Source of the DNA: Rebecca billardiae RCC1528
Taxonomy: Eukaryota > Protista > Haptophyta
NCBI GenBank assembly: GCA_965240325.2
Contig: OZ251229.1
Coordinates: forward strand, 124,001 to 188,000
Reading direction: 5' to 3'
Length of the DNA: 64,000 nucleotides
A program made the position numbers and the translations under genes. Below the pieces are notes generated by a model. That model was given only the letters and a program-made list of their open reading frames with translations. It did no database searches and had not been told where the DNA came from. Of this stretch, positions 1 through 64,000 are shown one piece after another (within the stretch, counting starts at the first letter, position 1; the number at the start of each line of letters is the position of its first letter).

Positions 1-11741: not shown

Positions 11742-14700
11742 TGGCGGAGCCGCCGGGTGGCGACATGCGTGACCAGCTCCCGCCGCGAGCTCTCGTCCTC
11801 AAGCCGCAGGACCTCCGCACGGCCATCTCCGTTCTTGTGGTCATGGTCACGTCGAAGCCGGACATGGACGTCGCGCTCGCGTTCTCCAACCCGTCCTCGC
11901 CCCTCGAGCCGGGCAAGGACGATACCGGCGCGGACAAGCCCATCGTCTGCCCCCCGTCCACCGCCGCCGCCACCATCCAGGCCAAGCAGCTGCGCACGCA
12001 GGCTTTCATCGTGCAGTTGCTTCTCAAGGCGGTCGCTCCTCGCATCCTCGACCCGATCATCGCGCAGTTGCAGCACTCGGGTCTCGGGCTCGAGCTGTCT
12101 CATCTCGTCAACGCGCTCAACGTGCGCTGCAACAGCTCCCGCCCCTCCTCGCTCGTCGCCAAGCTGTACGCCCTGCTCTCGATCAAACTGTCGCCGAGCG
12201 AGAGCTTCCACGCCTTTGCTGCCCGCGTGATGTCCAACGCCACGGAGCTGCGCGGCGTCGAGATCAAGGACGACATCTTCACGCTCGTCGTGATCCTCGT
12301 GAACCTCTACGGCCGCAACCCGTCCTTCGTCAGCTCGGTGATCGCGACGATGAACGACCAGCCCATCTCGGTGGAGGATCTCATCGAGCGCGTGCACGAT
12401 CTCGACCGCGTCGCCGCCGCCGCCAACGGCACGAACCCCAACCGCCAGGCCGTCAACGCGCTCACCTCCAAGGGCCAGCCCGGCGCATCCATGCCTCCTA
12501 CCCCGTGCAAGTACTGCGGCGGCATGCACTGGAACCGCGACTGCCCGAACCGCCCCCAGACGTCCACCTCGCGCTCCTCGGGCGCGACGCCCGCAGCCGA
12601 CGCTCGCTCCGGCGGCGCGCGCCGCCCGACTCACAAGTCCAACAAGCTCCAGCGCGTGCCCTCCGCGCCCTCGCAGTCGCAGCCGCAGCCGACGCCGCAG
12701 CGGGCGAAGCCGTCGGCGACCACGACGCGCGTGCGGCTCATCCAGGACGGCACGCCGACGCTCAACGCCATCTCCATCTCGGGCTCGGCGTCAGGCCCCA
12801 ACTCGCAGCCGGCGGCGACCGACGCCGACGCGCCGCCGCCGCCGCCCGCCAACTCGCAGCCGCCCGCCGACTCGCCGCTGTCGCGGGCGCGCTTCAACTC
12901 GCTGCCGACGCTCGTCCTCACGCCGTCGTCGCGGCAGCCCGCCGGCGCGCCGCCGCCGCCGCCGGCGCCCGCCAACTCGCCGCCGCCCGCCGACTCGCAG
13001 CTGTCGCGGGCGCACTCCAACTCGCAGCCGGCGCTCACCAACACGCCGCCGCTGCCGCCGCCCGCCGACTCGCAGCAGCCGGCGCTGTCGCTCATCGACC
13101 AGCAGCCGGCGCTCTACTCGCCGCCGCCGCCGCTGTTCGACCCGCCGACGCAGGCCAGCTCGCCGCCGCCGCCCTTCGGCCCGCCGTCGCCGCCGACGCA
13201 GGTCGACTCGCCGTCGCCGCCGGCGTCTGAGGCCGGCTCCCCGATCCAGCTCGCGACGGCGGCCGAGCTCGAGCGCGGCCAGAATGTGCTCATCATGGCG
13301 TTGCGCCAGTCCATCCGCAAGCCCGCCTCCTACGAGCCGTTCCACCTCAAGCCGTTCCGTCTCGCCAACCCCCCGGACGACCGCGACGACTCCGCCTCCG
13401 ACTCGGCCTCGGAGACGGACGATGAGCTGCCGGACCTTGTCCCGTGCACTCCCTCGTCCACGACCTCGGCTTCGGACGCGGCCTCGGACACGTCCGACGA
13501 CTGCCCCAGCCTGGACGACGTCTCCACCGCGGGCAACTACACCTACCCGCTCGGCCACCTCGGCCAGCTCGCCGGAGAGCCGCTCACGCTCAGCCCGTAC
13601 GAGTTCCTCGCCGCAGCCGCCGCGGCCGAGGCCGAGATCCATCGCGCACGGTCTTTCGGTGACGCCGGCGCCTACATCGATGACCTGATCGTCCGGTACG
13701 AGCCGCCGCCGCCGCGGTTCAAGCACGAGGGTCGGCTCCGCGCGCTCTTCAAGTCCTCGCACGGTGCCTTCCTCTTCCTCGTCGCGCTCGCCGTCCTCGC
13801 CATCATCTCGATCCTCACCGCGGTCACCTGCTGCGCCCGCACCGGCCCGCCCATCATCTGCGGCGTCTCCCGCTCGTTTGACCCGATCAACCCGACCTGC
13901 ATCCAGCAGCCGTTGCTCGCCGATCCGGAGGAGATTGAGAACGTGCACTCGACGATCTCCTTCGCCATCGGCACGCCGTTCACAGGCGACATCGCCCAGG
14001 CGAGCATCTCGATCATGATCGACACCGGCGCGGACACCACCATCGCCTCGACCGCGTTCTCTCGGTTTGCCGCCAAGTCCTTCCGCCAGTTCTCGGAGGC
14101 GCGCGCGGCGAACGGCACGCGGATCAAGATCAACACCTCGGCCTCGTTCGCCCTCGGCATGCGCTCGATCGACGGCGACCTCATCACGCTGCCGCTCATG
14201 GACGTCCCGCTCTCTCCAGACGTCCCGGGCTTCTACATGAGCGACACTTGGCTGACCCGCCTCGGCATCTCGTTCATCTCGCTCGCGGCGCCGACCACCT
14301 TCATGTCCGGCGCCACCCCGATCCACGCGCAGGGCGGCCGGTACCTGCTGTACGGCGACAAGCTCGTTCCTCTGCACGGCCGCGATCTCGCATGCGCCGT
14401 CTTCATCCCGGACGACGACTCGCCGTCGCCCACCATCGCCGCGTCCGGCCTCCACGTGCCGCCCGCCCCGCTCCAGTCCTCGCTGCCGCCGCCGCCGGCG
14501 CAGCCGCCCACGTCCGACGGCGCTCTCGTCATCGTGACCATGGACCAGGCCTCGCAGACCGCCGACCTTGCGCCGGACGACGACACGTTCTGCGACGAGT
14601 GCTGCGTCGAGTTCAAGGACACCGACGAGCTCTCGCGCGTCGCTCACCTCCGGCTCGGCCACGCTCACGCAGCTGCCGTCAACCGCACGCTCGCCGCATC

Positions 14701-17497
14701 CAAGCACCTCGGCGCGCGCAACCTCAAGTCGGACTGCTCGTGCGCGCTCGCCAAGATGAAGCGCAACTCGTTCACGTCCACGTCGCCCCGCTCGGAGAAG
14801 GCGTTCGTGCTCGTCCATGTCGACGTCGCCGGCTACGTCGACGGCAAGTTCATCGTGAACCCGGACGATTTTGCCAAGTTCTACGTGATCGTGTTTGTCG
14901 ACGACTACACCCGGGCCGGCTTCATCTACTTCCTCGACCGCCGCTCGGACGCACCGGAGGCGATGCGACGCTTCATCGACGACATGTCGGTCTACGGCCA
15001 CACCGTCAGCCGCTTCCGCGTCGACGGCGCCCCCGAGCTCAACTCGACCGACTGGGAGGGCATCTGCCGCGCCCACGGCATCGCCCCCAACCAGGTCACG
15101 CCGCCCGACACGCCGCAGCACAACCCGATCGCCGAGCGCTTCATCCAGACGCTCTTCAACGCGGCGCGCTCGATCCTGTTCCACTCCAAGCTGCGCATCG
15201 ACGCCTACGCCAAGGACGCGCTGCGCCACGCCGCGTACATCATCCGCCGCATCGCCACGCCGGTGACGTTCGACAAGACGCCGTTCGAGCTGCTGCGCGG
15301 CTTCCCGCCAGATCTCGCTCAGCTGCGTGTCTTCGGCTGCGTCGCCTACGTCGTGCCGCCGAACACGCACTTCAAGAAGCTCGACCCGCGCGCCGTCATG
15401 GGCGTCTACGTCGGCCACGGCGACGACGGCCACATGGTGAACGTCCCGCCCAAGAACCGCACGCGCTACACGAAGGCGGTCATCGTACGCGTGCCCGGCG
15501 ACGGCCAGATCGTCCCGGACATGTTCATCATCTCGCACCACGTGCGCTTCGACGAGGACACGCTCTACGTCGACCACCCCGACGCCGCTCACATCGCGCG
15601 CGACCCGCTCGCCGCCGCGCCGCAGCTGCCGCCGACGTCGCCGCCGCTCGACCTCCATGCTGCCGATGTGGGTAATGGGGGAAGTTCCCACGGCGCCGTC
15701 CGGCGCCGCGATGGCGCTGGCGCATTCGGACACGCTGAGCGGGTGGGGGACGCACCGCACGCCTACGTCGGAGACGCTGACGACGACGCCGCCGGCGCCG
15801 AGGACTCCCTCGATGTCGGCAACGCGCTCAACGACGACGACCCGCCCTCATCTCGCACGCGCGCGCGCGCACACGTCAACTCGGTCGCGTCGCCGACTTA
15901 CTCCAAGCTGCCGCGCATCTACGCGCTCCTGCTCGCCATCGGACTCTCGGACACGCCGACGGCGGTGCAAGCACTCAACGGCCCGCATGCGACGCAGTTC
16001 GCCGCCGCTCTCGACGCCGAGTACGCCTCCATCCTGGCCAACGACACGTGGGTGGAGGTGCCGCGCAAGCCGGGGATGCGCACGCTGAAGGCGGCGCCCG
16101 TGTTCAACATCAAGCGCGACAAGAAGGGCAACATCAAGCGGTTCAAGGCCCGCGTCGTGGGCAAGGGCTTCACGCAGATCGAGGGCATCGACTACGACGA
16201 GACCTTCTCCTCGGTCGTCCGCTACGAGACCCTCAAGATGATCATCGCCATCGCCGCGGCCAAGCAGCGCCGCCTCTTCCACGGCGACTTCACGACGGCG
16301 TACCTCAACGCGCCGATCGACTACGAGATCTACCTCGAGCTGCCGCTCGGGTACAAGCCGAAGACGAAGGGCGACGTCGTGCTGCGCCTCCTCAAGAGCC
16401 TCTACGGTCTCAAGCAGTCCGGCCGCAACTGGCGTCTCATGATCGACGACTGGATGAAGGAGTACGGGTTCGCGCAGAGCCAGGCCGACCCGTGCCTCTA
16501 TGTCCTCAACACGCAGTCGGGCATCATCGCCGTGTGCATCTACGTGGACGACATGCTCATCCTCGACGACAGCGACGACCCGACCGCCTGCGACAACTTC
16601 ATCTCGAAGATCACATCCTCGTACAAGATGACCATCACGGCCGACATCGACGGCTACCTGTCGGCCACGCTCACGCGATCCAAGGACGGCATCATGGTGA
16701 CCGTCACCAAGAACATCCTCGAGCTCCTCGAGAAGACGGGCTTCATGAACTGCAACACGTCCGACACGCCGATGACCGAGGGCCTCAAGCTCGGCCCGTG
16801 CTCCGAGTCAGACGCGCTCGACGCGGAGACGACGACGTTCTTCCGCTCCGTGGTCGGCTCGCTCATCCACATCACGCAGTTTCGCCCGGACATCGCCTAC
16901 GCCGTCGGCACGCTCACCCACTTCATGTCCAAGCCGGGCAAGAAGCACCTCGAGGCTGCCAAGCGCGTCATCCGCTACCTCGCCGGCACGCCGAACCACG
17001 GCCTCTTCTTCCGCTCGGGCTCGGACGTCATGCTCGTCGCGTACGTGGACGCCGACTACGCCAACGACCTCCACGACGAGCGCAAGTCTGTCACCGGCTA
17101 CGTGATGCACCTCTGCGGCTCGACGGTGAGCGGCCGCCGCGAGAAGCAGCGCACGACGGCTCTGAGCTCGACCGAAGCTGAGTACATGGCCGTCACCTCC
17201 GCCGGCAAGGAGATCATCTTCATGCGCAAGCTGCTCACCGACCTCGGCTACCCGCAGCTCGCGCCGACCAAGCTCTTCGAGGACAACAAGGCGGTGGTGG
17301 ACCTCACGGACAACGAGAAGTACCACAACCGCACCAAGCACATCGACGTCCAGTACCACTGGAACCGTCAGCACGCCCGCGCCGGCACCTTCAAGCTCTT
17401 CTTGATCCCCGGCACCGAGAACCCGGCCGACATCATGACCAAGCCGCTCGGCTCGGCCGCCTTCCTCAAACTTCGTGCTCAGATCCTGGGCATGTAA
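11741..17497 (+). CDS. Copia gag-pol polyprotein (1918 aa)
   Basis: CCHC knuckle CKYCGGMHWNRDC; protease IDTGA; integrase HLRLGH, VHVDVAG, FVDDY, VDGAPE, NPIAER; RT LYGLKQSG and YVDDML; RNase H YVDADYA, SSTEAEY, EDN, KHIDV. The true start may be slightly downstream. Confidence 0.95.
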   Translation: MAEPPGGDMRDQLPPRALVLKPQDLRTAISVLVVMVTSKPDMDVALAFSNPSSPLEPGKDDTGADKPIVCPPSTAAATIQAKQLRTQAFIVQLLLKAVAPRILDPIIAQLQHSGLGLELSHLVNALNVRCNSSRPSSLVAKLYALLSIKLSPSESFHAFAARVMSNATELRGVEIKDDIFTLVVILVNLYGRNPSFVSSVIATMNDQPISVEDLIERVHDLDRVAAAANGTNPNRQAVNALTSKGQPGASMPPTPCKYCGGMHWNRDCPNRPQTSTSRSSGATPAADARSGGARRPTHKSNKLQRVPSAPSQSQPQPTPQRAKPSATTTRVRLIQDGTPTLNAISISGSASGPNSQPAATDADAPPPPPANSQPPADSPLSRARFNSLPTLVLTPSSRQPAGAPPPPPAPANSPPPADSQLSRAHSNSQPALTNTPPLPPPADSQQPALSLIDQQPALYSPPPPLFDPPTQASSPPPPFGPPSPPTQVDSPSPPASEAGSPIQLATAAELERGQNVLIMALRQSIRKPASYEPFHLKPFRLANPPDDRDDSASDSASETDDELPDLVPCTPSSTTSASDAASDTSDDCPSLDDVSTAGNYTYPLGHLGQLAGEPLTLSPYEFLAAAAAAEAEIHRARSFGDAGAYIDDLIVRYEPPPPRFKHEGRLRALFKSSHGAFLFLVALAVLAIISILTAVTCCARTGPPIICGVSRSFDPINPTCIQQPLLADPEEIENVHSTISFAIGTPFTGDIAQASISIMIDTGADTTIASTAFSRFAAKSFRQFSEARAANGTRIKINTSASFALGMRSIDGDLITLPLMDVPLSPDVPGFYMSDTWLTRLGISFISLAAPTTFMSGATPIHAQGGRYLLYGDKLVPLHGRDLACAVFIPDDDSPSPTIAASGLHVPPAPLQSSLPPPPAQPPTSDGALVIVTMDQASQTADLAPDDDTFCDECCVEFKDTDELSRVAHLRLGHAHAAAVNRTLAASKHLGARNLKSDCSCALAKMKRNSFTSTSPRSEKAFVLVHVDVAGYVDGKFIVNPDDFAKFYVIVFVDDYTRAGFIYFLDRRSDAPEAMRRFIDDMSVYGHTVSRFRVDGAPELNSTDWEGICRAHGIAPNQVTPPDTPQHNPIAERFIQTLFNAARSILFHSKLRIDAYAKDALRHAAYIIRRIATPVTFDKTPFELLRGFPPDLAQLRVFGCVAYVVPPNTHFKKLDPRAVMGVYVGHGDDGHMVNVPPKNRTRYTKAVIVRVPGDGQIVPDMFIISHHVRFDEDTLYVDHPDAAHIARDPLAAAPQLPPTSPPLDLHAADVGNGGSSHGAVRRRDGAGAFGHAERVGDAPHAYVGDADDDAAGAEDSLDVGNALNDDDPPSSRTRARAHVNSVASPTYSKLPRIYALLLAIGLSDTPTAVQALNGPHATQFAAALDAEYASILANDTWVEVPRKPGMRTLKAAPVFNIKRDKKGNIKRFKARVVGKGFTQIEGIDYDETFSSVVRYETLKMIIAIAAAKQRRLFHGDFTTAYLNAPIDYEIYLELPLGYKPKTKGDVVLRLLKSLYGLKQSGRNWRLMIDDWMKEYGFAQSQADPCLYVLNTQSGIIAVCIYVDDMLILDDSDDPTACDNFISKITSSYKMTITADIDGYLSATLTRSKDGIMVTVTKNILELLEKTGFMNCNTSDTPMTEGLKLGPCSESDALDAETTTFFRSVVGSLIHITQFRPDIAYAVGTLTHFMSKPGKKHLEAAKRVIRYLAGTPNHGLFFRSGSDVMLVAYVDADYANDLHDERKSVTGYVMHLCGSTVSGRREKQRTTALSSTEAEYMAVTSAGKEIIFMRKLLTDLGYPQLAPTKLFEDNKAVVDLTDNEKYHNRTKHIDVQYHWNRQHARAGTFKLFLIPGTENPADIMTKPLGSAAFLKLRAQILGM
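11742..11757 (+). promoter_or_regulatory. Primer-binding site
   Basis: TGGCGGAGCCGCCGGG directly after the 5' LTR; TGG complements tRNA CCA. The tRNA is not identified. Confidence 0.65.
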
Positions 17498-17754
17498 GGC
17501 CTCGCCGCACACACGAAGTCCCAGTGCTACATCGGTCGCCGCTCGTCGGACGCACATTGACCTCACGCTGTCTCTTCTGAACGGAGACGCTGCCGGCACC
17601 GACTCGCCCGACTTCTACATCGTCTACTCGGACAACCGCTCCGACGCATGCATCCCATACGGCAACATCGCATCATCTACAATCACACGATGGTCACACG
17701 TCTACACCCAGTCCCTTCGGGTCGACCAGGTTTCGTACGACCACCGCTGCGATT

Positions 17755-17763
17755 GGGTGGGGG
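17755..17763 (+). promoter_or_regulatory. Polypurine tract
   Basis: GGGTGGGGG directly before the 3' LTR. Confidence 0.7.
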
Positions 17764-18090
17764 TGTCAAGATCCAACGTTACCGGACTCGCTCTCCTGTG
17801 CGTACACACCCGGATCACCAACCGTCACTGGACACCACATACGCCGACTCTCATTATCAGGTCGGCATCACACTTACTCCCATCATGGTTCATTTCACGA
17901 CTTACCCGTTGATGGCTATCAGTGCCTCCTACACGGTCCTAGGACTGTCGGATGCCCCCCTAGTGACCGGCTCGTTCAGTTCGTACCGCTTCGCATTGCA
18001 TCAGTCGAACTCCAGTCCCTCGGGGCATCCTCGCCCCCCTCGTCACGCTCTCGGGCCTCACGGCCCTGTCGCTCTCTTCACCCTTTGACA
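17764..18090 (+). repeat. 3' LTR
   Basis: Copy of 11415-11741, followed by the TSD CTCGG. Confidence 0.95.
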
Positions 18091-19281
18091 CTCGGCCTTT
18101 TAGGGTGGCGCGGAGCCTTTTTCTCGGACCCCGCTCGAAAATCGAGCTCCGACGCCTTCGGACGCTCAGAGCTCGGTTCCGCTCGACAGCGCGAGCGGCC
18201 GGAGGCAGTGGACCGCCGCGCGCTCGCGACCTTTGAGACGCCGAGATGGTCTCGGGTGCGCACGCGCGTGACGCTGGTGGGCGCTACTGACCCGTGCATT
18301 TGCGCCACCAGCGGCTCACCACCCGCTTCTTGGCCACCTCGCGCCGTGCGCGGCGCGCGTCGGCCGGCTTGAATTGGTGCGCTGCGTACGCCCGCTACGC
18401 TACCGCACGGTGTGGCGCATGATCAACTCGGACCAATGAGATCGATGCTCGGACCAATCGTCCATGTATGTCTGTGAATGCCCAGCTCGCCTAACCTGCC
18501 CTACTGCGCCGGAATCGCCGTCAGCAGACCGGCGCGAGCTCGCGCGCAACACCTCCGCGGAGCTCGCAACTGTCATGTTCCGCTTGTAGGGCCCGTGTTT
18601 GCACCTGCCGTGGCACTTGCGATGGTCAGTACGTTGGGTATGGGTCACGTGTGCCCTCTGATGGCGTCTGGGCGCCTCCCATTCGCCTCTCAGGACGTCG
18701 CGGACGTGCTCGCAGGCAGCGGTTGGCTCATTCGACAGGACACAGGTCCGACGTGCACTCGACCGTGCCTGCAAGCGCGCCCCTGTGACGCTCATGCCTG
18801 CAGAAGCAGATGCAGATGGGCCCCCATGCACCCTGGTGCGCCCAAGACCGGCGGCAGCGTCAGAGACCGTCTCAATCTTGACACCTTGCACACGCCGGCG
18901 CGTGCCGTTGGGCTGAGGGCTCCGCGCAGCCAGCCAGGAGCGCCGAACAGCGCCGGATCAGCCTCTGTAGGCCAAATATCCGCCCCTAAGCCCAGAAATA
19001 GCGCGGAACAGGGTAGTGCGTACCCATATGGACCGATCCCATCCAGCCTGGTTTGGTGCAGACACGCCAGCCACCGCCTGGAGCAGGCGTTTGCTGCCGA
19101 ATCGCATGCTCGGCACTGTGCCGCACTGCGACGACGACAGATTTGACCTGCCTCGTAGGTCTCGGCCAGGGAGCGGTGACGGTTGGCTCGAGTGACTTTT
19201 AACCTTGACTATGACCGAGAGTACTCCCGGGCTGAGGACGTGGGGCCGGTGCTTTCGGTCTACTATGTCTGCAATACGCCG

Positions 19282-19397
19282 TACGCGTGGCCGTATACTC
19301 ACAGTCCGTGAAAACGTATCTCGCAGCTCGAGATCAGACTACGCGTGGCCGTATACTCACAGTCCGTGAAAACGTATCTCGCAGCTCGAGATCAGAC
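19282..19397. repeat. Perfect 58-bp tandem duplication
   Basis: TACGCGTGGCCGTATACTC...GAGATCAGAC at 19282-19339 and 19340-19397. Confidence 0.9.
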
Positions 19398-20481
19398 GAG
19401 ACTGTATTCATCAGCATGGCGCCTATATACACGGTGGGTATGTAACGACCGGTGGCTTCTAGGAAACTACATATTTGACAGCCTGCCAGTACACAGCCTA
19501 CATCGCATGTTGGGACCTGCTGCTGCTGGGGACTCATGAACGATCTCGCTGAGAAGTGAGAGTGAGATGAGCACTCTATCAAAGTGAGGTCGGTCAGCAT
19601 GGTCTATATGTCACATATAGGACGACCGTTACATATGCTGCATTCCCAATAAGTAAAGTATTAAGTTCAGGCTCATTCTAATAAGTAAATATGCTAGCCG
19701 TTACGCCCTCTAATCAGGGTATGTGCACCTGATTTTTTTACATGGCCGGCCCAGACCCCTCCAGAGGGCAAATGATCCAGCCCGAAATCAGCTCGATCTA
19801 AACACTCGCTAGGACCCGCGCTCGTGGCCGTCAGTAACGCTACAGTGCCACTTAGTGGCCCCCCTATCATAATATAGTCTCCGCCGCCGAGCCAGCAGCG
19901 CTGCAGCGCAGGCTCTCCGTGATCTCTCTCTCTTATTCTTATATTATTGGCGGCGTCGAAAATATGTCGTCGTCTATCGGCCCTGGCCGCATGAGACTGG
20001 CGCTGAAGTCCGTAGCTCCACGCCACGAGTACAACAGCGCCAGCAGCACGCCGCCGAGCCGCGGCGGCGGGGCGCGACTCCGGCTCCGCATCGCGCGCCA
20101 CCATCATATCATCAAGCTGGTGTCCTGCCGAGCAGTGCCGCGCAGGCGTATGCACGAGCCCAGGCAGGAGCGTCCGCGCTGCCGTGCAGCCGCTGCTGCT
20201 GCCCGCCAAGTGCAGCAGCGAAGCAGCCGCCGCGCCGCGGTCAGCAAGCGAGCGGGTTACAGCCCGAGGCGCGAGGCCCCAGCTGGGGCGCCCAGCGGGG
20301 GGCGGGGCGGCAGCCGCCCTCCCCGACACGCCGCGTGCCGGCATCCTCTGCCGTCGACGCAGCGCCAGTCAGGGGTGGCCCCGCCCCGCCCCGACCAGAG
20401 CGCCCTGCTGCCCGCCCGCTGCGCTTCGCTCTGCGCGCGCGGAGAGACAGGTGTGCGCTTGGGTGCGCGCGCCGCCCGAGC

Positions 20482-22361
20482 TCACGGCCGTGGGCCGGTG
20501 AGCGGCGGGTGGCTGCCGAGCGGCGAGGCGGCCCGCTGCATCGGCCGCGCCGCCGTCGCGTCGGCCCCTTGGCCCCAGCCGCCCGCGCACCCGCTGCCGC
20601 ACGGCGCGCCGCCCGCGCCACTCGGCGAGTCCGCCGCTGCGGGCGGTGCGCGTGCCGCTGCGGGTGTGCTGAAGTCGGCTGCGCCCGCGCCGTGGCGCGC
20701 GCGCGGGCTCGCGCCGCCGGAGGGCGAGAGGCGGCGCAGGGCGGCGATGGTGGGCGAGCACGCAGACGGGTCGCACTCCCGCGCGGCGATCTCGCCGAGG
20801 CTGCTGAAGTAGGGGTGGCGCAGCGCAGCGCGAGCGCTGGGCCGTGCGGGCGGGTCGCACGCGAGCAGCAGCTGCGCGGCGGCGCGCACGGGCGGCGCGT
20901 GCGGCGGCGTGCAGCGTGAGCAGGCGGGCGAGGCGCGCGCGCGCGCGCGTGGGGCGGAAGGGGCGCGCGCGCGCGCGCGCGGGCGCGCGCACCTCCATCA
21001 GCGCGAGCGCCTGCGCGTCCGCCGCCGCCCTGGGCGCGACGCTCGCCAGCGGCACCGGCCGCCAGCGCGGGAACTGAGGCTGGTAGCCGGGCAGCGCGCA
21101 CAGCGCGGGCGTGGCCTCGGCCGAGGGCGAGCCGCGGCAGCGGAAGATGCGGAAGAGCTGGTCGATCTCCGAGTCGCCCATGAAGAGGGCGGTGCCCGTG
21201 AGCATCTCGACGAAGATGCACCCGGCGGACCACAGCTGCGCGAGCGAGCGCGCGCGGTCGGGCGGCGCGCGTGAGCGGCGTCGCCGCGGCGCGCTGCAGC
21301 CCGCCGCCCGCGGCGCGCGCGCGCGCGCGCGCGGCGCGCACGTCGACGGCCGTGGCGTAGTGCTCGGAGCAGAGCAAGATCTCGGGCGCGCGGTACCACA
21401 GCGTCACCACCTCGTGCGTGTACGAGCGGTCGGGCAGCCGCAGCGCGCGCGAGAGCCCGAAGTCGGCGATCTGTAGCCGGCCGGTGCGCACGTCGATCAG
21501 CAGGTTCTGCGGCTTCAGGTCGCGGTGCAGCACGCGGTGCGCGTGGCAGAAGGCGATGCCGGCGAGCAGCTGGAACAGGTACGACTGCCACGCCGCGCGC
21601 GCGAGCCGTGCGGGCGCGGGCAGCGGGTCACGGCGCGCGCCGCGCCGAGCGCGGAGCGGCGCGCGGAGCCGCCCGCCTCGGGCCGCGCCGCCGCGCGCGC
21701 ACCCGCACTGTGCCCTCGGGGAGGCCGTCGCGCGACATCTGCGAGTCCATCAGCTGCTTCAGGTCGGTCTCGACAAAGTCGAACACGAGGTACAGCTTGC
21801 GCGGCTCGTGCACGACGTCGAGCAGCCTGGCGCGCGGCACGCGGCACGGCCGCACCGCGCGATCCGCGTTGGCGGCCGCGCGTGCCGAGCGGGCGGCCGC
21901 GCGGCGCGAGCCGCCACATCGGCGCGTGCGCACCGGCCCCGCGCCCTCCTCCACTCCGTCCTTCCCGCCCGCCGTGCGCGCACCACACACACACGCGCAC
22001 ACACACGCGCGCACACACGCGCGCACCTGATCACGTTGTCGTGCCGCAGCTCTTTGAGCAGAGAGACCTCGCGGATGGCGGTGGTGGGGATGCCGTCGTC
22101 CTCGAGGTCGAGCCGGATCTTTTTGAGCGCGACGGGGAGGCTGGTCGTCAGGTCAAGCGCCTTGTACACCACGCCGTACGTCCCTGCGCGCGCGGCGCGT
22201 GCGCCGGCCGTGAGCCGGGCGCAAACGCGCGCGCGCACGGCGGCGCGCTGCGGGCGCGCGCCGCGCGCGGCGGGGGCGCGCCGCGCGGCGGACGGGAAGC
22301 TGTGCCCGCTGCAGAGCGACGTACCCTCGCCGACCTTGTCGATTTTGTGGTACCGCTCCAT
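20482..22361 (-). CDS. Cyclin-dependent kinase, CDK1/CDKA-like (PTTAIRE), about 5 introns
   Basis: Exon pieces [21 protein letters not shown]...[62 protein letters not shown]. Confidence 0.92.
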
Positions 22362-22915
22362 GGCGCGCGCGCCAAGAGCGCGCGCGGGACGGCGCTCTCC
22401 GGACGCTCTGGCCGTACCGACGCGCGTGATGCGAAGCCCGCGTCTCCCAATCGCGGGCGTGGCCCAGCGTGGGAGTCCGATGCTCCGCCGAAGCGCTGGC
22501 GCGGCGGGTTCGTGGCGGATGGGTTCGCTTCAGCAAAGGAATGAAAGGCTTCAGTACGAGATTTTTGATACTAATCAGGTTCAAGGTTCATTAGGTTCGC
22601 CTCGCGAGTCGCGAAAGCGGTCGGGCCGCGACCTTTCCCACCTTTGAAAGGCTTTGATCATGAGCGGCCTACTGGTAAATGGAGGCGTTCTGATCCCAGG
22701 GGGTACCGTCGAGGCTTATACTCATCTCCCAGCATATCATTTGGGGTGCGTATTTATGACGTATTCAGACCCGTCAGCCTGATGATAGTCCGTGTTCAGA
22801 ACATCGTTGATAAATGAACATCGGGTAATACTTATGGTTGTTCAAGTTACGGCCCTTGGTTGGTTATGCTGAGCCAAATAATATACAGAAAAGATGTCAT
22901 ATCGAATAATCTCAA

Positions 22916-24826
22916 TTGACGGCGGTCGATCCACGTCAAAGAATGATCCACGTTCTCCTGCCGCTCCGAGCCACCAGGGCCTTCGTGGGCACCGAACCTT
23001 CCTCCGAAGACGTGGACCGCACTGTATGCAACCTGTGTGCGGACTGGGCAGCCAAGCGAGTGGCTGTAGATGGCATGGACCCATCACACATGCTAGGAAA
23101 GAACGTCTGGCTCCCTGCAGCATATGGGCTGGTGGACACTGCAGGGGCTCTCCTGCAGTCAGGGCCCCTCCCCGTCAGGAGGCTGGTAATAGAGCGCGCC
23201 CGCAGAGCAGCCCTGGAGGCGCGCCTGGATCCCACCCCTGGCAACGACGAGTCCCCCGAACAGGCGGCAGAGAGGCAGCGCAGGAGCGCCAAGTACGCCA
23301 TCAAGATGGGGGACGACTCCCTACACACCCAGGAATCCACCCTCTCGCTGCGGAACCAGTTCACCAAGCCAGAGCGCCTCACCAAGTTCGTCCTCAGGTG
23401 CTGCGTCGGGGCGCTGGAGTATAATCAAGATGCTGCAGGGGCCAACCCAGGATTGGATGCAGTCCCATATAGCCAGCAATGGCCGGACTGCACGCTGGGC
23501 ACCGACTGTCTGTTCTGCCTCGAGGCAGGATCGGACGCCCCTGGGCCGGACTCTGCCACGCACGTCTTCTGTGACTGCCCCCACGCCGACGCCAGGAGCA
23601 TGGCACAGCATAGCATCATCCGGATGCTTGACAAGCGCACTGGCGGCAGGATGCCGATGCAAGACAGGCAAGACCTGGCAGAGCAGGCTACAGCCCACCG
23701 GCACTACTATGCGGGCCAGATCCCCAAGGCAGTAGTGGCAGCCGCCCAGGAGAGCGCAAAACAGTACCCCTGGCGGACCGCGCGGGACGGGGGAGACAGT
23801 AACAGCGCCTCTGCCGATGCAGACCAGTCAGACGAGCAGGATGGCCAGCCAGCCGGGCGGGACGGCAGCTACAAGGTGGGAAGCTTACACTCTACCATCG
23901 TCAGCGTCACCACCCACATCCACCACAAGCGCCTCGAGCTAGCTACAGCTGGGACGGAGGGCCGCCAGCGCCGGTACGACCTCGCGCACTTCCTCACCGC
24001 TCTCCGCCGCGGCCGCCTCACAGGGGGAGCGAGCCCCAGAGATGGGCAGACCCAGGGATCGTCCGCCAGCGGCCCAAGACTCACACCCTCCCCTGACCGA
24101 ACACAGGGCCCCCGACCCCCATCAAGCAGCCAGGAGGGCCCAGCAGGGGGGCGCCAGCCCCCGGCCGGCAGCAGGGCCCCTCCACCCCCTGGCCCACTGG
24201 CCCAGCAGGAACCTGGCCAACAGGCCCTCAATGCCTACTATGCAGCAGCTGAACTGCAGGATGCTGACGTCGATGGCACTGGTGCCAACTGCGGGTTCCT
24301 TGCGGTACTGGGCGTCACCCGCGCAGGGGCCCGCGAAGACCCAGCAGGGGCAACCAGGAGCGCCCAGGCACTGAGGCAAGCCACCGTACAGCACGCCCTG
24401 TCCCTGAGTGCGCAGCACCAGGGGGTCCTGGCGGCCGCAGTGGCCCTCCAGCCGGCCCACCTCGAGCCCGATGGGAGCGCACAGAGGGCAGCAGCAGCGG
24501 CTGCCACCCTGGGCACGGTTCGAGAGGCTGGCACCCCGTTGGCAGATGCACTCCTCCCCTGTGTGGCAGCAGGGGCGAACACCACAGTCGTCCTGGTCAC
24601 CAGAGACCCTCACACCGGCGCCCCTCTTCGTATGGTCCAGGTCTTCCACAGCCCAGGCTCCCCCCAGTACAACCGGCACGACCCGCTGCACATTGAGGTG
24701 CTACCCTGGCCCCAAGTGGCCACCAGGCTGGCAGCGGGCGCACTCGGACAGACCAGGGTCATCTCTCACTGGAGAGGCCATTACAGGACCACAGTCCCAA
24801 GGGCACTGCCAGGTCAGGCCCACTGA
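22916..24826 (+). CDS. Retroelement ORF2 C-terminal fragment: RNase H tail, CCHC (zf-RVT-like) knuckle, OTU-like cysteine protease
   Basis: NLCADWAAK (N..AD..AK); CLFC...DSATHVFCDCP; DVDGTGANCGFLAV...LRQATV...GHY. No ATG start and no RT motifs present. Confidence 0.55.
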   Translation: MTAVDPRQRMIHVLLPLRATRAFVGTEPSSEDVDRTVCNLCADWAAKRVAVDGMDPSHMLGKNVWLPAAYGLVDTAGALLQSGPLPVRRLVIERARRAALEARLDPTPGNDESPEQAAERQRRSAKYAIKMGDDSLHTQESTLSLRNQFTKPERLTKFVLRCCVGALEYNQDAAGANPGLDAVPYSQQWPDCTLGTDCLFCLEAGSDAPGPDSATHVFCDCPHADARSMAQHSIIRMLDKRTGGRMPMQDRQDLAEQATAHRHYYAGQIPKAVVAAAQESAKQYPWRTARDGGDSNSASADADQSDEQDGQPAGRDGSYKVGSLHSTIVSVTTHIHHKRLELATAGTEGRQRRYDLAHFLTALRRGRLTGGASPRDGQTQGSSASGPRLTPSPDRTQGPRPPSSSQEGPAGGRQPPAGSRAPPPPGPLAQQEPGQQALNAYYAAAELQDADVDGTGANCGFLAVLGVTRAGAREDPAGATRSAQALRQATVQHALSLSAQHQGVLAAAVALQPAHLEPDGSAQRAAAAAATLGTVREAGTPLADALLPCVAAGANTTVVLVTRDPHTGAPLRMVQVFHSPGSPQYNRHDPLHIEVLPWPQVATRLAAGALGQTRVISHWRGHYRTTVPRALPGQAH

Positions 24827-25002
24827 GGCCACGGGCCCGCAGGCAGAACTCAGGCTGGCCAGAGGCCCCTGCTGGGGAGTGTGGGGGAACTGCCCAAGCG
24901 CCGGGGGGGGGGGGGGGGGAGGAGGAGGACGAGCTCAACCAGAACCACCAGGCCCAGCAGAGACACGACCATCCCCCACAAGTACCGGAACCAGTCCCCG
25001 AC

Positions 25003-25386
25003 GGCGAGTCCAACTACTACTAACTTCGGCGAGTCCAACTACTACAAACTTCGGCGAGTCCAACTACTACTAACTTCGGCGAGTCCAACTACTACTAACT
25101 TCGGCGAGTCCAACTACTACTAACTTCGGCGAGTCCAACTACTACTAACTTCGGCGAGTCCAACTACTACTAACTTCGGCGAGTCCAACTACGACTACTA
25201 ACTTCGGCGAGTCCAACTACTACTAACTTCGGCGAGTCCAACTACTACTACTAACTTCGGCGAGTCCAACTACTACTAACTCAGGCGAGTCCAACTACTA
25301 CTAACTTCGGCGAGTCCAACTACTACCAACTTCGGCGAGTCCAACTACTACTAACTCAGGCGAGTCCAACTACTATTAACTTCGGC
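25003..25386. repeat. Tandem array, about 15 copies of 25-bp TTCGGCGAGTCCAACTACTACTAAC
   Basis: About 15 GGCGAGTCCAAC occurrences spaced 25-28 bp apart; no unique spacers. Confidence 0.95.
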
Positions 25387-25763
25387 CACAACATCACCCA
25401 CCAGCTGCTGACCAAGAACAGGCTACACCATCGTCCACCATGACCTGCCACTGACCAAGTAGGCGACGACATCATCCGCACCAGCTGCTGACCAAGTAGG
25501 GGACGGCCTGGCCGACGCCAACATGCTCACTCGCCTTTGATTTCGTACCCATGCACTTCCTGGTGGGCCTGACGACGTCCGGACGACGACAACAACGACA
25601 TCCGCCATGGGGACCAACATCAACGCGCTCACACCACTGCCACTGCTGCAAGCTTCGACCAGTACCACTACAGACGAATCAGGAGAGCTGCGCCCTCGTG
25701 CCTGTGTCTTTAAATCATAGAATTGGTCCAAAGGTGGCGACCTTACGTGTCCCGCTCCGCGCG

Positions 25764-26621
25764 ATGGCGGCGCGCGCGTCGACGGCGTGCTGCTTGCTCA
25801 TCGTCGTGGGCGCAGTGGCGCTGAGCGTCGCGCGCCTCGGCGCGGGCGCCGCGGCCGATGGTTTGGACGCTTCGCGAGCGCACGAGCCGCCCTCGCCCGC
25901 GCTCTCGCTCGCGCTGCGCGCCCTCGCCGCGTGCGCGTGGACGTACACGCTCGCGCACTCGTACACAGACCGCACCCCGCTCAAGATCGAGCACCGCGGG
26001 ACGGCGGTGTACGTGCGCGGGCTCGGGCGCTTCGTCACGTTCACGCTGTGGTGCAACTGCCTCGTCGCGCTGTACTGGTGGGCGAGCGCGGCCGACACCG
26101 CGCTGGGCGCGCTCGGCGGCGCGCCCGCGGCGCGCGCCGCCGCGCGCGCGTGCGCGCGCGTGCTGTGGGCCGTCGTGCTGCCGCTGTCGTGGCTCGTGGC
26201 GATGGTGGTCTCGTTCGTGCTCATCCCTGTGGGCCGGCGCACCGACCCCGAGCGCGTCGCGGTGATGCTCCGGTGGCGCCCGCTCTTCCTGCACAACGGG
26301 TACGTGCTGAGCTGCGCGGCCGAGCTGCTCGTCTCGCGCCCGCCCATGGACGCGACGCGCTGGCCGGTGATGCTGCTCTTCGGCACGGGGTACCTGCTCT
26401 TCGCGTACGTGATGTACCTGCGGCTCGGCGTGTTCGCGTACTTCTTCCTCGACCCCACCTTCGGCTGGGCGCCCCTCGCGTACCTCGCGCTGCTCGGGCT
26501 GGTGATGCTCTGCTTCCACGCGTGCGCCGCGGTGAGCGCGTGGCTGGCGGCGACCACCTCGCCCGCGCTCGGCGGCGTGCTGCTCGTCGGCGCCGCGCTG
26601 GGCACGTGCACCTGGCGCTAG
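25764..26621 (+). CDS. FAR-17a/AIG1-like multi-pass membrane protein
   Basis: Multiple TM helices; FVTFTLW (Thr), LHNG (His), YFFLDP. Confidence 0.65.
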   Translation: MAARASTACCLLIVVGAVALSVARLGAGAAADGLDASRAHEPPSPALSLALRALAACAWTYTLAHSYTDRTPLKIEHRGTAVYVRGLGRFVTFTLWCNCLVALYWWASAADTALGALGGAPAARAAARACARVLWAVVLPLSWLVAMVVSFVLIPVGRRTDPERVAVMLRWRPLFLHNGYVLSCAAELLVSRPPMDATRWPVMLLFGTGYLLFAYVMYLRLGVFAYFFLDPTFGWAPLAYLALLGLVMLCFHACAAVSAWLAATTSPALGGVLLVGAALGTCTWR

Positions 26622-26929
26622 CCGTTTGGAGTCGCGCTGGGAACAGTACCACGGCCGTGGCTGGGGAAATCGCTTCAGACAAGTTTCAATGAAAGTTCTA
26701 CTAGACGCCTCTTAGCAGCGGTCTCGCGCGACGTGCCGTGTGGCGTTTCGCTGTCGGACTCGGGTGTGTCACTGCCAGTGCCATCACGATTTCAGATTGC
26801 TACAATCATATCGCCGAGCTGCTACAGTATTCATCATGCGTGGCTTGCGGCATCCATCGTGTGTGTGGCCGCTGAGCGCGCTTGAACAGTTCCCGCTCGC
26901 GGCCAGCGGGCATCGTCCACCAACGGACG

Positions 26930-29479
26930 ATGTCGAAGGCGAGCGTGGACAAGGGCACGGTGAAGGAGCTGGCGGGGACGCTGCAGAACGTGTCGCTCCC
27001 GCCGAGCGTGCGCATCTCCGCCGCCGAGAGCATCCTCAACCTCTCGAAGAATGGTGCGCGCGCGCGCGCGCGCGCGCGCGCACGCCGCGCGCCGCGCCGC
27101 GCCGCGCACGCCGCCCACGCGCGCGCGCGCGCGCGCGCCGCGCGTCGACGGCGCGCCGCGCCGCCGCGCAGAGCAAGGCTGCGCGATGCTCTGCTCGTCC
27201 AGCGCGATCCACGCGCTCCTCTCCGCGATCAAGGAGCACGGCGACTCGGCCGAGCTGCTGCGGATCGCGTGCCGCGCGATCTGCAACCTGTACAAGTTTG
27301 ACGGCAAGCTGGTGGCGGTGGTGGCGCGGCTGCAGGGCGCGATCGAGGCGCTGCTCGGGTCGGTGCGCGCGCACACGCACGGGCCCGACCGCCGGCTGCT
27401 GCAGTGGCTCCTCTGCGCCCTCTCCGACGTCTCGCACACGGGGCACAACACGGCGGCGCTCGTGCGCGCGAGCGGGCTGCCGATCGTGCTCGGCGCGCTG
27501 CTCGCGCACCTGAAGGTGGAGCACCTCGCGCTGCCGTGCCTGTACGTGCTGGTGAACGTGGCGCGCACGCCCGCGCACGTGCCCCTCCTCGTCGCCGAGG
27601 GCGGCGTGCCCGCGCTCCTCGCCGCGCTGGTGGCGCACCTGGGGCACGCGCTGCTCGTGCGCACCGCGCTCACGCTGCTGCGCGCGCTCGTGGTGGACGA
27701 CGCGAGCGTGCTGACGTTCGCGGGGGACGGGGCGTACCGCATCGTGCTCGCGGTGATCCAGGCGCACGCGCCCGACGCCGAGCGCCTCGACGTCGTCAAG
27801 CTCGCCGCCTCCGTGCTGTGGCGCATGTACTACGCGCGCCACCCGATGGGCGGCCTGCTGCAGGCGTGGAGCGTGTACGACACGCGCTCGCAGGGCGCGC
27901 AGGGCGGGGCGCTGTCGGACGGCACGCAGGGGGAGAACACGTCGTCGGCGGACGAGGAGGACGCCGACGCCGCCGCCGCCGCCGCCGCCGCGCCCGCCGA
28001 GCCCGACGCCACCGCGTCCTCCGCCGCGCCGGGCGGCGGCGGCGACGGCGGCAGCCGGCTGCCGCGCGCAGAGATGGTGCTTGGTGGGCCCGACCACAGC
28101 GCGAGCGCGCACCCGCCCGCCGAGCCGACGCTCGAGGCGTGCTCGGCGCTGCGGATGGCGGAGCGCGTGGCGCAGTGCATCGCGCTCGACGCCGAGCGCC
28201 TCGTCTACCCCACCGGCCGCCCCGACCAGCCGCGCGCGCCCGCGCCGCCGCGCGCGGGCGGCGCGCCGCTGCCCGGCTACGTGCCGCACGCGCCGCCCGT
28301 CGTGTACGACGCGTGCGCGCCGGGCGCGGGCGCGGCGGCGGGGGGCGAGAGCGCGGGCGGCGCGCCGGGCTGCCTGCGCTTCAGCTCGGGCTTCGAGTCC
28401 GCCAACCTGCGCCGCGCCATCCGCGTGCGTGAGCGCGAGTACGACCTCGTGCTGGCGTGCGACGCCAACACGCGCGGGCACACGCAGTGGTTCTACTTCG
28501 GGGTGGCGGGCATGGTGCCGGGCGTGCCGTACAAGCTGAACATCGTGAACCTGCTGAAGAGCGACTCGCTCTTCGCGCACGGGATGCGCCCGCTGCTCTA
28601 CTCGACCACCGCCGCCGCGCGGCACGGGTCGGGCTGGGTGCGCGTGGGCGCAGACATCTGCTACTACCAGAACGAGCACCCGGTGAGGCCCGACGAGTAC
28701 GCGGCGGCGGCGCAGGCGGGCTGGGGCGCGCGCAAGAAGCGCAACGCCAAGGACAAGGCGGACGCCGCGACGTACTACACGCTCACGTTCACCGTCGTCT
28801 TCGAGCACGGCGGCGACGACGAGCTCGCGTACATCGCGCAGTGCTACCCCTACACGTACTCGCAGCTCACGGCCACGCTGGCGCACCTCCAGGCGAAGCC
28901 GGACGCGCCCTCGAGGCTGCGCGTCGAGACGCTGTGCTCGTCGCTGGCGGGGCACGCGGTGCACGTGCTCACCATCACCGACTTCCTCGCGCCGCCCGAG
29001 GAGATCCGCGCGCGGCGCACCGTCGTGCTCACCGCGCGCGTCCACCCCGGCGAGTCGAACGCGTCTTGGATGATGGACGGGCTGCTGCGCGCGCTGCTGG
29101 CGGACAGCAGGGTGGCCGCCGAGCTGCGGAGCGCGCTCGTCTTCCGGATCGTGCCGTGCCTCAACCCGGACGGGGTGATCCTGGGGAACTACCGGTGCAG
29201 CCTCTCGGGCGAGGACCTCAACCGCTCGTGGGCCGAGCCGCAGCTCGACAAGCACCCGACCATCCACGCGACCAAGGAGCTGATCGCGCGCGCGGCCGCG
29301 GACGAGTCGCTGCTGCTCTTCTGCGACCTGCACGGCCACTCGCGCAAGAAGGCGGCGTTCATGTACGGCGTGGAGGCGGCGGTGCCGAGGGGCGAGAAGG
29401 GCGCGGCGCCGCAGGCGGGCGGCGCCGCGGGCGCGGGCGCGGGCGGGAGTGGCGGCGGCGGGAGCGGGGCCGGCGGCGG

Positions 29480-29513
<34 letters not shown>

Positions 29514-30251
29514 GCCGCCAGCGGCGGCGCCAGCGGCGCGGCCGCCGCTGCGGAGGCGGGGAAGGGCGGCGGCGGCGCGTCCGACCGCCCCGCGCGCCCG
29601 CCGATGCACGAGCGCGTCTTCCCGCTGCTGCTCTCGCGCCTCTCGCCCACCTTCGCCTTCGGCTCGTGTTCGTTCAAGGTGCTGCGCTCCAAGGAGGCGA
29701 CGGGCCGGGTGGTCGTGAGCCGAACCTTCTCGCTCGTGCACTCGTACACGCTCGAGGCGTCGTTCTGCGGGCCGGACGGGCCGCTGGCTGAGGGCGCGCC
29801 CGAGCTGCACTACTCCACAGCCGACCTCCAGGGGCTCGGCCACGCGTTTGTGCAGGTGCAAGCGCGCGCGCGCGCGTTCGCGCGCGCGCCTCCCAGCTGC
29901 CCTCACGCCGGCCGCCCTACCCTACCCTGCCCTACCCTGCCCTACCGCCCTCCCCCGCCGTGGCAGGCGCTGCACGCGTTCGCCCACCCGTCCCGCACCG
30001 AGTACAACAAGGCGCTGGCGGAGCTCGAGGAGGGCGTCGCCGCCGCGGGCGGCGGCAACGACGGCTCGGACGAGGACGGCGAGGCCGCAGACAAGCCGGC
30101 CGGCACAAGGCGCAAGTCGGTCGCGGCCGGCGGCGGCGGGAGCGGGGGCGGCGGGGGTGCGGCGCCGCCCAAGGTGCGCAAGAAGCCGTCGGACACCGAG
30201 CTGAGCAGGCGGCGGCGCAAGAAGCATGCAGACCTCGCCGCGACCAAGTAG
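26930..30251 (+). CDS. Cytosolic carboxypeptidase, CCP1/AGTPBP1-like tubulin deglutamylase with N-terminal ARM region (introns 27054-27171, 29856-29966)
   Basis: FESANL, QWFYF, YPYTY, HPGESN, NPDG, NYR, DLNR, DLHGHS, YTLE (M14D motifs). Confidence 0.92.
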
Positions 30252-30538
30252 CCGCCGGGCCCGCCTGGTCGGCGCCGGGCCGCCGCGGGGCACGGCGCGC
30301 CACGTCCGCGCTGCCAGGGCCTGACGAGCCGGGCCGGCGGCCCGCCTAGCGCACGTGCTGCGCGTGGCACGGACCTTCTTGCGCCAATAAGTAGCCATGT
30401 GCAATGGCACTCACGTGCAGCGAGTGCCATCGTGCCATGGGAGAGGACCAGCTAGGTGAATCCGCCGCCATTGTCACGACTGGACGACGAAATCTGGCCA
30501 CGACCTTCATCATCGGCGTGCGTCACGCGGCGGCAGCC

Positions 30539-30958
30539 ATGCGCATCTTGCTGCGCAGCCTCGCAGCTTGGCGCCTGGCGCCTGCGCACGGGGCATGGGC
30601 GCGAGCGCACGCGCACCCGCCCTCTGCTCGAACGGCGCGCGTGCGTCTCCTCTCGTCCGAGCCGCAGAGCGCGCCGCCGGCCGCGCCGGCCGCGCCCCAG
30701 CGCAGTGCCGCCGAGACGCTGCCGTTCAAAGTGTTCCGCACCAACTACAATGAGCTGCCCGTCTACTCGGACTACCGCAACGGGAGGACGCGCGTGCTCA
30801 CGCTCGTCCGGAAATACGCTGGCGACGCGGACGCCCTCGCGAAGCGGCTCGCGCGGCTGTGTGACCAGCCGCAGACCGTCGTGAAGACGGGGCGCATCGA
30901 GATCAAGGGCCTGCACGTGCGCAAGGTGCGCGCCTACCTGCAGTCGCTCGGCTTCTGA
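30539..30958 (+). CDS. MRPL49: Mitochondrial ribosomal protein mL49/IMG2
   Basis: Presequence-like N-terminus; PFKVFRT..ELPVY...T.VRK..GD...IEIKG...L.SLGF. Confidence 0.85.
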   Translation: MRILLRSLAAWRLAPAHGAWARAHAHPPSARTARVRLLSSEPQSAPPAAPAAPQRSAAETLPFKVFRTNYNELPVYSDYRNGRTRVLTLVRKYAGDADALAKRLARLCDQPQTVVKTGRIEIKGLHVRKVRAYLQSLGF

Positions 30959-31725
30959 GCTCGCGTGGCGGGCCGTGAAGCTGGGCGTTCTCTCGGGCTG
31001 CAAGGGCGCTCAGATTCGTCTGACCTCAGCATCCGGAGTCGCTCTGCACGTGCAGGGACGAGCACAGCACAGTGGCGGGTGTCGTGTCAGACCTGATCCG
31101 CCGCAGAATCAACTGAGCGAGTGATCTGCCAGAGTCAGGCGCGCGAGCAGCCCTCGCGGCGGGTCGCGGGACGAGACATCGTCGTCGCGATGGTGCTGCT
31201 GGCATGCTGCTGACGAGACGATGTATAATATAGATAGACCGACGCACGCTCGGTCGCGCCCGGGTCGCGGGTCCGCGCAAATAACTAATAATTATTATCA
31301 GTTATTAGTTCTGAATGAATTAAGTAGTATAGTATATATATATATCATATATATATTATTTATAATATAAGTCACGCCTTACACGGCCCGGACAGGCGGC
31401 CGGAAGTGTCGCGGACTACATCCGCATATTACAGCAGCTACAAATCTTCATATATCGCAGGCTGCCGGGCTTCTGGCTTCTGCAGCGGCGCAGGGTGAGC
31501 CGTGAGGGTGCTCCGCGGCCGCGTGCCGTGCGGTCGCGCGCCGGCGGCCCGATCTGCGATCATCCGGCTGACCGCGTCAACACGCTCGTGAACACTGACC
31601 GACGCCACGCTGCTGGCTGCCGCGGCCGGCTCGATCCGTGCAGAGAGAGCCAATGCAAGTGCGCGTGGACCCACTCGCCCCAGGCGACCGGCGCTCAGCG
31701 CGCGGCGGAGTGCGCGCGGAGCCGA

Positions 31726-32733
31726 TCATTGCTTCCCGTCCTCGGGCGGGGCCTGCCCCTTTTTCGTCAGCCTCTCCTTGAGAAGCTTCTCATCGATGGT
31801 CGGGTAGTTCTTCACCGACATGTGCTCGTGCACCTCCGTGAACATCGCCTTCTTCTCCCCCTCGACGATCTTCTTCTCGATCTTCTTCTCCGCGTCGATG
31901 ATGCTCTGCTTCACGTCGTCGTACACCATCTGGTCGCCCTCGCGCTCGTGCGCCATGTACTCGCGCGCGGCCGGGTCGTTGAAGCCGACCGCCCTGTCCA
32001 CGCCGAGGATCTTCTCGAGGCGCTTCTCGATCGACCAGACGCGCATCTCGATCTTCTTCTCGGCGTTGCCGACCTTCTCGAGCAGCTTCTTCTCCGCCTC
32101 CATCAGCTCCTCGTACACCATCTGGTCGCCCTCGCGCTCGTGCGCCATCAGCTCCTTGGCGGCGGGGTCGTTGAAGCCGGTCGCCTTGTCCGAGTCGATG
32201 TGGAGCAGCTTCTCGACGCGCTTCTCCGCCTTGGCGATGCGCTCCTCGAGAGCGAGCTCCGCCTTCATCACGGCCTCCTCGACGTCGTGGAACACGATCT
32301 CGTCGCCCTCGCGCTCGTGCGCCATGTACTCCCTCGCCGCGGGGTCGTCGAAGCCCTTGGCCTTGTCCGAGTCGATGCCGAGCGCCTTCTCGAAGCGCTT
32401 CTCCAGCGAGAAGAGCCGCTCCTCCAGGCGCTGCTCCGCGGCGAGGATGGCGTCCTGGAGGCGCCGCTTCTTGGGCGCGTCGTTCAGCAGCCGGCAGCCA
32501 TCTGGACGCGCGGCGCACCCGGCGTGGGATGGCGTGGCACGAAGTGAGAGGAGCGACCGCGCGCACCGCACCAAGGCCGCGGCGGGCCTGCGGGTGGAGA
32601 GTCACGGGCTCAGAACGTGCGCGCGCACGGCGCGCGAGCACGCACGAAGGGCGGTCGGCACGAGCCGCAGAACGGCCGGGGCCAAGCGAGCCACGTTGTG
32701 GGCGGTCGCCGCGTGAGCCAGTGGTCGCAACAT
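31726..32733 (-). CDS. Uncharacterised protein with three or more ~60-aa E/K-rich repeats, probably mitochondrion-targeted
   Basis: GF(N/D)DPAA(R/K)E(Y/L)MAHEREGD x3; strong codon bias. Candidate first exon MLRPLAHAATAHNVARLAP at 32733-32646 splices in frame to 32501. 5' structure uncertain. Confidence 0.65.
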
Positions 32734-32919
32734 TTGATCGGGGCGCGAGCGATGGATGGCGCCACGCTGTTTGGGGCAGCACCAACGGGGTGGGATTAAG
32801 AAATGAAATCAATTAGAACTGCATGCCAGGGCCAGCCAGGTAAGACCGGACGAAACTCTATCTGCATTCAGTCGCAACGATTCGGGCTAGTGGCTACCAT
32901 ACATACTGTTTACTAAGAA

Positions 32920-32951
32920 TAAGAGACGCACACAGCTCAGGCAGGCGAGAT
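32920..32951. repeat. 32-bp dispersed motif, copy 2
   Basis: Identical to 7365-7396. Confidence 0.85.
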
Positions 32952-33029
32952 TACTACATAACGGCCCGCCATTAAAATACGCGCAGCAGGGTAATGCAGG
33001 CGTGGACAGTTGAGCGGCACTCGCCTGGC

Positions 33030-34193
33030 TCACTTTGGCCTTGGGCGCGCGGCGGGCGGCGGGAACGGTGGCGGCGCGGGCTTGGTGACGTCCCGCATGT
33101 GCACCCCCTCTCGCTTCCCGCCGTACTCCACGGGCAGCTGCTCGTCGTCGATCAGCGCCCTGAGCGCGGGCACCCAGTGTGCCGGGCTCGAGTAGAGCGA
33201 CACCTTGGCGCGCGTGCTCTCGTCGAGCAGCGGCCCGACGATCGCCCAGCAGAAGGAGAAGACGTACGGCACGTTGATCAGCACCGCGGTGCCCGAGCGC
33301 TCCGGGTAGTGCGCCGCGTCCCGCCGCACGTTCTCCTTCACCAGCGCCATCGCCCTGCGCGTGGACAGCCCCGGGTGCCAGCCGTTCATGTCCACCACGG
33401 CCACCAGCTGGCCCACGCGGCAGCCATGCTTGCAGGACTGCTCGCCCAGCCGGCGCATCAGCCGCTCCTGCTCCCACGTGTGGAAGCGGACCAGGCGTTC
33501 GTGCGTCGTGTACTCAAGCAGCGCGTCCACGCGGAAGTCACCCTGCTTGTTGAAGTGCACTGCGCGCGCCGCCGGCCCACGCAGCGCGAGGCGCACAGGG
33601 CCCAGGCGGTGGGCGGCCGCGCAAAGCATGCGCCGGCGCGCACACATGGCGCCGCCGTGCAAGGCCAGCCAAGCGCGAGAGCGCGCGCGCGCGCGCGCAC
33701 CTGGCCGCCCCTGCTTGTCCTCGCCCTCCACCCACGCGGGCAGGTAGTGCCGCACGATCGCCTCGTCGCACCCCAGCACCTCCTCTGCGCTCTGCGCGCG
33801 CAGCTGCGCCAACCCCTCCGCCGCGCGCCACGCGAGGTCGGCCTCGAGCATGGCGAGCGCGCGGCCCACGTCAAAGTCGCGCGCGCGGAGGAAGCGGAGG
33901 AGGAGACCGTCCTCGTCCTCCGCGGGACGGACCGCCGCGGCGACGATCCCGTCCCACAGCCCCAGCGCGCGCGCGCGGCTGCGCAGCTCGTCCAGGGCGC
34001 GCGCATGCGCCGCCGTGAGCGCGCCCGCCCAGCCGGGCTTGGGCAGGCCGGAGAGCGGGTGGTACGCGGGCGCGGCTGCCTTGGCGGGCGGTGTGTGGTG
34101 GGTGCCCACCGCCTCGACGGCGCCCGACGCGGTCGGCGGTGTGGGTTGCAGCATGGGCGAGGACGGCGCGGACACGAACTCCGCTCCCCCCAT
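33030..34193 (-). CDS. SEC14/CRAL-TRIO lipid-binding protein (intron 33700-33560)
   Basis: LLRFLRARDFDV, DKQGRPV, HYPERSG..LINVP, WAIVGPLLDESTRAKV, LPVEYGG. Confidence 0.92.
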   Translation of the reverse strand: MGGAEFVSAPSSPMLQPTPPTASGAVEAVGTHHTPPAKAAAPAYHPLSGLPKPGWAGALTAAHARALDELRSRARALGLWDGIVAAAVRPAEDEDGLLLRFLRARDFDVGRALAMLEADLAWRAAEGLAQLRAQSAEEVLGCDEAIVRHYLPAWVEGEDKQGRPGARARARSRAWLALHGGAMCARRRMLCAAAHRLGPVRLALRGPAARAVHFNKQGDFRVDALLEYTTHERLVRFHTWEQERLMRRLGEQSCKHGCRVGQLVAVVDMNGWHPGLSTRRAMALVKENVRRDAAHYPERSGTAVLINVPYVFSFCWAIVGPLLDESTRAKVSLYSSPAHWVPALRALIDDEQLPVEYGGKREGVHMRDVTKPAPPPFPPPAARPRPK

Positions 34194-35127
34194 TGTCGTG
34201 CGCGAGGAATCCCGCGCCGCACTGCCGCGAGACGGCGAAGAGAATCCGCCGCCAGCGCAATAGTGACGAGATATGAGTTGAAAATATCTTGCGTCATCGT
34301 TTCCGCATCAATACGTTTTTACAGGGGGGTCCAGGTGAAGTTTCCCACTTTTGAAGGGAAGCCATGGCGGGCGTGAATGCCCGTCCCAACGCGATCCAAG
34401 GCGCGTGTGGCACGTCCGGGACCGGGGGGCATGCCACACGCCGGTCGGCGTCGCCGTACGAGCGCGTGTGCGTGAGTGACAGCTTCCCTTCAGACTTTTC
34501 GACCACTCTCACGTCCACGTCCACGCCCCCGTACGACCGGCGCGCGAGTGAGGTTGCGCATGGGAAGGATGGGCAGGTAGCGGCCAGGATCACCGTTCTG
34601 ACGGTCATACCGCCCTCTGGGGCATGCATTGCGAGGGTGCATGCCTGGCGAAGGTCCATCTGACCCTACAAGCCGTGGATCTGACGAGCAAGGTTGGCTG
34701 CGCGGTAGTCGTGCGACCCCCGTCCGACACGGCTGCCGTGCGAATACGTTTGGCGTGTGCGCGCCTGTCAACGGCAGGGTGATCAACGACCGGCATGGCT
34801 AGCAAGCTGATCAGGACTAGTAAGAACCTTGTCTGGGACCACGCCACGCCATTTGGCGACCTCACCACCGCTCAATGCCCGTCCAGAGGCACGGCCGTGC
34901 CGCACTACCTGGCCAGCCACCGCCAAAGTGGGGCCCACCATCTGGACCCCCCTGTAGGTTTCCGCGAGGGCGCGCGAGGCGGCTTCGAGTTTGTGACCCG
35001 CTTTGGCCTTGCGTTACGTGATTACGTTGATGACGGCGTTGTCGCTGCAAGACGTCGATCGGTTGATCATACTTGATTGGTGCCCGGCTGGCCCGTCGTA
35101 CAGTTTACTACATATATATAAGCAGAA

Positions 35128-35159
35128 TAAGAGACGCACACAGCTCAGGCAGGCGAGAT
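35128..35159. repeat. 32-bp dispersed motif, copy 3
   Basis: Identical to 7365-7396. Confidence 0.85.
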
Positions 35160-35577
35160 ACAGTAGTCACTCATCACGTCGTCAGTCCTCGGCCTGTCAT
35201 CAATACGGCTGCTGCTTGCCTGCAGCCCTGCTCAGTCACGACGAGGCCACGCAGCGCCATCACGGTCCCGCGGACACGCGGGACACGCCTGACACCGTCA
35301 CACCGTGGGACCCGCGCGGAGGGCAGACTCGGACGTGTCGAGGTGAGATCCGGACGGCCGCTCTGCCTCTGGCAGCGCTCGGCGCCTCGGCCGCTCTGCC
35401 GAGCGGCCTGCGGCGCTGACGCAATCAGAGCAGCAGCGCAGCCGACGCCGGAGCGCAGTGCCGTGAAGAGCGCGGCTGCGCATCTGCGCAGACATGGCAT
35501 GCGCGCGCCCACACGAGCGAGACGCCCTGGGCATGGGCATGGCTCGCCCACACCGCCGCCCCGCCGCGGCCTCGCAC

Positions 35578-37026
35578 TCAGCCGCCGGCGGCGCTCGGCC
35601 GGCGAGCTCGGCCCGCGCCCGGCTTGCGCGCGGGCTGCGGCGACACGCGTGACGCGGGGCGGCGGCCCGCGGCGCGCTGGCCCGCGGCGGAGCCAGCCGC
35701 GCCGCTGGGTACGCGGCTCGTGCGCGGCGCGCTCTTGGGCCGCGCCGCGCTCGCGGCGGCCCACTCGTCCGCCCCGCCCTCGCCGTCATGCGCCGCACGC
35801 GCCGCGCGGGCCGCGGGCGGCGCGTCCGCGGCCGGGCGTGTGCGGAGGGCACCGAGAGACTCGGAGGCGGCGGCTGCGTCGACCAGCTGGCCGAGCTCCC
35901 ACGCGTCGTCCCACCCCTCGTCCCACCCCTCCTCCCAGTCGTCCTCCCAGTCGTCGCCGTCCTCGCCCTCGCCCTCGCGCAGCCGCCCCAGCGCCAGCGC
36001 GTCGGTGTAGTCCGCCAGCAGCTGCGTGGGCGCGGGGCCGGCGTACACCACACCCGCGCCCGCGCCCGCGCCCGCGCGCGCGGCTGGGAAGGGGCCACCT
36101 CGCGCGGGCGCGGCGGCGGGCGCGGCGGAGGCGGCGGAGGGTGCGCGCGAGGGTGCGGCCGGGGGCGGGCGCGGGGCGGGCGCGGCCCCGGCGGACCGCT
36201 CGGTGACCACCTTGCGGTGCGCCCGCGCCACCGTCGGCGGGTGCGCGCGCGCGCCGCCCGCGCCCGCCTCCGCGCCACCGGCGGCACCGCGCGCGCGCGG
36301 CCCCGCCGCGCCGCGCAGCCCGGCCAGTGCACCCTCGACGTCGGCGCGCGTGAAGCCGTAGCGGTTGAGCTGGCGGAGCAGCGCCTTGCCCGTGCACCGG
36401 CCGAGCCCGAGCGCGTCGCACAGCGCGTGCCGCCGCGCCGCCGCGCCGCCGCCGCCATCGTCGTCGAACGCCGCCGCCACGCCCCACGCGCGCAGCAGCT
36501 CGGAGCTGAACTCGGCGCGCGCGCGCGCGGACGGGCGCGCGCGCTCGAGCGCGGCGAGGATGGCGGGCGCGGCGGCGTGCTGCACGCCCACGTCGCCCGC
36601 CGCCTTCCCAGCCGCGTCCGCGCTGCCGTCCGCCAGCGCCGCCGCGTCCAGCGTCGCCTGCGCGCGCGGCAGGAAGGCGTGGGCGCACGCGCCGCCGAGC
36701 AGGCTGTCGATCCGCGCGCGCAGCTCGAGGCCGGTGAGGTCGGGGTCGGTGAGGACGGTGGGGCGGGAGGCGCCCGCGCCGGCGCGCACGCGCGCGAGCA
36801 GCGCCTCGGCCGCGCCCGTCTTCTCGTCGAGCAGCCCCTTGCCGTTTGTGTGCACGACCACCGCGCCCGCGTGCGCGCGCTGCACCGCGCGCGCGTCCGC
36901 GGGGCCCTCGACGATGACGAAGGGCGCGGCGGCGCGGGCGGGGCGCGGCGGCGCGCCGCCGAGCGCCACGCCCGCGCCGCCGAGCAGCGCGAGCCCCAAC
37001 GCGAGTGCGCCCGCGGCTGCGCGCAT
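35578..37026 (-). CDS. rnmV: Ribonuclease M5-like Toprim protein with N-terminal signal peptide
   Basis: [27 protein letters not shown]...[25 protein letters not shown]; hydrophobic leader [17 protein letters not shown]. Confidence 0.8.
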
Positions 37027-37134
37027 CGTCCGCACGGCCGGCCACGAGGCAAAGGGGCGGCGTGGCCGCCTGGCGTCCAAGTCGCACGCAGGCCTTGTGG
37101 TGGAACTTGGAGACTGTTGCGCCCACCCGGCGCG

Positions 37135-38262
37135 ATGGCGGACGACGCCGGCCACTACGGCGTGCTGGGCGTGCCGCCCTCGGCGACGGACGTGGAGGTC
37201 CGTCGCGCGTACCGACGCCTCGCCTTCGAGCTCCACCCGGACCGCAACCCCTCGTCCGATGCGGCCGAGCGCTTCAAGCTCGTCTCCGCCGCGTACACGG
37301 CCCTCTCCGACCCGGCCGCGCGAGCGGCGTACGACGCGATCGGCCAGCCGAGCGCGACCTGCCCCTTCGCCGAGCACTTCGGCGGGAGGAGCCGCGTGCC
37401 GCCGCAGTTCCCGACGCGCGCGCTCTTCTCCTTCGCCGCCGAGACCGCCGCCGAGCTCTCCTTCGCCGTCGGCGAGCGCGTGCTCGTCGACTACGTCACG
37501 GCCGCGCCCGCGGGCTGGGTGCGCGGCTCTGTGGGCGGCGAGTGGGGCTGGGTGCCGCGCCGCGGCTTCCTCGCGCCGACCGACCCGCCCGCCGAGCGGC
37601 CGGGCGCGCCGAGCGCCGCCGACGCGCACGCGCCGCCCGCCGCCGCCGCCGCCGAGCCCGCGCGCGCCGAGCAGCACGCGCGCGCGCGCGAGGAGGAGCG
37701 CGCGCGCGCACGCGCCACCGTGCCGCTGCGGCCGCCCGCGGAGGCGGGGCCGGCGGAGGGCGGGCTGGGCGCGGCGGCGTGCGTCGTGCTCCTGCGGTGC
37801 GCGTCGTGCGCCGCGCCGAACCGCGCCCCGCTGCACGCGCGCGCCGCGCGCGTGCAGTGCGGCCAGTGCGGCGCGCGCAGCACCGTGCCCGCGCGGCTCG
37901 CGGCCGTGCGGCTGAGGTACGCGTGCGGCGGCGCGGGCTGCGCGCAGCCGTTCTACCTGGGCGACGAGGCGGCGGACGCGTCCGCGGGCGCGGTGACGGC
38001 GGAGGGCGAGGTCGCCGGGCAGGTCGTCGAGTGCCGCCGCTGCCGCACGCGCAACCGGCTGCCGGCGCCCGACGCCGTCCGCGCCCGCCTCGAGCTCAGC
38101 CGCGCGTCGCTCGCGCCGCCGCGGGACGGCTGCGGCGAGACGGCGGCGCCCGAGACGGCGGGGGCGCCGCCGCGCGCGCCGGCGCAAGCGGCCGCGATGG
38201 GGGCGCGCGGCGAGGCAGGAGCAGGGGGGGCGCAGCACTTTGCCGATGCCTGCGCGGTATGA
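37135..38262 (+). CDS. J-domain + SH3 + CxxC zinc-ribbon protein
   Basis: HYGVLGV...[14 protein letters not shown]; ALFSF.AE...ELSF..GE...GWVRG....WGWVP; CASC, CGQC, CGGAGC, CRRC. Confidence 0.85.
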
Positions 38263-38858
38263 TCCCGCGGCGGCACGCGCCCGACGCTTTGATTCCGAGG
38301 CGATGGCGATAAGGTCGGAGCAGTACGGCCGGTCCCGGCCCGTCCTGCGGTCAGCGGTGGAATGAGCGCCTCTGATGCTGAGTCTGCTGCCTGATGATCG
38401 ATAGCAGCAGTCCCTGGTGACGATACTGCTACTATACATCAGCGTGCGCAGTAAATATATATACTATATATACTACTCGACTCGTCTGAGTAGCAGCACG
38501 GCGTCGGCTTATAGCGCCATACTTACGGCGCAGTCACGGCACTCGGTCACTGAGTGAGTCTGAGTCGTCATCACTATAGTAGTCGGCAGCAGTTAACGAC
38601 CAGCAGCAGTCGATAAGACTACGAAGCCTACGTATAGTAGAATACACTATATATATATATACTGCTATGACGAGCTGTCCTGCTGCTGTCGCGTCTGTGA
38701 TCGACTACGCGACGATCGTCCAGTCCGCCGGTCCGCGGCTAATTGTAGTCCTTGATGAACGTCCCGGCTGCCTGCCGGCCTGAGGCCTGAGGCGGGCCCT
38801 GAGAGTGAGGCGGGCTTTCACCATCACCAGCTCAGCCACCACCACCATATCATGCTGC

Positions 38859-41052
38859 TCATTGCTTGCTGGGGCGATCGTCGCCATCGTCACCGTAGTC
38901 GCAGTCGTCGACGTGCATCGGCGGCCATGACGCTGCGCCACCGTGAGCGCGCGCTTCAACGCCGTCAGCATCGGCGGCGCGGCCGCTGCCCACCCGCTGC
39001 CGCTTGCCGCTGCTGCTCGCGACGACGGACGAGGGCGTCTTGGGGCTGGGGGCCGCCTGCAGCCCCTCGGCTGCTCGGCCCGCCCGCCCGCCCGCCGATT
39101 CGGCCGAGGAGCGTCGCGAGCGCCTCAGCACGCTCACCATGGTCTGCAGCGGGCCCGCCGCGTGCTCGTCGTCAGCTGCCGAGCTGCGCGCGCCGGCGGC
39201 GGCGGCGCGCTCCGCGTCGGCCCTCTGCCTGGCCATGTGCGCTGCGAGCATGAACGAGGACGCGCGCAGCTGCGCCCAGCGCACGGACGCGTCCGGCGGC
39301 GCCGGCGGCATCGTCAGCGTGCCATACGGCGTGATGAACGACGTGGCCTGCCGCGCGAGGTGGCGCGGGGGCAGGGCCGGCTCGGGCGCGCCGCCCGTCC
39401 GCTCGTCGGCTGGCTCGACCGCCGCTGCGCCGCTGCGCCCGCGCGCATGCGCGACGCCGCGCGCCCCTGCCGCCACCGCCGAGTACACGAGCGCGAGCGC
39501 GCCCACCGCGCCCACCGCTCCCTCGAACGAGAGCGCACTCGCCAGCAGCCCGCCCAGCACGGGGCCGAGCGCCAGCCTGCGCACAGCACGGCGCACAGCA
39601 CGGCGCAGCACGGCGCAGCACGGCGCAAACGGAGGGGGCGAGGGGGCGTGGGCGGTTGGGGCGCGGCGGGCGCGCCTGCGGACGCGCGCGCGCGCACCCG
39701 ATCTGCATCGCCATGTTGTTCAGCGTGACGACCGCCTCGAGCACGTCCGGCCGCGCGAGCAGAGGCGGCGGCACCGCCGCCCTCACCGCGGGCAGGCTGG
39801 GCGTGAGCGCCGTGGCCTGCCCCGCGCCCAGCGCGCACAGCAGCCCGAGGTAGAGGGACCACTGCGCGTGCACCGACGCGCGCGTGCCCGCGAGCGCGGG
39901 GCCGACGGCCGCCATCCCGAGCGCCGCGAGCCCGGCGAGGGCCAGCCCGAGCGTCATCATGTCCTGGAAGGCGCGCGGCGCGCCGTGAGGTGCTGTGCGC
40001 GCGCGCGTGGCGCAGCAGCCGCCCCAGCGGTCGGCCGCCCAGCCCGCCGCGGGCGAGGTGAGCGCGTACGCGGCGGAGTACAGCCCGTACGTCACGCCGC
40101 AGCGCAGCTCGTCCAGCCCGATGCGCAGCAGGTGCAGGATCAGGATGCCGTTCAGCACGCCGAAGATCGCCATGGCCAGCGCGATCCCCCCCAGCGCCAG
40201 CCACAGCGCGCCACTCGACAGGCCGCGCGGGAGGCACGCGCGCGGCCGCTCGGCCGCACGCGCGCCGTCGGCGGGCTCGGCGCGCTCGGCGAGCGCGGCG
40301 CGCGGGCTGGCCACCACGAGCGTGCCCCGCATGAAATCGGCCGCCGCCGCCGCCTCCTCACGCGCCGCCCTGGCCGTGCGCGCGTCGATGGCGCGCTGGC
40401 GCGACGCGGCCGCGCCCACGAGCGGACTGATCGCGCACACGAGCGCGGCGCCCGCGAGCAGAGGCAGCGCGAAGCCGCCGAGGAGGTAGAGCGCGGCGCC
40501 GAGCATGGGCGCGGCGGTGGCGGCGACGCCGATCGTCACCTCGTTCAGCCCCATCACCGTGCCCAGCCGCGCGCTGAACTCGGTGAGCACGATGGCGAAC
40601 GAGGCGTTGTTGGCGCAGACCGCGCCCAGCCCCTGCGTCGCGCGCGCGCCCAGCAGCAGCAGCACGGTGGGGAGGCCGGCGTGGGCCGGCGTGGGCGCGC
40701 CGGCGGCGCCGAGCGCTGGGGCCAGCGCGAAGACGACCGTGCCGGCGCACATGAGCACCAGCCCGGCGGCGAGCAGCGGGTACCGCCCCAGCCGCGCCGC
40801 CGCGCCCTTTGCCACCGGCCCGCCGATCAGCATGGCCGCCGGGAAGCTGGACATGAGGCCGCCCACCACCAGGTCGGCGGAGGCAAAGGCGAGGTCGAGG
40901 CGCGCCACGGCTCGCGGGAGGATGGGCACGGCTATGCCGATCAGCGCGATCGTCGCGAACGAGACGGCGCACATGAGCGCGACCAGCTCGGGCCGGCTCG
41001 GCTCGCGCGCCGCCAGGGGCGCCGGCTTGCCGGCAGGGCGAGCGTCACTCAT
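38859..41052 (-). CDS. MFS transporter (intron 39697-39577)
   Basis: About 12 hydrophobic helices; AARLGRYP, ARATQGLG, PMLG..LY..GG, GWAADRWG. Confidence 0.85.
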
Positions 41053-41391
41053 CGACGTGGGCGACGCGCCGGCGGGAGTGCCGCCCGCGGTGCGCTGTGC
41101 CGTGCCGAGCGCGCGGCGCCCTCGGCCGAAGGTGCCACCACGCGCGCTCCCCGCGCGACGCGCCTCACGCGCGCCGTTCGTGGCTTGGGATGATTATTGA
41201 TTGATTGCCCGTTTGATCCAAGATGCGCAGGGGATTGATTCCTTGGCGAATCTTCATCCAAACTTCGTTCATTACTTACTTACTGGACGCATACAATCAT
41301 GTACCAGCGGAATCCGGTCGGGGAAGGCGCTCCACACGCGTGGGCCAACCGTCGTCGGCCCGAGCTGGCCACAAACGTCGCCGCGCGTCCG

Positions 41392-44300
41392 ATGTGGCCG
41401 CCCGCGGACCACAGCGCGTTCATCCGCTACATCTGCACGGGCGGGCGCGCGGAGGTGCGGCACTACGCGCACGCGGTCGAGCTGCGCGCGCTGCACGAGG
41501 AGGCCGCGGCGCACACCGCCGTCGTGCTCGTGTGGACCGGCGCGTGGCAGCTCGAGCTCGAGGGCCGCGCGGCGCGGCGCGTGGGCGAGGGCGAGCTGCT
41601 GTGCGGCTTTGCGCCCTTCTTCGCGCACGTGACGGGGCGCGCGCCGAGCGCGGCGGGCGGGGACGAGCGGCACATGCGCGCGCTCCTCGATCGCGCGACG
41701 TGCACCGTCGCCGGCGGCGGCAGCCTGCTCCTCGTCCGCGCCTCCGACTTTGCCGAGGACCTTCACGACACGCCGGCCGCGATGGGCTGCCTGCTGCACC
41801 TGCTGCGCGCGAGCACGGCGGGCGCGGCGCACCTGAAGGCGTGCCTCTTCGCCGACGCGGCGCACCCCATCGCCACCGCCGCCGAGCCGCCCGCGCCCGC
41901 CGCGCACGACGGTGCGGAGGAGGCGTCGGCGCGCGCGGCGCACGCTCTCGCTCGAGCGATGCGCCTCGACGGCGGCGCGGCTGCCGCGCCGAGCGCCGTG
42001 GCGCAGGCGCCCGCGGAGGACGGCGCGGAGCGGCCGCTCGGTGAGGAGCTGATCGACGCGCCCGTGCTCCTCGCGCGCGGCCGCGGCGCGCTCTACCTCT
42101 CCGCGGGCAGCGCGCGCGTGCGCGCGTTCCCGCCGCAGCGGCCGCAGCACGCGCGGCAGAGCGCCCACCACTACTTCCTCGCCGACACGCCCGCGCTGCT
42201 GCAGGAGGAGGAGGAGGCGGCGGCGGCGGCGGACGGCGGCGCGGAGGACGACGCGCCCGTGCCGAGCGCGAGCGGCTCGCGCGCCGGCGCGTGCACGTAC
42301 GGCCCCGCCGAGCTCGTCGGCGCGGACGCGCTGCTCCACGGGCTGCCGATCGGCGCGTCCATCGAGCCCGCGCACGGCGTCGCGCGCGCGCTGTGGGTGC
42401 GGCCGGCGGACGTGGAGGCGCTGGCGGCGCACGCGCCCGCGCGCGCGGCGCGGCTGGCCGCGCTCCTCGACGACAGCGCGCGCGCCGCCTTCGCCCGCCT
42501 CGGCTTCGACTACCTCCTGCGCCCGCGCGACGCGCTCTCTCGGCTGGGCACGGCGCGCTCGGCCGAGCTCGTGCGGCTGCCTCGGGGCGCGCTGCTCTTC
42601 GAGCGCGGCACGCCGGCGGACGGGCTGCACCTGCTGCTCGAGGGGACGCTCGACGTGCTGAGCGCGGCGCACGACGCGGCGGGGCGGGCGGTCGTCACGG
42701 ACACCGTCTCCTCCGACCCCTTCGCCTCGGTGCACCCCGTGATCGGCGAGATCTCGTTTGTGTCGGGCGAGGCGCGCTCGCGCGCGCTGCGCGGCGCGAC
42801 CGCGTGCACGCTGGTCTGGGTGTCCGCGGCGTGCGCGTGGGCGCTGCTGCAGTCGCACCCGGCGCAGATGAAGCGGCTGATCTTCAAGTCGTTCATGCCG
42901 CGCGTCAAGATCATGTACGTGCTCAGCCGACTCCTCCCGACCTCGTCCGACCTGTTCGCGCCGCGGCCGCTCGCCGAGGGCGAGGGCGAGGGCGACGAGG
43001 CGGAGGAGGGCGCGGCCGGCGCGGCCGGCGCGGCCGGCGTGCTCGGCTCGGGCACGCTGCCCCGCCGGCTGCAGCTCATGAGCGGGCGGGGCCTGCCCAC
43101 GCCCCCACGCCGCCGCCGCGTGCTGGGCGGCGCCCCCAGCCCCGCCCACTCGCCCGCCCGGCCGCGCCGCTTCCAAACATCCGCCGCGGCCGCCGCGGGG
43201 TCGCCGCCCTCGGCGCACGGCTGGGCCTGCGCCTCGCCCCACCCCTCGCACCCCGACGTCCGGCCCCGCTTCGACGCGCCCGACGAGCCGCCCGGCGGCG
43301 GCGTGCCCGCGCTGCCCGCGCCCTCGCCGAGCCCGCTCACGCGCAGCGCGCTCGCCGCCGCCTCGCACGCCGGCAGCGAGACGCAGCGCTCGGTCGGCTT
43401 CTCGGCGCGCTCCACGCTCGGCGCGGGCGCGGGCACGCCCGCGGCGGGCGCGCGCGCGTTCGCGCGCTTCGGCGCGGGCGGCGGGCTCGGCGGGCGGGCG
43501 GCGGAGGGCGGCGGCGGCGGCGCGGCGGCCGCGCCGGCGGGCGGGCGGCGCGGCCGCGCGCGCCGGCACATCGCGCGGCTGCTGCGCCGCGCGCGCACGC
43601 TGCTGGTCTGGGCGCGCGCGGCGCTGCACGCGCAGCTCGCGCAGCGGCTCACGCGCGTCTCGGCGCCCGCGCTGCACGCGCTGGCTGACGGCTTCGGGCT
43701 GGTGCTGTACAGGCCGGGGGCGCGCGTGCACGAGCGCGGCGCGCCGTGCGACGCGATGCGCTGCGTGCTGCAGGGCGCGCTCAGCCTCTACGCAGCGGGC
43801 GAGGCCGAGCTGCCCGGCGCGGACGACGGCGGCGGCGGCGGCGCCGTGCCGGAGCCGGTCGCGTACGCCTCGCCCGGCGCGCTGCACGACATTGGCGCGG
43901 TGCTCTTCCCGGGGCACGACCACGTCTTCTCGGCGCGCGCGGCGAGCGCGCCCGCGCCGCCGGAGCTCGCGCGCGCGCGCAGCGGCGCGTCCTCGGCCGC
44001 CGCCGGCGGCCGCGCGCGCTCGTCCCTCTCCTCCGCCTGCGTCCTCGCCTCGCTGTCCGCCGAGGCGTACAGGCGGCTGGCGGGCGCGCTGCCCGCGCTC
44101 GAGCTGGCGCTGCTGCGCGAGCTGGTGCGCATGCACCGCTCGACGTTCGCGCTGCTGGCGGACTTTGAGATGCGCACGCTCGCGCCGGGGGAGCTGCTGT
44201 ACGCGCGTGGGGAGCGCGTCGGCGCGATCCACCTCGTGTGCTCGGGCCGCGTGGAGAAGCGCCCGCCGGTGGGCGAGGCGGCGGAGGCGGAGGAAGCGGC

Positions 44301-47235
44301 GGCGGGCGCGCCGGCGGGTGGCGGCGCGGGCGGCAGCGGAGGCGGCAGCGGAGGCGGCTCCTTCGAGCTGCCGCCGCTGCAGCTGCCCGCCTCGCCCGTG
44401 CTGGGCGGCCCGGCGGGCGGCGAGGGCGGCAGCGGCGGCGGCGGCGGCGGCGGCAACCTGGGTGCGCCCGGCGTGCCGCCGCCCTACCTCCTCGGCGGCC
44501 CCGCCGTTGCGGTGGTGTGCAAGGGGCAGGTCGTCGACTACAGGCTGCCGCTGCTCGGCGAGCCCGCGCCGTGCGACGCGCGCGCGTCGCGCTCGTCCGA
44601 GATTGTGAGCATCCCGACGGCGGCGTTCCAGCGGCTGCTCGAGGCGGACAGGGCGCTGTTCCGGCACACGCTGAGCCAGCTGTACGCCGGCGAGCAGGCG
44701 CAGGGCGCGGCGGGCGGCGGCGCCGGCCGCGGCGGCGCGGGGCCGGGCGCGCGCTCCGGCCCCGCGGGCGGCAAGGGGCGCACGCAGGGCATCTTCCTGT
44801 GGCCCGCCGTGCCGGCCGCCGCGCCGCGGCTGCGCGAGTTTGCGCTGCGGCTGCGAGCGGCGCTGCAGCCGTACGGGCGCACGCTCGTGCTCGACCGCGC
44901 GCTCGTCGAGCGCCGCTTCGCCGTCGACCTCTCCGACGGCCGCGAGCTCTCGCTCTTCCTCGACCACCTGGAGGAGCACTGCGCGCACCTGCTCTTCATC
45001 CCCGACGCGGAGGGGAGCGCGTGGTGGCGCGCGTGCGAGACGCACGCGGACGTGTCGTTCGGGGTCACGCTGGCGGAGGAGGAGGCGAGGCACCGCGCGG
45101 GCGCGGGCGGGGCGGGCGCGGGCCGCCCGTCCGAGCGGCTCAGCGCCGCCTCGCACGGCCGCGCGCCCAGGCTGCGCGGGCCCTCGGTGCCATTCGGCGC
45201 GCCGACGCAGCCGCAGCCGCCGACGCAGCCGCAGCCGACCGCGCAGCCGCCGCCCGCGCGCGGCGCCGCGGCGCTGCCGCCCGACGGCTCGGAGCGCGCG
45301 CTGCTCGAGCGCTCGCGCACGCTGGTGATCGTGCACGCGGACGCATCCACCCAGCCGAGCGGCACGGCGCACGCCCTCGCACGCCACGGCTGCGCCGCCC
45401 ACCGCCACCTGGTGTGGGACTGCGAGGCACACTACGCGCGGCTCGCGCGGCTGGCGACCGGCACTTCTGTCGGGGTGGCGCTCAGCGGAGGGGGCTCGCG
45501 CTGCGCCGCGCACATCGCGCTGCTGCAGGCGCTGCTCGGCGCGGGCGTGCCGATCGACTACGTGTGCGGCACGAGCGGCGGCGCCTTCATCGGCGCCGCC
45601 GCCGCCCGGCTGATCGGCACGGCCGCGCAGCCGCAGCTCGAGCAGCCGCCGCCCGCGGCCGCTTCCGGCGCGCACGCGGCCGCTTCCGGCGCGCACCGGC
45701 AGCCCGGCGCCGCGCCCGCGGCGGGCGCAAGCGACGGCGGCGGCGGCGGCGGTGGCGGCGGCCCCAGCCCGCGCGCCGCCGCGCGCGCCGCCGCCGCCCC
45801 CGCGTCCGCGGAGCACGACCTGCAGTCCCTGCGCGCGCTGTGGCTGCAGCTCTTCACTGGCGCGGGCTTTGCGCTCGACGTGCTGCGCAACCGGCGGAGG
45901 CTCTCGACCGGGCTGCTCTCGGGGGAGCGCGCGGTGGCGGCGCTGCGCGGGTACTACGGCGAGACGTGCATCGAGGACCTGTGGACGCCCTTCTTCTGCA
46001 ACTCCGTCAACCTCGCCGCGCCGGGCGAGACGTACTGGCACGCGCGCGGGCCGGTGTGGCAGGCGGTGCGCGCGAGCGGCTCTGTGCCCGGCTTGCTGCC
46101 AGCCGTGCGGCGCGCGCGCGCGGCCGGCGCGGACGCGGTGCTCATCGACGGCGGGCTGCTGAACAACATGCCCGCCGACATGCTGCGCCGCGTGCTCGGC
46201 GAGCGCGCCACCGTGATCGGCGCCAACGTCGGCGGCGACGGCTTCATGGCCACGCTCGGGCACGACGGGCGCGCGCCCGAGCCGCGCTGGGGCCACGCGC
46301 TGCCCGCGCGCAGCACGCGCGCGCGCGCGCCGCGCCGCTCGCAGCAGCCGCAGCCGCAGCCGCAGCCGCAGCCGCAGCCGCAGCCGCAGCCGCAGCCGCA
46401 GCCGCGGCCGCAGCTGCCGCGCCCCGCCGCGCCCGGCGGCCGCGCGTACGTCGCGCCCCTCCTCTCGCACGTCGTGATGGACATGATGGCCGTCGGCTCG
46501 AACGCGCACATCCGCGGCGCCCGCGCCGCGTGCGACTTTTTGCTCGAGGTGCGGACCGACGTGGCGCCGATGGACGCGGAGGCGATCGCGCCGGCCTTCT
46601 CCGCGGCGGTGCACGCGCGGATCGCGCGCGAGCTCGCGCTCTGGGCGCGCAGGACCTTCGCCTTCGACGAGGCCGAGGCGGGCACCTGCGTGCGCGCCGC
46701 GCCGAGAGAGCCCACCGTCGCGCACGTCGTCGCCGTGAGCAAGGCCGAGCTGCTGCGCGCGCGCAGGGCGGGCGGCGCGGCGCAGAGGCCGCTCGACGCG
46801 CTGGCGGGGGGCGGGGGCGCGACGGTGGCGGGGACGAACGGCAGCTCCTCCTCCTCCTCCGAGGACTCCTCCTCCGCGCCCGCCTCCACGCCGCCGCGCT
46901 CGCCACGACACACGCGAGCGGACGATGCGCCGCGCGATCGCACGCCCGGCCGCCGAGCTCCGGCGCGCGCCGATCGCTTGCCGCACGCCGCGCGCCGTGC
47001 GCCGCAGCAGCAGCCCGGCTCGCGCGGCGTGGCGAAGCCGGGCTCCTCGGGCAAGGCGCGCGGCGGTGCCGCCGGCGCGAGCCAGCTCGGCAGCGCCGTG
47101 CGCGCGATGCTCGGGCGCAGCTTTGGCTTTGCGCTGCTCCGGGGCACAGCCGCGCCGCGGGTCGCACCGCCCGCGCGCGGCGGCGGCGGACGCGGCGGAC
47201 GCGCGTTCGACGGCGTAATCTTGCCGTGCAACTGA
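41392..47235 (+). CDS. Cyclic-nucleotide-binding + patatin phospholipase (NTE/PNPLA6-7-like)
   Basis: cNMP repeats (LFERGTPADGLHLLLEG...IGE..FV..EARS; LYARGERVGAIHLVCSG); patatin LSGGGSRC, GTSGG, VRASG, DGG. Alternative ATG at 41299. Confidence 0.85.
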   Translation: MWPPADHSAFIRYICTGGRAEVRHYAHAVELRALHEEAAAHTAVVLVWTGAWQLELEGRAARRVGEGELLCGFAPFFAHVTGRAPSAAGGDERHMRALLDRATCTVAGGGSLLLVRASDFAEDLHDTPAAMGCLLHLLRASTAGAAHLKACLFADAAHPIATAAEPPAPAAHDGAEEASARAAHALARAMRLDGGAAAAPSAVAQAPAEDGAERPLGEELIDAPVLLARGRGALYLSAGSARVRAFPPQRPQHARQSAHHYFLADTPALLQEEEEAAAAADGGAEDDAPVPSASGSRAGACTYGPAELVGADALLHGLPIGASIEPAHGVARALWVRPADVEALAAHAPARAARLAALLDDSARAAFARLGFDYLLRPRDALSRLGTARSAELVRLPRGALLFERGTPADGLHLLLEGTLDVLSAAHDAAGRAVVTDTVSSDPFASVHPVIGEISFVSGEARSRALRGATACTLVWVSAACAWALLQSHPAQMKRLIFKSFMPRVKIMYVLSRLLPTSSDLFAPRPLAEGEGEGDEAEEGAAGAAGAAGVLGSGTLPRRLQLMSGRGLPTPPRRRRVLGGAPSPAHSPARPRRFQTSAAAAAGSPPSAHGWACASPHPSHPDVRPRFDAPDEPPGGGVPALPAPSPSPLTRSALAAASHAGSETQRSVGFSARSTLGAGAGTPAAGARAFARFGAGGGLGGRAAEGGGGGAAAAPAGGRRGRARRHIARLLRRARTLLVWARAALHAQLAQRLTRVSAPALHALADGFGLVLYRPGARVHERGAPCDAMRCVLQGALSLYAAGEAELPGADDGGGGGAVPEPVAYASPGALHDIGAVLFPGHDHVFSARAASAPAPPELARARSGASSAAAGGRARSSLSSACVLASLSAEAYRRLAGALPALELALLRELVRMHRSTFALLADFEMRTLAPGELLYARGERVGAIHLVCSGRVEKRPPVGEAAEAEEAAAGAPAGGGAGGSGGGSGGGSFELPPLQLPASPVLGGPAGGEGGSGGGGGGGNLGAPGVPPPYLLGGPAVAVVCKGQVVDYRLPLLGEPAPCDARASRSSEIVSIPTAAFQRLLEADRALFRHTLSQLYAGEQAQGAAGGGAGRGGAGPGARSGPAGGKGRTQGIFLWPAVPAAAPRLREFALRLRAALQPYGRTLVLDRALVERRFAVDLSDGRELSLFLDHLEEHCAHLLFIPDAEGSAWWRACETHADVSFGVTLAEEEARHRAGAGGAGAGRPSERLSAASHGRAPRLRGPSVPFGAPTQPQPPTQPQPTAQPPPARGAAALPPDGSERALLERSRTLVIVHADASTQPSGTAHALARHGCAAHRHLVWDCEAHYARLARLATGTSVGVALSGGGSRCAAHIALLQALLGAGVPIDYVCGTSGGAFIGAAAARLIGTAAQPQLEQPPPAAASGAHAAASGAHRQPGAAPAAGASDGGGGGGGGGPSPRAAARAAAAPASAEHDLQSLRALWLQLFTGAGFALDVLRNRRRLSTGLLSGERAVAALRGYYGETCIEDLWTPFFCNSVNLAAPGETYWHARGPVWQAVRASGSVPGLLPAVRRARAAGADAVLIDGGLLNNMPADMLRRVLGERATVIGANVGGDGFMATLGHDGRAPEPRWGHALPARSTRARAPRRSQQPQPQPQPQPQPQPQPQPQPRPQLPRPAAPGGRAYVAPLLSHVVMDMMAVGSNAHIRGARAACDFLLEVRTDVAPMDAEAIAPAFSAAVHARIARELALWARRTFAFDEAEAGTCVRAAPREPTVAHVVAVSKAELLRARRAGGAAQRPLDALAGGGGATVAGTNGSSSSSSEDSSSAPASTPPRSPRHTRADDAPRDRTPGRRAPARADRLPHAARRAPQQQPGSRGVAKPGSSGKARGGAAGASQLGSAVRAMLGRSFGFALLRGTAAPRVAPPARGGGGRGGRAFDGVILPCN

Positions 47236-48560
47236 GCAGAGGGCGGCCGCCGCGCAGCAGCAGCAGGAATGGCGCTGCGTGCGAGCACTTGCAATGAAGT
47301 GCGCATCTGCTGATGATATTACACCGGCACACACTACACATGCAGCATATCGATCATCAATATCATGCATGACAGACCGCGACGACTTCGCGTACTACTA
47401 CTATAGTATAGTAGTGACTGCTGTTGGTTGGGGGGCCCGCGGTGACGATGCTGCTGCTGCTGCATGATGATGATATACGCGCGTACACATGTCGGGCCGA
47501 TCGGACCATGGACCGACCGATGATTTCTGCCGGCGGTCGCTCTCCGCGAGCTGCTCGATCAGACCGCCCGCGCCGCTCGACTGCCGCCGCGCGCGGTAGT
47601 CGACCACTGGTTCGTCAGACTCGACAGACACAGAGCAGTAGACAGGCAGCACGCCCGGGCATTCGGCGCGACGTCCAGGCGTGCTGTCGGCAGCAGCTGA
47701 CGCGGACGACGCAGTCAGAGTCGGGCCCGGAGTGGCCTGAGGGCGCTCCTCGGGCCGCTCTCCGCACGGAGACTGCCGCAGCACTGGCTGACCAGGCGGA
47801 TATGGACCGTGTGCCGTGCCCGTGCTGCACGACGAGACCTGTCATCTGCGCGCGCAGCTAGTCCACGACTGCGCGCGGCGCGGGCGCGGATGCCGGCGTG
47901 CTGGCGAGGTGAGCAGGGCGCAACGCCGAGGGCGAGACCGACGGCTGCAGACCCAGCCACCACTGCCCACCGGCGGGGCGCGCAACGCATCATGATCATC
48001 ATGACACTGAGCAGTAGTGGCTTGCTGGCTGCCCTTATTGCCCCGGCCTTGTCGGTCGCAGCATCAAGGCCGCGCCGGTCTCTAGCTAGACTCTACTCGT
48101 ACCACGGAGACGACCGGGAGTCAGTGCCAGTGGGAGTCGGGGGCGGAAGGCTAGACGCATTGATGCGGCACTGCGGGCGGGGCGCGCGTGACCAAGGGCA
48201 CTGCGTGACCGAACGTCATCGTCGCGTCGCGGCAAGCAGACGACGAGATATCATCGCGTCAGCCTGCGCGCGCAGCAAATATCCGCCATCGCGTACTCGT
48301 CAGCATATCATCATTGGGTTCATCAGTCCGGCGTCTGCAGAGTGCAGCAGATAGACTGCAGTGAGGCACGTCGTCGGTCTCGACTGACGGCCTCACACGC
48401 GGTGATATGAACATGACGAGTGGCGCGCGCGCATAAAACGCGGCGTTCGCGGCGGTGGCGCGGGTATATATATACTACAGTATATCATCGCGTCGTCAGC
48501 AGCAGCGCCCGACGAAGGCCGACGATTAAGCAGACTATAATATGTCGTCAGCGGCGCCAT

Positions 48561-48682
48561 ATGTGTGTGTGTGTGTGTGATGTGTGCTGTGTGTGTGTGT
48601 GTGTGTATGTGTGTGTGTGTGTGTGTGCGTATGTATATGTATATATACATACATACATACATACATACATACATACATACAT

Positions 48683-48752
<70 letters not shown>
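48561..48752. repeat. Compound microsatellite (TG)n-(TACA)n-(CA)n-(TA)n
   Basis: Visible runs; the TG and CA arms are mutually complementary. Confidence 0.92.
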
Positions 48753-48753
<1 letters not shown>

Positions 48754-49072
48754 GTTATCATCGCGATATATCTCTGCGCGCGCTGATCGCCCGTGTCGTC
48801 GTCCGCCACGGTGTCGTCCGCCACGGTCCGTGTCGTCCGCCACGGTGTCGGCGCGGGCCGTGAGCGGTGGCGTGACGGTGAGAGGCCCGCGTCCGCGGTC
48901 TTATAGACAGACAGTTAGACTGCTACGACTACGACTTATTATTATTTCGGGCCCTAATTAGGCCGCCGGCTGATGCTGCTGGTGGTGCGCTACTATATAT
49001 ATGATGGCTAGCAGTCGTCATCAGCATCATCAATCAGCAACTACGAGTATCTATATCGTCGTCATATCGTCC

Positions 49073-52000
49073 TCACGGCGCCGCGCGGCGCTCCGTGCTC
49101 GCGCCCTCCTCCGGGCAGCCGTCGCTGCAGCGCCGCGTCGCCGGGCCCTGCGAGGGCAGCGAGGGCGCGGAGCTCGTGTTGAAGGAGGCGGAGAGGCTGC
49201 TGCCCGGCGTGATGGCCGAGGACGACGAGCCCGCGCCGGCGCCCCCCGCCTCGGCGGCGCGCGGCGCGGGCGCTGCTGCGGCGGCGGCGCTGCCAACGCC
49301 GCCGGGCGAGCGGCGCGGCGCGCGCGCGCCGTCCGCGCCCTCGGCGGCCTTGGCCGCCGCCGCGCCGCACGCGGACGGCCGTCGGCTCGGCGCGGCGCGC
49401 ATCGAGCCGCCGAGCGAGCCCGCGCCCGCGGCGCCGGCGGCGCCGGCGGCGCCGGCCGGCACGTCCGCCGCCGGCGCCGCCTCGCGCCAGCGCGCGCGCG
49501 CCGCCCTCGTCTCCGCGTGCACGAGCGGGTAGTAGGCGCGCACGCGGTCGTTGAAGCGCGAGACGGTCGCGAGCTCGACCGCGAGCTCGATGCGCATCTG
49601 GTCCTCTGCGCGCGTCGCCTTGCAGTACATGACGTGGAAGGCGTCGAAGGAGGCGACGATCCGCTCGAGCGCAGCGCAGTCGCCGGGCGCGGCGACGCAG
49701 ACCACGTCCACGTCCTCCAGCCTGCCGCCCATCGCGCACCAGCAGAAGAGCTCGACGACGCACCACAGCCGGTCGACCAGCGTGGGCCCGCAGAGCAGCA
49801 GCAGCTTGGTGCACTTGGTCAGGTAGACGGGCATGTGCTGCAGCAGCTGGTGTGGCCGCAGCCGCGGGTCGGCGCAGCACGCGTCAAGCCAGACCGACGG
49901 CGCCACGCCCGTCTCCTTCTCGATCGCCCGCGCCCACTCGGTGAGCGCCGCGCCCTTGGCGTCCGCGTCGTCCTCCCAGCTGTGGCACACGTAGTAGTCC
50001 GCGCACGAGGAGACGGAGAAGGGCGAGGGCGGCGCGGAGGCGTCGGCCGCCCACCCGCCGCCGCCGCCGCCGTCGCCGCCCTCCGCCTCCGCCTCCGCCT
50101 CCGCCGCCGCCGCCGCGTCGCGCAGCCCGGCGCCGCCGGAGCCGTCGGCGCCGTGCGCGCCCCGCGCCGAGTCCGCCGCCTCCCGCCGCTCGGACGGCGG
50201 CCCCGACCCCGCGCCGCGCCCGGACTCTGCCCCGGACTCTGCGCCCTCGCCGTTCACGACGATGGGCGGCGGCGCGGCGCGCTTGGCCGGCCTCGAGCTG
50301 GGCTCGCGGCTGCGCGGCGCGGGGGGCTCGGCGGCGGGCGCGCCGGCGGGCGCTGGCCGCGGCGGCGCGGGCGGCTCGGGCTCGGCGCGCGGCGCGCCCG
50401 CCGCGGCGTGCGCCGCCGCGGCGCGCACCACGGCCGCCGCCGCCGGCGGCGCGGCGGCGGCGGCTGCGGCGGCGGCTGCGGCGAGCGCGGCGCCGGCCGC
50501 CTCGGCCGCCGCCGCGACCGCGGCGACGGGCGAGGGCGGCTGCTTGGGCGCCCAGCGCGCCGCGCCCGCCGCGCCGTACGCGGGCGGCCCCTGCTGCTGC
50601 TGCCAGTGCGGCGTGTGCGGCGGCGCCACGCCCGAGCGCGCCATCGGCCGCTCGGCGCTCGGCTGCAGCATCCGCGCCGCCTTGCGCCGCCCTCGATCGT
50701 CCAGCCGCACCGCAACAAACGTGCGGCTCGCCTCGGCGTAGAGGGCCTCGGGCTCGACCTCGCCGCTGGAGGCGCAGCCGTAGCCGATGAGCGGCGCGAG
50801 CGGCGCGTACGTGCCCATCGAGCCCGTCGCGCGCGCCAGCGCCGCGTGCACGCGCTGCCTCGACAGCGGCCCGAGCAGCAGCGCCCCGAGCGCAAGGGCA
50901 AACCCGCCCACGAGCGCGTGAGTGCTCAGCGCGCCGCCGCCGACCGCGGCCGCGGGCTGCTCGGCGCAGAGCGGCGGCGGCGGCGGCGGCGCGGCGGCGG
51001 CGGCGGCGGTGCCGTCCGCGTCCGCCGGCGCGGGCGCGGCGTGCGGCCCCGCGACGAGCACCGCCGCGCAGCACAGCAGCGAGCACGTGCCGAGCTGCAG
51101 AGCCGTCGCCCCGATCAGCTGCCACGCGCCGTCCAGCAGTCGAGGCCCGTGGTGCCACGCGCGCACGAGGCGCAGCAGCGCGACGGCGGCGATCAGCGGC
51201 GACCAGAGCGCGCCGAGCGCGGCGGCGGGGGCGCACGGCGCGGCGGCCGCGTCGACGCCGCCGCCCGTGAGCCAGCGCACGGCAGGCCCGAGCGGCGGCG
51301 GCGGCGGGTGCGCGGCCGAGCCGGCGGCGGCGGCGGCGGCGGCGGCGGCCGCGTCGGGCGCGCACGGCGCATGCAGCAGCTCGATGGCGCCGAGCAGCAG
51401 CGCGAGCGGCGAGGGCGCGAGGCGCGCGACGGCGCGCACGCCCAGCACCCGCCCCAGGTGCCGCGCCGACGCGAGCGCGCTCGCCGCCGTCAGCGCGGAC
51501 GCCAGCAGCCGCGTCTGCGCGATCGCGGAGCGGCTCGGCTGCACGCTCAGCAGCAGCGCGGGCGCGGACAGCAGACACAGGAGGACCCACAGGGAGAGGC
51601 GCGAGGCGGGGGCCTCGAGCCAGAGGGAGACGGCGCCGGCGAGCGCGCGGAGCGCGCGCACGCCGCGCCCGCCCGCCGCGCCGCCCGCCGCCTCCGCCGC
51701 GCCCGCCGCCGCCGCCGCGCCGAGCGCGTCCGCGCCGCCGCCGCCGCCGCCGCCGCTACGCGTCTGCAGCCGGTGCTCGACCGCGATGCCGCCGACCGCG
51801 GCGACGCAGAGCGCGGCGCTGACGGCGCCGACGCCCTGCAGCACGCGGCGCTGGTGGCCGCGCGCCTCGTCCATCGCGCGCACCAGCCTGCGCACGATGT
51901 TCGCCTCGAGCGTCCGGTCGAAGTCGAACGAGAACGTCTTGCGCAGCGCGCCGCGCCGCGCGCCACCCTCCGGCTCGGCCGCGCCGGGCGCGTGCGCGGC

Positions 52001-52294
52001 CGCGTCGCCGTCGAAGCAGAGCGAGGCGTCCATCGTGGAGCGGAGGCGGAGGGTGGGCGGGCGGCGCGAGGCGGCGCCGCGCGGCGCGCCGCCGAGCGCC
52101 TCGGGCGCCTCCGCCGCCGCGCCGCCGCCGCCGCCGCCGCCGAGCGCCGCCGCGCCGCCGTTGAGGCCGGCGGCGGCCGCGGCGCCGCGCGTCGCTCGCA
52201 TCGGCCGCGGCGACGAGTTGACGGACGGCGCGGCGCTGCCGGCGGTGCTGCCGCCGCCGCCGGCGGCGCCGCCGGCGCTCGAGCCGCCGGGCGA

Positions 52295-52326
<32 letters not shown>

Positions 52327-54128
52327 CCACGCCGTCCGCGAACGACTTCTCCGCCCTGCGCCTCGAGAGCGGCGAGCGCGTCTGCTCGGGCGGAGGCACG
52401 TTGGCGGACGCCAGCACGACCTCGTGGTAGGTCTCGCGCAGCAGCCGCAGCACGTGGTTGCCCGAGATCTTGTGCTCGGGGCGGAGGAGGAGGCGGTGGG
52501 AGACGCCGTTGTGCGTCACCGTCTCGCACTTCACGAAGAGGGACGACGTGAGCGGCAGCGCCGTCATCAGCGCCAGCACTGCGGGGCGGCGCGCGGCGCG
52601 CGCGCGCGCGTCAGCGCGAGGCCGCGGCGGCGGTGCGGCGGGCGCGCGGCGCGCGGCGCGCGGCGCGCGGCGCGCGGCGCGCGCTGTGCGCACCGTCGTA
52701 CGGCTTGACGAAGCCGTTGAGGTGCGTGACGATGTCGTCCTGCGCGCCCAGCTGCGCGTACTCCGCCGCCTCAAACTCCTCCGCGTCCACGCCGCAGAAG
52801 GTCTCAAAGTACCACTGCTTGGTGCAGCGCGCGGGCAGCTTGCCCTCGCACAGCTTGAGCCACAGCCCCTCCAGCCCGAGGAACTGCGCGTCCGCCAGGT
52901 AGCGCATCACGACGCACTCGGTGCGCTCGGCGAAGGAGCGCGCGAGCTGCGGGCGCGCCGCGCGGGCGCGGGCGCGGGCGCGGGCGCGCGCGGCGTGGCG
53001 TGAGCGCGGGCGCGGGCGCGGCGTGCGGGCTGCGCTGCGCGGCGCGGCGGCGGCGCGGCGTCGAGCGCGCGCGCGCGGCGGCGCGCGCGCGCAGCACCTG
53101 CATGGGCAGCATGGGCACGGCGTGGCGGCTGATCACCGTCATCGGCACGCCCTTGTCGAAGCAGAAGGCGTAGACGGCCGCCGCCGCCGCCTCGTCAAAG
53201 CCTGCGCCACGGCCGCACGGACGGGCGGAGGAGCGCGCGGCGGCGGCGGCGGCCGCGGCAACGGTGAGCGGCGCGCGGCGCGCGGCGCTGCGGGCCGCGG
53301 CGCGCGCGCTCGGTCGCGCGGCGCGAGGTGGGCGCGGCGCGCGCGCTCGCCGTTGTTCACCGCCGCGTCGGGCACCCATCCGAACTCCGACGCCTCGTCG
53401 CGCTCCAGCCCGCCCATCACGGTGACGGAGGCGGTGCGGTCCAACACGAGCGCCGGGTGCGAGGCGATCACGTCCGCCACGTCGCGGAGGGAGGAGATGA
53501 GGACGAAGGTGATCGACTTGGGCGCGGCGTCCTCGAGCGTGGAGAGCAGCAGCTCCGCCCCGTCGTGCAGCCGCTCCTCGTCCACCTCCTCGAACCCCTC
53601 CAGCCGATACTCGTGCGGCTGCGGTCGCTGCTCGTCGCCCGCGCTCCCGATCCCGACCGGGACGTCTCGCTCGCCGACGTGGTCGAGGACGCAGCGGGCG
53701 AGGCGCGCGCGCGCGGCGGGGTCGCCGCCGCCGTTGGCGATCACGGCGCGCAGGAAGATGCGCTCCTGCTGGTGCAGCGTCGCCGCCACCAGCAGCGCTG
53801 CACGCGCGCGGCGCCGGCGGCACGGCGCGAGCCGCCCGCACGGAGCGCGCTCGATCAGCGCGCCGAGCGCGTGCGCGGAGAGGCGGGGCGCGCACGGCGC
53901 GCCGCACGCAGCGAGCGGCGCGCGCGCATCGGCCCGCGCGCACCCAGCCCACACCGCGCCCGCGCCCGCGCGCGCGCGCGGCGCCGGCCGCGCGCGGCTC
54001 GCGCTGTGCGCACCTTTCACGTCATCCGGGTCCGGGCCCGGGTCGGTGACAATGACGAAGCCGAGCGACTGCGTCCGGCGCGGGGCGCGGCGGAGCAGCC
54101 GCAACGGCTGGGAGCCGAGATGCAGCAT
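49073..54128 (-). CDS. Nucleoside-hydrolase-like (XopQ/HopQ1-type) + multi-TM + TIR/HET-like fusion, about 1474 aa (exons 54128-54014, 53797-53351, 53201-53098, 52946-52694, 52578-49073)
   Basis: All four junctions are phase-compatible (4425 nt total). N-terminus IVTDPGPDPDDVKAL, VPVGIG, VMGG, NNGFDEAAA, PYD; TM block; C-terminus YVCHSWEDD...VWLD...PVYL..C...RLWCVVEL. Confidence 0.8.
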
Positions 54129-55006
54129 CCGCGACCCGGCGGGCCGCCGCGCAGAGGCCCCCTCGCCTCGGCGCCTGCCTTGCGGGGGCAGCTGGCTTGC
54201 TGCTTGCACACTTGCTGCTGCCCTGCTTGATGTGGCCCGCCGCCACCAAAGCAGCTCGCGAGCTCGTCGCTGGTTCGTCACTGCCCAGCAAGTTGCTGCC
54301 AGATTTCTGTTCGGTCCGGGTTCCGCTCTCGTGCTGTTTGGTGGGCGCAGACGCGGGCGAGCCAATCGGCGCCTTGCTGATTACTGCACGCGGACCGCGC
54401 TGGCGCGCTGTTGCGGGTACAGCGGGTACGGTGTCGTCAGTCTGCGCCAGTAGATATGGCTCTATCATAACGCCTGAAACTTCTCTGACGAATTCGCCGC
54501 CCAGCGTGTCGCTTCGGCGAGTAACTGAATAATCGCTGCGGAAGTGCGGATATCCGCCTTTCCTTTCTTTCGGTGTGGGCTTTCGTCCAAGCAAGGCGTC
54601 CAACGAGCCGCAGCGGTCTAATCACCGCGCCGCGCCGGGCCACCAGACCTGCAGACCATTAGTAGCCCTCTTTGGCGTGCGGCGAGCGCAGCGCGGGCAA
54701 GGCGTTCCGGCCCGATGCCGGTCCATGCCCATGGCTGCGCGCACACGGAAGGCCCTTCCCCGCTGCGCCTCGCCCACGCCTCGAGTGCAGCAGGGCCGTC
54801 AGACCCAGGGCCAGGCCGGGCGCGCGCTGAGGCTGCGCGCGCGGTCGGCGGTGCGCGCCTGCACCCGGCCACCCGCGCTCGGGCAGGCGCGCCGGCGGGC
54901 GGCGCTCGCGCCCGGCCTCCGCCACGCGTCCAGCCACGGCCCCGCCGCCGCATCGAGCGCGCGCCGCGCGCGCGGCCGCGCCGCTCACCCCGGCCTGCGC
55001 GGCGCG

Positions 55007-55768
55007 TCAGTCGGCGGCCCGCTTGGGCGCGCGGCGCGCGCGCTTCGCCTGCGAGCGGCACCACTTGGCGAACCAGTGGACGTGCAGCCCGAGCACGGCG
55101 GCCATGAAGGGCCACACGCGCAGCGCCGGCGCCGGGATCGCGTAGTAGAAGCGCAGCATGTACGCGTGGTACCCCAGCCGCAGCAGCAGGAAGCTGCCCC
55201 CGAACAGCCAGTCGGAGCGCAGCGGCGGCCACAGGTGGCCGACGGCGAGCACGACGGTGGTGAGCTCGAGCGGGAAGGCGACGGCGAGCCCGACGGTGAG
55301 CTCCCACCGCAGGCAGCACCCGTAGAACACCAGGTACGCCGCGTGGTGGACCCAGCCCGCCACCAGCTCGAACTGCTGCGGGTACTCGGCCGCGCCGTAC
55401 AGCGTGTCGGCCACGAGGAAGGAGACGAAGAGGACGGCAGCGCGGACGGAGGAGGGGTCGACGGAGAAGTGGGCGGAGGGGTCCCACAGGCTCCCGTCCA
55501 GCGCCATGCGCGCCGCGCGCCACACGCCGTACGGCCCGAGCGGCGCGGCGACCGCGAGCGTGAGCACCCACGCGCGCGCGCGCGCTCTCGCAAAGAAGGG
55601 CGCGCGCCTGCTCGCGTGGAAGGCGAGGCCGAGGTACGCGGCGGAGGCCGCGCAGGCGAGGCCGGTGCTCGCGTCCAGCGCGCCGAAGAGCGCGAGCCAC
55701 GCCGCCGAGGCCACCGCGCTCGCGCCGGCGAGCAAGGCATCGCGCGCAATCGTCGACGAGTCCGCCAT
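55007..55768 (-). CDS. TLC (TRAM/LAG1/CLN8) domain membrane protein
   Basis: FLVAD, VHH, ELTT, FLLLR, LHVHWF within TM helices. Confidence 0.8.
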   Translation of the reverse strand: MADSSTIARDALLAGASAVASAAWLALFGALDASTGLACAASAAYLGLAFHASRRAPFFARARARAWVLTLAVAAPLGPYGVWRAARMALDGSLWDPSAHFSVDPSSVRAAVLFVSFLVADTLYGAAEYPQQFELVAGWVHHAAYLVFYGCCLRWELTVGLAVAFPLELTTVVLAVGHLWPPLRSDWLFGGSFLLLRLGYHAYMLRFYYAIPAPALRVWPFMAAVLGLHVHWFAKWCRSQAKRARRAPKRAAD

Positions 55769-55914
55769 CCTGGATCGTTCCGGCGCTGGAGCTACCAGGT
55801 ACCGCCGAGTTGCGCGGCGAGCGCGCCGGACTCCGTGAGTGAGCTCTGCAGCCCGAGTCCTGCGGGAAACGCGCGCGCTCGGGGCGTTTGAGCGCCCAGG
55901 CGGCGGCGGGCGCG

Positions 55915-57663
55915 ATGGCGGTGAGCGTCGACGTGAATCGGCTCAGCCTGAGCAGCGAGCACCGCCTGTCTTTCGGTGGCGTGGGCGGCCCGTTCGTCCC
56001 GCCCCCGCCCCCGCCCACCCACCTCGAGCGCCTCCTCGCCCGGCTGCGCGAGCGCGCGCCGCAGCCGCCGTTCTGGCTCAAGCGGCTGGCGCCCGTGGTC
56101 GGCCAGATGGCGTTCGAGCTCTTCGACGTGGCGACGGACGTGAACACGTACGTGAACGTGGTCGAGCCGACCGACCGTCTCACCCGCCAGTTCAAGCGCG
56201 GCTACCTCGCCTCCGTCTGCGTCGCCTTCCTCGCGTCGCTGCTCGCGCTCGCGTGGTACGCGCGCTCGCTCTCGATCGGGCTGCGCGACTACCGGCACAA
56301 CGTGCTCGTGCGCGCGACGCGCGACGTGGTCGAGGACGCGGTGAACGTGGTGGAGGTCAAGTCGCGGCTGCAGGTCGCCATGCTCCTCGTCGTCTTCGAG
56401 GACCTGCCCAGCGTCATCCTCAACGGGTGCGCGCGCGCGCGCGCGCGGCGCGAGGCGGCGCGGCGCGCGCGAGGCGGCGCGCCTCGCGCGCGCGCGCACG
56501 CCGACACCGCCTCGCCTGCCCTACCCCCCCCCCCCTCGCTGCGCGGCAGCATCGTGCTCAACGGGTACGGCGGCACGTCGCAGTGCACGTGCCACCCGTG
56601 GCCCGTCCTCGTCTCCTTCGTCTTCTCGTGGCTCTCTGTCGGGTACAAGCTGGCCGCGTACCACACCTTCTGGGCGTTTGGCAAGGTGCTGGCGGAGTGG
56701 GAGCAGAAGCGCGGCGTGATCGACGTGCTCGAGGCGGTGTTCGAGCGGTACGAGGACGCGCAGACGGGCGAGGTGGCGCTGCGCGCGCGCGAGCCCGCGG
56801 CCAACGCGGCCGCCGACGGCGCCAGCTCGCCCGGCCTCTCGCGGATGATGGCGAGACATCGGCGCCGCACGCGCGCGCCGGGCGCGGCCGACGCGGCCGA
56901 CGGCGGCGCGCCGGGCGCAGAGGGCGCGGGGGCGACGGCGCGGTGGCACGAGCTGGTGACCGACTCGGTGCTGAACGTGGGCGCGCTCGCCAACCCGTCC
57001 CTCGTCTCCCTCGACGTCGAGAGCCTGCGCTCCATCGGCGACGCCTCGTGGACGACGCTGCGGCACCAGTGCACGCGGCTGCGCGTGCTGCGCGCGGCCG
57101 CGTTCTGGATAGTGGCCGACGGTCACGGGGTGGGCGCGCCGCTCACCGTGCTGCAGCCGGAGGGCGTGACGGACGCGGTGGTGCTCCTCGCGGGCGCCAT
57201 GTGCCCCAGGCTGGTGCGCGCCGCCGCCGCCGCGCCGCGCGCGCGCACCCCGCACCTCTCCCGCGCGCGCTCACACGCCGCGCGCCCACACCGCGCCGCG
57301 CGCGACCGCGCCGCCGCGCGCGCCTGCGCGCGTGCGCGCGCGCGCGCGCGCGCCGCAGGAGCTGCTCGACCTCTCGCACTGCAGGCTGACGGACGAGGCG
57401 GTGTGCGCGCTCGCCGAGCTGCCCGAGCTGCGCGAGCTCGACCTCGCCTTCGTCGAGGGCCTGGGCGCGCGCTCGGTGCGCGCCCTGTGCGGCGGCGCGC
57501 CCAAGCTCGAGGCCCTGTCCCTGCGCTGCTGCGGGCTGGACGAGCGCAAGGCCAAGGAGCTGCTCGGCACGCGCGGCGCGGCGCTGCGCGTCGAGATGCC
57601 GTCCGAGTGGCTGCTCAGCGCGCTCGAGACGAGCGAGCTTGCGCACACGCCGCGGAGCGCGCG

Positions 57664-57710
<47 letters not shown>

Positions 57711-58714
57711 CGCTCTGCGTGCGCGTGCGCCGAGCGCGCGCGCCCGCGTCGCGCGCCGCGCCGCAGCTCGCGCCGCCGCCGCTCAACCTCGCCTCGCAGG
57801 TGAGCGACGCGCACGCGCACGGGCTGAGCATCCAGCTGGCGCACACCGAGGTGCTCGACCTGAGCTGGTGCGTGCAGCTCGGCCCGGCGGGCGCGCGCTC
57901 GATCGGCCGGCTGAGCGCGCTGCGCCGCCTCAGCCTGCGCGGCTGCACGCGCCTCACGCTCGGCGACGCGAGCGCGATCGCGCGCGGCTGCCGAGAGCTG
58001 ACTGAGCTCGACCTGGAGGGCACGTGGCAGCAGCCGTCGCCCTCGACCGACCAGGCGTCGCTGCGCGTGCTGCTGCAGTCGTGCCTCCGGCTGCGCGCGC
58101 TCGGCCTCAACCGCACGTGCCTGGACGACGAGAGCGCGCACATGCTACAGTTCCACGCGCGCACGCACGCGGCGCTGGTGCGCGTGCACGCGTACGGCTG
58201 CGCGCGGCTGAGCGACCGCGGGGTGGGCGCGTTCCGCCACTGCGAGATCGTCGCGCAGTACCGGCCGCTCAACGTGCTGCGCGAGGCCGACGCGCCGGAG
58301 GAGCCGGGCGCGCCCGCGGCGGACGAGCTCCGCCCGGGGCGCGGCGTGGCCGTCGCCCGGCGCGCGACCGCGCCTGACATGGCCTCGGCCTCGGCCTCGG
58401 CCAGGCTCGGCGCAGCCGCCGCCGCCTCGCACCGAGGCGTGCCCGGCGCGTCCGAGCCGCGTCTCCGTCGCACGCAGACGGCGGGCTCGTCGGCGTCGTC
58501 CGGCAGCCGGACCGGCGGCGGCTGCGCCGCGGCCACTGCAGGCTGCGCGGACGGCGCGGACGGCGGCGCCGAGCTGCTCGTCAGCGGGCGTCGGCGGCTG
58601 CGCTTGTCGGCTGCGAGCAGCAGCTGCGAGCGCGGCGGCAGCGGCGGGCTTGGCCATGGCAGCGGCTGCGACCGCGACGACTGCAGCAGCAGCAGCAGCA
58701 GCAGCATTCAGTAG
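55915..58714 (+). CDS. Membrane protein with C-terminal FBXL-type leucine-rich repeats (introns 56427-56549, 57214-57358)
   Basis: N-terminal TM helices (DVATD...FEDLPS); LDLSHC.LTD, LRELDLAF, LEALSLRCC, LDLSWC, LSLRGC..LT, LTELDLEG. Confidence 0.75.
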
Positions 58715-60053
58715 CAGCAGCGTCGCCGGCCGGCGCTGGCGCTTATAGTGCGCTTTACAGTAGGCACTGCTAGCACAATATTCAATAAGCTAACGTAACT
58801 GCTGCTGCTGTAGTAGTACACTCAAGGCCTACACTCAAATACCGTCTCAGTGGTAACAGTCGTCACTCGTGTCTCGTCAGGAAATTGATGATGACTACTG
58901 TATCCCCTTAGGCCTTCCTCACTGTCTGCTAATGCTTCCGTACACGAAGCAGATTTGGGTGGGCGGCGGCGTGGGAGCGCTGGGCGCGCAGGTAGACGGC
59001 GCGAGCGGGCGTGCGCACGCTTGGGGGCATCTTTGGGACCATACCCATCGATGACCCGAGCCTCGCTGCCACCGCCCTTCCCCTTCTCCCGTGCCACGGC
59101 GTCCAGACGGAGTGCCAAACGAGCGTTTGAACATGCCACGAAGCAGATTTGGAATGGTGCTCAAACTGCTGCGGAGGTGATCTTCAGGCTGCGACGTGAG
59201 GCTGGGAGGGGTATCATAACGTAATGGATGACGGTCGTCACCCGTGCGCCGGTCGGTAGGCTGCTACTCAGCGCCCGTAGGCTCGTACGCTGCACCTCGA
59301 GCTCAAGATCCCTCACCGTGGGCTCTCCGAGTGACACTGAGCACGAGGAGGGTGTACTTGCGAGGGGTACGCGCGTCGCGCCTGGGATCGACGCCAAGAC
59401 AAGCGAAGAAGCGATACCACCACTCCCGCCAAGCGCCTGCCTGACTTGCACTCGGTGTACACACCGCGTGCGGCGTGCCGCAAGGAAGGAGCGACCCGTG
59501 TCTCAGCGTGTCCCGCGCGACTGGCTGGTGGGCACTTTCAGCGTGATCGGTCATGCGAACGCGCGCAGAGTAATGCGCGCAGTATGTACACTGTCTACAA
59601 TCATCTTTGTCGGTCGCCCACGTGCTTGAAGCGGCTGCAAGGAGTGCAGCCGGGTGTCGCGGGCCCGTCGAGCGCCCAGCCAGCACGACGGCAGCTCGGC
59701 GCCGCCGCGCGTTGCCATCGTGGAGGCGGTAGTGAAGCTGGAGGTACTAGGCTGGCGGCTGTCTGAGGGTAGCTAGACCATGCCTGGACACTCTCAAACC
59801 GTGTTCAACGCCCAGGCGCGCGTGGGTGCGCCGCAAAGCGCGCGCAGCGGCCGCCGTCAAATCTGCTTCCTTACGACGCAGATTGAACTGCGGTAAGAAA
59901 GGGGATCGTCCGTAACGTCCGGGCGTAGATAGTACTGTAGCATGCATGCATTTTCCGGGGCGGCACGTGGAACGGCGGTTCCCTACAGTATACTTTCGCC
60001 GTCGCGACTCGCCTCTCGACGTCTCGGCATCCAACGACCTCACGTTGCCCGTC

Positions 60054-62193
60054 ATGCCTGAGGGCCGAGGCGCCCTCGTGCGCGCGCTCGTCGCCGAGTT
60101 TGCCGGCACCTTTCTCATCGTTCTCTTCGGATGCGGCTCTGTGTGCTCGTCGCTCTCTGGCGCGTACGCGGGCATCTGGCAGGTGCGGCGGCAGCGGCAC
60201 GGATGGCGCCTTGGCTGGGTGGTGGCGTCCGCATCCTTCTAGGCTGGCCCTCTCGAGCCCTGGGGCGTCATGGCCGATCCACGGCGCTCGGCCCTCTCCC
60301 CCTTCCCCTTCCATCCCATCCATACGGCCATACCTCCCCTCCGCCCCTCGCGCGCCCCGCATGCGCCGCAGGTGGCCGCGGTGTGGGGCTTGGGCGTGTC
60401 GCTCGCCATCTTGTCAACGGCGGACGCGTCGGGCGCCCACCTCAACCCGGCGGTGACGCTGGCGTTCCTGCTCGTCCGCCCGAGCGCGCACGGCATGACG
60501 CCAACCAAGGCCCTCCTGTACACCGTCGCGCAGCTCCTCGGCGGCGTCGCCGGCGGCGCGGTCAACCTCGCCGTGCACGGCACGACGATCGCGGCGTTTG
60601 AGCGCGCGCACGGCATCGTGCGAGGCTCGCCCGAGTCGGTGCTCTCGGCGGCGGCGTTCGGCGAGTACTTCCCCAACCCGAGCCTGCTCGAGCTCAGCGG
60701 CGGGCCGTACCGGGCCGAGGACGTCGACGCGTTCGGCGCGATGGGTGTGGAGGCGTGGGGGAGTGCGGTGCTCTGCTTCGTCATCTTTGGGCTCACGCAC
60801 TCGCGCAACAAGGCGCTCGGCTCGGGCGAGCGCGTGGGCGTGCCGCTGATGATCGGCGCGACCGTCGCCGTGCTCCTCGCGCTGTACGCGCCCATCACGC
60901 AGGCGGGCTGGAACCCCGCGCGCGACCTGGGCCCGCGCCTCGTCGCCGCGATGGCAGGGTGGGGCGCCGTCGCCATCCCAGGCCCCAACCACGGCTGCTG
61001 GGCGTACGTGGTCGGCCCGTGCGTTGGCGCGCCGGTCGGCGCGTTCCTCGCGGAGGTCGGGCTGTGGGGCACGTGGTACGAGCGTCTCGACGGCCCCAGC
61101 GAGAAGCCCGCCGCCCACGCGCGGCCCATGTCCGAGCTCGGCGTGGACGCGGACGCGCACACCGACGGCGTGCACGTCGAGCTCGCGGCGGGCGCTCGGA
61201 CGGCCGCCGCCGCCGATGACGGCAGTCCGCCGTCATCGCCCGCGGTGCTGCCCGCACCGCGCTCGCGGGCCGAGCCGCTCAAGCCCATCGTGCTCTTCAC
61301 CACCGACAAGCCCAACGGCAAGAAGGTGTCGATCGTGCTGGAGGAGCTCGGGCTGCCGTACCGCGTGCTCTCCATCTCGCTCGAGGCGGGCGAGCAGCAC
61401 TCGGCGGCGTTCGGCCGGTACAGCCCCAACCACAAGGTGCGGCACGTGCGGCCGCGCGCGGCTGGGTGGCGCTGCCTGCCCCCCGCCCGTGGCGCACGCG
61501 CGCCGCGCGCGCGTGCCGCGCGTGAGCCCTGCGCCCGCCTTGCTCCGCTCCGACACGCGCTGTGCGCGCGCCGCGTGCGCGCAGATCCCGGCGATCCTGG
61601 ACCCCAACCACACGGACGCGCGCACGGGCCAGCCGCTCTCGCTCTTCGAGTCGGGCGCCATCCTGCTCTACCTCGCAAAGCAGTACGGCGGCGGCGCGCT
61701 CACTGGCGGCCCGCGCCCAGCCGACCAGTACGCGTGTCTCGCGTGGCTCTTCTTCCAGGTGTCCGGACTCGGCCCGATCCCCGGACAGGTGCACCACTTT
61801 GTCGAGCGGGCGGGCATGGCCGACCTCCCGCCGAGCGCCGAGCCGCTGCCCGTGCCGACGGTCGAGACGACCGCCGCGTTTGCGTACGCGCTCGTGCGCT
61901 TCGACCGCGAGACGCGCCGGCTGTACTCGGTGCTCAACGGCCGGCTCGGCGAGACGGGCGCGTACGTCGCTGGCGAGCACTTCTCGGTGGCTGACATTGC
62001 GCTGTGGTGCTGGGTGTGGCGCGCATGGAAGCACAAGGTCGACCTAGCGGCGTTCCCCCACGTGCGCACTTGGTTCGAGCGCATGGGCCGACGGCCGGCC
62101 GTCAAGCGAGGCCTCCTCGTCCCCACGGAGGAGCAGAAACGACGCCCGCGCACCGAGCCGGCCCCCGAGCTGTCATACAGTAATCAGCCGTAG
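60054..62193 (+). CDS. Aquaglyceroporin-glutathione S-transferase fusion, about 600 aa (exons 60054-60182, 60372-61436, 61585-62193)
   Basis: AEFAGTF, SGAHLNPAVT, WNPARDLGPR, then with no stop KPNGKKVSIVLEELG, PNHK/IPAI, LFESGAILLYLA, FSVADIA, RPAVKRG. Confidence 0.85.
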
Positions 62194-64000
62194 GCGGGTC
62201 GTCGACGAGTCGTGAGTCCCGGAGTCGGACGAGAGTGGCGGGCCGCCGCGCGGCGAGAGTGGCGGCCGCCCGCGGAGTGAGTTAAGTAGACTACGGGCAG
62301 CGGAGTACTGAGTGAGCGGCCCTGTGGCTTATGGCCGCTGGGGCCTGGGGCTAGGCGGCGCGGCCTAGGGCGGTGGCCCGGCCCCGGGCCCGGCGGCCCG
62401 CCGGCCGGCCGCGTGAGGCGCCACTCACACTGGCACTGGCCTGACAGTACTACGTCGTCGATCATCACGCTATACTGTATGCGCTGAAATAAGTGAGACT
62501 GACAGCTATGATATATGCCATATCGATGATCGACTGCGCGGGCCCCAGCCGCCAGCGAGTCACAACTGTCACAAGGTCGAGTGGCGTAGTGCGTTCCGGA
62601 GACTGGAGTGAGCTGTGAGGCGCGGGATCGAGTCCAGACTCCAGAGTTAGTAGTTACTCGAGAGTCGAGTGAGTTAAGACCGAGTAGTCTGAGATTGAGT
62701 CATTCGCGGACTGACCGCCGACCCGGCGACTGATGGCGATGACTGACGATGAATCGTAGTAGTAGGACTTCACTGTAGCCAGTGATGGCCCGCGGTGCAG
62801 GGCGGAGCGCGCAGCGTGGAGCCCGCTCCGTGGGCCCTAACCACGTTTCAAAAAGATCTTTGATCAAGAAAAAAGGGACGGGGGACGATTTTCATGGCTG
62901 GAGGAGACCGAGTTTCGAATTTTGAGACCCTCTCTAACACGCATCACGGCCGAAAAAGGTCGCGCCCACGACAAGTTCATAGTAAAGCGTGGAGTGACGC
63001 CCGTCCAAAAAACGTCACGCCCTTTAGGATCCCTAACGTAACGAACCGTTACAAGCGATTTTTCCCGGCCAATGAGATTGCAGCAAGGTCCAAGGAGCGA
63101 TGACGTATCTAGATAGAGATTGCCGCGAACCGATGTGACCATGTACGTCCCTTGAATCAGTTGAATCAACTATTCAATCGCGCCGCGTGTCTGTATCACG
63201 GGAGCCAACAGGGCAAGGGTCAGTAGCCGATGCGCCAACTTCGGCGTATCTCAATACGATCTGACACGAGTCTGGACCGGACGGCTGCCCAGCAAAGCCA
63301 AACCTTGGTTGCTGCGCACTCTCCGCGAGAGCCGCCGGGGCGAGCCGCACGAGCGACCGACGGGTGAGGTGACGGCGATGGGCAGGTGCGCGCGGCGAGT
63401 TGCGCCTGGAGCGCGCGGCTGTGGCGGGTCCCGACTGCCGTCGACATCGCGTTCGTGCCCCCGCTCACTCCGCGCGCCCCCGCCGCCCCGTGTCGATGCC
63501 TGCGCGCGGCCGCGCGCGTCGCCCGGGGCGCCCCGGCCGCGCCGCGGCAGCCGCCCTGTTACCTGTATTCGGGCTCTCGCAAGCTCAGGGGCAGCGGCGC
63601 CTGATGCCGGACTGATCGATCTCTGAGTCTTCGACTTCACCACGCGCCGCCCTTGCCATGCCTTTCCGGGGAGCGCCGACGATCCGAGTCCATCGTCGAC
63701 GGTCGACTCTGAGCGAGGGCTACGCCTCGGAACTGAACGGTACTCTACGAGGAGGACGAGCTGCGCGGGCGACGGTGGTGCGTGCCGTCCCCAGAGCTGG
63801 CTGTGCCTCTGCAACGCGTGCCGAGCCTGATCGAGGTGTGTCAGCCCGTGCACGCGCGGCGTGCGCGAACGATCCGTGCCTGCGGTGCCCTCGAACCTCG
63901 GCACTGCGTGCTCCCTCGGGCTGTCAGCTCCGCGTGGCCTGGCGTGCACGTAGAGTTGCGCTCATGCGTCGATCACGCCTCGCGCCCGCCTGTCGGCCGT

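Follow-up and report, generated by a model that had tools for sequence, protein, structure and literature searches.

A predicted haptophyte protein joining a XopQ/HopQ1-like hydrolase domain, a membrane block and a TIR-fold domain

On the minus strand of the window (the whole stretch of 64,000 nucleotides of Rebecca billardiae DNA that was analysed), the locus 54128..49073 reads, by comparison with its orthologues, as a single intact gene whose predicted product, about 1,470 residues long, would cross the membrane several times and carry two domains of enzyme type. By sequence, the N-terminus is assigned as a HopQ1/XopQ-like (HLP) domain of the Ca2+-dependent glycosidase type, and the C-terminus is modelled as a TIR fold in which both the catalytic Glu and the αC Trp linked to ADPR cyclisation are present. 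According to a June 2026 preprint, XopQ is a specific hydrolase of 2'cADPR, a TIR product, which it converts to ADPR at a near diffusion-limited rate. Since XopQ has this activity, the most likely reading and the best explanation of the architecture is that a TIR domain anchored in the membrane generates a signal and a hydrolase in the same chain breaks it down; we give this about an even chance of being right. The 'writer and eraser' idea of the original prediction is thus better grounded than before, its function being still inferred.

Gene model and exon-intron structure

Five exons and four introns (intron GC 0.87-0.93) make up the gene, and the reading frame is kept when the exons are joined. 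The start in exon 1 is the first in-frame ATG past an upstream stop. The features are:

54014..54128, minus strand: exon 1, with the start codon and the N-terminal hydrolase strand; P0002, P0027 and P0065 match it at their N-termini
54021..54044, minus strand: DPGPDPDD, a putative DXXXDXDD Ca2+-binding motif, HopQ1-like and non-canonical; XopQ has DPNKDPDD at the aligned position
53798..54013, minus strand: intron 1, GT-AG, 216 nt, in frame, GC 0.87; orthologues read DPDD(V/I)KALLVAA without an intron
53351..53797, minus strand: exon 2, hydrolase core including VMGG; Pfam PF01156 at E=6.7e-6 (unspliced ORF), XopQ top in the PDB at E=1e-4
53202..53350, minus strand: intron 2, GC-AG, 149 nt, GC 0.89; orthologues contiguous across NN|GFDE
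53098..53201, minus strand: exon 3, FDEAAA...LPMQ
52947..53097, minus strand: intron 3, GT-AG, 151 nt, GC 0.93
52694..52946, minus strand: exon 4, hydrolase lid (LEGLW, QWYFETF, KPYD), with counterparts of XopQ L345, W361, F366, Y398 and the next Asp
52579..52693, minus strand: intron 4, GT-AG, 115 nt, GC 0.93; orthologues read KPYDVLALMTALP
49073..52578, minus strand: exon 5, 1167 codons plus stop; hydrolase end, low-complexity linkers, TM block, TIR-fold domain and low-complexity tail
50657..51964, minus strand: membrane block, with an amphipathic helix, about six predicted TM helices and the conserved juxtamembrane motif APLAPLIGYG...EPEALYAEA..F..V.LD
49487..50029, minus strand: predicted TIR-fold domain (181 aa), AF2 pLDDT 91.4, pTM 0.86; Foldseek and VIA-align matches all TIR
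49751..49765, minus strand: WCVVE in modelled helix αC; Trp/Glu spacing as in AbTir W204/E208 and ROQ1 W82/E86

The exon pieces, used as separate search queries and not as one joined protein, each align over their full length to the orthologues P0002 (MMETSP), P0175 (Pavlova gyrans) and P0025 (an mRNA-sized contig). The orthologue coordinates are contiguous, with one residue skipped per split codon (3/3) and zero at the phase-0 junction. Because the exons align contiguously and end to end with these transcript-derived orthologues, all four junctions are validated, including 52694/52578, which had been singled out earlier; the four phase-compatible introns originally proposed, one of them GC-AG, are therefore borne out. 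The motifs named at that time are likewise all present, namely DPGPDPDD, VMGG, NN|GFDEAAA (spanning the GC-AG intron), PYD and WCVVE.

A candidate further in-frame intron was seen within exon 5, at 51061-50957.

The three parts of the predicted protein

The nucleoside-hydrolase identity claimed for the N-terminal domain held, and the PDB sequence matches narrow it to XopQ/HopQ1-like rather than generic IU-NH. Residues 1-345 of the orthologue P0002 gave significant PDB matches to XopQ chains only (4kl0, 4p5f and 7jlu_B, E about 3e-33), with canonical NH unmatched up to E=1. Focal exon 2, for which XopQ is the top match, reached canonical NH only at E>0.3, and XopQ was the sole match of focal exon 4, a weak one (E 0.08). 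In HLPs, DXXXDXDD replaces DXDXXXDD for Ca2+ (PMC11685791). The DPGPDPDD motif is identical in 17 of the 31 family proteins scanned, the remainder being mostly without an N-terminus, and conservation across the family extends to the four Ca2+/ribose-site Asp and to the Asp of PYD. Contact residues were mapped from the P0002-XopQ alignment, the numbering offset being verified on six residues. The counterparts of XopQ ADPR contacts at the Asp motif (D120) and at the four lid positions of exon 4 are kept; Y279 is replaced by V (Q in P0002) and Y311 by P.

The predicted fold, the clan (HLP, IU-nucleoside-hydrolase superfamily), the DXXXDXDD motif and the base- and phosphate-contact residues of the lid, with the next Asp, are common to the focal protein and the effectors XopQ, HopQ1 and RipB. 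Unlike these effectors, the focal gene is eukaryotic with introns, it has no secretion or 14-3-3 N-terminal region, its hydrolase shares one chain with a membrane block and a TIR domain, and the two contact tyrosines differ. HLP carriers already include the algae Aureococcus, Thalassiosira and Emiliania huxleyi (Piechocki et al. 2018, PMC6019455); that paper treats the hydrolase domain alone and mentions TIR 0 times. The algal, fungal and moss HLPs described there are of the same clan, whereas the focal copy sits within a hydrolase-TM-TIR protein family.

The TM bundle of the original prediction was confirmed by five strong hydropathy peaks and by an AF2 model of six helices at medium confidence (pLDDT 74). 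Foldseek against the PDB gave no match to this block with E<2, the best hit of a wide VIA-align search was to generic helical bundles (Z 8.6, under the meaningful level for helical proteins), and TM-scores against the ESM-Atlas were 0.25 or lower. Since no fold match was obtained, kinship to a channel or transporter cannot be claimed. An S4-like arginine pattern in TM3 was dropped, as it is not conserved in P0001. The N-terminus encoded by exon 1 lacks a hydrophobic signal peptide and aligns to the XopQ core instead; given this and the even number of TM helices, the hydrolase and TIR domains would both lie on the cytosolic side.

The C-terminal TIR claim was upheld by AF2, Foldseek and VIA-align, which together point to a confident TIR fold with WCxxE kept. 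Foldseek on the AF2 C-domain gave a probability of 0.99-1.0 to RUN1, SNC1, RPP1 and SARM1. All 50 VIA-align matches listed were TIRs, with Z 8-10.5 over 120-146 residues (at Z 10.5, rmsd 3.5-3.7 with 139-143 residues aligned). In the model, strand 73-80 precedes the helix that holds WCVVE (88-99), and W-x-x-x-E is matched by motif as well as by secondary-structure position. Every conserved position examined is kept in the focal domain: D11, H16, S17, W18, D49, W89, C90 and E93 (domain numbering). The TIR fold, within the above range of Z, and the W-x-x-x-E pair are common to the focal domain and to plant TNLs (RPP1, RUN1, ROQ1), SARM1, AbTir and Thoeris ThsB. The plant TIR motif has the consensus 'ivvlS..Y..S.WCL.EL', and the focal βC/αC motif 'LLLLCGPTLVDRLWCVVEL' parallels it. 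Unlike the catalytic TIRs of these proteins, the focal domain has no Pfam TIR match and follows a polytopic membrane domain, anchored to its C-terminal end, without NB-ARC/LRR, SAM or ARM partners. Pfam returned no family for the C-domain up to E 10 (HMMER filters drop most matches above about 0.1) and nothing for the unspliced exon-5 ORF; a PDB sequence search with the C-domain also gave no match, and the domain is identified by structure prediction only. UniRef labels the D. lutheri homologue P0004 'TIR domain-containing protein'.

The domain had originally been called 'TIR/HET-like'. The TIR fold stands; for HET there is no PF06985 match, and WLDACCADP replaces W.D..CI.Q. The motifs HSW.DD, WLD and RLWC..E are common to the focal domain, fungal HET (PF06985) and the protist 'WLDxxCIDQ' TIR/HET-like family, and the focal domain differs from that family in having CADP for CIDQ. 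In the ESM-Atlas the nearest clusters carry automatically assigned HET or TIR names, and a paralogue in the window matched Pfam HET at E 0.013 and 16.3 bits, under the 22.5-bit cut-off.

Proposed mechanism and alternatives

We propose that the TIR domain, probably activated when the protein oligomerises in the membrane, a mode of activation seen in other TIR proteins, would cleave NAD+ to a cyclic ADPR isomer, and that the cis XopQ-like domain would then hydrolyse the ribose-ribose O-glycosidic bond of this product to give linear ADPR. The signal would then come as a brief local pulse that limits itself, or would have to pass a threshold that guards against accidental signalling. The XopQ substrate 2'cADPR may be the one hydrolysed here, or it may be a different isomer, since two of the tyrosines that contact the ligand in XopQ are replaced. 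Rel/SpoT, GGDEF-EAL proteins and CD38 combine synthesis and breakdown of one signal within one polypeptide; the maker-breaker logic presumed for the focal protein is alike, whereas folds and chemistry are unrelated. Degradation of 2',3'-cNMP by XopQ, which the original prediction had cited, was not reproduced in the June 2026 preprint and is now disputed.

The protein may instead be a dedicated eraser, in which the TIR-like and TM modules mainly co-assemble with TIR 'writers' that the genome encodes separately and that are themselves anchored in the membrane, and place the hydrolase at the signal source, as a negative regulator or for self-protection. Among the family representatives the hydrolase motif is nearly invariant, and the TIR Glu is kept in 21/30 and the Trp in 15/30, that is, lost in about a third to half; this would fit a family whose constant job is hydrolysis, with TIR catalysis optional. 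The juxtamembrane motif and TM-TIR layout also occur in hydrolase-free TIR-like proteins, and the window holds generic WLDxxCIDQ...RLWCVMEL paralogues. However, the focal copy retains all the TIR positions examined, so nothing marks its TIR as inactive, and we regard the eraser-only role as unlikely. It is quite unlikely that the XopQ-like domain acts as a ligand sensor, which would bind a nucleotide of the ADPR type, turn little of it over and control the TIR or the membrane block allosterically, by analogy with the SLOG or NUDT9-homology domains reading ADPR-type ligands in ThsA or TRPM2. A crystal structure of XopQ contains ADPR, and most of the XopQ residues that contact its base and phosphates have counterparts here; the two differing tyrosines could lower catalysis, and a TM block without a fold match lies between hydrolase and TIR. 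Against a sensor, the Ca2+/ribose-site Asp and the PYD Asp are conserved family-wide, as an enzyme would have them, and all XopQ homologues assayed in the June 2026 preprint (bacterial) were catalytic.

That the Pfam family is PF01156, and that HLP domains elsewhere are fused to sulfotransferase or WD40, would suit a hydrolase acting on ordinary nucleosides or another glycoside (salvage, cytokinin-like metabolism), its TIR fusion carrying no small-molecule logic. Such chemistry is very unlikely, as the kinship is to XopQ specifically and not to canonical IU-NH, neither XopQ nor HopQ1 was active on nucleosides, and fusions of hydrolase and TIR occur in two distant lineages and in no fewer than two domain orders. 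It is scarcely credible that neighbouring hydrolase and TM-TIR genes were merely joined by annotation through chance open frames. At about 80% GC stop codons are few and long ORFs arise by chance, but the hydrolase domain itself crosses intron 4 into exon 5 (KPYD|VLALMTALP), and complete transcripts of Pavlova gyrans and another MMETSP species contain all three parts.

XopQ/HopQ1 had been an orphan effector for 20 years, and the same enzyme type now appears covalently linked to a TIR in a free-living alga. The fusion lends independent comparative ('Rosetta-stone') support to the idea that HLP hydrolases and TIR domains share one small molecule, offers a testable endogenous role for eukaryotic HLPs, for which none is known, and points to signalling by cADPR isomers in haptophytes, a lineage of major ecological importance without described immune signalling; biochemistry would gain naturally paired writer and eraser domains. 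As a long shot, XopQ-type 2'cADPR hydrolases might be an old eukaryotic 'off-switch', native to TIR signalling, and not a plant-pathogen invention. On that view the pavlovophyte proteins would be self-contained membrane pulse generators, the six-helix block of each acting as a channel or transducer gated by the ADPR that it produces or by its substrate. Such a protein would amount to a whole TIR second-messenger module, of a kind not seen before, in one polypeptide, and the XopQ/HopQ1 effectors might have evolved from this source.

Distribution and domain orders

Searching other algae, as had been suggested, revealed a multigene family in the pavlovophytes Diacronema lutheri, Pavlovales sp. 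CCMP2436 and Pavlova gyrans, and the hydrolase and the focal TIR type occur together in at least 28 clusters (50% identity). The architecture had been thought undescribed. No paper describing a hydrolase-TM-TIR fusion was found, so that this much stands, but it is not unique, being that of a multigene family with hypothetical-protein database entries.

In the TIR tree the hydrolase-first TIRs form a separate long-branched clade (99 SH-aLRT). The domain order is reversed in P0053 and P0082, and the dinoflagellate transcript P0167 (Biecheleria cincta) carries an HLP hydrolase domain ahead of a TIR-like one; these reversed and dinoflagellate fusions group with generic CIDQ-type TIRs. Their domain order suggests an independent origin. 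The phylogeny does not prove it, since the tree holding six hydrolase-free sequences apart was not rejected by the AU test (p=0.34), and independent origin as a proven point was given up.

Within the window, three membrane-anchored hydrolase-free TIR genes lie 39-48 kb from the focal gene.

Structure of the gene

The GC content around the hydrolase–TM–TIR gene is about 75–88% in the window, so that mechanical ORFs are long in every frame. The gene of Rebecca billardiae RCC1528 was reconstructed as the following exons.

Reconstructed exons (window coordinates)
54128-54014, minus strand: exon 1
53797-53351, minus strand: exon 2
53201-53098, minus strand: exon 3
52946-52694, minus strand: exon 4
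52578-49073, minus strand: exon 5

Past the upstream stop, the first in-frame ATG is at 54128, and the exons sum to 4,425 nt in frame. The four introns are short (216, 149, 151 and 115 nt), with a GC content of 0.87–0.93, above that of the exons. Three are of the GT-AG type, two of them sharing the donor GTGCGCAC, and one is GC-AG. To check the junctions by homology, exon pieces were aligned separately to orthologues. Each piece matches over its full length, and the orthologue coordinates are contiguous: in the orthologue P0002, a complete MMETSP transcript, exons 1 to 5 match residues 10-33, 35-182, 184-217, 218-301 and 303-1052. One residue is skipped per split codon (three junctions) and none at the phase-0 junction. 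Among the other homologues, P0175 is a complete Pavlova gyrans transcript (MMETSP1466), and P0025 occupies 46-2955 of a 3,281-nt, mRNA-sized JGI contig. It can also be seen that the hydrolase domain crosses intron 4 (KPYD before the junction, VLALMTALP after it), so that two genes wrongly joined do not explain the fusion. The original prediction of four introns, including the GC-AG intron, joining the parts into one gene agrees with these contiguous alignments, and the predicted five-exon model is established by homology.

Within exon 5, 50957-51061 (minus strand; 105 nt, GC 0.90) is the sole in-frame GT..AG candidate intron resembling the four confirmed ones. It falls in the loop that links TM5 to TM6, a low-confidence part of the AlphaFold2 model, and coincides with a gap in the Diacronema lutheri homologue P0065.

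The hydrolase, membrane and TIR domains

Pfam IU_nuc_hydro was matched weakly by the unspliced ORF (E 6.7e-6) and above threshold by P0002. When the P0002 hydrolase domain was compared with all PDB sequences, the only significant matches were three entries of the type III effector XopQ (4KL0, 4P5F and 7JLU chain B; E about 3e-33 over about 310 residues), and no canonical nucleoside hydrolase was matched up to E=1. XopQ also ranked first when the focal exons were searched alone. The Ca2+ motif DPGPDPDD is an exact DXXXDXDD, the form that defines HopQ1-like proteins (HLPs), the canonical form being DXDXXXDD (PMC11685791). The ADPR-contact residues of XopQ named by Martin et al. (bioRxiv 10.1101/2020.08.13.246413) were mapped through the P0002–XopQ alignment, and with a chain-index offset of 13 the residue types agree at Y279, Y311, L345, W361, F366 and Y398. 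The focal domain keeps the Asp motif, L345, W361, F366 and Y398 with the next Asp (KPYD); the counterparts of L345, W361 and F366 form its base lid (LEGLW, QWYFETF). In contrast, Y279 is replaced by V (Q in P0002) and Y311 by P. The catalytic/Ca2+ core and the adenine lid thus resemble those of XopQ, and the phosphate/ribose surroundings differ in part. The XopQ/HopQ1-like hydrolase proposed for the N-terminus was thus confirmed by its best PDB match and its motif, and we regard a XopQ-clan domain with a metal/ribose site intact at the sequence level as established.

In a June 2026 preprint (bioRxiv 10.64898/2026.06.15.732069), XopQ and homologues including HopQ1 are reported to convert 2'cADPR, a TIR product, to ADPR by cleaving its ribose–ribose O-glycosidic bond, with a kcat/Km of 1.4e7 M-1 s-1. 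No activity was seen there on 3'cADPR, pRib-AMP, canonical cADPR or 2',3'-cAMP/cGMP; the result for 2',3'-cAMP/cGMP contradicts the earlier report, cited in the original prediction, that XopQ degrades 2',3'-cNMP.

The C-terminal domain matched neither Pfam nor PDB sequences. A paralogue of it in the window gave a sub-threshold HET match (Pfam, E 0.013). In the ESM-Atlas, the clusters nearest to the C-terminal domain consist of haptophyte fragments with the automatic names HET or TIR. An AlphaFold2 model built with 22 homologues was confident (pLDDT 91.4, pTM 0.86). With this model, Foldseek retrieved the TIR domains of plant TNL, SARM1, SPARTA and AbTir (probability 0.99-1.0), and in VIA-align the highest Z was 10.5 (RPP1 and RUN1, with 139-143 residues aligned at rmsd 3.5-3.7), all 50 matches listed being TIR domains. 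The predicted strand–helix order and motifs agree with those of plant TIRs: DYYVCHSW (beta-A), VWLD (beta-B), KLLLLCGPTLVDR (beta-C) and LWCVVELF (alpha-C). Judged by motif and secondary-structure position, the WCVVE Glu (49751-49753) agrees with the catalytic Glu in place and in spacing, and the Trp four residues ahead is the counterpart of AbTir W204 and ROQ1 W82. This position is needed for ADPR cyclisation, and every cyclase-type TIR examined has an aromatic residue there (bioRxiv 10.1101/2022.05.07.491051). The predicted structure accordingly establishes a TIR fold that carries the catalytic signature, including the anticipated WCxxE.

Between the two domains, hydropathy shows five strong peaks, and the AlphaFold2 model of exon 5 residues 205-640 (pLDDT 74, pTM 0.70) contains six long helices, the sixth being a weaker segment at about 355-380. 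These establish the expected TM bundle as a polytopic linker. The N-terminus lacks a hydrophobic signal sequence and lines up with the XopQ core start; six helices would place both hydrolase and TIR in the cytosol. The juxtamembrane motif APLAPLIGYG...EP..LY.EA...F..V.LD is kept across the family, and structural searches of the model found no known fold matching the membrane block.

Distribution of hydrolase–TIR proteins

An exhaustive HMMER search with the orthologue hydrolase domain gave 899 clusters at E<1e-3 and 157 at E<1e-30; of the top 150, at least 28 contain a TIR-like domain according to a local HMM. The named members come from three pavlovophytes, so that the architecture is present in other algae, as an established multigene family.

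Named members of the hydrolase–TIR family
Diacronema lutheri: KFE25_004819, KFE25_000057, KFE25_010687, KFE25_009278 and others
Pavlovales sp. CCMP2436: T492DRAFT_956313, T492DRAFT_877045 and others
Pavlova gyrans: a member of the family

In public databases their annotation goes no further than 'hypothetical' or 'IU-NH domain-containing' protein. The models of two D. lutheri paralogues, P0003 (KFE25_006283) and P0004 (KFE25_009413), start within the hydrolase domain, at ...LPMQLAKSFAE and at the last strands respectively, and the deposited annotation thus hides the fusion. HopQ1-like proteins are known from fungi, mosses and algae (Piechocki et al. 2018, PMC6019455), a paper that never mentions TIR; the XopQ preprint, which mentions no eukaryotic homologues or fusions, was the only paper brought up by full-text searches for the two together. 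Both domain families are already known, as is the XopQ enzymology; for the hydrolase–TIR fusion no describing paper was found, in line with the original prediction.

Further hydrolase–TIR layouts were also found. P0053 (L001:8001-10844, Logan SRR30664517) has five N-terminal TM helices, a CIDQ-type TIR-like domain, an HLP hydrolase and one more TM helix; the fragment P0082 likewise has TM helices, TIR-like domain and hydrolase in this order. In P0158 and in P0167, which is a Biecheleria cincta (dinoflagellate) transcript, an HLP hydrolase (DLGQDNDD) comes before a TIR-like domain of the CIDQ type. A tree built from TIR domains groups the hydrolase-first proteins in a single clade (SH-aLRT 99) and puts P0053 and P0158 among generic TIR-likes; an alternative grouping was not rejected by the AU test (p=0.34). 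Repeated hydrolase–TIR fusion is likely from the domain orders, the phylogeny being no proof of it.

The P0053 contig is compact and eukaryote-like, with called genes 18-323 bp apart and bromodomain, fn3 and acyl-CoA dehydrogenase genes as neighbours. Elsewhere HLP domains occur with a C-terminal sulfotransferase (P0111, P0114, P0163), with WD40 propellers (P0073, P0100, P0102) or as tandem pairs (P0058, P0081), none with functional annotation past Pfam domain matches.

Possible function and neighbourhood

Our preferred reading, to which we give about an even chance, is that the TIR domain makes a cyclic ADPR isomer which the hydrolase would linearise in cis, and the outcome would be a self-limiting or thresholded membrane-local signal. 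The focal copy has both the TIR Glu and Trp. Of 30 hydrolase-first representatives, 21 retain the Glu and 15 the Trp, whereas the Asp motif is almost invariant in the family. This uneven conservation favours hydrolysis as the putative constant function, so that the main rival is a dedicated eraser which TM/TIR contacts would bring to hydrolase-free TM-TIR writers. Three near-identical genes of that kind in the same window (HSWSDDPDAK...WLDVLCIDQ...RLWCVMEL) also speak for such recruitment and are possible 'writer' partners.

Hydrolase-free membrane TIR/HET-like copies
1097-1234, minus strand
6411-6548, plus strand
9255-9392, plus strand

Even so, we consider a recruited eraser clearly less probable than signal making and breaking in cis, and a sensor role of the hydrolase-like domain about as probable as the eraser; unrelated chemistry or an artefact seems unlikely. 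If the hydrolase does act in cis on the TIR product, its substrate may be 2'cADPR or another isomer: the counterparts of Y279 and Y311 differ, and a eukaryotic TIR clade with haptophyte members includes a 3'cADPR-producing Chlamydomonas TIR (bioRxiv 10.64898/2026.04.20.719644).

An intron seems to precede the SWSDD segment in the three hydrolase-free copies. Directly 3' of the focal gene lies a compound (TG)n/(TATG)-type microsatellite (48500-48830), visible as CVCVCV/HTHTHT/YIYI translations, where GC falls to 0.51. The upstream neighbour at 55007-55768 (minus strand) is a 253-aa ORF in which several stretches are hydrophobic (MADSSTIARDALLAGASAV...).
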